Positions 1-55,835 of a DNA stretch of 55,835 nucleotides are shown one piece after another. The notes under the pieces were generated by a model, which made no database searches, was not told the origin of the DNA, and worked only from the letters and a program-made list of their open reading frames with translations. The first letter of the stretch is position 1. Each line of letters begins with the position of its first letter. Both the position numbers and the translations under genes were made by a program. Source of the stretch: Promethearchaeia archaeon (lineage in GTDB: Archaea; Asgardarchaeota; Lokiarchaeia; Sigyniarchaeales; SOKP01). The DNA lies in NCBI GenBank assembly GCA_046483985.1, contig JAWOCD010000034.1:1-55835 (forward strand). The letters are read 5' to 3'.

Positions 1-7
1 TAATCTT

Positions 8-121
8 TTTTTTATATTCTATTTTTTATATTCTATTTTTTATATTCTATTTTTTATATTCTATTTTTTATATTCTATTTTTTATATTCTATTTTTTATA
101 TTCTATTTTTTATATTCTATT
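8..121. repeat. Perfect tandem repeat, 8 x 14 bp (TTTTTTATATTCTA)
   Basis: The single C recurs at 19, 33, 47, 61, 75, 89, 103 and 117; units are identical with no spacers. Confidence 0.97.
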
Positions 122-124
122 AAT

Positions 125-177
125 AAAGGTAAAAGAATACCCTGTCTTTTAGGACGAGGATGAATTTTGCCCTAATT
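125..177 (+). mobile_element. IS200/IS605-family left-end-like hairpin
   Basis: AAAGAATACCCTGTC-TTTTA-GGACGAGGATGAA; 46/53 nt identical to the reverse complement of 9351-9403; directly upstream of a tnpB relic. Confidence 0.7.
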
Positions 178-236
178 TTAGCCCGAGAACCGCATTAACC
201 AAAAGATTTAAATAACGGAAACTCAATATAAAATGT

Positions 237-497
237 ATGCTTCGGACTCATAGTTTAGAATTGAAACTAAATAAATAACAACAGCGAATTCTAAAGACTA
301 TTTTGGTCAAAAATAGTGCTATCTGGAACTGAGTTAATATTACAGAAGACAATCCTTTTTCGATAAGGAATAAGATGTTCCATCCTATACAAGGTAATAA
401 CACCGACTTAAAACATCATGAACTCTCTAAAGAATTAGGTTCTGCGTATTCTCAACAAATATTTGTGAGATCTATGAATCTGAATAACTTTTCATAA
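237..497 (+). pseudogene. tnpB: TnpB N-terminal relic
   Basis: MLRTHSLELKLNKIQQRILK...SAIWN*VN...DLKHHELSKELGSAYSQQI resembles the TnpB N-terminus; internal TGA, apparent frameshifts, truncated. Confidence 0.65.
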
Positions 498-546
498 TAC
501 TTACAAATTTTTAAGTTTTAATTAACTCATTATTTTTATAAATATC

Positions 547-1515
547 ATGCTAGAAATTACTATTGCATTTATAATACTTATAGGCGGTATTATATTAATT
601 GCTTTCTCCAGTGATTTGGCTGTTGAACATTCAGCTTCGCTTGCGGCTAGTTTGGGAGTTTCAAGTTTGGTGATTGGAATTACATTAGTTTCCATTGGAA
701 CGGATGTATCTGAGATTTTTAATTCATTGATGTCGAGTTTTATAGGACATGGAGACATTAATGTAGGTAATTCAGTGGGGTCAGTTTTAATACAATTAAC
801 TCTTGTTTTTGGACTTTTACCTATATTAACCGGAGAGTTTAGAGTAAAAAAGAAATCATTTCTCATGATTGGCTCATGTGAGATTCTCTCTCTTATATTA
901 ATTTTTACTGTCGTAGAAAAGGGATATATTACGAGGCTTGACGCTCTTTTTATGATGGTCAGTTTTATCTTCTACACAATGGTAACTTATAATAGTACTA
1001 AAAGCGATATGCTTACCCATGTCGACTTGATGCTGGAACCCCATCCAGAAACTTTACTGCAAGAAAAGTTTCATTATTTGAGTCTTGCGATTATTGGATT
1101 TATAGGGGTTGCTGTTAGTTCATATTTTATTGTCGAGAGTATTATATTTTTATCAAGTAAACTTAATTTTAGTGAATATACAATTAGTTTCTTTGTTTTG
1201 AGTCTTGGTACTGGTCTACCAGAACTTACTGTCTGCACATCTGCCTTACGAAAAAAGCATTATAACATAGCGATCGGAAATATCATCGGTAGTTGCATCG
1301 TGGATGCCACACTCTCAGTAGCTATTGGTCCATTTTTCTTTCCTCAAGAAATTTCAGCTAGTATAGCAATTCCTACTATTCTCTATACCATATTTGCTTC
1401 TTTAATTGTAATTATTGTAGTCGCAAAAAGAGAGGTTATGGATAAAAAATCTGGGATCTTATTTATAGGCCTTTTTCTACTCTCAATTCCACTATTATTC
1501 TCTACTCTATTTTAA
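547..1515 (+). CDS. Na+/Ca2+ antiporter (CaCA, YrbG-like)
   Basis: Two alpha-repeats (SIGTDVSE...GNSVGS; SLGTGLPE...GNIIGS); about 10 TM segments. Confidence 0.88.
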   Translation: MLEITIAFIILIGGIILIAFSSDLAVEHSASLAASLGVSSLVIGITLVSIGTDVSEIFNSLMSSFIGHGDINVGNSVGSVLIQLTLVFGLLPILTGEFRVKKKSFLMIGSCEILSLILIFTVVEKGYITRLDALFMMVSFIFYTMVTYNSTKSDMLTHVDLMLEPHPETLLQEKFHYLSLAIIGFIGVAVSSYFIVESIIFLSSKLNFSEYTISFFVLSLGTGLPELTVCTSALRKKHYNIAIGNIIGSCIVDATLSVAIGPFFFPQEISASIAIPTILYTIFASLIVIIVVAKREVMDKKSGILFIGLFLLSIPLLFSTLF

Positions 1516-1770
1516 TTCTCTCCTATTTTTTTCTCAAACTAAGCAAGTGTTGATATTGCCATTCTTTTTTTTGGGCTACGATTGTTTTTTTGTTTATATA
1601 ACACATTAGTACAGAAATTGAGCATTTAAATCAATTTTTTGGAAAATAATGGAAAGAATATCACATTTAAATCATATTTTTTAGGATATTCTGAAATGAA
1701 TATAAATACTAAGAGTAACTAAATCTAATTGTAATCAATAAAATAATTTTAAAAAAATTGATGATAAAAT

Positions 1771-3318
1771 TTGCGAACAGTTAAAGAATATAAAGACGCT
1801 CTATACAATATGCGTCCCAATATCTGGATTGGCGATGAAAAGGTAGGACGGGATGATTGGCGAATAAAAGGTGGTATTAATATAATTAAAGAGACTTATG
1901 CATGCGCGCAAGACCCCAAATATGAAGACCTCTGTACAGCAACTTCGCATTTTACGGGTAAGAAAATCAATCGATTTACCCATATTCATCAGAATAAGGA
2001 AGACCTCTATAAAAAGCAGAGGATGACACGTGTATTATGTCACCGTGTGGGAGGATGTATTCAGAGGTGTATGGGTATTGATGCACTTAATGCTCTATCG
2101 GTAGTTACGTATGAATGTGATGAAGCTCTGAAGACCAATTATTATGAACGTTTTAAAAAATACATGATTAACTTTCAAAATGAAGATCTAAGTGCTTCTT
2201 GCGCTTCAACAGATGCGAAAGGCGACAGATCGAAGAGACCTCATGAGCAAGAGAATCCGAACGCATATCTGCGGATTATTGAGTCACGTGATGATGGCAT
2301 AGTCGTTCGAGGAGCCAAGCAATGTATTACAAATACGCCTTATGTTGATGAGATTCTTGCGGTTCCATGTCGATATTTGGGTCCAGAAGATAATGAATAC
2401 GCAGTTTCGTTTGCAATACCCGCGGACTGGGAAGGGATTAAAATTTTAGCCAGACCTGCTTGGGTTCACGGTGTTCAAGATCTGCCAGAAGATTATGATT
2501 TTCCCACTATGAAACTTGGTGATGTTGAGGCTTTTATTATCTTTGATGATGTTTTTATCCCCAAGGAACGAGTCTTTCTTAATGGTGTAGAAAATCCAGA
2601 TGCCACAGCATATGGTGGATTTTTAGCTCTTCTTTTTGCCCATTTTCACAGACATTCCTATACGGGCTGTAAGCCTGCTGTCAGCGAAATTTTAGCAAGT
2701 TGTTGTGAATTGGCTGCAGAATATAATAATATCGAAGACAAAAAGCATGTAACTACTAAGATTAGTCATATGGTCGGAACTGCAGAGTTGGTCTTTGCTG
2801 CAGGAGAATCAAGTGCATTACACTCTGAGAAATCTGCATCGGGTACTCAAGTACCAGATGAGATCTTAACCAACGCAGGAAGAAGGCTTGCGGGAGAAAA
2901 TATTTACGAAGAATATAAAATCTTGGCAGATATTAGTGGCGGAATCATCGCTACATTACCCTTCTTGAAAACATTTACAGATACTGAGATTGGACCGCTT
3001 GCTATGAAATATCTCAAAAGAAATCCCCGTGTTTCTTCAGAAAAAGCTCTCAAAATAATAAAAGGAATAGAAACATTGGCTGTATCGGATATCGCTGGCG
3101 TTTTACAAGTTGCCGGACTTCATGGGGGCGGATCTCCCCAGATGGAAACAATCGCAATGATGGGAAGATATCCAAGACGAGATTTAAAAAAAATTGCCAG
3201 CTATCTTTTTGGCATTAAAAGCAAGGCCAAGCGATTTGAACGCTCAGAAGATCCTGTTACACCCCGCGAATTACTGAAGCGCTATGAAAAAGCAATGAAG
3301 TGGAAGCATAAGGACTAA
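1771..3318 (+). CDS. abfD: 4-hydroxybutyryl-CoA dehydratase / HpaB family
   Basis: INRFTH, GGCIQRCMGIDA (Fe-S Cys), TDAKGDRS, FHRHSYTGCK, HGGGSP. Confidence 0.85.
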   Translation: MRTVKEYKDALYNMRPNIWIGDEKVGRDDWRIKGGINIIKETYACAQDPKYEDLCTATSHFTGKKINRFTHIHQNKEDLYKKQRMTRVLCHRVGGCIQRCMGIDALNALSVVTYECDEALKTNYYERFKKYMINFQNEDLSASCASTDAKGDRSKRPHEQENPNAYLRIIESRDDGIVVRGAKQCITNTPYVDEILAVPCRYLGPEDNEYAVSFAIPADWEGIKILARPAWVHGVQDLPEDYDFPTMKLGDVEAFIIFDDVFIPKERVFLNGVENPDATAYGGFLALLFAHFHRHSYTGCKPAVSEILASCCELAAEYNNIEDKKHVTTKISHMVGTAELVFAAGESSALHSEKSASGTQVPDEILTNAGRRLAGENIYEEYKILADISGGIIATLPFLKTFTDTEIGPLAMKYLKRNPRVSSEKALKIIKGIETLAVSDIAGVLQVAGLHGGGSPQMETIAMMGRYPRRDLKKIASYLFGIKSKAKRFERSEDPVTPRELLKRYEKAMKWKHKD

Positions 3319-3381
3319 TCCCGAATTTTAAACTTCAATCTCTTTTCTTTTTTCTTTAAAGAATTAGCAATTTTAAAAATT

Positions 3382-3434
3382 CTTTCGCCGAAAATTCTTT
3401 TTGGACCGTTGGTTTTTGGGATTTTCGGCGAAAG
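3382..3434. repeat. Perfect 14-bp inverted repeat
   Basis: CTTTCGCCGAAAAT (3382-3395) / ATTTTCGGCGAAAG (3421-3434). Confidence 0.85.
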
Positions 3435-3687
3435 TAATGGGGGTGTTTATGAGCTTTGCGAATACACCCATAATCCTTTGGAAATTTTTGAAAATTGCTT
3501 TTATGGAATATTTTCTAAGAAAAAAAAAAATATTTATAATAGGAAAAATTTTACAAAAAGACGAAAGCTTTCTTATAAGTTTTTAGAAAGCTGTTATAGG
3601 ATAAGCCGTTCGGCGTGTGAGAACCGCCTTACCGTGGCGTGACGGTCTTATATAATTAATATATCCACAGATGTTTGAAAATTTTCG

Positions 3688-4284
3688 GTGAGAGAAATGA
3701 CGAATAAAAGCATCAAAAAAGAATTAAAGAACTGGATTATCGTTGTGTCGGGAATTCCGCGCTCGGGAACCAGTATGGCGATGCAGATCTTAGAGGCTGG
3801 CGGCGTTCCTGTATTTACGGATAAAAACCGAACTCCAGATGTCAATAATCCTAAAGGATACTACGAAGTGGAGGCAGTAAAACGATTAGATAAGGACAAT
3901 TCCATAATTAAAAAGACCCAAGGGAAAGCAGTTAAAGTCATTTCTCATTTATTACCCCATCTTCCAGAAAAATTTAAGTACAAACTAATTTTTATGAAGA
4001 GGGATATTGAGGAAGTCATTCGCTCCCAACAGAAAATGCTGGGGAAAGATCCAGATGATTATCCCCAAGAATTGGAGGAAATTTTCCAAAAAGAAATCAA
4101 CAATTCCAAATCCTGGGCGAATTCCAGAGATAATGTGGAATTGATCGTGTTGGATTTTTCAAACATGATTCACACACCGGAACAAGAAATAGGGAAGATA
4201 ATCGACTTCTTAGGTCTGGAATTGGACAAAGATGCGATGGTCTCTGTGGTTGATCCCTCTTTATATAGGAGTAAAATTGAGTAG
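3688..4284 (+). CDS. Sulfotransferase family protein (start may be ATG 3697)
   Basis: PAPS-binding loop VSGIPRSGTS; NPKGYYE; MKRD...SQ. Confidence 0.8.
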   Translation: MREMTNKSIKKELKNWIIVVSGIPRSGTSMAMQILEAGGVPVFTDKNRTPDVNNPKGYYEVEAVKRLDKDNSIIKKTQGKAVKVISHLLPHLPEKFKYKLIFMKRDIEEVIRSQQKMLGKDPDDYPQELEEIFQKEINNSKSWANSRDNVELIVLDFSNMIHTPEQEIGKIIDFLGLELDKDAMVSVVDPSLYRSKIE

Positions 4285-4334
4285 ATGATATATTATTATA
4301 TTTCCTTAATAAACTAAAAACATATTAAGGAGAC

Positions 4335-6283
4335 GCAATTCAGGAACAAAATTCTTTATCGCCGTTAAAAATTCCTAACTTGTCTGTTAAAAAATTTTTG
4401 AGAAAAAAAACATTGTAATCAAACAATACTTCCTCGACAAAAATATTCTTTAAGCGTGAAAACCCAATTGCTGTGAGAGGGGTTATCTTTATTTTCTTCC
4501 CTTCACTCGTTTAATTATGACAGCGAAACCATCGAGAATTGAAAAACCAACAGTTCATACCTATTGGGAATCCGAAGAAGGAATGGAGTGTCCATTATGT
4601 GAGCAAAAACTGGTACACGAATTTAATGACGGCGGACGAGAAGTTCTAACCCTTGAAGGACCGCTTTGGGTTGTAACCAATTATTATAAATGCCTAAATC
4701 ACGATTGTAATCTTAATAAGGCATTTCCCATTGCCCATAGTTCTTGTATAAGACGGAAAAGACATTCAGTTGAAGTCTGGACCAAGATAATACAGCACCA
4801 TTTTAAGTTTCATTTGAACTACAGTCAAGTTGCCGAACTCATCTGGATAGATTGGAAAATCTCAATTTCAGCGGGAACCGTTCGCAATGTGTGCCAATAT
4901 TTTGAGATGGCTGGTAAAAAGCATAAAGATTCTGAGGTGAGAGAGGAAATAAGGGAAAATGGAAAAATATTCCTTTCATTAGATGGAGCTCAACCGGTTA
5001 AAGGTGAACCCGCATTATGGGTCTTTACAGACCGTCTTACCGATAATGTCTTACATGCCCAATTATTAGAAAGCGCCCCTGCAGAGGTTTTGCGGGAAAT
5101 CTACAAGGAGATTGAAGAAAAGTTTGGTGTACCGATTAAGGCTGTGATCTCGGATAAACAACAAAATATCGTTAATTCGGTGAAGGATTTTAATCCGGAC
5201 ATACCGCATGCCTATTGTCAATATCACTTCTTGAATCATATTTTTGAACCCATTACCTCTAAAGACGCTCATTTACGCACGCAACTTAAAAAACGAGTGA
5301 GATCATTTTCGCTTGTTCAAAATAAACCTATAAAGGAGGGAGAAGAAGCAATAACTAATGACTCGCCGGTTGCAGAAATATTTTTGCCGATTTCTGAAGA
5401 GCTGGAATGTGCGATCTCCGCTCGCAGTAATAATTTCGATAGATTTGCGGGAAAAGAAATATATCAGAATTTAGAATACGTGCTTTCCCGTTTGGAGGAG
5501 GTTGATACCAGGGGTTTATCAAAGCGGATTTTGCGCTCTTTTCGTACGCTGGTGAATAATCTGAAAGCATTATTGAAAACCACGCACTCATTATATAAAG
5601 ATATTTGTTCTTTAGTGCGCGATTTCCAATGGCTTAGAGCCATTTTCACCCATCGGGAATGGTCAGGGGAACGTATTAAGAAATGGGTTAAAAAATGGCT
5701 CTCGGTCCTTTATACACGGCTCAAATTAGCGGGTTTAGAACACCATGCAACGCATTTAAAATGGCAATATTCTTCTCATAGCATGACAATTCAAGAAGCT
5801 TGGCAACAATGGATTCGTCTTGAAAACTCATATAGCGAAGGGCTCTACTGTGCCTATAATGAGTCTGATTTAGATTTTACAAATAACGCCAAAGAACGAT
5901 TATTTCACCATTCAAAAGCTCACTTCAAATCCCTATTCGGTCGTCAAAATATCGCCCGGGCATACCAGTCACGAGGGGGGCTTTATGCCCATTTTATTGA
6001 TTTTGATTATTCCGATGAGCATATCTCCAGCGTGCTCTTAGCAAGTGAAGTTCCGTTAATTGAAGCCAATCGGCGAAAGCATAATGCGGTATATGCCGTA
6101 GAACGCCCAAAATGGCGCATTCGAAGAGAAAAAACCGAGAATTTTAATCGGTTTAAAAACAATTTGGAGGTATTAAAACAAAAAGAGTGAATTCTCTCAA
6201 GTAAGTATAGTTTGATTATAATGAAAAAAAAGATAAAAAAATGCAATTCGATTAAAGATATTATCATACAGCACCGGAATTGC
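4335..6283 (+). mobile_element. Putative insertion sequence; boundaries tentative
   Basis: GCAATTCAGG (4335-4344) and CCGGAATTGC (6274-6283) form a 9/10 inverted repeat around the transposase; no target duplication seen. Confidence 0.4.
4517..6190 (+). CDS. DDE transposase with N-terminal Zn ribbon (family not assigned)
   Basis: CPLC...CLNHDC; HTH; LSLDG / VISD / CQYH / TNNAKE catalytic pattern with CxxH. Confidence 0.85.
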   Translation: MTAKPSRIEKPTVHTYWESEEGMECPLCEQKLVHEFNDGGREVLTLEGPLWVVTNYYKCLNHDCNLNKAFPIAHSSCIRRKRHSVEVWTKIIQHHFKFHLNYSQVAELIWIDWKISISAGTVRNVCQYFEMAGKKHKDSEVREEIRENGKIFLSLDGAQPVKGEPALWVFTDRLTDNVLHAQLLESAPAEVLREIYKEIEEKFGVPIKAVISDKQQNIVNSVKDFNPDIPHAYCQYHFLNHIFEPITSKDAHLRTQLKKRVRSFSLVQNKPIKEGEEAITNDSPVAEIFLPISEELECAISARSNNFDRFAGKEIYQNLEYVLSRLEEVDTRGLSKRILRSFRTLVNNLKALLKTTHSLYKDICSLVRDFQWLRAIFTHREWSGERIKKWVKKWLSVLYTRLKLAGLEHHATHLKWQYSSHSMTIQEAWQQWIRLENSYSEGLYCAYNESDLDFTNNAKERLFHHSKAHFKSLFGRQNIARAYQSRGGLYAHFIDFDYSDEHISSVLLASEVPLIEANRRKHNAVYAVERPKWRIRREKTENFNRFKNNLEVLKQKE

Positions 6284-6295
6284 AAAAGTTCCATC

Positions 6296-9037
6296 TTAGA
6301 AATAGTTTTTTCGAATAAATTTCCTTAATTCGTCTCCGATAAATACAGTACTCGAAATTAGGGCTATAAATAACCAATCTTCAATTGATAGAGGAACGGT
6401 ACCAAGTAGAAAATTCAGTATAGGCAAATTGATGGCGAAAATTAGAAACACGACCGAGACCACTATAGCGCCTATGAGATATTTATTTGAAAACACTCCT
6501 AATTCAAAGATGGATTTAGATCTTGATCGACAATTAAGAGAGTTAAAGACCTGGAATAAAGCAATAGTTATAAAAGCGATTGTTCTGGCTTTTATTATAG
6601 AGTCATATTTATTGAACCCATATATAAATGTAATCAATGTGCCCACCATCATCACAATTCCTACAAAAAAAATGTTTAAAAATATTTCTCTATTAAATAT
6701 AGGTTCATCGGGCGGTCGAGGGGGTTGTGACATTACATCACTTTCTTTTCCTTCCATTGCTAATGTGATATCTAATACTCCATCGGTTACTAAATTTACC
6801 CATAGAATTTGTACTGGGGTAAAAATAAGAAAAAGGTCACCAAACAAAAACGGAAATAAAAATAACGTTGTCAAGATTAATAAATCTTCGCCGACATTGG
6901 TACAGATCAGATATTTTACGACTTTTCTTATATTTTGGAATACGACTCGCCCTTCTTCAACAGCATTTACAATACTAGCAAAATTATCATCTGTTAATAC
7001 CATTTCTGCCGATTCTTTAGCGACATCTGTTCCGCTTATTCCCATGGCTATACCAACATCTGCTGATTTAAGAGCGGGGGCATCATTTACTCCGTCACCT
7101 GTCATACAAACTACATGGTTTTTGCGCTTTAAAGATGAGACGATTTTAAATTTATCTTCAGGAGTAACTCGGGCAAAAATGCTAATTTTCTCTATTTTTC
7201 CATCAAGTTCCTTCTCATTCATCTTTTTTAGCTCCTCTCCAGTCATAGTCAATGATCCCTCTTGATGCAGACCAATTTCAGTCCCTATTGCTTCCGCCGT
7301 AATTTTATGATCCCCTGTTGCCATAATTACATTAATTCCTGCTCTTCTACAAATTTTAATAGAGTCTTGGACCATAGATCGGGGAGGATCAATCATTCCC
7401 ACTAATCCGAGGAAATTTAATTTTTTTTCTCCTTTTTCTAAACCCTCTTTAAAGTTTTCAATTTGATCTTTCTCTATTGTTTGAGTGGCAAATGCTAAAG
7501 TTCTAAATGCATCTTTTGCCATCTCAGAGTTTATTTCATTAAAAGTCTCAATCTCTTTCTCTTTCAACTCCTTCATTGATCCATTAATGCATACCTTTGA
7601 GCATAAGTTCAACACAACTTCAGGAGCTCCTTTTAGATATACCCTTATCTTATTTTTGGGGCTTTTGTGAAAGGTAGCCATAAATTTTAAGGTTGAATTA
7701 AATGGAATTTCATCAACACGTCTATAATATTCTTCCTCTTCTTCTTTAAAAATTCCTTTCTTAGCCGTTAAAACTAATAACGCTGCTTCTGTAGGATCTC
7801 CATATACCTCCCATTTATATTCATCCTCCAATTTATGAAGCCTGAGACGCGCATTATTGCATAGAGCTGCGGTATGTAAGAACAAGTCTAGACACTTTAT
7901 CTTATCTTTCTCAATTTCTTTATCATCAATTAAAAATTTACCTTCTGGAGTGATCTCCGTACCTGTAACATCAATAAAGTTGTTTTCTACAAAAATCTTA
8001 CGTGCCGTCATTTGATTTTCTGTTAAAGTTCCAGTCTTATCGGAGCAAATTACTGTAGTCGCACCTAACGTATCAACGGCATCCAATTTGCGGATAATTG
8101 CTTTACGCTCCGCCATTCTATTAACTCCAACTGCTAAAGTTATTGTCAGTACAACGGGCAAACCTTCAGGAATAGCAGAGACTGCAGATGCCACAGCAAA
8201 AAAGAACATTTCAAATAGTTCAATACCTAATATAAACCCTACAAGAAATGTAGTACCACTTGAAATTAAGGCTATTAATGCAAATATTTCTACTAATTTT
8301 GAAACTTTTTTCTGAAGGGGTGTCTTTTCTTGTTCTGTACTTTTCATTAAATCGGCTATTTGACCCATTTCTGTACTCATCCCCGTTTCTACGACTACAC
8401 CTTTTCCCCTCCCCGCAGTAACTACTGTTCCCGCATAAGCGATGTTCGTTCTATCGGCTACATTTACATCCTCATTTAGAGTTTTTGTAGTTTTTTTAAC
8501 CGAAACAGATTCTCCTGTTAACATAGATTCATCAATTTCCAGATTTGTAGCTTCAAAAATTCTTGCGTCTGCGGCAACTTTATCTCCACCTTCAAGTAGA
8601 ATGATATCACCAGGAACCACCTCGGTGGATTTGACACGTTCCTCCATACAAGTTCCCTCTCTCGGACAGTCCCTAATTATGTCGGCCTCAGGGCTCACCA
8701 TCTCTTTTAATGCTTTTAAACTGGTTTCTGCTCTATACTCTTGTGTAAATCCAATTATTGTGTTGAAGATCACAACTATTCCTATGACAATTGTATCTGT
8801 ATATTTGCCAAATATAAATGTAATTATTGCGGTTACAAGAATGATATAGATTATCGGGTCTTTTATTTGCGCGATCAGAATGCTAAGTTTGCTTAGGGGT
8901 TCCTCTCCTTTGATTTTATTAGGTCCATATTTAGTTAATCGTCTTTCAACTTCTTCTTCTGTAAGACCTTTCGCCGAAGTATCCAATTTTTCGAAAATTT
9001 CTTCCGACTCAAGACTATGCCATTTCATTTTTATCAA
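6296..9037 (-). CDS. Cation-transporting P-type ATPase, P2A/Ca2+-type (start may be ATG 9028)
   Basis: TGES, IPEGLP, DKTGT, KGAPE, TGD, GDGVND. Confidence 0.95.
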   Translation of the reverse strand: MIKMKWHSLESEEIFEKLDTSAKGLTEEEVERRLTKYGPNKIKGEEPLSKLSILIAQIKDPIIYIILVTAIITFIFGKYTDTIVIGIVVIFNTIIGFTQEYRAETSLKALKEMVSPEADIIRDCPREGTCMEERVKSTEVVPGDIILLEGGDKVAADARIFEATNLEIDESMLTGESVSVKKTTKTLNEDVNVADRTNIAYAGTVVTAGRGKGVVVETGMSTEMGQIADLMKSTEQEKTPLQKKVSKLVEIFALIALISSGTTFLVGFILGIELFEMFFFAVASAVSAIPEGLPVVLTITLAVGVNRMAERKAIIRKLDAVDTLGATTVICSDKTGTLTENQMTARKIFVENNFIDVTGTEITPEGKFLIDDKEIEKDKIKCLDLFLHTAALCNNARLRLHKLEDEYKWEVYGDPTEAALLVLTAKKGIFKEEEEEYYRRVDEIPFNSTLKFMATFHKSPKNKIRVYLKGAPEVVLNLCSKVCINGSMKELKEKEIETFNEINSEMAKDAFRTLAFATQTIEKDQIENFKEGLEKGEKKLNFLGLVGMIDPPRSMVQDSIKICRRAGINVIMATGDHKITAEAIGTEIGLHQEGSLTMTGEELKKMNEKELDGKIEKISIFARVTPEDKFKIVSSLKRKNHVVCMTGDGVNDAPALKSADVGIAMGISGTDVAKESAEMVLTDDNFASIVNAVEEGRVVFQNIRKVVKYLICTNVGEDLLILTTLFLFPFLFGDLFLIFTPVQILWVNLVTDGVLDITLAMEGKESDVMSQPPRPPDEPIFNREIFLNIFFVGIVMMVGTLITFIYGFNKYDSIIKARTIAFITIALFQVFNSLNCRSRSKSIFELGVFSNKYLIGAIVVSVVFLIFAINLPILNFLLGTVPLSIEDWLFIALISSTVFIGDELRKFIRKNYF

Positions 9038-9255
9038 TAAATTATTTAAAATTGAGTTAAATTATTAGATTTAACTTTTCATAGAATTTTTTTAGATTTT
9101 GATAAATCCATTTGAGAATTTAAGAATTATGATTAATAATTATTAACCCCAACTTATAGGAATTTAGACATATTCATGATGGTATTTAAAATTTAACCTT
9201 ACTTATAGTGGATAAAAATAATGAAGTTGCTTTGATATGGCATAAGGAAGATCCG

Positions 9256-9299
9256 TTAGAGTGCGAGAAAGCACCGTCCTTTAGGGCGGTGATGATTCG
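9256..9299 (+). mobile_element. IS200/IS605 end-like hairpin
   Basis: TTAG-AGTGCGAGAAAG-CACCGTCC-TTTA-GGGCGGTG-ATGA. Confidence 0.7.
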
Positions 9300-9350
9300 T
9301 TTTCGAAGTATCGGTAGGGCATGTATAAGTAAGAAAGGCTTTCAGGATAG

Positions 9351-9405
9351 AATTAGGCCAAAATTCATCTTCGTCCTAAAGGAATGGGTTTTCTTTTGCC
9401 TTTAA
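9351..9405 (-). mobile_element. IS200/IS605 left-end-like copy
   Basis: 46/53 identity to 125-177, on the opposite strand. Confidence 0.7.
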
Positions 9406-9437
9406 TGATAAAATAAAGAAAAGTGAATTTTTAGTGC

Positions 9438-9689
9438 TTAATCTTCTTGCATTTTCTGATTTTTCTCGAGGATATTTAAAAACTTTTCCATTACCTTTTT
9501 GTTTTTTTCAATCCTCTTTATGATTTTTCTTTTTTCCTCCTCTGAATCAGAATTTTTTGTTTCTTTAAAATCCTTCGTTACGCCGTCCAAGAAGGTCTTC
9601 CTTTTGTTGAGTTCCTTTTTTAACTCTTGAACCTTTTCTTCTTTTTGTTCAGCTTTTTTCATTGCATTTAGGATAATACGGTGTTTCAT
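9438..9689 (-). CDS. Small coiled-coil hypothetical protein
   Basis: 83-aa Lys/Glu-rich ORF with ATG start. Confidence 0.55.
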   Translation of the reverse strand: MKHRIILNAMKKAEQKEEKVQELKKELNKRKTFLDGVTKDFKETKNSDSEEEKRKIIKRIEKNKKVMEKFLNILEKNQKMQED

Positions 9690-9744
9690 TTCAAATTTAA
9701 GATTTTCTTGATTTTTTTTGCCAATATAGGATCGGTGAAATTTA

Positions 9745-10055
9745 GAGCGCTACAGTTTTTGCTTGAATTGCCTAAGAAAGTTTCCAGAAGATGTTGTTTT
9801 CTGTGTGATAAAAGTGATATTTTTGAAGTTAATCGAATCTTAGATGGGCATATGTGTATTATGGCCAATGACCCCTTATCTACTATGTGTGTAGGGCCTC
9901 CTAACGATGTAAAGAAGTATTGTAAAAAATGTTTGCAGAGCTGAAACCGGGCGGGGGATTCATTAATTGCTCCGCCCTTGGAATCCCGGATGAGGCGAAG
10001 CCCGAAAATGTCCGAGCTCTGATTGATTATACACGGGAACACGGCACTTATAACT
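9745..10055 (+). pseudogene. C-terminal fragment of a uroporphyrinogen decarboxylase/MtaA-family gene
   Basis: KSDIFEVNRILDGHMCIMAN...VKKYCKK, frameshift near 9928, then ELKPGGGFI...IPDEAKPENVRALIDYTREHGTY. Confidence 0.75.
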
Positions 10056-10060
10056 GGAAT

Positions 10061-10738
10061 TTAGAAAGATTCGGGGTCAATCATGGGCACCACGAATATT
10101 TCCCATACCGGTTTACTGTCTAAATTTACTTTTTTAACGGCTTTTTTTAACTGGCGATGATAGGTCTCTGGAATATTGCCTACAATATCTACCTCCTCTC
10201 CTTGGCTAACACGTTCTATTAACGGCAAACACCATTTTTGTGGGACCTTTGCATAGAGCGCTTCAATTAATACTAATTTCTGGTACAATTCTTCCGACTG
10301 TTCCCCGTATTTATCAATGATTTGGTCAATATCGTCCCAAAAATCGTTAAAAATCTCCGTCTTATATTGACAATTTGCTGCTTGCTCTTTTAGTTCCTCC
10401 TCGTATTCATTTTCAAATCGGGTCACGATCTCTTTGGCTAAACCGCTTAACACAGGCTCTGTGGAAGGGCCAAGTGGAATTTGATAATCAATGATTAATA
10501 CGGAAAACACATATTCTCCCGAACTGAATCGAGCTTCCAAGGAACCAGATCGTATTAGGGATACCCCATCGGGAAAATCTAACTCTTGGGCAAAGTTGTT
10601 AATCGCCGTGAGGAAGCCGGACATTAGTTGGTCCTTTCCAGTCTGCCCGAACTCGATGATAGAATATTTATATAATAATATTCCGGCGTCTTTTGCAATA
10701 ATATAAACCCGAACTGGGTTCATCATTTGTTCTTCCAT
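10061..10738 (-). CDS. Longin-like domain protein
   Basis: VYII..AGILLY...LMSGFLTAINNFAQEL...FSVLI pattern of Asgard longin domains. Confidence 0.65.
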   Translation of the reverse strand: MEEQMMNPVRVYIIAKDAGILLYKYSIIEFGQTGKDQLMSGFLTAINNFAQELDFPDGVSLIRSGSLEARFSSGEYVFSVLIIDYQIPLGPSTEPVLSGLAKEIVTRFENEYEEELKEQAANCQYKTEIFNDFWDDIDQIIDKYGEQSEELYQKLVLIEALYAKVPQKWCLPLIERVSQGEEVDIVGNIPETYHRQLKKAVKKVNLDSKPVWEIFVVPMIDPESF

Positions 10739-10854
10739 AGATAGTCACTTTTTTAGATTTTTTCACATTAACTATTTCAGAATCCTCTTGATTATTTCTT
10801 AATTCTAAGACAATTAAGAATTTTTGCTTTTCATTTTCATTAATCTTAAATTTT

Positions 10855-10885
10855 GAAATCACGCCTTTAGGCGTGAGTAGTTCAA
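10855..10885 (+). mobile_element. IS200/IS605 right-end relic
   Basis: GAAA-TCACGCC-TTTA-GGCGTGA-GTAG-TTCAA. Confidence 0.7.
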
Positions 10886-10941
10886 TTCCCGTTTTAAAAA
10901 AAGAATAACGCCGAGAAAGAAAAGAAAATATGTTAAAAAGG

Positions 10942-12087
10942 TTATTCCCTTACTCGTGGAGGGGGGACATAGACGGTTCGCTGACCTTCAAGCATTGAAA
11001 TTGCCCCTTCTGGACATCCTCGGGCACAAATCCCGCATCCAATGCAATAATCTGCTTTTCGGTCTGCCTTCTGTTCATCATTCAGTGAAATCGCCCCAAC
11101 AGGACAATTTGATACGCATGTACCACAGCCAACACAAAGGTCTTGATTGATTTGAGATAGATAATTAGTCGCATTAACCATGGGAGTTGCACCATTTCGC
11201 CAAAGATCAAAGGTTCCGCAACAATCCTTACAACAATTGCACAAACTAGTCTCGTCTCGCTCTATTTTTCCATGGGGATGATAAGCCTTATGTACTAAAT
11301 TAGCCTCTTCACATTCTTTAATGATTTTTTTTGCCTCTTCTTTTGAAATTAATCGCCCAAACCCTTGTGATGAGACGAAACGAGCCGATTTGCCGAAGGT
11401 AAAGCAACATTCATCTGGCGGATCTTGTTCACATTCGTCCCCTAATAATTGCTTATGTTGTCGACAAAAGCAATGAGCCACGGCAATATCTTCGAATTTA
11501 TCTATGATTTTTTCCACATTCTGCACGGGAAGGACCTGTTCCGCGGGGGTGTCAAGTTCTTCATTCACTTCAATTGTAATTTCCTCTCCGCTGCCCGTTT
11601 CCTCAAGATTCGGCACTGTTCGGTCAATAGGAGGCATCTGTCGAAAGACTGGAACCATTTGATCATATCGTTCTTGGACTACATCACGTACTTCATCGAA
11701 TAATCGTTCAAAAAGCTTTGCTATCTTCTTTTCCTTTTCCGTATATTCAATTTTATCCATAAACGTATACTCGAATACTCCCACCATCATTAGGGGTAGT
11801 ATCCTGTAAATCATAAGGCCCGAAGAACTTTCGGAAATAAACACGGCACCTTTTTTTGCTAAAGATTCGATATTTTTCTGGATCTCCCTTTCGGGCATTC
11901 CACTATACTTTTTTAGTTGTTCCATTGTTAGAGATGGACGCTTTCGGAACGCTTTATTTATAAAATTTACTTCCTCTTCGGTATATAAAAGATCCATGAT
12001 TTCTAATAAGGTTTCGGTAACGGGAAACGGCAGCATCCCAGCTTTAATGATAATCCTTGCTGCTTTTTTATATTTTTTTTCTGACAT
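10942..12087 (-). CDS. 4Fe-4S dicluster protein with N-terminal HTH-like domain
   Basis: CFCR, CNCCKDCC, two CxxCxxCxxxCP motifs. Confidence 0.85.
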   Translation of the reverse strand: MSEKKYKKAARIIIKAGMLPFPVTETLLEIMDLLYTEEEVNFINKAFRKRPSLTMEQLKKYSGMPEREIQKNIESLAKKGAVFISESSSGLMIYRILPLMMVGVFEYTFMDKIEYTEKEKKIAKLFERLFDEVRDVVQERYDQMVPVFRQMPPIDRTVPNLEETGSGEEITIEVNEELDTPAEQVLPVQNVEKIIDKFEDIAVAHCFCRQHKQLLGDECEQDPPDECCFTFGKSARFVSSQGFGRLISKEEAKKIIKECEEANLVHKAYHPHGKIERDETSLCNCCKDCCGTFDLWRNGATPMVNATNYLSQINQDLCVGCGTCVSNCPVGAISLNDEQKADRKADYCIGCGICARGCPEGAISMLEGQRTVYVPPPRVRE

Positions 12088-12525
12088 TTTACTTCACTTT
12101 TTCTATTTTAGATAAATGATATATGAGTCTATCTATAAAGATATAAGAATAATTTATTTTTGAAAATTGTTATTTTTAGACCGACGGAAATCTCAATTAT
12201 GGATGGAAGAATTTCGTCGCCATTTTTCGTTCACGAGGCGGGAATATCTGATATCCTTTCTCTTCCGCAAGCGGAGGGAAGACCTTCTTGATAAATCGAA
12301 TCTTTTTGCTTAAATTCCAATATAATCATAGTAACCATTAATACTCTTTATATTCTTTAATTAAAGCTAATATTTAAGGGTTAGGGACGAGAATGTCAGA
12401 GAAAAAAGGAAGTCTAATCAGATCAATAAATTATGACGAATGTACAGTTATTAACGTCCTCTATCTCTTTTTTATGAAAAGGGAAATAGTCAAATTATAT
12501 TATATGAACTGATAGGTCATAAGAC

Positions 12526-12565
12526 CCGACATAAATCTGTTTGCCATAATTATAATTTATGTCGG
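12526..12565. repeat. 11-bp inverted repeat, intergenic
   Basis: CCGACATAAAT / ATTTATGTCGG. Confidence 0.6.
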
Positions 12566-12784
12566 CATAAAATAATAAAAATTCAAAAATAAGTTAAGCT
12601 TTTAAAATTATAGATAGACTCATATGGTTTTAGTAGGTTTTTATTATTTTTAACTTATAGCGAATCCGGTGAAGGATTTTCCACATAATTGAAACCAAAA
12701 AAAGATTAAATCGATAAAAATAAAGAAAAAAAGAGAAATGTATTTTTAAATTATATTTTGAAATAGTGAGAGACATCAAAAACT

Positions 12785-13816
12785 TTATTTGACAATATTT
12801 GCTCGTTCTTTTAACAGTTCTTCGGCATCTCCTACAATCTCGTTGACAATATCAGAAACTTTTTTGATTTGGTCAATCATTCCGATACTTTGTCCTAATA
12901 ATACGGCACCCTCTTCGATATTTCCATCATAGGTCATTTCATAGTGCTTTTGATCTTCGATTAATGCCTCTGGTGTAAGCTTTTCCTCTAAGGACATCTT
13001 TTCCTCCTTACTCTGAACTAACCCATGACTTTCTGCATATTTATTTTTCCATAATCGAATGGGCCCTAAGAATCCAGTGACAAGAACTGTGTCTTTTGCA
13101 GTCGCGTCTGGAACAATATTCTTATATTTTTCATGAAATTCACTTTCCTCTGACGCAATGAATCGAGACCCCATGGCAACAGCACCTGCACCCATAACTA
13201 ATGCTGCAGCTAACCCTTCACCGCTTGCGAACCCACCACACATAATGGTTGGGACATCGGGATATTTTTGTCTTACTTGTTGAGCCAATACTAAAGTACT
13301 TATTTTTTCATAAGATTGATGCCCTCCACCTTCGGTTCCTGTAATAACTAATCCATCAACACCGGAATCTACACATTTATCAGCCAACCATAATGCGGGA
13401 GCAACATGAAAATGCTTGATATCGGATTTCTCTTTTAGTTCCTTGAAACGCCTACTTCTTCCCAACATCTTGGGAGATCCTGCACTAGTGACTACATATT
13501 TGCATTGTTCCATGATTTTAGGGTTCTTCATGATAAACTTCGGTACCTTTCGACATAAGCTCGGTGCATCTGGCTGCATACGAGCAGTTCTGATATTAAA
13601 ACCAAAAGGTTTATCTGTATGTTCTACCACATATTTCATGTTTTTTTTCATTTCTTCAAAACTGCTCTTTTTATATAAATTTGTATGGCTTAACACACCC
13701 ATTCCGCCGGCTTCTGAAACCGCAACCGTTAATTCAGTTGTATAAAACGGTCCCATTGGGGCAGCAATAATTGGATGTTCAATATCTAACATTTTTGTAA
13801 CATTCGTTTCGATCAT
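12785..13816 (-). CDS. Nitronate monooxygenase / FabK-like FMN oxidoreductase
   Basis: PIIAAPMG, AVSEAGGMG, GTEGGGH, AMGSRF..S.ES. Confidence 0.88.
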   Translation of the reverse strand: MIETNVTKMLDIEHPIIAAPMGPFYTTELTVAVSEAGGMGVLSHTNLYKKSSFEEMKKNMKYVVEHTDKPFGFNIRTARMQPDAPSLCRKVPKFIMKNPKIMEQCKYVVTSAGSPKMLGRSRRFKELKEKSDIKHFHVAPALWLADKCVDSGVDGLVITGTEGGGHQSYEKISTLVLAQQVRQKYPDVPTIMCGGFASGEGLAAALVMGAGAVAMGSRFIASEESEFHEKYKNIVPDATAKDTVLVTGFLGPIRLWKNKYAESHGLVQSKEEKMSLEEKLTPEALIEDQKHYEMTYDGNIEEGAVLLGQSIGMIDQIKKVSDIVNEIVGDAEELLKERANIVK

Positions 13817-14124
13817 ATTCTTTTTACCTAATTTTAGTTTTTGTATGTTTATTTTTCGTTTTAATTCTTATTAATTTTTTAAGAGTGAATGAAGATTCAT
13901 TTCACTTGAAATTGAAAAAATTTGATTTTATATAAATGTTTACATTAGAATTCAGAGAAGGTTATATCCAAATAAAGATAACTATCAAGATTCAATTTTG
14001 CTATAATTATGCAAAAGAATACCCCGAAGAAGTCGATTCTAAACAGATTGAAACGGATTAATTCAATTAGTGGAGTCATAAAAAAATAATTTAAAGAAAA
14101 AAACAAGATTTGGAATTTCTGATT

Positions 14125-15741
14125 TTAAGATTCTGCTTTTGTTTTCATGACGCGATTTAATCCTTGAATGAGAGCCAAAACCGAACTCATGACAACATCC
14201 TCATGAGTAGCACTTGTTCGAACCACATAATTGGTTTCCAAGTCCATGATTTCAATGGTCACGTTTCCCAATGCTTCTGTGCCTCCAGTGACGGCATCGA
14301 TATTATATTCTAAGAGTTTAATCTTACTCATCGGCTCGAAACATTTTACAATCGCTTTAACAGACGCATCCACCGGACCAACTCCTACAGAGGAAGCCAC
14401 TTTTGCCACAAACTCTCCATTATCCCTGATCTTTAACCGTACTGTAGATGTAGGTGTGATAGAACCAGTTAGAACTGTCAATTCATCGAGAATGACATAT
14501 CGTTCTTCTTCTGGTAATTCTCCCATCACATCCTTTACAATAGCTAAGAAATCTTCTTCCATCACTTCGTGCCCTTTATCTCCGAATCGTTTCACGCTTT
14601 CAATAATTTTTTGGAATTGTTGCTCGGTGGTTTCTATTCCGAGATCATCTAATTTCGCCTTTAATGCATGACCGCCAGTATGTTTCCCTAATTTGATTGA
14701 CTGCTTAATGATTTCTTCCACATTATCGCTCCGCTTGATACCAATCAACTCAGGAGTAATTGGTTCGTATGCGCGGGCGTTCTGGATCATAGCATGGGCA
14801 TGAATTCCGGATTCGTGTGCAAACGCATTTTGTCCGATAAGTGGCTGTAACCGTCCGATTTTAATCTTCCCTCCGCAGAAACTTTCGACGATTTTTGCGG
14901 TAGGAAATATCCGTCGCGTATTTATATTCATTGGTAATTGATATAATGCGTATAATGACATTGCCGTCTCCTCGAAGGAAGCATTTCCAGCTCGTTCTCC
15001 AATCCCCATAATGGTGGTTTGGGCTTCGGCAGCGCCGTTTTCAAAGCCGGCTATTGTATTTGCAACGGCTAATCCAAAATCGTTGTGGCAATGTACGGCA
15101 ATTCGTACATCTTTTGGTAAAGCCTCGTAGATTCTTCCCACCGTGTACCCAAATGCTTTCGGTACGATAGTTCCCACTGTGTCTGGAATATTCACGCGTG
15201 TTGCTCCATGTTCTACAGCAGTTTGGTTTGCTTCGATGAGAAAATCTAAATCCGATCGGGTTGCATCTTCGGCTGAAAAGAGAACGGTTTCATAATGATC
15301 TTTTGCATATGAGACCATTTCGGATATTTGAACCAATACTTCTTGACGGGTCATTTTTAATTTGGATTTCATATGTAAATCCGAGGTGGCGATAAATACA
15401 TGGATACTGTCCATATCGGCTTCAATGACTTTATCAATGTCTAACTTTTTCATACGGGCTAACCCCATAACTTCTAAGTCTAAACCTAATTTAGAAATAT
15501 CCTTGCATGCCTTAAAATCTCCTTCAGATACCACCGGGAATCCAGCTTCAATAATATCGATTCCCAATTGGTCCAATGCTCTCGCAATGGCAAGTTTCTC
15601 TTCATCGGTGAAGCTAATCCCCGGTGTTTGCTCGCCATCACGCAACGTGGTGTCAAAAAAGTAGGCTCTTTCGGGAAGATTGATACTCTCCCTCATGTGT
15701 TCCATCATTTTTGACACGTTTATTTCGCTTTTTTCCGACAT
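14125..15741 (-). CDS. leuA: 2-isopropylmalate synthase (LeuA/CimA family)
   Basis: DTTLRDGEQ, HCHND, GERAGN, HESGIH, C-terminal regulatory domain (GVGPVDA); the Leu-only upstream leader favours LeuA over CimA. Confidence 0.85.
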   Translation of the reverse strand: MSEKSEINVSKMMEHMRESINLPERAYFFDTTLRDGEQTPGISFTDEEKLAIARALDQLGIDIIEAGFPVVSEGDFKACKDISKLGLDLEVMGLARMKKLDIDKVIEADMDSIHVFIATSDLHMKSKLKMTRQEVLVQISEMVSYAKDHYETVLFSAEDATRSDLDFLIEANQTAVEHGATRVNIPDTVGTIVPKAFGYTVGRIYEALPKDVRIAVHCHNDFGLAVANTIAGFENGAAEAQTTIMGIGERAGNASFEETAMSLYALYQLPMNINTRRIFPTAKIVESFCGGKIKIGRLQPLIGQNAFAHESGIHAHAMIQNARAYEPITPELIGIKRSDNVEEIIKQSIKLGKHTGGHALKAKLDDLGIETTEQQFQKIIESVKRFGDKGHEVMEEDFLAIVKDVMGELPEEERYVILDELTVLTGSITPTSTVRLKIRDNGEFVAKVASSVGVGPVDASVKAIVKCFEPMSKIKLLEYNIDAVTGGTEALGNVTIEIMDLETNYVVRTSATHEDVVMSSVLALIQGLNRVMKTKAES

Positions 15742-15781
15742 TTTCTTTTAACCTATTTTAGATTGTTTAATTTTTGAAAAT

Positions 15782-15837
15782 CGCTTCCCTTGTTCGTCGG
15801 GGATGAGAATGCTCCACACCGAAAAACAAAAGAAGCG
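15782..15837 (-). promoter_or_regulatory. 56-nt hairpin in the leuA 5' leader
   Basis: CGCUUCUUUUGUUUUUCGG...CCGACGAACAAGGGAAGCG; about 19 pairs including G-U; starts 3 nt after the leader stop codon. Confidence 0.75.
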
Positions 15838-15840
15838 TGT

Positions 15841-15936
15841 TTATAATAATAAAAGTAGAGATAATAAGCTTAATAATAACAATCCTAATGGTAACTCTTG
15901 CTCAAGACCGAGCGAATATGAGTTTTTCTCGTTCAT
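15841..15936 (-). CDS. Leucine-rich leader peptide, MNEKNSYSLGLEQELPLGLLLLSLLSLLLLL (31 aa)
   Basis: ATG with AAGGA 7 nt upstream; 15/31 Leu, 11 of the last 13 codons; same strand as leuA and 99 nt upstream of it. Confidence 0.8.
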   Translation of the reverse strand: MNEKNSYSLGLEQELPLGLLLLSLLSLLLLL

Positions 15937-15974
15937 TTCAGTTTCCTTTAGAATTGCAATTATTGTTAATTATT

Positions 15975-15982
15975 AATATAAA
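15975..15982 (-). promoter_or_regulatory. Candidate TATA box of the leader-leuA transcript
   Basis: TTTATATT about 40 nt upstream of the leader ATG; weak evidence in an AT-rich background. Confidence 0.35.
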
Positions 15983-16177
15983 TCGATGGAAAGTTAAAAA
16001 TTTTATTCATCAAATTTTGGAAAAAATTTCCATGCTCTATTGAGGGATTAATTCATAGTAAGTAAGGAAATAAAGCAGCAAAACTCATAATGAATAATTA
16101 ATAATGCGTTAGTTTTTAATCTTAGAAGTTATGATATAAAATATGCAATGACATAACTACATTATGGGTGGTTAAAT

Positions 16178-16774
16178 ATGCCAAACAAAAAAAAGTTAGA
16201 AAATTTTATAGATGGTATCTGGATAGTAGAAATTGCATCTGGAATCTGTATTTTTGAAGAAATTTATGAAGAAATGACAAAACAAGGGATCTCAACAGAT
16301 TTGATTTTAAATTTTCTTTCTGCATTAGTTAATTTTGCTGATGAAGTGTTTGTGGGAGAAATAAAACATATAAAGCTGTCAAACCATAAGATCTTTTTTG
16401 ATTTTTTAGAGCACATCATGTTAATAACATCTCTATCTGACGAGATAGACATTGAGGAAAAGAAAGTAAATTTATTGATAAAGAGAATCGGTAAACAATT
16501 TAATTTAAAGTATGGGTACTTATATGACCAAGAATTCTGGTATATAGATGTTGAGAAGTTTGATTCATTTTCTGCAGAATTAAGAGAGATTTTAAATAAA
16601 GAACCAAAATCAATTAAAATGATACATAATTTGGATTTTACGGAAAAAATAAAGAAATTAAATGAATCAATTGATAAGGAAACTATTAGATTTATGAAAA
16701 GAAAACAAAAACTTGAAAAAGCTTATGAAAAAACTATAAAAAAATTAGAATCTAAAAAGGAAAAGCAGATTTAA
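16178..16774 (+). CDS. Longin-like domain protein with C-terminal coiled coil
   Basis: IWIV..SGICIFE...DLILNFLSALVNFADEV..GEIKHIKL. Confidence 0.65.
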   Translation: MPNKKKLENFIDGIWIVEIASGICIFEEIYEEMTKQGISTDLILNFLSALVNFADEVFVGEIKHIKLSNHKIFFDFLEHIMLITSLSDEIDIEEKKVNLLIKRIGKQFNLKYGYLYDQEFWYIDVEKFDSFSAELREILNKEPKSIKMIHNLDFTEKIKKLNESIDKETIRFMKRKQKLEKAYEKTIKKLESKKEKQI

Positions 16775-16824
16775 TAGTTGTTAATAAAGAGTTTTATTTC
16801 TTCATAAATCTATGTTCTATAATA

Positions 16825-16936
16825 ACCAGAGAAAGTTTCGCAAAAAATAACCTAAAGGATGGAGATGAATATTGTCTAATGTACTGAACCGCATTGGTGA
16901 ATATGAATCACGCGCCTTCAGGCGTGAGTCGTTCAA
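16825..16936 (+). mobile_element. Degenerate IS200/IS605 miniature element; left boundary uncertain
   Basis: Right end GAATCACGCGCC-TTCA-GGCGTGAGTCG-TTCAA; decayed left-end-like GAGAAAG...AGGATGGAGATGAA upstream. Confidence 0.6.
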
Positions 16937-17161
16937 ATTACCAAAATCTAAACAAAACATCTACATATCTCTGTTTTTCGCTTTTTTTTGCAAATATTCC
17001 TGGGATTATAGCGTATATATTTACGGTTCTTTTCTATTCTCGATATGAAGAACAATAGTCAATCTCATTATTATGCTAATAAAACTTAAACATAGTTTTT
17101 AAATACAAATTAATTATCTATTATGTATTAAATTTAACAGACTAATAAACGAGATACAAAA

Positions 17162-17947
17162 ATGGCTTTAGTGAGTGTTCGGGGATTAAAAAAATATTTC
17201 GAGAGTGTGAAAGCAGTTGATGGTATCTCCTTTGATATTCGAAAAGGTGAAGTCTTTGGGCTCTTAGGTCCAAATGGGGCGGGAAAAACCACCACAATCA
17301 AGCTTTTACTTGGGTTGCTCGAACCTTTAGAGGGGTATATTGATGTTCTGGGGTATGAAACGCTGCGAAATGATGTAAAAATTAAAGAAAGGGTTGGATA
17401 TGTCGCCGAAGAATCGTTAATTTTTCGATCATTAACCCCCCGAGACCTCTTTAATTTTATTGTTTCTATACGAGGAATCGACGAACAAGAAGCTGAAAAG
17501 AGAGTTAAGGAATATCTCGAGAGCTTAGATGCTGAACAATACTATGATAAAATAATTGAAACCCTTTCGCAAGGAAATAAGCAAAAGATACAAATAATTG
17601 CCGCAATCCTTCATAATCCAGATCTTCTCATCCTTGACGAACCTCTTGCAGGATTAGATGCAAAATCTGCACGAGTTGTTAAAGAAATTATAGATCTCCA
17701 TATAAAGGATCAAGGTGCAGTTTTATTTTCCACCCACATAATGGAGGTTGCCGAAAGAATCTGCGATAGGATAGCAATTATTAATAAAGGAAAAATAGTT
17801 GCAATAGGCACAATGGAAGAACTGAGGGAGAAATCGGATAAACTTGGAGCAAATTTGGAAGAAGTCTTCCTTAAACTTACCGAACAAAATGAATCGGTAA
17901 ATAAAATTATAAAAAAATTGAAAAAATCATCCAATAATAAAATGTGA
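17162..17947 (+). CDS. ABC transporter ATP-binding protein
   Basis: GPNGAGKT, LSQG, LILDEP, STH. Confidence 0.95.
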   Translation: MALVSVRGLKKYFESVKAVDGISFDIRKGEVFGLLGPNGAGKTTTIKLLLGLLEPLEGYIDVLGYETLRNDVKIKERVGYVAEESLIFRSLTPRDLFNFIVSIRGIDEQEAEKRVKEYLESLDAEQYYDKIIETLSQGNKQKIQIIAAILHNPDLLILDEPLAGLDAKSARVVKEIIDLHIKDQGAVLFSTHIMEVAERICDRIAIINKGKIVAIGTMEELREKSDKLGANLEEVFLKLTEQNESVNKIIKKLKKSSNNKM

Positions 17948-17953
17948 TTTCAA

Positions 17954-19786
17954 ATGAGTGAAAATAGCGGTGCAAATAAAGAACCCGTTAGTTTATTTCA
18001 TATTGCCAAGTTTATTTCCCGTGAAATCACTTTAAAAAGCAAATTAGACTCTGCTGGAGCAAATCGAGCAAAATTACTTGAAAAATACGAGGATAATGCG
18101 AAATCAGTGCGAAACCTTACTTTAGCCACAAAATTTCTTTTGTCGTTTTATATTGGATTTCTTGCCCTTATTCCACTTAGTTTATCCTTTCAGATCATGC
18201 CGTTGCTTGCTAATAATATGATAACCCCTGATGCTGTCCTGTTATCTTTTAGTTTAATCTTTGCCATTTATTTTGGAACTCAGTTTGTTTATTTTTTAAT
18301 TATCGGAATGCCCGTTATAGGGACAATGATGGAAGGAAAGACATTTAGATATCTTGAGACATTGCCTTTTTCTAAAAAAGATCTGAGAAAATTGGCTTTC
18401 TTAACGATTTTTAAAAATTATGACGCTCCATTTGTTGTAATGTTTTTTGCTTTTCCCGTGGTTATGTTTCTCGCAACGTTCGATTTTCTCTTATTGATTG
18501 TGTGTTTTTTTATCTCTTTTATAAATGTCCTTTTTACTTTTAGTGCCTTAGTTTTAGCGGGAGAGCGAATGCAGCGATTTATGAAAAGATACGAGGAAGG
18601 AACTAAGAAAGCAACTTTTCTAAGAGTAATCACGATGGTAGGCTATATAATTGCTTCCCTCGTTGTCGTGTTTATGATTCAATGGGTTTTAATGTCATTA
18701 GATTCTTTAACACTTTTCTTTGCGGGGCTGGAAGCATCAGAACTTCTAAATTATGTGTTTAGTTTAATACCATATCCATTTTCTCCGGGCTATGTTTTTA
18801 GTTATTTTTTCCTTAATGTTGATTATGTTCCACTATTATTAGTTACAACAATCTTGGGAACAATTTTCTTTGTTATTCTTACGAAAAAGGTAACCTCAAG
18901 CACATTAGAGTCTTTAAAGTCTATCACCTCAGAAGAATCATTAACGTCCATTCAAAGAGAGTCTCAAACTAAAGGACAAGCTGTAAGAGATATAGAGATA
19001 AAAAAAAGATCCTCTGTAATGGCATTCATTAAGAAAGATCTTTCAATAGCTACGAACGATATCCAGACACTTATGTTTTTTTTCTTACCTATCGTTATTC
19101 CGATTACTTCTTTTTTCTTCGGAATGGGCGCAACAATGAATGTGGCTGTATTCAACATAGATAACATAATCATATTATGGAGTAACTTTTTTTTCCTAGC
19201 TCTTTTTAACGCTTATATTTTAATACAAGGCTTTTTGGATATAGAACAATCGGGGAGTTCAATATTAGTATCCTTGCCAATCAAGGAACGTGATAGGGCA
19301 AAGGCAAAATTATCTATAATTTGTACCGTCCAAATTATCGGATACTTTATTCCGCTGATCTTTATGATACAATCCCCATTGTTTTTTCCCTTTTTCTTGA
19401 TTCTTTTATCTACAGTACCTGTTGTTTTGGGAATAACTTTGTTAATTCTTGAGACTAAAGCTTTCTTATTTGGGAGATTAAAGTTTAAATATGTACTCGA
19501 TGAGGTAAATAAAGAAAGAAAGATCTTGAAGTGGATAGTTCTGATAATTGTTGGGGGAGGTTCAAGCGTTATGTTTTTAATTATCGGAAATATTTTATTT
19601 GTGTTTTTGGGATTTGTACTAACCTTAATTGCTTTTTTAACCTTTGGAATTCTTTTTTTCCTTATATTGATATATATTTTTAATCAAATATTCCCAAAAA
19701 TTAAATTAAAGAATGTCTGTGAAGAATGCAACAAGGTAAATAATCCAAGAGCACGTTATTGTGAATATTGCGGAACAAAACTATAA
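17954..19786 (+). CDS. ABC-2-type permease with C-terminal Zn ribbon
   Basis: Multi-TM protein adjacent to the ATPase; CEEC...YCEYCG at the C-terminus. Confidence 0.8.
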   Translation: MSENSGANKEPVSLFHIAKFISREITLKSKLDSAGANRAKLLEKYEDNAKSVRNLTLATKFLLSFYIGFLALIPLSLSFQIMPLLANNMITPDAVLLSFSLIFAIYFGTQFVYFLIIGMPVIGTMMEGKTFRYLETLPFSKKDLRKLAFLTIFKNYDAPFVVMFFAFPVVMFLATFDFLLLIVCFFISFINVLFTFSALVLAGERMQRFMKRYEEGTKKATFLRVITMVGYIIASLVVVFMIQWVLMSLDSLTLFFAGLEASELLNYVFSLIPYPFSPGYVFSYFFLNVDYVPLLLVTTILGTIFFVILTKKVTSSTLESLKSITSEESLTSIQRESQTKGQAVRDIEIKKRSSVMAFIKKDLSIATNDIQTLMFFFLPIVIPITSFFFGMGATMNVAVFNIDNIIILWSNFFFLALFNAYILIQGFLDIEQSGSSILVSLPIKERDRAKAKLSIICTVQIIGYFIPLIFMIQSPLFFPFFLILLSTVPVVLGITLLILETKAFLFGRLKFKYVLDEVNKERKILKWIVLIIVGGGSSVMFLIIGNILFVFLGFVLTLIAFLTFGILFFLILIYIFNQIFPKIKLKNVCEECNKVNNPRARYCEYCGTKL

Positions 19787-19860
19787 CTTATATCCTAAAG
19801 AAATCAACGTAATATAGGAGAAAAAAAAGGTTAGTTATTTAGAAATATTTTTGTTATAAT

Positions 19861-21180
19861 CTAAGGGAGGGGAAAGGTGACTGCTCCGTAGGGCATTACT
19901 ACGACTTTTGGAGTTCCGTTTGTGCTCTTTTTTGTCTCCTTTTTAACTTCCTCCATAAGCTGATCCAAGTCCGTTTTCATTTCAAAGCCAATATTTTCGA
20001 TAGGTTTTATGGATCCCAAGGAAGGGGAGTAAATATATGCTTCAAAATTTCTAACCATCTTCATTAGGTCTAAAAATCCGCCACTCTGATCGGGGCTGCC
20101 AGCACTTTCAGTTACTTTTTTAACAAGCATCTTCATCGGTAAATGCCGCATAAGAAAGCCCTTGATCCTGGATATTTCGGGCAATGTGACGTCTCCCAAC
20201 CCTTCTTCAGCCTTTATTAAATTCAGAATGACTCCACCTTCTTTTGCACCATTTAGGGAATTTGACATGCATTTGGTGCCCGCTCTAAAGTCCGTTTCCA
20301 AAGGTGCCGAATTTGTAATTACTAAATCCGCTTTCTCCTTTAACTCATGCCCATAAATATCGCGTATAAACTGTACGCCTTTTTGATGACCTTTAATTGG
20401 GTCCCCGCAGACAAGATTAATAACTCCTCGCGAGGGGTCAATTTGTGTATTTATTAAAAACACCTGTTTTGTCGCAAATTGAGAGGTTTCATCAATCAAT
20501 TGTCGCATCTTATTTTGATCTTTTGTGGTTCCCGCCTCTGCCATCCGATCGAGGGAGAGATGTTTCATATGATGCGTTTCTCCGATGGTTTTTCGTCCCG
20601 CAACTCCTGGGATAATATTTTTTAGCCCGCCTCCGAATCCCGCTTGTCCGTGTGATTCAATTGTGGAAATTGAAATCACCAAATCAGCCTCTGCCACGTA
20701 TTTGTTTACTATCACGGGAACGCCGCTTGGACTTAATCCACAATCCTTTAATGAATCTATATCGTCAGCATCGTGATTTATACATACAATTTTACTAAAA
20801 ACACCATCTCCTACTCGTTCCTTTATTTCCTCCTCTTCCATGAGGCGATGAATACCGTTTGCCACATGAAGTTTTACTTTATCCAAGTCGATGTCTTGTT
20901 CCTCTAAAATCTTTATCAAAGGACCAGTAACAGAAGCAACTGGAGTTGGCCGTGTTCTGTCATCTACTACAATAGCAATATTTCCATCGTTTTTCTCAAT
21001 TTCTTTCAATACTTCAGTAAATGGTTCTGTGCCAATTGGATCCTTGAGCTGTTTTCGCATTTCTTCTTCAATATTTTCAATAACAGGAGGTTTCCCCTTA
21101 CTTTCTAGGATTTTTACATCCCATTCATCTGGAAGGTTAAGATTAAGTACTTCATCCCCCCAAGGTACTGTAAATTTCAT
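19861..21180 (-). CDS. larA: LarA-family (nickel-pincer) 2-hydroxy-acid racemase/epimerase
   Basis: DDRTRPTP, ANGIHR, NHD, H..AGFGGGLK.IIPG. Confidence 0.85.
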   Translation of the reverse strand: MKFTVPWGDEVLNLNLPDEWDVKILESKGKPPVIENIEEEMRKQLKDPIGTEPFTEVLKEIEKNDGNIAIVVDDRTRPTPVASVTGPLIKILEEQDIDLDKVKLHVANGIHRLMEEEEIKERVGDGVFSKIVCINHDADDIDSLKDCGLSPSGVPVIVNKYVAEADLVISISTIESHGQAGFGGGLKNIIPGVAGRKTIGETHHMKHLSLDRMAEAGTTKDQNKMRQLIDETSQFATKQVFLINTQIDPSRGVINLVCGDPIKGHQKGVQFIRDIYGHELKEKADLVITNSAPLETDFRAGTKCMSNSLNGAKEGGVILNLIKAEEGLGDVTLPEISRIKGFLMRHLPMKMLVKKVTESAGSPDQSGGFLDLMKMVRNFEAYIYSPSLGSIKPIENIGFEMKTDLDQLMEEVKKETKKSTNGTPKVVVMPYGAVTFPLP

Positions 21181-21262
21181 TTCTTTATTAAAGTTTTATA
21201 GTTATTTGATTTGGATTATTTTATATTTGGTTAAAAGAAAATATAAAAGCTTCGAAATTGAA

Positions 21263-21308
21263 CGATCTGCGAAAGAAGTCCCTGTCCTTTAGGGCGGGGA
21301 GACTTCAA
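21263..21308 (+). mobile_element. 46-bp IS605-derived palindromic mini-element (PATE-like)
   Basis: CGATCTGCGAAAGAAGTCCCTGTCC-TTTA-GGGCGGGGAGACTTCAA; near-identical to 46943-46987. Confidence 0.85.
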
Positions 21309-21379
21309 TTTGATTTTGATAAAATTAGTGTTCTTTCCAGTTTAAAAAAGTGACATCTTAGATTAAAAGAAAAAAGGGC

Positions 21380-22609
21380 TTACTCTTCGCTCTCTTCCTC
21401 GGACGTAATTGCAATGTCTAATGTATTTAGAATTTCAATTAAATCAATGACTTCAAGCCCACCGTTATATTTTTCATTTGCATCGCTAAGATTGGTTCGG
21501 CAAAAGGGACATGTAGAAGATAAGACCTCAGCATTCACATCATTAGCTTCTTCTATTCGTTTTTCGGAAATTTCAACAGCCCAATCGGGGTAGCCTATTT
21601 TGACTCCTCCTCCGGCACCACAGCACCATGAGTGGTTACGATTATGAGCCATTTCAACCAGTTTTACTCCGGGAATTTGTTTATAGACTTTACGGGGAAT
21701 CTTATAAATGTCCATATGCCGACCGAGATGACAAGGATCATGATAGGTCACTATTTTGTTATAACTACCATTTATTTCCAATTTTCCCTCATCCAATAAT
21801 TGTTTGACCAGTTCGACGGTATGATAGACCTCAAAGTCCAACTCAACTTCGAATTTTGGAAAATCACTTTTCAAGGTTCGATAACAGCCGGCACATGATG
21901 TTATCACCTTATTTGCACCCGTTTTTTTAATTTGGGAAATATTATAATTCATAAATTCCTTAGAATTATCTATTTGTCCCGTTCTTATCAATGGACTCGT
22001 ACAACAATGCTCATCTATCAATGTAAAATCAATTCCCACTTTTTTGAGGAAACGTATAGTGGAGTTTCTGAGATTCTGCTGTCGATAGTTACTGGTACAT
22101 CCGATATAATATACCCATTCTGCCTTATCTGGAAGATTGTATTTCTTTTTTAACTCTTCATTATCCGAATTCGGTTCGCCATAAGGATTATACATCTCGG
22201 GTTTGGTGGTACGTTCCACTAATTTTTCTTGATTGGGACCAGGTCCTATGTGTTTTACGGCTAATTCTCGTAGAGATTCTATAATATCTACCAAATAATC
22301 TGCTTGCGGTGCTTGGCATGAATCCATACATGCTCCGCATGTGGAACAAGCAAATATTGGATCTTGTAGTTCCTCACTCCATTCTAAATCACCCAACACA
22401 ACACCTCTGAGGATTCGAATACGTCCCGATGCCCAGAATGATTCAAATAGAAACTTTTCTCCAGAAGGACACACTTCTTCAAAGTTTTTATATCCGAGCT
22501 TGCAATTAGAGCACTTAATACATCTATCAAAAGCCATTTCCAAAAATTCTCGCCCCATAACATCGGTTGGGATATCTTCTTTTTCGATCTGAGTCATTAT
22601 GTGCCCCAC
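21380..22609 (-). CDS. Fe-S oxidoreductase (GlcF/HdrD-like, CCG domains)
   Basis: CIKCSNC, CSTCGACMDSC, YHDPCHLGR, WCCGAGGG, CPFC. Confidence 0.9.
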   Translation of the reverse strand: MGHIMTQIEKEDIPTDVMGREFLEMAFDRCIKCSNCKLGYKNFEEVCPSGEKFLFESFWASGRIRILRGVVLGDLEWSEELQDPIFACSTCGACMDSCQAPQADYLVDIIESLRELAVKHIGPGPNQEKLVERTTKPEMYNPYGEPNSDNEELKKKYNLPDKAEWVYYIGCTSNYRQQNLRNSTIRFLKKVGIDFTLIDEHCCTSPLIRTGQIDNSKEFMNYNISQIKKTGANKVITSCAGCYRTLKSDFPKFEVELDFEVYHTVELVKQLLDEGKLEINGSYNKIVTYHDPCHLGRHMDIYKIPRKVYKQIPGVKLVEMAHNRNHSWCCGAGGGVKIGYPDWAVEISEKRIEEANDVNAEVLSSTCPFCRTNLSDANEKYNGGLEVIDLIEILNTLDIAITSEEESEE

Positions 22610-24072
22610 CTTCCGGGATTAAATATGTTATTGGGATCCATACACTTTTTCACTTTTTCAAACAAGTGTAACCATCCTGGGTTAATTTTTTCTCTCATTT
22701 TCTCCGTCATCCATTCAGGTGTTTTATAGGGGATACATCCTTTTTCAATACAGAAATTAGTTATCTCTTCTAACAATCTATGCATTTTCTCTTCGTCTGT
22801 AAACTTCTTATATCGAATAATGGGTCGGAAAATGCCATAATGAGCGTACTTCATAGATTTCATATAGATAAAAGAGGGAACCTCGTATTTATGAAAGATT
22901 TCATCCACGCTCGCAATTAATTCTTCAAACTTATGCGTGGGGGCATAACTGCCAAACCAAGTCAAGCCGGAATATTCGACCAACGATAAAATAACGGCGG
23001 GTAAATCATAGTAACAACGAGTCCGTAAATTAAAGATTTTGGAAAATTCTTCGAAATTTAATAGAAATATTTTCTTTCCTTCTGCATTTAATTTATTAAT
23101 CGTCTTCCTCAAGATTTCTTCTTTTGCCTCCAGTTGTTTCCGAGTTTTTGCGGTGACGGGCATAATTGCGGCAAAATCTGGTTCTTGAGGAAATTTTTTC
23201 GGTTCTGGGATATTACATGTCATTTTCACTACCTCTGTGCTGACCGCGGAAATATCATTTACCACTTCGGTGCGTCCGACCTCCCGTAAAATATGGGCAA
23301 TATCCGTGAGCCCAAATACTATTGCCAAATAACACTTCTCTATGGGATAATTGGGCCAGAGCTGTACCGCACATTTGGTAACTAATCCGGTCATCCCTTG
23401 CCAATTCACAATGAGACCCATTAAATCGGGCATAGGGTATCGACACCACCAACTATCGGGGTCAGCGCTTTCCTTTCCATAAAAGCAAGACCCTATCCGT
23501 GCAATTTCTCCATCTGCCGTTATTACTTCCAACCCATTTATAGAATCGCCCATGGAACCGATTTTACATGATAAATTATTCATGCCACTAAGTATGGCAT
23601 TTCCAACAACACCGGCAGTGGGGGGAGCAAACGGATAACTATAGCGAAGATTGGGATAATTTTCGTCCAAATACCTCTTAAACTGACCAAATAAAACTCC
23701 GGGTTCTAATAGCGCATACATCATATTCTCATTTACGTGAAGGATGTTGTTCATTTTTTTACCGAAGTCAACGATAATCCCTCCGCGATCGGGGATAGTA
23801 AGTCCCCCGACATTATTCCCTGTGATGTATGGAACAATGGGAATAACATATTTATTACACAAATTAACCAACTTCACTAATTGTTCTTTATTTTCCGGGA
23901 TCACCACAAAATCTGGCATATGAGGTTCACATTCCGTCATATCATAGGAATAAGGATACAGATCAGCATTTCTATCGGTAATATACTCTTTTCCAAAAAT
24001 TTCAACAAGATGTTCTTTGACCTCTTCTTTGCTAATATTTTCAAAAACATTGCTTTCTTTTGATTTCGTCAT
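22597..24072 (-). CDS. FAD-binding oxidoreductase (GlcD/VAO family)
   Basis: PDFVVIP, GNNVGG..IP..GGIIVD, QGMTGLVTK, DPNNIFNPG. Confidence 0.88.
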   Translation of the reverse strand: MTKSKESNVFENISKEEVKEHLVEIFGKEYITDRNADLYPYSYDMTECEPHMPDFVVIPENKEQLVKLVNLCNKYVIPIVPYITGNNVGGLTIPDRGGIIVDFGKKMNNILHVNENMMYALLEPGVLFGQFKRYLDENYPNLRYSYPFAPPTAGVVGNAILSGMNNLSCKIGSMGDSINGLEVITADGEIARIGSCFYGKESADPDSWWCRYPMPDLMGLIVNWQGMTGLVTKCAVQLWPNYPIEKCYLAIVFGLTDIAHILREVGRTEVVNDISAVSTEVVKMTCNIPEPKKFPQEPDFAAIMPVTAKTRKQLEAKEEILRKTINKLNAEGKKIFLLNFEEFSKIFNLRTRCYYDLPAVILSLVEYSGLTWFGSYAPTHKFEELIASVDEIFHKYEVPSFIYMKSMKYAHYGIFRPIIRYKKFTDEEKMHRLLEEITNFCIEKGCIPYKTPEWMTEKMREKINPGWLHLFEKVKKCMDPNNIFNPGRWGT

Positions 24073-24083
24073 TTTCTTTCCTC

Positions 24084-24503
24084 CTATTTGGTCTCCTTAT
24101 AAACCTCATAATAATTGGTATTTGGTTCAGCCGCTACTTGCTTCATGGTATTGAAAAAGATTTTTTGAAATTTAAGCACCGTACCAATCTTATATAAGCC
24201 CTTTATCTTAAGTTTTCCAGTAAGTACTGCCACTACTGGATTTGTTCGTTTATATGCTAAATCTAAAAGTGTATGGATGCTCATTGTAACTTTTAAATCA
24301 TAGTTATCTGGAATATCTAAGGAAAATGAAATATTGAGGTTATGAAAATGAACTGCAACTGGATAAAAGCCAGTGATTTCAATTACAACCGTTTTATTCC
24401 AGCCGTTAACCAATTGAATAAATTCTTCATCATCTCTTGAGCTTAAAATATTATATAATGAAATTCCAATCATATCTTCTGGGGGTTGAATATTTATTGA
24501 CAT
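24084..24503 (-). CDS. SCP2 sterol/lipid-binding domain protein
   Basis: DLKVTM...LLDL....NPVVAVLTGKLKIKG. Confidence 0.8.
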   Translation of the reverse strand: MSINIQPPEDMIGISLYNILSSRDDEEFIQLVNGWNKTVVIEITGFYPVAVHFHNLNISFSLDIPDNYDLKVTMSIHTLLDLAYKRTNPVVAVLTGKLKIKGLYKIGTVLKFQKIFFNTMKQVAAEPNTNYYEVYKETK

Positions 24504-24760
24504 CTTTATCGGTTTCCTCTCTTTAATATTATTAAGTTTCGTTCCATTCGTGAATCATCGTTTATATTACATACAGAAGAATATTGATTCTTTTTGTATT
24601 TATATTATTAATCAGATGGATCTTGTATTCATATTTTGTAAAAAAATAGTGGTAATAATCTTAGAGAGATTCAAGAAATCCTTTAAATACTTTTAAATAC
24701 AAAGAATTAATTTTATAATACATAATACAGAATTGCTGTAAAAGTCTTAACGAGGTATCT

Positions 24761-25141
24761 ATGAATCTCTCTGAGGATGATAAGGAGGAATTGCAAAAAA
24801 TTGTTTCAAAACTAAAAAAAGATGAAGATATTTTGGCAGCAATTTTATACGGAAGTGCTCTTGAAACCGCCAATTATCATGATATTGATTTAGCAATAGT
24901 AAAAAAACCTCATTCAAACCCCAAATCGTTAAAATATCTTTTAACATTTCCAGAAAGATTTGATGCGCATTTCTTGAGTGAAATGTCTATAATTATCGCG
25001 AAAGAAGCAATTAAGGGAAAAATTCTTTTTAATAAGGACTATTCTCAATTATTTGATATTTTTATTAAGATCATAAAGGATTGGGTTTCATTTCGCCCCT
25101 ATTATGAATTGTATTTGGAGTCGGTCAAAAATGGCTTATGA
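24761..25141 (+). CDS. mntA: Minimal nucleotidyltransferase antitoxin (MNT)
   Basis: LYGS...DIDLA; overlaps the HEPN gene. Confidence 0.85.
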   Translation: MNLSEDDKEELQKIVSKLKKDEDILAAILYGSALETANYHDIDLAIVKKPHSNPKSLKYLLTFPERFDAHFLSEMSIIIAKEAIKGKILFNKDYSQLFDIFIKIIKDWVSFRPYYELYLESVKNGL

Positions 25142-25535
25142 ACGAATTATTCAGAGAATTGCTTTTATCGAAAATCAATTGGAATTATTAGAACAATGGA
25201 AACCCGAGAATAAAGAAGATTTTTTAAATGACTTGAAACTTCAAGCTGCGATAGAGCGGAATATGCAAAACGTTATTGAAGCAATAATTCAAATTTGCAT
25301 TCAGTTTGTGAAATTTTTTAATTTAGGTCCTCCTACATCCGAAGATTCTATCCTTGAACTCTTAAAGCCGAAACTCAAAAATTATGATCTTATTAAAGAA
25401 TTCAAAAAGTTTAGGAATTTCTTAGTACATCAATATCTTAAAGTCGATTCTGAAAAAATATTTACATATTTAAAGCATTTTCGCAAGGATGCTATGAAGA
25501 TAATTAAAGAATTTAAGGAGATTATTCCCTCTTAA
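25131..25535 (+). CDS. hepT: HEPN (DUF86) RNase toxin
   Basis: AIERNMQ..IE; RNFLVHQY fits RX4HXY; ATG at 25131 after a GGAG SD. Confidence 0.85.
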   Translation: MAYERIIQRIAFIENQLELLEQWKPENKEDFLNDLKLQAAIERNMQNVIEAIIQICIQFVKFFNLGPPTSEDSILELLKPKLKNYDLIKEFKKFRNFLVHQYLKVDSEKIFTYLKHFRKDAMKIIKEFKEIIPS

Positions 25536-25775
25536 CTAATTGATCAAGCGTCCGTAAGAATATTCAAGATAATCGTGAATTACCGACGGATCGGACGGTA
25601 AAACCACCGGGACATAACAAAAAACATTATAAAGAATAACTAAAATTAAATTTATATAAAAGTTTTCAAGGAAACTCTTGTACATCTCTCTTCTTTGTAT
25701 GATTAGAAGGTAGATTAGATCATAAAGCAGTAACAATCCGAGAAAACCAATCCTTATAAACCATAATATAGACAT
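25536..25775 (-). pseudogene. Probably truncated membrane-protein gene abutting the TA module
   Basis: Two TM-like segments, then the ORF ends at the base adjacent to the HEPN stop. Confidence 0.35.
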
Positions 25776-25831
25776 TTATTAGATAGACCTCTTTATTACA
25801 ATTAGAAACATCATTTATGAGAGATTAAAAC

Positions 25832-26392
25832 CTAAAAAAATATGAAATATCTCTGCACTTCTTCCTTATATTCTAAATAAGATTCTCCGTACTGTTCGGC
25901 TAGTGCTTTTTCTTCGGCTAATATACTGAAATGGGAGAAGATTATTGTAATTCCCAAAAAGATAAGGTTAAGCCAAGCCCCTACGGTGAGAATCATCCCC
26001 AAGAACAGAATAAAAATAGCAACCATTTGGGGATTTCGAGAATACTTATATACTCCTTTCTTAATCGGCTTATCCAGCGGTGCATCTCTATAGTGAATAA
26101 TCGCTATCACAAGCATGCCCAAGCCCATAAAATAAATTATTGTTCCAATAATGAATTCAATACTTCCGATTTGTAGTTGTCCAAAAAGGATCATAATAAT
26201 ATTAACAAGGGAGAAACTCTTTCCAATAGTAGTGATGATTTTGGTCTTTTTATCCCATAATGAACGGTCATATAATCGCTTTCTTACTTCTTCGGGACAT
26301 ATTTTTAATATAATCCCAAAAACGATTAGATAAAATATGAAGTATATCCATCCATAAAACCATCCCACCCCTAATTCTGGCAAGAATTTCAT
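25832..26392 (-). CDS. Isoprenylcysteine/phospholipid methyltransferase family
   Basis: GVYKYSRNPQM; EEKAL...YG..Y..YK..V.RY. Confidence 0.88.
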   Translation of the reverse strand: MKFLPELGVGWFYGWIYFIFYLIVFGIILKICPEEVRKRLYDRSLWDKKTKIITTIGKSFSLVNIIMILFGQLQIGSIEFIIGTIIYFMGLGMLVIAIIHYRDAPLDKPIKKGVYKYSRNPQMVAIFILFLGMILTVGAWLNLIFLGITIIFSHFSILAEEKALAEQYGESYLEYKEEVQRYFIFF

Positions 26393-26767
26393 TTAACTCA
26401 ATTTCTTGGCTAATTTTCTCTTAGTTTTTATATGTATTCAAGCAATAATCGGAGATTGTTGGGTATTTATTGATTTTTGGTTCGGTAATCCAATAATCTC
26501 CCTAGAATTATTTAGATTTCTATTAAAGTCCCATAATTTATAAAAATTATATTAACTATTAATAAAAAGATATTATTATATTTAAATATTTAGTCATCCC
26601 TAAATACTTTAAATTAATCTTAAGAAAAATTTAGGATATAGGCTAATATATAATTTAACTTTATTTATTGATAAATATGATATAAAAAATAATCTGAGTG
26701 GGGTTTAATATCAATATTATCAATAAAAAACTGGATAACTTGAAAATATTTTTGTTTCAAATTTTAT

Positions 26768-27193
26768 TTAACATACATTTAACGGCTTCTTACAATCCCA
26801 GCAGATAAAATTATAAAATACACCTGACCCTCCGCATTTTTTACATCTCCATTTTTCTTTCTGGTATTGAAGCCACCCATCTAATCCTTTCTTGTTAATC
26901 ATTCGAAAATTGGCGGGGATATTATGACGATAATCATATTCTTTTCTTCCTTTCTGAGACTTTATTAGTTTATTAATTTTCGAACATGGGAAATCTTTAC
27001 ACTGACCGCAATAGTCTAATCTTTTTTTCTCGCAACATGACCTAATGCCATACCCGCAACTCCCTTTGCGCTCGGTTTTATTCTCTGTGGACCTGCAGCC
27101 TTTACACCTCCCCCGGTGAAATGCTGGGCAAGCACCACAGTAAATCCCGCAATAACTCACCCAATCCAGACCTTCATATTTACTCAAATTCAA
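26768..27193 (-). CDS. DUF3795 Cys-rich protein
   Basis: CGIYCGACP, CKGCRS, IRSCC, YCGQCKDFPC. Confidence 0.8.
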   Translation of the reverse strand: MNLSKYEGLDWVSYCGIYCGACPAFHRGRCKGCRSTENKTERKGSCGYGIRSCCEKKRLDYCGQCKDFPCSKINKLIKSQKGRKEYDYRHNIPANFRMINKKGLDGWLQYQKEKWRCKKCGGSGVFYNFICWDCKKPLNVC

Positions 27194-27297
27194 ATTATTT
27201 CCTCAATTTTTATGCAGAGCATATACAATTCTATTAGCTTGATACCCTTTATGAGTTCCACATACTTTTTGTTGCCTTAATAGCATCTAATTTGCTT

Positions 27298-27426
27298 TTA
27301 CCAATTGATAAAGGTATGACAAAATATGAAATATTCCCCAATCGTCATATCGAGTTTAGAGGCTCCCTTTTTTATCTCCTGCCATTTAACTTTTAGATCA
27401 TCCTCAATAATCAGATTTGTTCTCAT
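27298..27426 (-). other. Small ORF, possibly a ribbon-helix-helix relic (MRTNLIIEDDLKVKWQEIKKGASKLDMTIGEYF...)
   Basis: 42-aa ATG ORF with a strand-helix-helix pattern. Confidence 0.3.
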
Positions 27427-27611
27427 CTATGCAAATATGTATTACATACTTAAATTCTTTTCTGTATAAAAAGATAAATCAAAGAAATTCAAGTGATTTT
27501 GCATTATAAAATGATGAAATGAAATCATCTTGGATAAATTATTTATATAATTGAAAAAAATGTTATTTAATAGAGTGCTTGTTTTTATAAATTACTGAAA
27601 AGGGTTTAAGT

Positions 27612-28385
27612 GTGCAGATTCAAGAGATTGTAATCAACGTCAAAACTTACATGAATGAATTGTTTTCAGAAAGTCATAGGCTGCAAACATTCCACAAACC
27701 CGATGATTATCAACAATTTTTTACCGATTCTGGGGTCGATGTAGCACTTACCAACAATAAAGAAATTATTCTTCAGGAGGAAACTGTCCTTGAGTTGGGC
27801 GGGCACCACAAAAAATCCTACTCCTTGGTCATCTCATTACCCGATCAAACTTCGCTTACAGATGGAAATGTTACGATGGTAGGGCCAACAATAAGGGAAT
27901 TAAGGGAGCAACAAATTGCAAAAGTAGATTTTGGTCTATTAGTGTTTCTTCAAATTGAAGAGAACGCCAACCTCCAGCACAAAGATTTTAAGTATTTTAA
28001 TTTTATTGGGGATGGAATCGAAGGTTTTCTCATTAGAACCATTCCCCGGCGATTTTGGTGCCGAATCAGCTCACATATCATAAAAAACTTTTCATTTGAG
28101 CTTTTAGGACATGCCATAAATCACCTCTATCGAGAAAAATTCCCCAACCAATTCAAAGCAATTGAAGTCGTTATGGTCAATTCCCTCCCCAATGTAGTTG
28201 AAAAGCTGAAGGAAATTACCTCCTCCTTCCTTGAAAAAGAAAGAGAACAATGGAAAAGTAAAGTCCAAAAATGGAAGGAAAAGGTGGGTTGCAACTATGA
28301 TTGGGGGTGCTCTATCTGTCCAGACCGGGCTGAGTGTTATGATATCAAAAAAGTTTTGCTGGAACGGGAAAGTCTACAAGAATAG
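27612..28385 (+). CDS. CdhC/ACS beta-subunit-like truncated protein
   Basis: LELGG...S, VTMVGP, IEGFLIR.IP.R.W.RIS; C-terminal CX5CX2CX5C. Confidence 0.6.
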   Translation: MQIQEIVINVKTYMNELFSESHRLQTFHKPDDYQQFFTDSGVDVALTNNKEIILQEETVLELGGHHKKSYSLVISLPDQTSLTDGNVTMVGPTIRELREQQIAKVDFGLLVFLQIEENANLQHKDFKYFNFIGDGIEGFLIRTIPRRFWCRISSHIIKNFSFELLGHAINHLYREKFPNQFKAIEVVMVNSLPNVVEKLKEITSSFLEKEREQWKSKVQKWKEKVGCNYDWGCSICPDRAECYDIKKVLLERESLQE

Positions 28386-28394
28386 AGTGGGATA

Positions 28395-29165
28395 ATGACA
28401 TTAAAGATAGCAGTTACGGGAAAAGGCGGGACGGGAAAGACCTCGACTACCACATTTCTCGCGAAAATCCTTTCGGAGTACTGGGATTACAAACTTTTAC
28501 TTATAGACGGGGATCCTACCCATCCGCATCTCAGCCATATGGTTGAATTAGTCCCGGATACCTCGTTGGAAAAGGTACGCCAGCAGACGATCAACAAAAC
28601 GCTCGAGAAATCCGAAGAAGCGAAGGATATTGCGCATAATATTGATTTTGAAATATATAATGCCATAAAAGAGAGTAAAAGATTTAGCGTTCTCTCAATC
28701 GGGCAACCGCAAGAATCTGGTTGCTTTTGCCCCTCAAATGCCCTTCTTAGAAAGGTGATTGAGTCCTTTTCAAGGGATTACGACATCATTCTCATCGATT
28801 GTGAAGCGGGACTTGAACAGATTAACCGAATGGTCTTAAGTTCAATTGATTACCTTCTTATTGTAGCAGACATGTCTCGCCGGAGTATTGATACCGCAAA
28901 ATCCATCAGAAAAAGCGCTAAGAAATTTACAGAGTATAAACGTGCGGGGATTGTGATAAATAAAGTGAGGGGTGATATCCAGCCTCTTAAAAACCTCATT
29001 GACGAATTGGGTTTTGACATCGCCGCTATTGTTCCCTATGATGACGAAGTAGTCGCTCTGGATTTGAACGGAACGCCCCTAATAAACATTCAGCAAACCG
29101 CCCCAGCATTACAGCCCCTTAAAAAATTGGCCGAGAAGCTCGTAAAATTAAAAGGATCGCTTTAA
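28395..29165 (+). CDS. cooC: CooC/AcsF-type Ni-insertion ATPase
   Basis: GKGGTGKT, GCFCP, DCEAGLE. Confidence 0.85.
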   Translation: MTLKIAVTGKGGTGKTSTTTFLAKILSEYWDYKLLLIDGDPTHPHLSHMVELVPDTSLEKVRQQTINKTLEKSEEAKDIAHNIDFEIYNAIKESKRFSVLSIGQPQESGCFCPSNALLRKVIESFSRDYDIILIDCEAGLEQINRMVLSSIDYLLIVADMSRRSIDTAKSIRKSAKKFTEYKRAGIVINKVRGDIQPLKNLIDELGFDIAAIVPYDDEVVALDLNGTPLINIQQTAPALQPLKKLAEKLVKLKGSL

Positions 29166-29211
29166 ATCTGATTTTGTAAGATACAAATATCCCCTCGGAT
29201 TATATCAATAT

Positions 29212-30000
29212 ATGCCAGAATATGATACCATAGAAGTAGAAATCAATAAGGAACACGATTATGCAACTCTCTCGCTTAACAGACCCAAGAAATTGAATGC
29301 CTTGAATACTCAATTAGCTGATGATTTTATTGCCGCCGCTAATTTTCTTGAATCCCAATCCTTACGATGTTTAATCATTACGGGAAAGGGTAAAGCGTTT
29401 TGTTCAGGCGGAGATTTAGCAGAATTTCAGAAAAATAGTAATCCGAATTTCCTTCACAACCTAGCCAAGAAATTTCATAAAGGAATCAAAATCTTGAAAG
29501 AAAAACTCCCCCCATCTATTGCAGCAATTAATGGAGCATGTATGGGAGTTGGGCTAAGCTTAGCGACGGCGTGTGATTTACGGATATGTTCGAAAAATTC
29601 ACAGTTTGCGATTGCATTTACCAATGTTGGGTTATCTCCGGATTCGGGCTTGACTTTCCATTTACCGAAACTGATTGGAATCCAGCACGCAAAGGAATTA
29701 GCCCTATTGAATAAGACTATTGATTCACACGTGGCAAAAAAGATGGGGTTGGTTTTGGAAATCTATGAACCAGAGGATTTACTTGACCAAGTAATCCAAA
29801 TGGCAACTACAATAAGTAACGGACCAACCGTTGCATTTGAGAGTATTCTACGTCTTTTTGATCAATCTACGAGCAATGATTTGGACGCTCAACTTACGAA
29901 AGAACTGACTCACGTGAAGAAAACTTCATCTACGGAAGATTTCCAAAAGGGCTTACGGGCTTTTTTAGAGCGGAGAAAACCAGAATTCCAAGGAAAATAA
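29212..30000 (+). CDS. Enoyl-CoA hydratase/isomerase (PaaG-like)
   Basis: LNRPKKLNAL, FCSGGDL, VGLSPDSG. Confidence 0.92.
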   Translation: MPEYDTIEVEINKEHDYATLSLNRPKKLNALNTQLADDFIAAANFLESQSLRCLIITGKGKAFCSGGDLAEFQKNSNPNFLHNLAKKFHKGIKILKEKLPPSIAAINGACMGVGLSLATACDLRICSKNSQFAIAFTNVGLSPDSGLTFHLPKLIGIQHAKELALLNKTIDSHVAKKMGLVLEIYEPEDLLDQVIQMATTISNGPTVAFESILRLFDQSTSNDLDAQLTKELTHVKKTSSTEDFQKGLRAFLERRKPEFQGK

Positions 30001-30071
30001 AGGGTTTTTTTTATTTTTACCCATTTTCATTAAGGCAGCAATGTGGACTTTCTCTTAGGCCGCCTCTAATT

Positions 30072-31328
30072 TTAAGGAAAGAAACCTCTAAATTTAACGG
30101 CTTTGGCAACTCTATTTACGGCGATCATATAGGCGGCAATCCGAAGAGTTACATCCTCCTCTTGTGAAAGGTTCCATACATCATTAAATGCTCCGACGAT
30201 GATATCTTTCAGTTCCTTGTTCACCCGTTCTAAATCCCAGAAATAGGATTGCACATCTTGAATGTATTCGAAATAGCTCACACAGACCCCGCCTGAATTT
30301 GCTAAAATGTCAGGAACTACCATTGTTTCCTTATCTTTCAATATCTTGTCAGCTTCGAGAGTAGTAGGACCGTTGGCGCCTTCTAGAACTATTTTTGTAT
30401 TGATGTCCGCGGCATTCTCTCCAGTTATTTGGTTTTCCACGGCGGCGGGAATTAATATATCACATGGAGAGGTCAATAATTCTACATTAGAAATCGTTTT
30501 GATTTTATGTGTTGGGTCTTCATAGTCAGTTAATAACTGTCCTTTATCCCTCCACTCTGATAATGTATCAATCGGTAATCCGTCCTTCACATAAAGCCCT
30601 CCAGAGATATCAGATAATGCAATAATCTTGCATCCATGATCATAGAGCAGTTCGGCAATTGTCCCTCCTACATTTCCAAATCCTTGGACTATGATCTCTT
30701 GTTCTTTTAAATTCATCGCCAATTTCTCGCATAAGGCTTGAAGGACAAAAAATAATCCCGTGCCTGTGGCAGTAGCCCTTCCCACCGATCCACCGATCTC
30801 TATGGGTTTTCCTGTGACCACACCTGGAGTCGGCCGTCCTTTATTCATCGAATACGTGTCCATCACCCATGCCATAATTTGACCGGAGGTATTTACGTCA
30901 GGTGCAGGGATATCTATGTCAGGACCGATCAAATTAATCACCTCTGAGGTATATCGTCTTGTAATTCTTTGGATCTCATCGTCTGATAATTTGGCAGGAT
31001 CAAAGCACACACCTCCTTTACTTCCTCCTAGGGGTAAATTCAATAAGCTGGTTTTCCATGTCATCCATGTAGCCAGAGCTTTTACTTCATTTGAGTCAAC
31101 ATAGGGGGAAAATCTAATTCCTCCTTTCCCGGGACCTCGAATAGTCGAATGGTGAACCCGATACCCTTCAAAAATCTGTATGGATCCGTCATCCATTTTG
31201 ATAGGAACTGACACGATCAGCGCTCGCTCAACTCTCTTTAGATATTTATGGATGTTGGGATCAAGATCAATTTGTTCTGCCACCATATCAATTTGCTTTT
31301 TTGCCATTTCAAATGGATTCAGACTCAT
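30072..31328 (-). CDS. gdhA: Glu/Leu/Phe/Val dehydrogenase (glutamate dehydrogenase)
   Basis: GPGKGGIR, GGSKGG, DIPAPD, GFGNVG, EGANGP. Confidence 0.92.
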   Translation of the reverse strand: MSLNPFEMAKKQIDMVAEQIDLDPNIHKYLKRVERALIVSVPIKMDDGSIQIFEGYRVHHSTIRGPGKGGIRFSPYVDSNEVKALATWMTWKTSLLNLPLGGSKGGVCFDPAKLSDDEIQRITRRYTSEVINLIGPDIDIPAPDVNTSGQIMAWVMDTYSMNKGRPTPGVVTGKPIEIGGSVGRATATGTGLFFVLQALCEKLAMNLKEQEIIVQGFGNVGGTIAELLYDHGCKIIALSDISGGLYVKDGLPIDTLSEWRDKGQLLTDYEDPTHKIKTISNVELLTSPCDILIPAAVENQITGENAADINTKIVLEGANGPTTLEADKILKDKETMVVPDILANSGGVCVSYFEYIQDVQSYFWDLERVNKELKDIIVGAFNDVWNLSQEEDVTLRIAAYMIAVNRVAKAVKFRGFFP

Positions 31329-31364
31329 CTTACTTCTACCTCCTTCGGTTACAATAATGCGTCA

Positions 31365-32621
31365 TTAGGGAAACAACCCCCGTAATTCGTGGGCTTTTGC
31401 TAACCGTTGCCCAGCGATCATATATGCTGCTGTTCGTAGGGACACTGCATTTTCCTTTGCTGTGCTATACACTTGATGAAAGGTAGTTAGTAACACATTT
31501 CTCATCTCGCGATTTACCCGTTCTAAATCCCAGAAATAGGACTGAATATCTTGAACATACTCAAAATAACTGATGCAAACACCTCCACTGTTGGCCAATA
31601 CATCGGGTATGATAATGGTGTCCTTTTCTTCGAGGATTTGGTCTGCCTTGGAAGTAGTGGGGCTATTGGCACCTTCTAATACGATCTTTGCATTCACATC
31701 GTCTCCATTTCCAGAATAGAGCTGATTTTCGGAAGCACAAGGGCTGAGAATATCGCAGTCCAATGCCAATAACTCCTTATTGGTGATAATTTCCGCTCCA
31801 TCGGCATTAAATTCTTTTACCGGACTGCCTTGTGCTTTAGATTCAATTAAAGCATCAATTTCAATGCCATCCTCTTTAAGGATTGCTCCTTTTGTGTCGC
31901 TGACTGCGATGATTTTACATCCAGAATCGTATAGTTTTTTTCCAATCTCAGTTCCCACCTTTCCGAATCCTTGAATGGCAACACTCATTCCCTTTAGTTC
32001 CAAATCTTCTTTTTTGCATAATTCTTCCAGCACATAAAACATACCGGTGCCCACTGCACCACCCCTTCCGACAGAGCCTCCAACCTCCACCGGCTTACCT
32101 GTGACAACACCGGGAACGGTGTGACCCTTTTGCATTGAATAGGTATCAAGAACCCAAGCCATGATTCGCTTATCCGTGCCCATGTCAGGAGCAGGGATAT
32201 CGATATCGGGGCCGATAACATTGATGATCTCTGCGGTATACCGCCTGGTTACCCCTTCTAATTCCTTATCCGAAAGCTTTTTGGGATCGACGGCCACTCC
32301 GCCTTTTGATCCTCCTAACGGTAAATCTAATAGGCTGGTTTTAATCGTCATTAAAAAAGCCAAGGCTTTTATTTCATCAAGGGTGACTTGCGGTGCATAA
32401 CGAATACCTCCCTTGGCTGGCCCTCGCAAAGTGCTATGATGACACCGATACCCTCTAAAAATCTCTAATCCCCCATCATCCATAATGACCGGCACGGAAA
32501 CTTCTAATGCCCTTTCAACCTTATTGAGGTAATTGAGCGTATTAGGATCCATCCCTAATTCTTCCGCAGCGATTATTAATTTTTTCCTCGCGCTTTCCCA
32601 CGGATTTATTCTCTTTTTCAT
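31365..32621 (-). CDS. Glutamate dehydrogenase paralog (start moved to ATG 32621)
   Basis: GPAKGGIR, GGSKGG, DIPAPD, GFGKVG; GAGG SD before MKKRINPW. Confidence 0.9.
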   Translation of the reverse strand: MKKRINPWESARKKLIIAAEELGMDPNTLNYLNKVERALEVSVPVIMDDGGLEIFRGYRCHHSTLRGPAKGGIRYAPQVTLDEIKALAFLMTIKTSLLDLPLGGSKGGVAVDPKKLSDKELEGVTRRYTAEIINVIGPDIDIPAPDMGTDKRIMAWVLDTYSMQKGHTVPGVVTGKPVEVGGSVGRGGAVGTGMFYVLEELCKKEDLELKGMSVAIQGFGKVGTEIGKKLYDSGCKIIAVSDTKGAILKEDGIEIDALIESKAQGSPVKEFNADGAEIITNKELLALDCDILSPCASENQLYSGNGDDVNAKIVLEGANSPTTSKADQILEEKDTIIIPDVLANSGGVCISYFEYVQDIQSYFWDLERVNREMRNVLLTTFHQVYSTAKENAVSLRTAAYMIAGQRLAKAHELRGLFP

Positions 32622-32776
32622 GTCTATTTTCCTCTTGTTTATATATAATACGTTTAATTTACAGAATAGCAACTTAGTACAAATAGTCTTAAACAGCCTT
32701 ATATATATTCTTTTGTAAATATATTAAAAAAAAGAAAATATTAGTTAAATTATAGGTGTAGGGGTGTAGGAATTGA

Positions 32777-33079
32777 TCACATGAAGAGAAGGATCGCGCC
32801 TATGATGACGAGAATGCCACCAATCAATGATCCAAAAATAATCAGTAAAATTCCTAAAATTAATTCAACAATAGCGCTGTACGGGATAGGATCGCCCGGT
32901 CTAAAGCACGAGAACAAAATAGCTGCAGAAATGATCAACGCTATTATTTGACTAATTATTCCGACCCCCAACCATCCGCCAGATACAAGGGGATTACCTA
33001 CAAGAGCCATAATCGCTTCGATTAACCCGACTAAGCCTCCGATGATGATCAAAATTTTCGCAATATCGTTTTCATCCAT
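32777..33079 (-). CDS. Small membrane protein
   Basis: 100-aa Gly-rich hydrophobic ORF with GGAG SD. Confidence 0.75.
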   Translation of the reverse strand: MDENDIAKILIIIGGLVGLIEAIMALVGNPLVSGGWLGVGIISQIIALIISAAILFSCFRPGDPIPYSAIVELILGILLIIFGSLIGGILVIIGAILLFM

Positions 33080-33476
33080 AATAAATCTCCATTTATGTAT
33101 TTATGATTAAGAGTTTAAAACTATGAAAGATATTATGAACTATACTATATAAAAATGATATTAATAAAATATTGACTCAAAACTTCTTCTTGTCTGTGTT
33201 CTCATTCTTAGGCGAGGTTTTAGGCGGTTCTTCCATCGTCGATATCCTTTCTCCCTCTTATAAGGGGGCCTCTATCCGTAACAGCGTATATATCTTCCCG
33301 TTTCCTTTTATCTCGATGGTGTCGAAAAGTTCTCTGAAATAATAAGGGAATTTAATCTACAAACTATAAGTTTAAGTTCAACTAATAAGTTTTAAACCTC
33401 TTATATGAGATATGGGAATAAAAATAACGATAGATTTTATTTTATACTTCATTTATTAGGAACAAGAATCTTTTAA

Positions 33477-34664
33477 ATGGAAATGAACGCAAAACAACGA
33501 GTTCTGAAAACCTTAAACCACGAAGAACCAGATAAGGTTCCCTATACCGAACATTTAATCCAAAATCCCAAATTAGCAAAACAAATGGGATTTGGAGCTG
33601 GGACCTCGATAAACATCTCCAAACTTTTAGAATTCTTGGGAAATATTAAAGGGTTACCAAGTCGTATCAATTCAATTTTACCTAAGATCCTCAAAAGGCC
33701 ACATCTCTATAAAGGATTATTAAATATCTTCAATAAAAGGTACTTTAATTTTTATAAACATCTGGGTGTTGATTTAGGGGTCTTTTCCATCGCTCCCAAT
33801 TCTTATTTTAAATATGTTCATCCAAATTACATAATAAATGAATTCGGTCATAAATATGAATTAAAAACACTAATGGGACAGTTTAGTACCTATTATGTGG
33901 GAGGAGTTCTCAGCTCTGAGGAGAAATATGATGAGTTTCCTAAATTAGACACAGAACAAAATTTAGGATTTGATTTATTCGAAGCGGCAACGAAACACAT
34001 ATCAGATGAAGAGATTTACGTAGTACCCGGGATTTTTAACGGTATTTTTGATTCGATTTCTTTAGGACTAGGTTTAGAACATTTTTCACGAGTACTTGTG
34101 AAGAATCAATCCTTTCTAAGAAAGATGATTGCAGATCGTGAAAAATTCTATACCGCATTAATTAAAAAGGCGATAGATGTAACAGGCACCGAAGTGTTTA
34201 TGATCGGGGACGATCTTGCATATAATTCTGGTCCGTTTATCTCTCCCCGCTACTTCAATAAATTTTTCTTACCGAGTTATAAAAGGATTTCCAATATGGC
34301 TCACGAGCGAGGAGTGAAATTAGTTTTCCATACCGATGGAGACATCCGCCCTTTAATTGACGGACTTATCGATTGTTTTGATTCTATCCATCCCTTGCAA
34401 GCATCGGCAAATATTGATATTTTCAACATAAAAGAAAAATACGGCGATAAGGTCTGTTTAGAGGGAAACGTTCCCATTGAATTACTTGTCCACGAAACAC
34501 CTCAAAAGGTGGCAGATTATGTGAAAACCTTGATTAAAGAATGCGCCCCTGGAGGAGGATACATGCTAAGCTCGGGCAATTCCATTGTGCCAGAAGTTCC
34601 TCCTAAAAACTATGTTGCTATGTTGAAGACATTTAGAAAATACCGAAATTACCCAATTAATTAA
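33477..34664 (+). CDS. Uroporphyrinogen decarboxylase / MtaA-like family
   Basis: HEEPDKVP, GDDLAY, FHTDG, GGGYMLSSGNSI. Confidence 0.88.
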   Translation: MEMNAKQRVLKTLNHEEPDKVPYTEHLIQNPKLAKQMGFGAGTSINISKLLEFLGNIKGLPSRINSILPKILKRPHLYKGLLNIFNKRYFNFYKHLGVDLGVFSIAPNSYFKYVHPNYIINEFGHKYELKTLMGQFSTYYVGGVLSSEEKYDEFPKLDTEQNLGFDLFEAATKHISDEEIYVVPGIFNGIFDSISLGLGLEHFSRVLVKNQSFLRKMIADREKFYTALIKKAIDVTGTEVFMIGDDLAYNSGPFISPRYFNKFFLPSYKRISNMAHERGVKLVFHTDGDIRPLIDGLIDCFDSIHPLQASANIDIFNIKEKYGDKVCLEGNVPIELLVHETPQKVADYVKTLIKECAPGGGYMLSSGNSIVPEVPPKNYVAMLKTFRKYRNYPIN

Positions 34665-34696
34665 GAGATGTAGGAAAAAGAGAAATAATAAGAGGA

Positions 34697-35533
34697 TTAT
34701 TCTTTCAGAAAATCAATCACTAATTGATTCACTTCGGGTGCTCGGGAAAGATAAGCACTATCACCGGCCTTCTTGAGAAGCTCTAACTTGCTGTTCGGTA
34801 TTTTTTCATGCATAGCCTCCATGGCTGCTTTGGGATGCAATCGATTATGGGAAGAGGCAATTATGAGCGTTTCAGGTTTAAGTTCAGTAATATCATCCAA
34901 AATGTTAAACCCTAACATGGCCTTTCCCTGATTTTTTACATCTTCCGGGGTCATCGGGTCAATATTATATTCTTTGACAAATTCGTCAACAGACCATAGA
35001 TCGTGAAACCTTTTATCGGGATTCGCTTTTAATTCTTTAATAAAATTCCTGTGAAATGCCATCTTCGCACTTTTCATAAAATATTTTTTAGGTGCATTTT
35101 TCTGAAAATCTAACGCATTCACATTCATCCCCATTACCCGTTTGACTCCCGATTCATCGGGAAATGCGGCTACGGTATTTAATAGGATAAGTTTATTAAC
35201 ACGTTTGGGGTGCTTTAAAGCGAAGACTTGGAGATACATAGCCCCTAAAGCATATCCCATTAAATGGGCATTCTCAATTTCGAGAAAATCCATAAGCCCT
35301 AAAAGATCGTCTGCAAATATCTCCATAGTATACGGTCCAGGAGGTCGGGAAGATTTACCGCATCCGCGGTTATCAAAAGTAATTACTTTAAAATGCTCAC
35401 TTAAGGAATCCACTTGAGCCATCCACATTTCTTTCTTATAAGTCCATCCACTGGCTAAAAAAAGGGGCTCAGCGTTATCCTCTCCATGGACTTCATAATT
35501 TATCTTAATATCGTTTACTTCGGCAATAGGCAT
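34697..35533 (-). CDS. Alpha/beta-hydrolase fold protein lacking the catalytic triad
   Basis: DNRGCGKS fold motif; GYALG, SSHN and AGDS at the usual GxSxG, GxxD and AGH positions. Confidence 0.85.
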   Translation of the reverse strand: MPIAEVNDIKINYEVHGEDNAEPLFLASGWTYKKEMWMAQVDSLSEHFKVITFDNRGCGKSSRPPGPYTMEIFADDLLGLMDFLEIENAHLMGYALGAMYLQVFALKHPKRVNKLILLNTVAAFPDESGVKRVMGMNVNALDFQKNAPKKYFMKSAKMAFHRNFIKELKANPDKRFHDLWSVDEFVKEYNIDPMTPEDVKNQGKAMLGFNILDDITELKPETLIIASSHNRLHPKAAMEAMHEKIPNSKLELLKKAGDSAYLSRAPEVNQLVIDFLKE

Positions 35534-35726
35534 AACGATTAAGTATAATAAAATATCTTTATAAAAGTTTTCAGAAAAAAATATAGATAATCGGAGAGAA
35601 TACGTCGTGAAGTTCTATGGAATGAACAAGGATTCTTCTTTATAATAATTTATAATTTCGTCAACGACAATAATAAGCCAATTCTTGCGTGGACTGCAGG
35701 GTTAGTAATCATGGGAATACTCGATA

Positions 35727-35764
35727 AGATCATTTAGATATAAAGAGATCATTTAGATATAAAG
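35727..35764. repeat. 19-bp tandem duplication spanning the J-domain gene stop
   Basis: AGATCATTTAGATATAAAG x2. Confidence 0.9.
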
Positions 35765-36112
35765 AGAGTCCGGAGGGTCGTCTTTCTCCCGATTAGACTG
35801 ATTTTGTCCGAAAATAGAATTTAAGAATTCTTGCAGTCTGCTATATCGCATTGTTCTGTACAGGTCTGTTAAATCGATATTTGAAATGTCATAACCGTGG
35901 TTGTCGTAAAGTTCTCGTTTCTCTGGATCTTTTAATGTCTCATATGCCTTCTTAATTTCCACAAACTTATGCTCGGCTTGAGGATCGTTTTGGTTTAAAT
36001 CAGGATGATACTTCAAGGCCAGTTTACGATAAGCTGATTTAATCTCCTCGGTGGTGGCGTCCGGTTCTATCCCTAAAATTTCATAGTAATCTTTTTTTTG
36101 TTCTGCATTCAG
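35753..36112 (-). CDS. J-domain protein (N-terminus extends beyond the ORF-track call)
   Basis: In-frame DYYEILG...[16 protein letters not shown]; probable CTG start 7 nt after AGGTGA. Confidence 0.8.
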
Positions 36113-36284
36113 GACAATTTCACCTTTTCTATATCTAGTATTATACTAAAGACATTTAATCTATATAAATTTCGAGTTGATAACCTACAAGAAGTTCTTG
36201 TTCTTCTTTTTTAAGATAAAAACGTAATCGGATAATTTTTTTAGCAGATAAAAATAAAATTGGTAATTGATTATTATTAGTACT

Positions 36285-36455
36285 ATGAGTACCGACGATC
36301 AGATTTCGGGTATCTCCGTGGATTCTAAGGCTCCCGCTTTTGATATCAATGATATCGAGGGAAACGAAGTTAAATTTCATGACCTTTTAACTATCTGGGA
36401 TGAATTTCGTATATTATACAAAATCTTCTTCTTTCCAATATTGCAGCTCTTTTAG
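36285..36455 (+). pseudogene. N-terminal stub of an AhpC/TSA redoxin
   Basis: GISVDSKAPAFDINDIEGNEVKFHDLL; similarity is lost before the redox motif. Confidence 0.55.
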
Positions 36456-36614
36456 AAGTCCCATTGAAATTCATCATTCCATCTACAACCTTCAGTAGAG
36501 TGTTTTTCTTTTCAATTCTAACAGCAGTTATCGGAATGTTTCTAATTTTAAGAAAACTCTTAAATAAGCCTATAATTGATATCTATAGAAAATAAAATAA
36601 ACGGGAAAAAGGAC

Positions 36615-37616
36615 TTATATATCAAAGCCTGCATTTTCTCTTTGGCCAACGATGTCCTCAAGTGCTCGTAAAAATTGTTCATTTTCCTTTTGATTTCCCA
36701 TCGAAACTCTAATATAACCATCGCCCAATTGTGAACTCACATCAGATACGAGAATATTCCTCTGAGCCAATTTTTGAGCAATATCGGACTGCTGAGATCT
36801 TAGTAAGAAGAAGTTTGTATAGCTCGGAAAGACCTTGAGAGCAAGAGAAGATAATTTCTCTTTCATTTTTTCTTTTTCTTTTTTTACATTTTCAATATAT
36901 TTTTCCATATAGCTTGGATTTCTGAGCCCGTAGATACAGCCCATAACCCCGGGATAGGGGAGCTTAATTTGAAGTCCTTCAAACATTTCTCTGATCTTGT
37001 CCCCCATAAGTAAATACCCGATTCCGCCTCCTGCCAGTCCAAGTGATTTGGATACAGTCCGTAAAATCGCCAGATTTGGATATTTTCCCAATAAATGGCT
37101 AAATGTCGTGTCAGAAAACTCAAAATACGCTTCATCAACTAAACAAATGATTTCGGGATGTTTTAATAATGTTTTTAGCTTATCTTCTCCTATAATTAAA
37201 TTACCGGTTGGATTGTTTGGATTATCAAAAAGGAGTAAAGTAGGTTCATCTAATTCACTCATAATTGGTTCGATTTTTAAATTAAAATCTGGCTCTCGTA
37301 AGCGAATATGTATTGCCTCACTATGTATTTTTCTTATTGCATTTTTGATAAGAAAAAACGTAGGATCCACACTAATTATCTTTCGATTATGCCCTATTAG
37401 GAAAATAAACTCCTTTAATATGATATCTGAGGCTGAGCTGAGAAAGATCCTTTCTTCGGCAATATGGGTATAGTTTGCCAATTCCGTCTTGAGGATATTA
37501 ACTTGGTCTTTAGGTGTGTATCTGTTAATCTTATCGATAACCTTTTTCATTTGCTCCCGGATTTTCCGTGGTGGAGGGGAGGGCATTTCACTTTGATTTA
37601 AACGTATTTTGTCCAT
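36615..37616 (-). CDS. Histidinol-phosphate aminotransferase family (HisC/CobD-like)
   Basis: NPNNPTG, VDEAY, RTVSKSLG, IRVSMG. Confidence 0.88.
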   Translation of the reverse strand: MDKIRLNQSEMPSPPPRKIREQMKKVIDKINRYTPKDQVNILKTELANYTHIAEERIFLSSASDIILKEFIFLIGHNRKIISVDPTFFLIKNAIRKIHSEAIHIRLREPDFNLKIEPIMSELDEPTLLLFDNPNNPTGNLIIGEDKLKTLLKHPEIICLVDEAYFEFSDTTFSHLLGKYPNLAILRTVSKSLGLAGGGIGYLLMGDKIREMFEGLQIKLPYPGVMGCIYGLRNPSYMEKYIENVKKEKEKMKEKLSSLALKVFPSYTNFFLLRSQQSDIAQKLAQRNILVSDVSSQLGDGYIRVSMGNQKENEQFLRALEDIVGQRENAGFDI

Positions 37617-37656
37617 TAATCAAATAACTCCTTAAACTGCCTTTTTTTAATAAATT

Positions 37657-38763
37657 TTAATCTACTTCCATCATAAGTTTTTGATTCTTTCCAATAATAA
37701 CTTTCATAAATCCTCTTAACATCTTGTCCACTTCTTCATCTCCCGTATCAACTCGAAGACATTCCAGTCCCGTCAACTTATCTTCGGTGGAAATGACAAG
37801 AATATTCGCTTTTCCAACTTTATTAATTACCTCTGGAGTAAATTGTTTATTCCCTCTGCCAAATATAAAACCTTGTCCCCCAATAGGAGAAATTACAATC
37901 TTTGCATTATCATATTTATTTAAAAGATTGAGAATTTCTTCCTCGTTAACATCTAGCTTCACTACTTTTTCATTATAGATAGCATCTATACCTAACAATG
38001 TTTTAGATATATTTAGTTGTTCGGAAATGGTTTTGACTGTTGTGCCGGGCCCCAATAAATAGAGAACATCATCTTCCATGTTTTGAATTAAGAAATGAGC
38101 TATCTCTTGCTTTTTCTCTTTTAGAGACCTTGTTGATTTAGATCCTTGTTTTCCGTCTTGAATTAGCTTTTCTAGCTTTGGAACTTTGAGATATCCGTAT
38201 AATTTTGACTTTAATTTCCCTTCTCGAAATGCATCTTCATCAATATCTAAGACCTCCTTTTCTATAATCTCTAAATTCTCATCAATAAATCCCTCCAACA
38301 TTTCTGAAGCAGCTTGGGGATTTAGGGCAAATACTGAACTAAACATCTTCACACCTGAGGGTAGACCTAAAACAGGAATATCAAGATCAAGGACATCATA
38401 TATATCTCTGGCAGTTCCGTCTCCGCCGCAAAAAATAAGAATATCAATTCCATTTTCTTTTTGCATCTTCGCAATTCTTTTTGTGTCTTCGGCAGTTGTC
38501 TTATCTCCCTCTAAGGTACCGATCACTTCATAATTGAACTCTGTTTCCTTAATTATATTTTCTCCCATTTTCTCGGGGCCAACCAAGAAATATACCTCTT
38601 TTTCAACTTCCAAATGCGATAAAAATTGACTCATTCGTTGAGGAGTCACTGGTTCCGCACCTAACTTAAGTGCCTTCTGATATGCATCTCCATCGGTCCC
38701 TTTGAGTCCTACGCTTCCTCCCATTCCTGCAATAGGATTTACAATTAATCCGATTTTTTTCAT
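37657..38763 (-). CDS. ATP-NAD/AcoX kinase family protein
   Basis: NPIAGMGG, GGDGTARD, GPGTT, IGGQGFIFGRGN. Confidence 0.88.
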   Translation of the reverse strand: MKKIGLIVNPIAGMGGSVGLKGTDGDAYQKALKLGAEPVTPQRMSQFLSHLEVEKEVYFLVGPEKMGENIIKETEFNYEVIGTLEGDKTTAEDTKRIAKMQKENGIDILIFCGGDGTARDIYDVLDLDIPVLGLPSGVKMFSSVFALNPQAASEMLEGFIDENLEIIEKEVLDIDEDAFREGKLKSKLYGYLKVPKLEKLIQDGKQGSKSTRSLKEKKQEIAHFLIQNMEDDVLYLLGPGTTVKTISEQLNISKTLLGIDAIYNEKVVKLDVNEEEILNLLNKYDNAKIVISPIGGQGFIFGRGNKQFTPEVINKVGKANILVISTEDKLTGLECLRVDTGDEEVDKMLRGFMKVIIGKNQKLMMEVD

Positions 38764-38890
38764 ATATCTATTAAATGTTTAAAATGAATATATTAGCTAT
38801 TAGCTATACATTATAAAAAGATCGAAAAACCTTATAAATTTCCCTAAAAACCATGGATCCTAAAAATTATAGATTAAAAAATAAATCTCG

Positions 38891-40975
38891 TTAATTCTTG
38901 GTATAATTGCGGCTTATGTCGTTGAAATTCAATTCTAAGCTCTGGTTTTCGAATTCTATTAGAGTCGTGTTTGTAGCAAATTCTTGATGACAATACTCAT
39001 TATCGAATCGAGGATAATCCTCCAAATTTACATGGTTTCCATTTACTTCGAATCCTCCATCCCATCCAACGTTAGCTTTTCCTTGTGAGGGAGAGTGATA
39101 TTCTACATCATATCCGATACTTAATGGATCTATATTTATTTTTGATTTCAATATTTGATTGATAAAATCGTTAAAAGAATCATATTCCTTTTTACTTCCT
39201 AATTCAACAATCCACGCATTCTTTCGGCTGTTGACTCTCAATTCTGAATCAGACTCCCAATTAGTTGGTTTATAAGAAAAGAGTGCCACATACCCCCCAT
39301 TTTTCTCTCCGAAGGTCCAACCGTCTTGTTGTTTTACCGTATCAAATGCATTCCGCGGAAAATATGCATGTTGGTAAAAGGTACCGCCTAACGCAAGATT
39401 CAAGGCGAATATAGCGATTTCCCCCTCGAGCGGAGCAGATTCACGATCATATTGAATTATTCCTATGTTTTCATGGAAAGTTGCACGGGGCATAAATCCT
39501 CCCATATATAATTGATCGAGATCCTTTACATACCCGCCAGGCGAGGAAGTAAAAACGTAAGCATTTGAATCAAGGGTTGCTTGCCAAATATGTTCTTGTG
39601 CGCTGTTCAATCCTTTTTGATGATCTTGGGCTCCAGATAATTGAAAGTAAGGTGTCCTATAAGTATAACAATTTGCTGTTTCCAAGGTTACACCTCTGAA
39701 TATCATACTGAGCGTTTCTGCGTATTTGCTAATGGACATTCCATGTAAAAAGGCGGAGTATTTCAAGCCGTCAAACAGTATTTGAGGTCCCGATACGGTC
39801 ATAGGGTTTCTTTTATAATTTTTAATATGGTTATACGTTGTTTCTATCACCCTTGACTCCATATGTGCTTGCATACCATACCAGAATTCCAAATCTTCCT
39901 CATTATATTCAATTCCATATTTTTCACCGTCGTCTATATTAATACTGTGTCGTTCCTTGCTTTCGTGATTCTGGATTGCATCTTCATAAATATCATCTAT
40001 AATGGGAGGTGGGGCATAATGTTCGCTTGTTGCTAACGCGACCGCTGCCATATTACTACTATCACAAGGATTATGTTCCCCTTCGATTCCGAGCATAATC
40101 CAAGCAGCCTCTGAAACACTATCATGCCCTCCCTTAACCCGTGACCCATCGTAACAACGTCCCATAGTGGTCGCATATATATCTCTATAATAATTATTTG
40201 CAAAATCAAATGCTATAATATCTAAAATCATTGCCGCTTTTCGGGCAATTTCCTCATCCATAGCAAAATCAACGAGATTTACCAATGCTGATATATCCTC
40301 AACATAATAGGTATTTGAATGCCATTCCGAAAATCCAAATTGTCCTCTCCAGTTGAGCCAACGCTTAATTAACGGTTTTGCATGTTTAACATGTTCTTTT
40401 CCCGTTAAACCAGAATTAACAAAAGTAGTGTTGGGAAATAATTGGCCAGCAAGATATTCCGCGGTATGATAGAGAATTTGATGGTTTTCAGTCGTAAAAA
40501 TTGCGTTGTCCTCGCCTGGATAGGTATACCAATATTTTGCATTACCTAACGCATCGCATATCTTATCTTTCGCTTCTTGCCTCAGTACATTAGTTTTGAG
40601 GTTAAGATAGAGCATGCGAATCAGACCGTTCATTATAAAATCACAACAATCTTTATGTGCATATACACCCTCTAAATTATTTAGAATGGAGTCCTCGTTA
40701 ATCTCTTTATCTGCAAAAACGCGAGCGGATTGAGCATAAAATCCATCACTGTATTTACTGGTATTTAAATAAATGCTCTGCCGTTCTTTATATTCTAAAG
40801 ATGCATTAAAATTATCAATATCAAACAAATTAAATGTTCTATTAACAACCTCCGTTTTCATTGAATAATTCCATTGAGTATGGATTTTAAGGGAGTTAAC
40901 ATTCCCAACAATAAATGGGACCATAAAAATGATAAGAGATAAAAACAAAACGTGTGAGAACTTTTTCAACTTCAT
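38891..40975 (-). CDS. Secreted hypothetical protein
   Basis: 694 aa with an N-terminal signal/anchor; TENHQIL and FSEWHS motifs; no function recognised. Confidence 0.8.
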   Translation of the reverse strand: MKLKKFSHVLFLSLIIFMVPFIVGNVNSLKIHTQWNYSMKTEVVNRTFNLFDIDNFNASLEYKERQSIYLNTSKYSDGFYAQSARVFADKEINEDSILNNLEGVYAHKDCCDFIMNGLIRMLYLNLKTNVLRQEAKDKICDALGNAKYWYTYPGEDNAIFTTENHQILYHTAEYLAGQLFPNTTFVNSGLTGKEHVKHAKPLIKRWLNWRGQFGFSEWHSNTYYVEDISALVNLVDFAMDEEIARKAAMILDIIAFDFANNYYRDIYATTMGRCYDGSRVKGGHDSVSEAAWIMLGIEGEHNPCDSSNMAAVALATSEHYAPPPIIDDIYEDAIQNHESKERHSINIDDGEKYGIEYNEEDLEFWYGMQAHMESRVIETTYNHIKNYKRNPMTVSGPQILFDGLKYSAFLHGMSISKYAETLSMIFRGVTLETANCYTYRTPYFQLSGAQDHQKGLNSAQEHIWQATLDSNAYVFTSSPGGYVKDLDQLYMGGFMPRATFHENIGIIQYDRESAPLEGEIAIFALNLALGGTFYQHAYFPRNAFDTVKQQDGWTFGEKNGGYVALFSYKPTNWESDSELRVNSRKNAWIVELGSKKEYDSFNDFINQILKSKINIDPLSIGYDVEYHSPSQGKANVGWDGGFEVNGNHVNLEDYPRFDNEYCHQEFATNTTLIEFENQSLELNFNDISRNYTKN

Positions 40976-41353
40976 ATTGAAATGGAATTTTAACTTTTAT
41001 TTTAATGAAAATTTAGACAAAACAATGAAAAATTTATGATCTTAAATTTTTAGTGACCGTGTTTTTTAAAATTATTGAAGTTAAAAAAGTTTCTGTAAAA
41101 TTGATTAAAATCCTCTTTTTCTACGATCTAAGAGATAATTACCGAATTCATACTAAAGTGAATTAGAATTTATTGTAATTTACTTGGACTTAATTCTAAG
41201 AATATAAATCAGAGAATAACCAAGAAACCTTTCTAAATTGTTTTAATCTCTTTTTTTCTTATCTCTTTTTTTACCTCCCATAAATCGTATAGGGGAAATT
41301 ATAGGCTTCCAAAAGCTTTATTGCTTTATCTGTTTTTTTGATTATAATACTTT

Positions 41354-43153
41354 CTAGAGATCGTAAAAGAATAAGATTAATGGAATTGTAGCGACAACAG
41401 TTATTATCTGTATGAAAATCCCTAAACGCCAATAATCAGTAAATTTGTAACCTCCAGGTCCCATTACTAAAACGTTTGATTGATGACCTATTGGGGTTAA
41501 AAAGGCAGCTGATCCACCAATGATAATCGCAATCAAAAAAGGATCAATAGAGACACCTAAAGATTGTGCAAGATTGATAGCTATAGGAGTAATTAAAATT
41601 ACAGCAGCGACATTATTTACTACATTGGATAAGATCATTACTACGATCATCATGATTAATAGTGCGATTATTGGTGTAATTAGAAATTCGGTTCCTAACA
41701 AAGCTGAAGCGATTAATTCCGCCCCTCCACTCTCTTTAAGTGATAACCCTACCGGAATCATCGCACCTAATAAAATAACGACTGGCCAATTAACGCTTTT
41801 ATATGCTTCTTGTAAAGATATTATATTAAAAAGAACCATGGCTACGGCCGCTAATGAGAAAGCAATGTGTACTTGTAAGATATTTAATGCTGTTAAAATC
41901 AAAGCAGTACCAAAAATTATTAATGCAAGATACATCTGACGTGGTTTTCCGAGCCTAATCTCTCTCTTGGCTAAAGGCAGTAACCCCAAAGTTGAAAGTT
42001 TACTCTCTAATGTATCTGATGGCGCCTGCAACATTAACACATCTCCAACTCTAAGTTGCACTCTACTTAATCGTGTAACAGATCTACTTTCTTGATGGGC
42101 TATGGCGAGAACATTTACTCTGAATCTATTACGTAAATCTAGATAGCCTAATGTTTTTCTGTCCATCATGGAATTAGGTGCTATTACAGCTTCTACAACA
42201 CTTATATTATCTGAATCCAAGCCCTTCTCCTTTACCTTTTTTTTTTCCATCAGATCAAGTCCAGAATCTTCAACTAACAAATTTAGATCTTCTTGATTAC
42301 CTTTGCAAATTAAAACGTCACCAGCCTTTAAAGTTATTAAATGTGATGGAAGAGGGATCCGTTGATTATTACGGATAAGAGTTATTATTGAGATTTCTGT
42401 TTCTTTTAAATTTCCTAAATTGTAAATTCGTTTTCCAACACTTTTACTTTCTTCGGTAACGTATAACTCTGTAAGATATTCTTTTATTTGAGATAAGGCA
42501 CTATCTAAGCTTTGCGATGTTCTTAATGGGATAATACGCCATCCAATTAGGGTTATAAAGAGGATAGAACTTAGGGCTACTATTATACCAATTGGTGCGA
42601 ATTCAAACATTGAAAAAGGTCCAATTCCAGCATTCACTCGAAAGGATGAAACAATAAGATTTGTTGGCGTGCCAATTAACGTGATCCACCCTCCGAATTG
42701 AGAGGCAAATGCAATAGGCATAAGAAATAAGGATGGAGATTTGTCACTATCTTTCGCTATTTTGATCGCAACGGGCATTAAAAGTGCTAACGCCCCCACA
42801 TTATTCATGAAAGCTGAAAGAATGGTTACCATAAATGTAAGAACCGCGATTTGAGATATAGTACGGTTTCCCACTTTAGAGATCCATTTCGAAATGAAAT
42901 CCACAAAACCAGAATTGATTAATCCTTTTGTTATAACCAATATGGCTACTACGGTGATTACTGCTGAATTAGCAAAACCTAGAAACGCATCTTCGGGGGG
43001 AATGATCCCCGATATTGTAATAGCAAATAGGGCCATAAGCGCAACTATATCATAACGCCAACGTCCCCATATAAAAAATATAAATGAAACAATCAGAACG
43101 AATAAAACTATTATAATATTAAGCAGATGAATCACATTGCAATTTTTAATCAA
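41354..43153 (-). CDS. SLC13/DASS permease with TrkA-C domains
   Basis: SAFMNN, LIGTPTN, two TrkA-C domains, TPIGHQSN..V.GPG.Y.F.DY. Confidence 0.9.
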   Translation of the reverse strand: MIKNCNVIHLLNIIIVLFVLIVSFIFFIWGRWRYDIVALMALFAITISGIIPPEDAFLGFANSAVITVVAILVITKGLINSGFVDFISKWISKVGNRTISQIAVLTFMVTILSAFMNNVGALALLMPVAIKIAKDSDKSPSLFLMPIAFASQFGGWITLIGTPTNLIVSSFRVNAGIGPFSMFEFAPIGIIVALSSILFITLIGWRIIPLRTSQSLDSALSQIKEYLTELYVTEESKSVGKRIYNLGNLKETEISIITLIRNNQRIPLPSHLITLKAGDVLICKGNQEDLNLLVEDSGLDLMEKKKVKEKGLDSDNISVVEAVIAPNSMMDRKTLGYLDLRNRFRVNVLAIAHQESRSVTRLSRVQLRVGDVLMLQAPSDTLESKLSTLGLLPLAKREIRLGKPRQMYLALIIFGTALILTALNILQVHIAFSLAAVAMVLFNIISLQEAYKSVNWPVVILLGAMIPVGLSLKESGGAELIASALLGTEFLITPIIALLIMMIVVMILSNVVNNVAAVILITPIAINLAQSLGVSIDPFLIAIIIGGSAAFLTPIGHQSNVLVMGPGGYKFTDYWRLGIFIQIITVVATIPLILFFYDL

Positions 43154-43567
43154 TATACAAAAAGTTGATAATTATATAAATGAATGCTCAATTAAAAAAG
43201 ATAATAATTTAAAAAACCTACTCTGAATACCTAATGATTTAAGAAATACTAATTTGGCGAAAAGATGTAGAACAAAAGGAAACTAAACCAGAATATGATA
43301 TGGTTAGAGATCCACCTTTTGCTGCGTTTAAATTATAAACACTCCCTTGCAATCATAAATGTAAATCAATTCGTAGAACCGAATCATCCCCAATATCTTG
43401 CTTAATACATTTTGGTCCGCAAAAAAAATATGAGATTCTTTTTCTCTTATTATAATTTTATATTTTTTTAGGATTAGTTTTAAAAAGAAATCTTGATTTT
43501 TTTTAAATAGAGTTTTAAAAAGAAATAAATTTAACAAAATATTCAATAAAAGTAAGAGTGTAAAGAT

Positions 43568-43777
43568 ATGAATTTACTTGAAGCCGAAGAAGGAACTTAT
43601 GAAATTAAGGAAGTTACCGCTGGTTTTTTGGGAAAAAGAAAACTTGATGACAAGGGGGTTCGGGAAGGAGCGAAAATTAAGAAGATCACAGAAGTTGGAG
43701 ATGCTGTAAAAATCCAGAATGAGTCTGGAGATGAAGTCTGGATTGGAAGCGATGATATAGAGGAAATTATAATTTAA
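43568..43777 (+). CDS. FeoA-like small protein
   Basis: RKLDDKGVREGAKIK; FeoA-like size and pattern. Confidence 0.6.
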   Translation: MNLLEAEEGTYEIKEVTAGFLGKRKLDDKGVREGAKIKKITEVGDAVKIQNESGDEVWIGSDDIEEIII

Positions 43778-43894
43778 TAAAATAATTTTTCTTCTCATTT
43801 TATACATTATTATTATTTATTTAGATTCTAATATGCTTTTTAATTAAGTGCCTGACGGTTTGTGAAAAATTGGGATATTCCATAAAGAAACTAC

Positions 43895-44133
43895 AACTTT
43901 TACATCCTTTTTAAGATTAAAGTGGGTATACCATTCCCCTACCCTCTTTCTCATCTCCACGGTCTTAATCACATATTCCCCATTAAAGATTGTTCAATCA
44001 GTTCACTTCTCTCGCCGAACACTATGGGGAAAGCTGTCCTTCCTCCACTTCCTGACAAGCTTAGATGAAGCCAATACAAGGTAAGTTCTTTATCGACCTT
44101 GCTGAACTTAAAGGAACGCCCATCGAACCGCAT
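43895..44133 (-). pseudogene. tnpB: Internal TnpB-like fragment
   Basis: MRFDGRSFKF...WLHLSL....RTAFPIVFG, frameshift, EYVIKTVEMRKRVGEWYTHFNLKKDV. Confidence 0.6.
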
Positions 44134-44452
44134 ACAGAATGGTACTTAAATTTAATAAGAATAATTAGGTCATCTTAATGAGTGAAACAAAAGTTAAGCC
44201 AGATTATATGTCTGAGGAAGAAATATACAAGAGAATCGGAAAGGTCTTATGGGGGAAAGATTTTTGGATCTTTATTCAATAAGATATTACCGCCCAATAA
44301 ACTTATTCTTTTGCCTTATTAATTTATCCTTCGATGTAATTTTCCTTTTTTTCAAGAGAAAATCCATTGAGTATTCAGTACAGATGTTGGTAATTAAGAT
44401 GGAAAGCTTAAAAAAAAATAAAGGGAAGGTAAAGTAAAGAAAAAGAGAGATC

Positions 44453-45370
44453 TTATTGACTGGCCGCTGCATAATGCTCAAATATCAATTCATAAACTTC
44501 TTTAGCGAATTTGGGTTGATTATCAAAGATCTGCCTGGCGTTAAAGGTCAATATCCTGAACCTTACCACAATATTCGAATTCACATCAGATATATGATAT
44601 TGCGGTTTAAATCCGAAATATTCTGTGTATTTATTGCAAATTTGCTCAACTTTGCTTATTAACCTATGAAATTCTTGATAGGGGAAATCCATTCGAAATA
44701 TATAATTATGTATTTTTTGTTGTTTATGCTTTCCAGAATTGAAGACCTTCCTCAATTTAGCTTTGCCCTTATTTTTTAAATTCTTTATTTCCATTCTCGA
44801 TGGTGAAATTAAATCGTCAGTATAATGTAATTCTTTTTTGAATTCAACGAATGTTTTAATATTAGCGAGATCAATTGTGTAGTTGAGAATTGAAGAGGAG
44901 ATAACATCAGCATTTGCTTTTTCCACGATAATGTTATCAAAAGTTTCAATAACCGTTGTAGTTAATTTAATAGATCTTACCAGTCCGATTTCACCATCTA
45001 TCTTTATGATATCTCCTATTTCAAAGGGTTTCAGGGAAAATAAGACTATGCCTGAAATTAAATTAGAAAAAATGCCACTTGAAGCAAAAGCAAAAGCTGT
45101 GCTTAAAGAGCCTGTAAAGACGGCAATCTCAGCAGGATATTGCTTAGTAATCGCTTTCATAAACGGAAATCCCTCAAATAGGAGATATATTAACACCCCT
45201 GCGGTTATCAAACGAAGTGAGATGGACGCAATAATTTTCTTCTTCTTGCTTAGTTTCTTATTCTTTTTAAAAATGAAAGACACGACTCTATTTACGATTA
45301 ATAAAATTATCCCTATTCCGATAACATATATTAAAGCCTCAAAATCAGAACTGAATAATTGATTAAGCAT
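44453..45370 (-). CDS. MscS mechanosensitive channel
   Basis: SNLISGIVL...PFEIGDIIKIDGEIG. Confidence 0.85.
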   Translation of the reverse strand: MLNQLFSSDFEALIYVIGIGIILLIVNRVVSFIFKKNKKLSKKKKIIASISLRLITAGVLIYLLFEGFPFMKAITKQYPAEIAVFTGSLSTAFAFASSGIFSNLISGIVLFSLKPFEIGDIIKIDGEIGLVRSIKLTTTVIETFDNIIVEKANADVISSSILNYTIDLANIKTFVEFKKELHYTDDLISPSRMEIKNLKNKGKAKLRKVFNSGKHKQQKIHNYIFRMDFPYQEFHRLISKVEQICNKYTEYFGFKPQYHISDVNSNIVVRFRILTFNARQIFDNQPKFAKEVYELIFEHYAAASQ

Positions 45371-45373
45371 TTT

Positions 45374-46339
45374 TTATTTCACCTCCTCTTCGGTGGCGGG
45401 ACGATCAGGGGATTTTTTCTCCCCCTTGTAATATATCTTTTCTTCGTAAAGTCCATAGGTAACATCTCTTAAAAACGAATTTATGTAATGGGGAATTATC
45501 TGTGGTTTTTTACTGAGTATTTGTATTGTTATACTGCAACGACTTAGAGTTGTATTATTTACATAATAAAATGGTCGTATTCCAAATATTTTCTCATACT
45601 TGGCAAAAATCTGTGACAACTTTTCGTCAATTGATTGTGGATCTTTATCTGAGAGCAATTCAATTTTTTTTATATATCTCGTAATTTTTTCCTCTTTGGC
45701 TATGAGATCGGTGATATTTGAAACATATTTTCTGGGAGGGGCATTTTTCTTTTTGCTTGATTCCTTTTGTTGAAAACCAACCTCTAACGCTTCGTTGTGA
45801 GTAAATTTTTTCACTGCAGAATAATAGACTTCCTTATTTGTAATGTACCGGTATAAACCATCTAACCCTTGAATTTTCGTATAATTGAGGGTAATTTCGG
45901 TTACAATCCCTTGAATACCCTTTATTTCGACAAAATCTCCGACCTCGAACGAACCCGAAAATAAGATCAACACTCCAGACGCTATATTATTAATACGATC
46001 TCTAAAGGTTAATGCAATCGCCGCGACTAAAAAGGATATAATTCCCGTTGCGAGGAATGGATTTATAGCAAATAATAACCAAAAGACAAAAACACTCCAT
46101 ATTATATTTATGAGGATTGATAACATGTATTGCACTATTTTTCCCCGAAAGAGATAACTGTTTATCCGAATTAACACTGTTCTAAGGAAATACACGATAA
46201 TATTAATCAATATTAAATCTATGATCACTGATTCTATATCTACATTAAAAATATTCAAAATGGGTTGCATGTTAAGATAAACCCAAATAAAAAATGCCAT
46301 TAAACCGAACCCAATGATTACTTGAATTCCTTTTTTCAT
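45374..46339 (-). CDS. MscS mechanosensitive channel
   Basis: NIASGVLIL...FEVGDFVEIKGIQG. Confidence 0.85.
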   Translation of the reverse strand: MKKGIQVIIGFGLMAFFIWVYLNMQPILNIFNVDIESVIIDLILINIIVYFLRTVLIRINSYLFRGKIVQYMLSILINIIWSVFVFWLLFAINPFLATGIISFLVAAIALTFRDRINNIASGVLILFSGSFEVGDFVEIKGIQGIVTEITLNYTKIQGLDGLYRYITNKEVYYSAVKKFTHNEALEVGFQQKESSKKKNAPPRKYVSNITDLIAKEEKITRYIKKIELLSDKDPQSIDEKLSQIFAKYEKIFGIRPFYYVNNTTLSRCSITIQILSKKPQIIPHYINSFLRDVTYGLYEEKIYYKGEKKSPDRPATEEEVK

Positions 46340-46543
46340 ATCTTTTTAGTAAGAACTTTGATTATTTAAGACTTAAGGTTAAAAATTTAAAGAATAATCT
46401 TAAAAGGAAATCAGATTATCTTAGCCCTTTTTCTTCAATGAGAATTTATACCTTTTAGAGGGAGAAGGATCATTATTTTTAAATGAGTTCCTATGATTGA
46501 AATTGGAAAAATTTTTACTTTTCGTTTTCTTATCTATAATAAA

Positions 46544-46942
46544 ATGGATCTCAGATGTAAAGACTGTGCGAAATGCTGTTATGAAACGGAAATGCTCCTT
46601 TCAGAGCAAGACATTGAAAGGATCCTTCAAAAATTTAGTTCAAAATTTAGTAGAAAGGATTTTGTGATTGAAAATGAAGAGGGTTTGAATCAACTTAAAA
46701 ACGTTGATGGTCATTGCGTTTTTTTAGATTCCACTTCGGATGACGAAAAATGTCATATCTACCATTATCGTCCATGTGGATGTCGATTTTATCCAATGAT
46801 TTTCGATCCATACAAGAGACAATGTGTGTTGGATAGAGATTGCCCTAATGCCAATCAGTTCTACATAGAACGTCAAAATTTCAAAAAAGCTTGTCAAAAA
46901 CTGAAAAAATATCTAACAAAAGAGTTATCTCTGGAATTTTAA
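46544..46942 (+). CDS. YkgJ / CxxCxxCC cysteine-cluster protein (start moved to 46544)
   Basis: CKDCAKCC, CVFLD, CHIY..RPCGCRFYP. Confidence 0.85.
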   Translation: MDLRCKDCAKCCYETEMLLSEQDIERILQKFSSKFSRKDFVIENEEGLNQLKNVDGHCVFLDSTSDDEKCHIYHYRPCGCRFYPMIFDPYKRQCVLDRDCPNANQFYIERQNFKKACQKLKKYLTKELSLEF

Positions 46943-46987
46943 CGATCTGCGAAAGAAACCCCGTCCTTTAGGGCGGGGAGACTTCAA
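46943..46987 (+). mobile_element. 45-bp IS605-derived palindromic mini-element (PATE-like)
   Basis: Follows TTAA (the YkgJ stop); CCCCGTCC-TTTA-GGGCGGGG hairpin; ends TTCAA. Confidence 0.85.
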
Positions 46988-47132
46988 TCAGAATATTAAG
47001 TCTTTATTAAATTTATTTATATGAAATAAAATAATCTAATTAAAAGTAGAATAGACAATGTATTTTTAATGTCTAATCAAAAAATTATGATATATTATAT
47101 TATTTATTCGTAAAGAATTTAGGAAGAGTATA

Positions 47133-49364
47133 ATGACAAAGGAATCATTTTCGCTTATGGATTTGTACCCCAAATATGTGGTTAACACGAAGGGCGAAAA
47201 ACAAGAGTTTAATGAAGATAAAATTGCCGATGTATTAAATAAAGAAACTGGTCTCGATATGAAAATCGCTAAAGAAGTTGCTGCAGATGTCTTACGTAAA
47301 ATTATCGGTCTCGGTTTGGATGAGATCTCCACCAATTATATCCGTGAACTGGTTTGCGTTGAACTCACGCAGCGTGGCCTCAATAAACATCGTAATTTAT
47401 TTGCACGCTCTATCAATTTGGAGAATATAAGTTTTAAACTAGATAAAGAATTTCTTAATCAATATAAGCATAAACAACCCGATTGGGGTCCATTAGGACA
47501 TGTTGCATATAAACGAACATATGCGAGGCTCATAGAAGAGGAAAATAGAAAAGAAGAATTTTGGGAAACTTTACGCAGAGTGGTGGAAGGATGTTTTTCC
47601 ATTCAGAAAGAGCACTGTATTCGGCTTTCTTTACCATGGGATGATAATAAAGCCCAAGAAACTGCTCAAAGGATGTATGAAAAAATTTGGAACTTTAAAA
47701 TGACTCCGCCTGGACGCGGATTATGGATGATGGGTACTGACTTTATTGCTCGACATGGATCAATGGCCCTAAACAACTGTGGATTTGCATCCACCGAAGA
47801 TATTGATTTAAAATATACCAAAGCGTTTGAATTCGTCATGGACGCTTTAATGTTGGGCGTCGGGGTAGGATTTGATACTAAAGGGGCTGGAAAGATAGAG
47901 ATTAAAAAGCCCCAAGGGGGGAGCTTCAAATTTAAGATCCCCGACAGTCGTGAGGGCTGGGTCGAAGCGTTAAAATTAATGTTAGAAGCCTATTTTCTCG
48001 GAAAGCAGGTACCCGAATTTGATTATTCCCTCATTCGACCCGCTGGAGCACCTATTCGCGGTTTTGGAGGAATTGCTTCAGGACCCGATCCCTTAGAAGA
48101 AATGCTTAACGATGTCCAAGCATTATTGGAGAAACGAATTGGAGATCCTATCAAATCCGTTGATATTGTTGATATCATGAACTATATCGGGAAATGTGTC
48201 GTGGCTGGAAATGTAAGACGAAGTGCAGAGATTGCATTGGGAGAACCAACCGATATGGATTTCGTATTATGTAAACAGGATAAGGAAAAACTTTATTCCC
48301 ATAGATGGGCAAGCAATAACTCCGTATTTGCCAGGAAAGGCTTAGATTATAGTTTTATTGCCAAACAGATTGCCATCAATGGAGAACCTGGAGTATTTTG
48401 GTTGGATAATGCAAGAGCCTATTCACGGATGAAGGATAAGCCCGATTGGAAGGATAAAAAAGCGAAGGGGGTAAATCCTTGCGGAGAGCAAACGCTTGAA
48501 TCATTTGAGCTCTGTTGTTTAGTTGAAACTTTTCCTTCCCGTCACGAATCTTACGAAGAATTTCAAGAAACTCTCAAATACGCCTATTTATATGCTAAGT
48601 CAGTCACCCTAATTAATACTCATTGGCCGGAAACAAATGCCGTGATGTTAAAAAATCGACGAATGGGAGTATCCCAGACTGGAATCATTGAAGCGTTTGT
48701 TAAACATGGTAGGAGAACTATGTTAGAATGGTCAGATAAAGGATATAAATACCTCCAAGAATTAGATGAAAAATACTCGGATTGGCTATGCATCCCGCGT
48801 TCCATAAAACTCACCACGGTCAAACCTAGTGGAACAGTCAGTTTACTTCCAGGTGTCACCTCTGGTATTCATTATCCTCACTCAGAATATTATATCCGCC
48901 GTGTTCGAATTTCTGAAAATTCCGATCTGATTGAAAAGATTAGGGCGGCAGGATATAAGATAGAAGATGATGAGTATTCTAAGAGTTCTATTGTGGTAGA
49001 ATTTCCGATTCATGAAGAAAATTTTGACCGAGCAAAAGATGAAGTGTCAATTTGGGAGCAAGCGGAAAATGCTGCAGCATACCAAAAATACTGGTCAGAT
49101 AATCAAGTTTCTGTTACTATCACCTTTAATGAGGATGAGGCCAACCAGATTGAAAATGTATTAGAATGCTTTGAGGATAAACTGAAAGCGGTAAGTTTCT
49201 TACCAATCAAGGAACATGGATATGAACAAGCGCCGTATGAAGAAATTACAAAGGAAAAATACGAAAAAATGACCGCTGATTTGAAGCCGTTAGACTTGAG
49301 TGAAACAAAAGGAAAAGCACTTGGAGAGAAATATTGCGATTCGGATAGTTGTTCTGTGAGGTAA
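47133..49364 (+). CDS. nrdJ: Class II (B12-dependent) ribonucleotide reductase, RTPR type, with ATP cone
   Basis: PPGRGLW, LNNC, NPCGEQ, TTVKPSGT, C-terminal CDSDSC. Confidence 0.93.
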   Translation: MTKESFSLMDLYPKYVVNTKGEKQEFNEDKIADVLNKETGLDMKIAKEVAADVLRKIIGLGLDEISTNYIRELVCVELTQRGLNKHRNLFARSINLENISFKLDKEFLNQYKHKQPDWGPLGHVAYKRTYARLIEEENRKEEFWETLRRVVEGCFSIQKEHCIRLSLPWDDNKAQETAQRMYEKIWNFKMTPPGRGLWMMGTDFIARHGSMALNNCGFASTEDIDLKYTKAFEFVMDALMLGVGVGFDTKGAGKIEIKKPQGGSFKFKIPDSREGWVEALKLMLEAYFLGKQVPEFDYSLIRPAGAPIRGFGGIASGPDPLEEMLNDVQALLEKRIGDPIKSVDIVDIMNYIGKCVVAGNVRRSAEIALGEPTDMDFVLCKQDKEKLYSHRWASNNSVFARKGLDYSFIAKQIAINGEPGVFWLDNARAYSRMKDKPDWKDKKAKGVNPCGEQTLESFELCCLVETFPSRHESYEEFQETLKYAYLYAKSVTLINTHWPETNAVMLKNRRMGVSQTGIIEAFVKHGRRTMLEWSDKGYKYLQELDEKYSDWLCIPRSIKLTTVKPSGTVSLLPGVTSGIHYPHSEYYIRRVRISENSDLIEKIRAAGYKIEDDEYSKSSIVVEFPIHEENFDRAKDEVSIWEQAENAAAYQKYWSDNQVSVTITFNEDEANQIENVLECFEDKLKAVSFLPIKEHGYEQAPYEEITKEKYEKMTADLKPLDLSETKGKALGEKYCDSDSCSVR

Positions 49365-49550
49365 ACCAATCTTTACCTTTGATTTTTATTTTTATAAAAA
49401 CCTTTTCGGATTGAAAGGACTTCAGCAACCTTATAAGATAAAAAATATATAGTATCAAATCAATTTTAATTTGATATATAGTTAAGTAAATTTAAATTGT
49501 TGATATCTAAAATTTTAAACAAAATCATATAATAAAAGTGTATGTAAATT

Positions 49551-50357
49551 ATGGCTAAGGAGAAAAGTGAGGATGACCAGATATTTAAGGAATTTAAAGT
49601 CAATTTCTGGCGCACTAAACTTCATGGTGAGGAATTAGGACCATATCAAACCGTGAAATACCAATCCAAGACCAATTATTTTTCTAAGTCGTTCGATATT
49701 GAAGGCGTTATTGAAGAAGATGGAGAAAAAAAATACATTATTGCTTTCAATAAGGAGGAATGGGAAGAGAATCCAGAAAATAAAAAGGAGCTTAAACTCA
49801 GGATATTTACTATCATGGAAGAGGGATTAGAGGTCGGAAGCGGGGGAAATTATCACGGAGGATTTGAATTGAGTTTTTCGCATTCCCTTATCCAAAGTTA
49901 CGAGATTAAACACCCTGCAGCAGTATTTTTTGTTCAGCTTCCCCGAAGTAAATATCTAACGAAAATAGTTAAGAGTTATCGATTATTGGGAACCCGATGG
50001 AATTGGCCGCTTATTCCTACTGAAGAGGAAGATCAGCTACAACTCGTCACCGCGAAAGGAAAGATTGGATGGGGGAAAGATTATGATATCCTTATAGGAA
50101 AAAAGAAAATTGCCCATATTGACGGTCAACCGGTTCAAAAAGAGTTTGAAATCGAAATTTACGATGAAGATTATGCAAACGATGTCGATTTCTGTAAATT
50201 GCTTATTCTGTTTGGATGCATCTGTAATTTCATGAAGGATGTTGTAAAAATTGTGAAGAAACGATATAAACAACTGAAGAAATCTGGCATTTCCGAATAT
50301 AAACCGTCCCATAAGGAATTAGACCTGTTCAAAAATCCTCGTATGGTCCGCAAATAA
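49551..50357 (+). CDS. Hypothetical protein
   Basis: 268-aa ORF with typical composition; no family recognised. Confidence 0.75.
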   Translation: MAKEKSEDDQIFKEFKVNFWRTKLHGEELGPYQTVKYQSKTNYFSKSFDIEGVIEEDGEKKYIIAFNKEEWEENPENKKELKLRIFTIMEEGLEVGSGGNYHGGFELSFSHSLIQSYEIKHPAAVFFVQLPRSKYLTKIVKSYRLLGTRWNWPLIPTEEEDQLQLVTAKGKIGWGKDYDILIGKKKIAHIDGQPVQKEFEIEIYDEDYANDVDFCKLLILFGCICNFMKDVVKIVKKRYKQLKKSGISEYKPSHKELDLFKNPRMVRK

Positions 50358-50525
50358 ATAAACCTTTTTTTAATTTTAATTTATGTTTTTTTTATTTTAA
50401 CTTAAAGCGAAATTTTATTTCTAAAGAACTTGTTTTATTGGAAACAATCTATGTAAATTGAAAGGACAATACCTATCGAAATGATATAAGGAGATTTAAA
50501 AATTGAAGAATTTCATTGATATTAA

Positions 50526-50948
50526 TCAATATTTGATGACGGTCTTACAATACGGGCATGTAACGATATCTTCGTTTATTTCACTTCCACAAAAGGGACA
50601 ATATATCTCTTCTTCCTCATCCTCTTCCCCATCTTCTTTCCCTTTCTTTTCCTCCTTATCTTCTATTTCTTTTTCTTCTAGCAAGTAATCTTCCTTTGGA
50701 TGCCCAATTTGGGTTTTTTCTTTCCATTCAACTTCCATCTCGCATTTAGGACAATGCTTCCTTTTTTTGATGAATTTAAGGTAGATAATTAAGGGAATCA
50801 GCGCAAATCCTAATGTTGAGATGATAATAATCGTCCAGATCGTTTTTCCCAAGGGATTCATTTTTTTCTTTACAGGTACCACTTCTCTTTCGCAGAAGGG
50901 GCAATAGGCATACTTTTCTGTTTTATTTCCCATGATTTGATGATTCAA
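50526..50948 (-). CDS. LITAF-like / zinc-ribbon membrane protein
   Basis: CPFC-hydrophobic hairpin-CPKC; acidic linker; C-terminal CPFCG...CPYC. Confidence 0.75.
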   Translation of the reverse strand: MNHQIMGNKTEKYAYCPFCEREVVPVKKKMNPLGKTIWTIIIISTLGFALIPLIIYLKFIKKRKHCPKCEMEVEWKEKTQIGHPKEDYLLEEKEIEDKEEKKGKEDGEEDEEEEIYCPFCGSEINEDIVTCPYCKTVIKY

Positions 50949-51285
50949 TATTTAATTTTTCAGTTAACTTGTGAATAATACAGAATTTCTAACTAATAAA
51001 TGTTTTATATATGGCAAGGTTATTCATTTGTTACTTTTTACCACCTTTAATTTTGAACTCCCATTCAGTTAAAGACTTATCTCTTCACGGTCAATTAGTT
51101 AATATCCGAGGTAAGCTAAGAGAATTAGTCCAAAAACGATAATGGAAAAATAACCGATGGATATTCTCAAGGTAAAAGTTAAGATGGTATCATAAGCAGT
51201 AAAATAACAAGTATTATCTATATTACGACGTGTGGATTGAAAAATGGTAATATTAAATTGGTGGTTATGTCTTAAAGCTTTTTAA

Positions 51286-51459
51286 CAATCTGCGAAACAA
51301 GTCTTCTGCTGACCTATCGCATCAACCCTCTTTGAAGGAGGAATCCTTTCTAAAGCAATGGAACGGATTTTCTACGACACACAGCCCTAAGATATGCCCA
51401 CCAGCTAACGCTTAGTGGACTCGTAGGAATCCCCGTCCTTTAGGGCGAGGAGACTTCAA
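51286..51459 (+). mobile_element. 174-bp non-autonomous IS200/IS605 element
   Basis: After TTAA: CAATCTGCGAAA start; ends GGAATCCCCGTCC-TTTA-GGGCGAGGAGACTTCAA. Confidence 0.8.
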
Positions 51460-51529
51460 CTTATTAAGGAGCGAATGAATCATAATGATAAGAAGGAATT
51501 TTGTGAAACTTAATTAAATTTTTGAAATT

Positions 51530-52852
51530 TTGATAAATGTGAAAAATAAAACTTTTTATCTGGAGACCTATGGGTGCAGCTCGAATAAAGCCGATTCTTT
51601 GATAATCGAACATATACTACGATCAGAGGGTTACGAAAAAGTTTCAATCGAGAATGCGAAGTGGATTATCATCAATACATGTGCGGTCAAACAGCAGACT
51701 GAAAACAGAATGAAACATCGGTTCAAGGAACTGGATGAGCTGTACGGAAAGGATCCGCAAAACCATGTAATTGTTGCTGGGTGCTTCCCCTATATCTCCG
51801 AGGAATACATAGAAGTGGTAAGAGAATATCTTCCCTCCTTTTCAGCCATCATCGGACTTGATAACATTCTGCGAATTCCACGAATCCTCGAGAAGGTCCG
51901 AAAGGAGGGGACAAATTTGGTTATCCCCTCAGAAGGGAAAATTGATAAAGCGCAAGTCCTAATCAATTATCCGTCTGGCAATATCACGGGGATTGTTCCC
52001 ATCTCCGAAGGCTGCATCGGAAAATGTACCTATTGTTGCGTGAAAAATGCCAGAGGGCACCTATTTTGCTATGAACCGGACAAAATTGTAAAGAATGTAG
52101 AAAATCAGTTATCACAAGGCATTAAACAAGTTTATTTCACCTCCCAAGACTGCAGCATCTACGAATACAGGGGTACCACCTTGGAGAATTTAATCACAAG
52201 GATCTCGGAGTTAGATGGGCAATTCTTCTTACGGCTTGGCATGATTAATCCCCGTTTCCTAATAAAGAATCTAGATCAATTACTCTCTATTTATCAATTG
52301 GACAATATTTATCAATTTCTTCATATTCCTATTCAATCGGCGAGCGATAGAATCCTAAAAAGAATGAAGCGACCCTATTTAAAATCCGAAATCATTGAAA
52401 AGATCGCTATCTTGCGGGAACGTTTACCTGATTTAACCATCTCTACAGATATTATATGTGGGTTTCCGGGTGAAACAGAATATGATTTTTATAAAACAAT
52501 TAATTTTATCAAATGGTTAAAGCCCGAGATTTTAAATATCTCAAAGTATACGGTAAGACCTGGAACTAAAGCCAAACAAATGGAACAAGTTGATAGTAAA
52601 GTCATTAAAGAACGTTCTCAACGCCTTTCATATGTGTTTCGGATGTTGTTAAGGGACATAAATCAGAAGTGGTTAGGATGGGAGGGGAAAGTATTACTCT
52701 TACATCACACAAAAAAGACTGGACAAGTATTTGGGCGAAACTACGCCTATAAGAACATATTCTTATATGATTATACGGGGGAAGTAGGACGCTTTGTAAA
52801 AGCCAAAGTAACCAATATTGATGGATTTAATTTGTATGCGGATTTGCTTTAG
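51530..52852 (+). CDS. tRNA t6A37 methylthiotransferase (archaeal e-MtaB/CDKAL1-like)
   Basis: ETYGC, INTCAVK, VAGC, GCIGKCTYC radical SAM motif, TDIICGFPGET, TRAM domain. Confidence 0.9.
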   Translation: MINVKNKTFYLETYGCSSNKADSLIIEHILRSEGYEKVSIENAKWIIINTCAVKQQTENRMKHRFKELDELYGKDPQNHVIVAGCFPYISEEYIEVVREYLPSFSAIIGLDNILRIPRILEKVRKEGTNLVIPSEGKIDKAQVLINYPSGNITGIVPISEGCIGKCTYCCVKNARGHLFCYEPDKIVKNVENQLSQGIKQVYFTSQDCSIYEYRGTTLENLITRISELDGQFFLRLGMINPRFLIKNLDQLLSIYQLDNIYQFLHIPIQSASDRILKRMKRPYLKSEIIEKIAILRERLPDLTISTDIICGFPGETEYDFYKTINFIKWLKPEILNISKYTVRPGTKAKQMEQVDSKVIKERSQRLSYVFRMLLRDINQKWLGWEGKVLLLHHTKKTGQVFGRNYAYKNIFLYDYTGEVGRFVKAKVTNIDGFNLYADLL

Positions 52853-52904
52853 AAGAGATATAAGCAAGTTTTTCTAATATTCAAAATCAAATAGGGTTTC
52901 CCAT

Positions 52905-52926
52905 TAAAAAAAAGAAAAAGAAAAAA
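52905..52926 (-). terminator. Oligo-U terminator of the vhu/hdr operon
   Basis: UUUUUUCUUUUUCUUUUUUU right after the SECIS-like structure. Confidence 0.6.
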
Positions 52927-52928
52927 CT

Positions 52929-53003
52929 CGTCGGTTATGACCCGTGCATGGGCAGTCGTGTTCAATCTCGTTTTTTTATTGAACACTTCATCCTAAACCA
53001 ACG
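52929..53003 (-). promoter_or_regulatory. SECIS-like element
   Basis: AUGA-A-GUGUUCAAU-AAAAAAACGAG-AUUGAACAC-GA; basal helix CGUUGGUU/AACCGACG. Confidence 0.7.
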
Positions 53004-53143
53004 TTTAGCTCTCGAGAGTAGATCTCCTCGCCCTCCTCATCAACAAATGTGATGTGGGCTGCGCATGACAATCAGCAATCGTAACAGCGGACTATCATTT
53101 CTAAGAGATTAACTACTCCTTCAGGAACTTCATCTTCTGCCAT
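52988..53143 (-). CDS. vhuU: Selenoprotein VhuU, MAEDEVPEGVVNLLEMIVRCYDCULSCAAHITFVDEEGEEIYSRELNVGLG
   Basis: GGAG SD; in-frame TGA (53072-53074) at the first Cys position of the NiFe L2 motif; supplies the C-terminus missing from vhuA. Confidence 0.92.
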
Positions 53144-53244
53144 GTGTTTTTACTCCAAATTTTGTTTTTATTTTTTGTATTTTTTCTACTTTAGTTGATA
53201 TTTTTTCTTAGATTAATTAGAGAAAAGTTTGAAAATCATTATTT

Positions 53245-54144
53245 TTATTCGAGTCCTAATTTTTCTAGTAGTGATCGGGTCCGAGCGCGATGATATCTTA
53301 AACCAATCTCATCTGATTTTATTCCGAATGATAACGCTAATAATTCGGTGAGATATAAAATCGGAATATCATATTCCTTATCTTCATCTTCAAACATTCT
53401 TCTCAAGTTTCTCTGCTTAGTATCCATTTGTTGGAAGCAAGCAGGACAAATAACGATGAATGCTTCAGCTCCAGCCTCTATAGCACTGTCAAGTTTATTT
53501 TTTAACACTTGCAGTGATGCCTCTTCTTCTGCATTTCCAACGGTCGTACCGCAACACAACATTTCCTCTTCATAGTCTACAGGTTGGGCTCCAGTCACTT
53601 CAGTTACTGCACGTAATTTCTTTGGTTCCATAGGATCATCTGTTTTCAGTATTTCAGAAGGTCGGCTATAATGACATCCGGTATGACATGCAACTTTAAA
53701 TCCGGACAAGTCCTCTTCGACGAACTCTGCGATCTTATCAGGCCCATAATCATATAAAACTTCTAAAAAGTGTTTCACATTAATTTTACCTTGAAATTCT
53801 CTATCCACTGAATCGAGGATTTTATTGACTTTGTCTTTTTCGTGGTCACTATGGGTTAATTCATGGTTCACGACCTTTAAGGTTTGAAAACATCCATTAC
53901 ATAAGGATATAATATCTTTTTCTTCATCCTCTGCAAGCGTAAGATTCCGTGCTCCCATTGCTAACCAACTGGTATGATCAACTTGTTTGAATCCAACTGG
54001 ATCAGGACAACATGAAAAAGGCGCTTCAGATGTTTTTATACCAAGGATATCAAAGACTTTCCTTGCAGATGCTTCAATAAAAGGAATTCTGTTACCAATC
54101 GTACAACCTTCAAACATTTTATACTCTTGTTGAGTTTTAGCCAT
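53245..54144 (-). CDS. hdrB: Heterodisulfide reductase subunit B
   Basis: FEGC, SCCP, CNGC, HTGCH..RP, CCG, CPAC. Confidence 0.93.
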   Translation of the reverse strand: MAKTQQEYKMFEGCTIGNRIPFIEASARKVFDILGIKTSEAPFSCCPDPVGFKQVDHTSWLAMGARNLTLAEDEEKDIISLCNGCFQTLKVVNHELTHSDHEKDKVNKILDSVDREFQGKINVKHFLEVLYDYGPDKIAEFVEEDLSGFKVACHTGCHYSRPSEILKTDDPMEPKKLRAVTEVTGAQPVDYEEEMLCCGTTVGNAEEEASLQVLKNKLDSAIEAGAEAFIVICPACFQQMDTKQRNLRRMFEDEDKEYDIPILYLTELLALSFGIKSDEIGLRYHRARTRSLLEKLGLE

Positions 54145-54159
54145 ATAAATTTCACCTTT

Positions 54160-54660
54160 TTACTCTTTTTCGATTATATTATTTATTTTAGTTTCTTTTA
54201 ATATTTTTTGAACTTCTTCTGTACTTGGAGACTCACGTTCAGGAAGACCCAATTTACCTCTCCTTCGCTCTATGGCCGATTGGAGAGGTATTGCATTACC
54301 CGTGTCAAGAATCGTAGATGCCTGTCGCATATAGTGATCTGGGGCTTCGCCTCTTTTAACACTCATATTTTTTAATTTAGTAAAAATCTCTGTAAGCTCG
54401 ATATCTTGAGGGCACTCCTCATCGCAAGTGTCACATAACGTGCACCCCCAAATGTTAAAGTTATTTTCTTGGTCAAAAATTGCCCCTTTATATCCCAGAA
54501 ATGAATTTAATATAAGGGGTCGGGGATTGTATCTATCGTTTGTTACTTTCGCAACTGGACACACATCGGTACAGCGTGCACATTGATAGCAATACTTTAG
54601 GGTATCATGAATATGAGCGTCCATAACTATTTTCCTTATTTCATAGTCTATTGTTACCAT
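54160..54660 (-). CDS. hdrC: Heterodisulfide reductase subunit C
   Basis: CYQCARCTDVCP and CTLCDTCDEECP; adjacent to hdrB. Confidence 0.92.
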   Translation of the reverse strand: MVTIDYEIRKIVMDAHIHDTLKYCYQCARCTDVCPVAKVTNDRYNPRPLILNSFLGYKGAIFDQENNFNIWGCTLCDTCDEECPQDIELTEIFTKLKNMSVKRGEAPDHYMRQASTILDTGNAIPLQSAIERRRGKLGLPERESPSTEEVQKILKETKINNIIEKE

Positions 54661-54716
54661 ATTTTATCACGTGATTATTAATTTTTAATTTTATTTATTT
54701 GAATAAAAATGAATAT

Positions 54717-55835
54717 TTATTTAATCCAAGGATCTGGCAAGTCTAATCCGTCCAATGCCTTATCTTCGAACACTTGTTTTGCCGTATGCATTAAGGATTT
54801 CTCAATGCCGGCAATATTATGGTTCGTGGCAACTAACAGATTGAGTTTCTTGCACATTCCTTCGGCGTCAGACCAGATATTATACAACAATAAACCGCGC
54901 GGAGCTTCGGTCACACCGACTCCCGCTCCTTCTCTCGGTTCAACATCTAAGGTCTTACAGTCCGGATTGACAATGTCTGGATCTTCGAGGTATTGCTTAA
55001 TCAGTTCCATTGCTTCCACCAGTTCAATGATTCGAGACCAGTGATACGCGAATGTATGATGGGAAATTTCACCGACTTTCTCCTTCATCTCTTTTAGGGC
55101 TTGATCGGCTAACGGTGTAGCCATCTTATCCGCGGCATTGGTCATTGCCAAGGTATTGGCCCGATAGATTCCTTCGGGATATCCGGCAGGCTTATAGTAC
55201 ATGTGTGTTGCGTAGGAATGTTCGGGGATATGCTCTCCCAATACATCCAGATAATCATGCACATCATAATCCTTCTTCTCGCCATCGGGGGTAACAATAC
55301 GAAGATCCCCTTCATAGATGTCGTGTACACCATCATTGGTCATTCCAAGATAGTATGTGGGCACCACACCTACATTAGCGATGACATCCCAGTAATCGTC
55401 TACGACCTTTAGGGCAATATCGACCGTCTTCTTTGTATATTCGATCTGTTCCTCAACCATCCCCAAGAATTTATCCCGGGCGTCCTCGTCCATCGGCTTT
55501 TTCATCCCGCCTACGATCGCAGAAATCGGATGGATCGATTTTCCGCCGATCTCCGCACATAATTTCTGTCCGAAATCCATCATTTTCAATGCCATCTTGC
55601 CCACATCGGGCATTTGGTTGATGACATGAACTACGTTTCGTTTGGCGGGGTCAGCGAACGGTCCGAGCAGAAAGTCCGGTGCTGCTAAGGCATAAAAATG
55701 TAATGCATGCGAAGAATATTGCTTTGCATTGATTAACAACTTCCGCAACTTTAATGCCGGATCGGGAATCTCCACACCCCATGCATCCTCTACCGCCTTA
55801 GTCGGGGTAAGATGATGCGGGATCGGACAAATTCC
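54717..55835 (-). CDS. vhuA: [NiFe(Se)] hydrogenase large subunit, group 3c; 5' end outside the window
   Basis: GICPIPHH (L1) at the window edge; SSHALHFY, GGKSIHP, EAPRGLL, VATNHN; ends without the L2 motif. Confidence 0.9.
   Translation of the reverse strand, partial: GICPIPHHLTPTKAVEDAWGVEIPDPALKLRKLLINAKQYSSHALHFYALAAPDFLLGPFADPAKRNVVHVINQMPDVGKMALKMMDFGQKLCAEIGGKSIHPISAIVGGMKKPMDEDARDKFLGMVEEQIEYTKKTVDIALKVVDDYWDVIANVGVVPTYYLGMTNDGVHDIYEGDLRIVTPDGEKKDYDVHDYLDVLGEHIPEHSYATHMYYKPAGYPEGIYRANTLAMTNAADKMATPLADQALKEMKEKVGEISHHTFAYHWSRIIELVEAMELIKQYLEDPDIVNPDCKTLDVEPREGAGVGVTEAPRGLLLYNIWSDAEGMCKKLNLLVATNHNIAGIEKSLMHTAKQVFEDKALDGLDLPDPWIK

Follow-up and report, generated by a model that had tools for sequence, protein, structure and literature searches.

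Our analysis of the window, that is, the whole stretch of 55,835 nucleotides of Promethearchaeia archaeon DNA, indicates that a short open reading frame (ORF) upstream of leuA probably serves as a cis-acting leucine gauge for this gene, in which a stalled ribosome would prevent the formation of a hairpin adjacent to the leader stop codon (probability of about 0.72). The preliminary description had read the same ORF as a leucine-sensing uORF, and this reading gains support both from the conservation of Leu-specific uORFs and from the cognate leaders found in the same genome. That the leader is translated, that ribosomes stall on it and in which direction leuA would respond is what we infer from these sequences. 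The leuA product is the first committed enzyme of leucine synthesis, and the gene, separated by a 308-nt gap from the next one (an NMO/FabK-like reductase), appears to be monocistronic. The coding elements of the locus and their Shine-Dalgarno (SD) motifs are as follows:

15841..15936, minus strand: leader ORF of 31 codons plus TAA, with an ATG start and 15 Leu; a counterpart stands at the matching position in 58 related sequences.
15844..15882, minus strand: Leu-dense tail of the leader, in which 11 of the final 13 codons are Leu; it extends to the stop, with TTA TTA TTA at its end; the proposed sensing codons.
15944..15948, minus strand: SD-like AAGGA of the leader, 8 nt 5' of its ATG.
14125..15741, minus strand: leuA, coding for a long-form 2-isopropylmalate synthase of 538 aa (NF002085, 576 bits; cut-off 517).
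15751..15755, minus strand: SD motif TAGGT of leuA, 10-14 nt before the ATG, at a conserved position.

As read from the sequence, the leucines of the leader are encoded by ten TTA, two CTT and one each of TTG, CTC and CTA codons, while Ile and Val are both absent from the 31-residue peptide. The leader TAA precedes the leuA ATG by 99 nt on the same strand. All counts given earlier for this ORF (its codons, its leucines, the lack of Ile and Val, the AAGGA motif and the distance to leuA) proved correct on re-reading. Readthrough or frameshifting of the leader into leuA was considered and rejected: the two are in frame in the window, but the spacing in relatives is no constant multiple of three. 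Two antisense ORFs, at 15803-15976 and 15837-16043 of the plus strand, were likewise set aside, the antisense frame being interrupted in 36 of 58 relatives.

The chance occurrence of such an ORF was evaluated by a six-frame scan of the 4.06-Mb genome (35% GC) for ORFs of 8-70 codons, each of which was scored by the count of the commonest residue in its last 12 codons. With 10 Leu in these 12 codons, the leuA leader was the sole one of these ORFs to exceed 8, a value that three others reached, and it was the only Leu-rich tail located in intergenic DNA at most 500 nt upstream of a long ORF. The leuA leader is thus far beyond chance.

Comparative analysis of leuA orthologs, sampled from 40 related genomes and a species-level genome collection, revealed a Leu-rich ORF upstream of leuA in 58 distinct sequences, representing practically every Promethearchaeota ortholog that shares 65% identity or above and had sufficient upstream DNA. 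The uORF stop lies 82-132 nt, mostly 87-101 nt, before leuA. The cultured Candidatus Lokiarchaeum ossiferum Loki-B35, whose LeuA is 67% identical, carries the leader as well, at about CP104013.1:3541713-3541823. The LeuA proteins most similar to that of the window, which belongs to a Loki-type Asgard MAG, are encoded by MAGs labelled Promethearchaeota. The preliminary description had proposed inspecting the regions upstream of leuA orthologs for such ORFs, and they are present at a similar distance throughout Promethearchaeota, with Lokiarchaeum ossiferum among the carriers. The leaders vary in their N-terminal half and in their length (most have 25-39 codons), the ATG is retained, and GGAA or GGGA is found at about -8 to -14 from it. 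The Leu-rich leader was not found in L019 or in L022-L025 (GC-rich sister families of the same order), nor in the outgroups Bathyarchaeota, Hadarchaeota, Hydrothermarchaeota, Methanocella and Nitrososphaeria. At three Altiarchaeota loci, a run of 5-6 Leu occurs near the end of a small ORF preceding leuA, which suggests that the principle extends more widely in Archaea.

The composition of the leader tails is highly selective. Over the last 14 codons of the 58 sequences, Leu accounts for 67% of residues, and Ile, Val, Phe and Met for 1.2%, 1.1%, 2.0% and 0.5%, respectively; in the long ORFs of the genome, the corresponding values are 9.7% for Leu, 8.9% for Ile, 5.3% for Val and 5.0% for Phe. 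The Leu codons of the relatives' tails comprise 372 TTA, 75 TTG, 50 CTT, 22 CTC, 19 CTA and 5 CTG, with a CTN pair typically placed ahead of a near-invariant terminal TTA TTA TTA. Since all six Leu codons are used while Leu is kept, changes are tolerated that neither a (TTA)n repeat nor a TATA-like tract would survive. The case made earlier against a TTA microsatellite, which relied on the mixture of synonymous codons in the window, therefore holds among relatives too, where Leu is retained as the remaining peptide drifts. Over the length of the leader, the two remaining sense frames stay open in 6 of 116 cases and the antisense frame in 22 of 58. In an attempt at an inventory of tRNA-Leu, ARAGORN reported just 19 tRNAs in this MAG.

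The same genome harbors further leaders whose enriched residue matches the pathway downstream. An Ile-rich ORF (9 Ile) ends 127 nt before cimA (citramalate synthase, TIGR00977, 676 bits), with which isoleucine synthesis begins. Two tryptophan genes are preceded by Trp-rich ORFs: one containing 5 Trp, 171 nt upstream of a TrpB2-type tryptophan synthase beta gene (NF009057, 643 bits), and one containing 4 Trp, 426 nt upstream of trpD (TIGR01245, 410 bits). All three top their residue classes in the genome-wide scan of ORF tails, and apart from the trpB2 and trpD leaders no intergenic ORF tail of the genome contains as many as 4 Trp. Ile-rich leaders ending 106-133 nt upstream were also detected before the cimA orthologs of 10 of 16 relatives (8 of 9 from the same family and 2 from a sister family). 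The expectation that cognate leaders might precede other amino-acid operons was hence borne out for Ile (cimA) and Trp (trpB2 and trpD) within this genome. A mini-ORF with a Thr run (G000:C24:64024-64062) was not counted as a cognate leader, because the genes downstream of it have no family match. Taken together, we lean towards the view that Lokiarchaeia-type Asgards run a regulon of ribosome-read leaders (Leu/leuA, Ile/cimA, Trp/trpB2 and trpD) with a single stop-adjacent hairpin as the archaeal platform, unlike the terminator/antiterminator pair of bacteria; this would be the first tRNA-charging sensor of its kind in Archaea and probably independent of the bacterial ones.

Immediately downstream of the leader, the RNA is predicted to fold into a structure that is shared by the relatives:

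15782..15837, minus strand: imperfect 56-nt hairpin, beginning 3 nt after the leader stop, with a minimum free energy (MFE) of -27 kcal/mol.
15777..15780, minus strand: U4 run, one base past the hairpin (A-UUUU-C); not conserved.

In the window, the hairpin has a z-score of -5.2, with 0 of 200 dinucleotide-shuffled sequences reaching its stability; its base consists of a pyrimidine-rich 5' side (CGCUUCU...) and a purine-rich 3' side (...GGGAAGCG). An MFE hairpin of 40-61 nt with its first paired base 0-5 nt past the stop was predicted in all 58 sequences, and in 12 of 12 diverse relatives tested the z-scores ranged from -2.0 to -5.65. The interior varies between one and two inner stems, so that the closing helix alone is conserved; its 5' strand is pyrimidine-rich (80% C/U in the first 12 nt) and its 3' strand purine-rich (73% A/G). 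When the arms were taken as fixed windows, 3-20 and 38-75 nt from the first base of the stop codon, the arms of one and the same sequence paired at -13.99 kcal/mol compared with -9.31 +/- 0.33 for permuted partners (0 of 5000 permutations), and the same test on 32 representatives gave -13.80 against -9.03 +/- 0.42 kcal/mol. An alignment of 20 flush-trimmed hairpins, the ends of which were set by each sequence's own MFE fold, showed 90.4% pairing at the seven closing pairs, against 78.0 +/- 2.1 in shuffles, with changes on both sides (compensatory) at 6 of the 7 pairs. The covariation score was 0.535, against 0.304 in shuffles (0 of 500 reached the score) and 0.19-0.33 in slid registers; in 4 of the 20 rows the register is shifted by one column, a bias that works against the structure. 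RNAalifold applied to plain MAFFT alignments returned either nothing or the inner AU-rich stem only, and no alternative fold; this failure arises because the 3' arm is out of register in those alignments. On this comparative sequence evidence, the two arms of the predicted hairpin co-evolve.

Covariation of the 5' arm with the 3' arm implies that the 5' arm must be transcribed, which bears on the position of the promoter. The leader and leuA are putatively co-transcribed from a promoter upstream of the leader, where two candidate elements are located:

15993..16004, minus strand: distal promoter-like element AAAATTTTTAAC, a candidate BRE/TATA, about 57-68 nt upstream of the leader ATG.
15963..15982, minus strand: second AT-rich element TTTATATTAATAATTAACAA, which many relatives share at about -45 to -27 relative to the leader ATG.

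In most of the 58 related loci, an A/T-TTTTTAA motif following purines recurs at about -60 relative to the leader ATG, and the distal element may function as the promoter. The second element, the version of which in relatives is TTTATAATTAACAA at about -38 from the leader ATG, might serve as another TATA box or as the binding site of a regulator. The SD motifs of the genome are most frequent at -17 to -9, and the SD of leuA, which alternates between AGGU(G/U) and AGGAG among orthologs, falls on this peak. As leuA uses an SD, its mRNA requires a 5' UTR of at least 20 nt, and a leuA-proximal promoter would consequently have to sit within the hairpin's 3' half. The window is GC-rich and not TATA-like over the region 46-60 nt upstream of the leuA ATG. 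An internal leuA promoter within the hairpin was rejected, as TATA-like UAUAAG/CUUAUA stems are present in a subset only, the window and many other sequences having GC-containing stems.

In the mechanism that we propose, the leader would be transcribed from the upstream promoter and translated from its own weak SD. As long as charged tRNA-Leu is plentiful, ribosomes would cross the Leu tail, terminate and leave, allowing the 56-nt hairpin to fold. Once tRNA-Leu charging drops, ribosomes would slow down and queue on the Leu codons, and the leading one, because the Leu codons reach the stop, would cover the 5' base of the hairpin and hold it open. A folded hairpin would lower leuA expression and an open one would raise it. 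With Leu codons reaching the stop and the helix starting 0-5 nt further on, a ribosome with its A site on the last codon(s) must open the base of the helix. A partition-function model of this masking predicts that the unpaired probability of the 3' arm increases from 0.10 to 0.43-0.47 when the ribosome is on the last codon or the stop, and only to 0.17 when the A site is three codons earlier; the modelled geometry fits the extension of the Leu codons to the stop. Stalled ribosomes and ribosomes on the stop codon mask the hairpin equally well, and the model thus requires a kinetic difference between the two.

Several ways in which the hairpin might act on leuA were compared with the sequences. 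A terminator-type U-tract after the hairpin is not conserved, with a T-run of at least 4 in 8 of 58 sequences, at least 5 in 2 of 58 and at most 3 in 50 of 58. Native gene ends of this genome carry T5 within 60 nt in 56% of cases, compared with 30% for the A5 control, with no hairpin ahead, and the window shows no enrichment of bacterial-type terminator hairpins (14, with 12.3 expected). These short T-runs and the hairpin-free oligo-T gene ends rule out a bacterial-type terminator as a conserved feature. A U-tract terminator inside the 5' arm was likewise rejected, T-runs of at least 4 (48%) and at least 5 (9%) being weaker there than at ordinary gene ends. The pyrimidine-rich start of the hairpin is compatible with a factor entry or cleavage site at the leader stop, with T-runs of at least 5 in 9% of the 5' arms. 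Within the genome of the window, a hairpin and, after it, U4-5 or a U/C-rich stretch follow each of the leuA, cimA and trpB2 leaders, which hints at termination; for leuA, this arrangement is not upheld across relatives.

Control through access to the leuA SD found as little conserved basis in the predicted folds. The 3' end of the hairpin is located 34-43 nt before the leuA ATG in 55 of 58 sequences, leaving the SD outside, and the modelled unpaired probability of the SD-to-AUG region is 0.47 in free RNA and 0.51-0.54 with a ribosome on the leader end, providing no sign of SD sequestration. With the 5' arm masked, no recurrent alternative helix that could act as an antiterminator appeared, the inner stem remaining, and a second, SD-adjacent hairpin competing with the first was discarded for the same lack of a recurrent alternative fold. 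Pairing between the Leu run and the leuA SD was no better within a sequence than between species (-8.76 for own against -9.25 kcal/mol for cross-species pairs, own being better in 25 of 58), and the energy of this pairing in the window, -10.2, was equalled by 31% of 2080 other RBS regions. Pairing of either the Leu run or the 5' arm with the SD was accordingly dismissed, as the signal is not own-specific. The Leu run and the SD region are both AU-rich, and weak pairing between them is possible. On a rough estimate, we tentatively favor hairpin-dependent premature termination or 3'-end processing (e.g., by aCPSF1/FttA) as the output; control of leuA translation or reinitiation is a more doubtful candidate, and an effect on mRNA stability, or something else, is doubtful to a similar degree. 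The term "attenuator", used in the preliminary description, hence stands in part: the leucine-sensing uORF is well supported, while the regulated termination that the word implies lacks a conserved U-tract, antiterminator or SD-sequestering fold.

Other explanations of the locus concede the hairpin or the ORF without the sensor. It is unlikely that the structured 5' UTR hairpin is itself the real regulator, bound by a protein or a ligand, with the Leu ORF as an accessory or no sensor at all. The hairpin is indeed the best-conserved structural feature, its spacing to the ATG is nearly constant (34-43 nt), the conserved upstream AT-rich motifs could be operator sites, and an explanation of this sort was argued for the actinobacterial LEU element, where mutations of Leu codons defied the attenuation prediction (PMC1262725). 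Yet conservation is confined to the closing helix, the inner stems numbering one or two, and no conserved unpaired nucleotides occur such as a ligand or protein pocket would need; moreover, a tail made up of 67% Leu and almost free of Ile, Val and Phe would be left unexplained, as would the Ile and Trp leaders before cimA and the trp genes. These sister leaders, each enriched in the cognate amino acid of the downstream pathway, tell equally against a uORF that is translated but non-specific, coupling the ribosome to RNA polymerase or tuning basal leuA translation. Such generic action is within the known capacity of uORFs and would agree with the lack of a conserved terminator, antiterminator or SD-sequestering fold, but it offers no reason why this ORF tail should be the richest in Leu in the genome, and we consider it improbable.

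Two further explanations deny the ORF any regulatory part. A functional small hydrophobic membrane peptide that merely adjoins leuA is very improbable: although small membrane proteins are common and under-annotated and the Leu-rich C-terminus is hydrophobic, a transmembrane segment would use Ile, Val, Phe and Ala, which amount here to 1-2% each, and polar Ser, Asn, Asp and Gly break up the Leu runs. What is conserved is the linkage to leuA and the stop-adjacent hairpin, not the N-terminal sequence or the length of the peptide. It is scarcely credible that the ORF is an untranslated chance product of AT-rich, (TTA)n-like DNA or of a TATA-like promoter tract of leuA. The 35% GC of the genome, in which TTA is the commonest Leu codon, the TATA-box-like TTATTATTATAA and the (TAA)n-like reading of the plus strand would be in keeping with such an origin; but the tail is unique in the genome and conserved in 58 loci together with an ATG and an SD-like motif, its CTT, CTC, CTA, CTG and TTG codons keep Leu and ruin the TATA-likeness, and the other frames are closed. 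In addition, a transcription start site about 25 nt downstream of such a TATA tract would leave out the 5' arm of the covarying helix.

Leader-peptide attenuation is a textbook bacterial mechanism that needs ribosomes translating nascent RNA. Like the enterobacterial attenuators (leuL, RF00512; trpL, hisL, ilvL and pheL), the Asgard leader is a short ORF just before the first biosynthetic gene, with a run of cognate codons near its end and an RNA structure beside the stop, and in both cases a family of leaders, each rich in its own amino acid, precedes different pathways. The Asgard leader differs in its archaeal host, in its one conserved hairpin in place of the 1:2 / 2:3 / 3:4 set, in having Leu codons up to the stop with the hairpin 0-5 nt beyond, and in the absence of a conserved terminator of GC stem and U-tract, the terminators of its host being oligo-T without hairpins. 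An Rfam cmscan of positions 15600-16200 (E up to 10) yielded sub-threshold matches only, with Leu_leader RF00512 unmatched. The best match was rli60, a branched-chain amino-acid leader of Listeria, which scored 26.8 bits where the gathering score is 60; this sub-threshold match was regarded as compositional.

The actinobacterial LEU element shares with the Asgard leader a uORF with a Leu run before a monocistronic leuA, a conserved structure between the two and no obvious terminator (PMC1262725). Its base stem is formed by the Leu-codon run and the leuA SD and is complemented by a pseudoknot (Seliverstov et al. 2005, PMC1262725), whereas in the Asgard leader the pairing with the SD is no better than with the SDs of other species or the RBSs of other genes. 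Mutation of Leu codons in the Streptomyces leuA leader is reported not to have acted as classical attenuation predicts (PMC1262725). In the ermC and cat leaders and the leaderless poly-Cys uORFs of mycobacteria (bioRxiv 10.1101/834739), as in the proposal made here, a ribosome stalled on the uORF remodels a downstream hairpin and a terminator is not needed. The hairpins of those systems, however, sequester the RBS, whereas the Asgard hairpin ends 34-43 nt before the ATG and the modelled shift in SD accessibility is about 0.05.

Systems of the tnaC/Rho and mgtL type resemble the proposal in that a ribosome at the leader end masks the RNA just past the stop. tnaC senses free Trp via its nascent peptide rather than tRNA charging, and the Asgard leader also departs from tnaC in that its stop-adjacent pyrimidine tract is base-paired within the hairpin. 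The output of the tnaC/mgtL type relies on a termination factor and not on an intrinsic terminator, and the archaeal counterpart of this factor would be aCPSF1/FttA. In archaea, aCPSF1/FttA is reported to act with U-tracts (PMC8716108). By analogy, the Asgard leader would resemble the enterobacterial attenuators in function, and in architecture it seems to come nearest to the terminator-less LEU element, the mycobacterial Cys leaders and tnaC-like control. Given that it shows no Rfam match, conserved terminator, antiterminator, SD sequestration or stem between Leu run and SD, we have not filed it in any of those families.

No description of amino-acid sensing by leader peptides in archaea was found in full-text searches of 8.4 million papers and preprints, and attenuation goes unmentioned in a 2026 review on the biology of Asgard archaea. 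If our reading is true, the sensor works in a cell with polymerase, ribosome and terminators of archaeal/eukaryotic type, the last being oligo-T with aCPSF1/FttA. The architecture of the leader provides annotators with a rule to spot unannotated regulatory mini-ORFs in archaea. As the leader is also present in the cultured Lokiarchaeum ossiferum, experiments are possible, and it makes testable both the degree to which Asgard archaea couple transcription, translation and termination and how a platform of one hairpin would turn a stalled ribosome into an output.

Besides the Leu-rich leader of leuA, short reading frames rich in the cognate amino acid precede other biosynthetic genes in the assembly of this archaeon (G000; C-numbers denote its contigs and L-numbers the extracted loci).

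G000:C71:7053-7118 (L110:2254-2319), minus strand: Ile-rich mini-ORF of 21 codons, 9 of them Ile
L110:528-2126, minus strand: cimA, citramalate synthase
G000:C50:42673-42726 (L111:1874-1927), minus strand: Trp-rich mini-ORF with 5 Trp, 171 nt before a TrpB2-type gene
G000:C69:35913-35984 (L112:414-485), plus strand: Trp-rich mini-ORF with 4 Trp, 426 nt before trpD

The Ile-rich mini-ORF, which lies 127 nt upstream of the citramalate synthase gene, carries 7 Ile within its last 12 codons, and Ile-rich leaders were likewise found upstream of 10 of the 16 cimA orthologs examined in relatives. A AAGAAAUUUUAAAC-like sequence after the stop codon of the Ile leader is conserved, and its apparent pairing partner is a GUUUAAAAUUU-like stretch located 40-70 nt downstream of it. 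In both Trp-rich mini-ORFs the Trp residues are arranged as W-x-W-x runs, and the last codons and stop of the TrpB2-linked one are overlapped by a GGCGU/ACGCC hairpin followed by U5. A Cys-rich ORF of 42 codons, with 10 Cys contained in three CKCGGGC-type repeats, was also observed at G000:C45:21276-21404 (plus strand), 416 nt before a 501-aa ORF.

The region upstream of the leuA leader contains the following features.

Window 15963-16004 and equivalent positions in L031-L095, minus strand: two conserved AT-rich motifs upstream of the leader ATG
Window 16178-16774, plus strand: divergent 198-aa ORF adjoining the leader promoter region

The motif A/T-TTTTTAA lies at about -60 from the leader ATG, and TTTATAATTAACAA lies at about -38. 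One of the two is probably the TATA box, and the remaining one could mark an initiator or serve as a site for a regulator. The divergent ORF had no match in Pfam or NCBIfam. The Rfam model rli60 (Listeria ilv-leu leader RNA) matched window 15898-15981 (minus strand) at 26.8 bits (E 0.22), below its gathering score of 60, a match that is probably compositional.

Across 2080 gene starts of G000, positions -17 to -9 showed a 5- to 10-fold enrichment of the SD-type motifs AGGT, GGAG, GAGG and GGTG; therefore, Shine-Dalgarno sequences are used by a minority of this Loki-type genome's genes, in contrast to a recent review describing them as rare in Lokiarchaea (PMC12993045). Of 864 gene 3' flanks in the same genome, 56% contained T5 within 60 nt, against 30% for the A5 control, the first T5 lying mostly no more than 20 nt past the stop codon, and no extra hairpin potential was found ahead of the oligo-T, a pattern that fits archaeal U-tract termination.

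In L016 and L076 (G039:C95, from another genome), an N run and a duplicated leuA 5' end separate the Leu leader from leuA, which places the leader at an apparent distance of about 350-370 nt upstream of the gene; faulty scaffolding is the most likely explanation for this arrangement.

In the Altiarchaeota loci L101, L108 and L100, leuA is also preceded, at about 94-164 nt, by a small ORF 30-43 codons long. The ORFs of L101 and L108 encode 5-6 Leu in a run followed by R-x-R-A-stop and share common downstream sequence, and the ORF of L100 has a tail rich in Leu/Arg. The Altiarchaeota ORFs may constitute an independent Leu leader in a second archaeal phylum.
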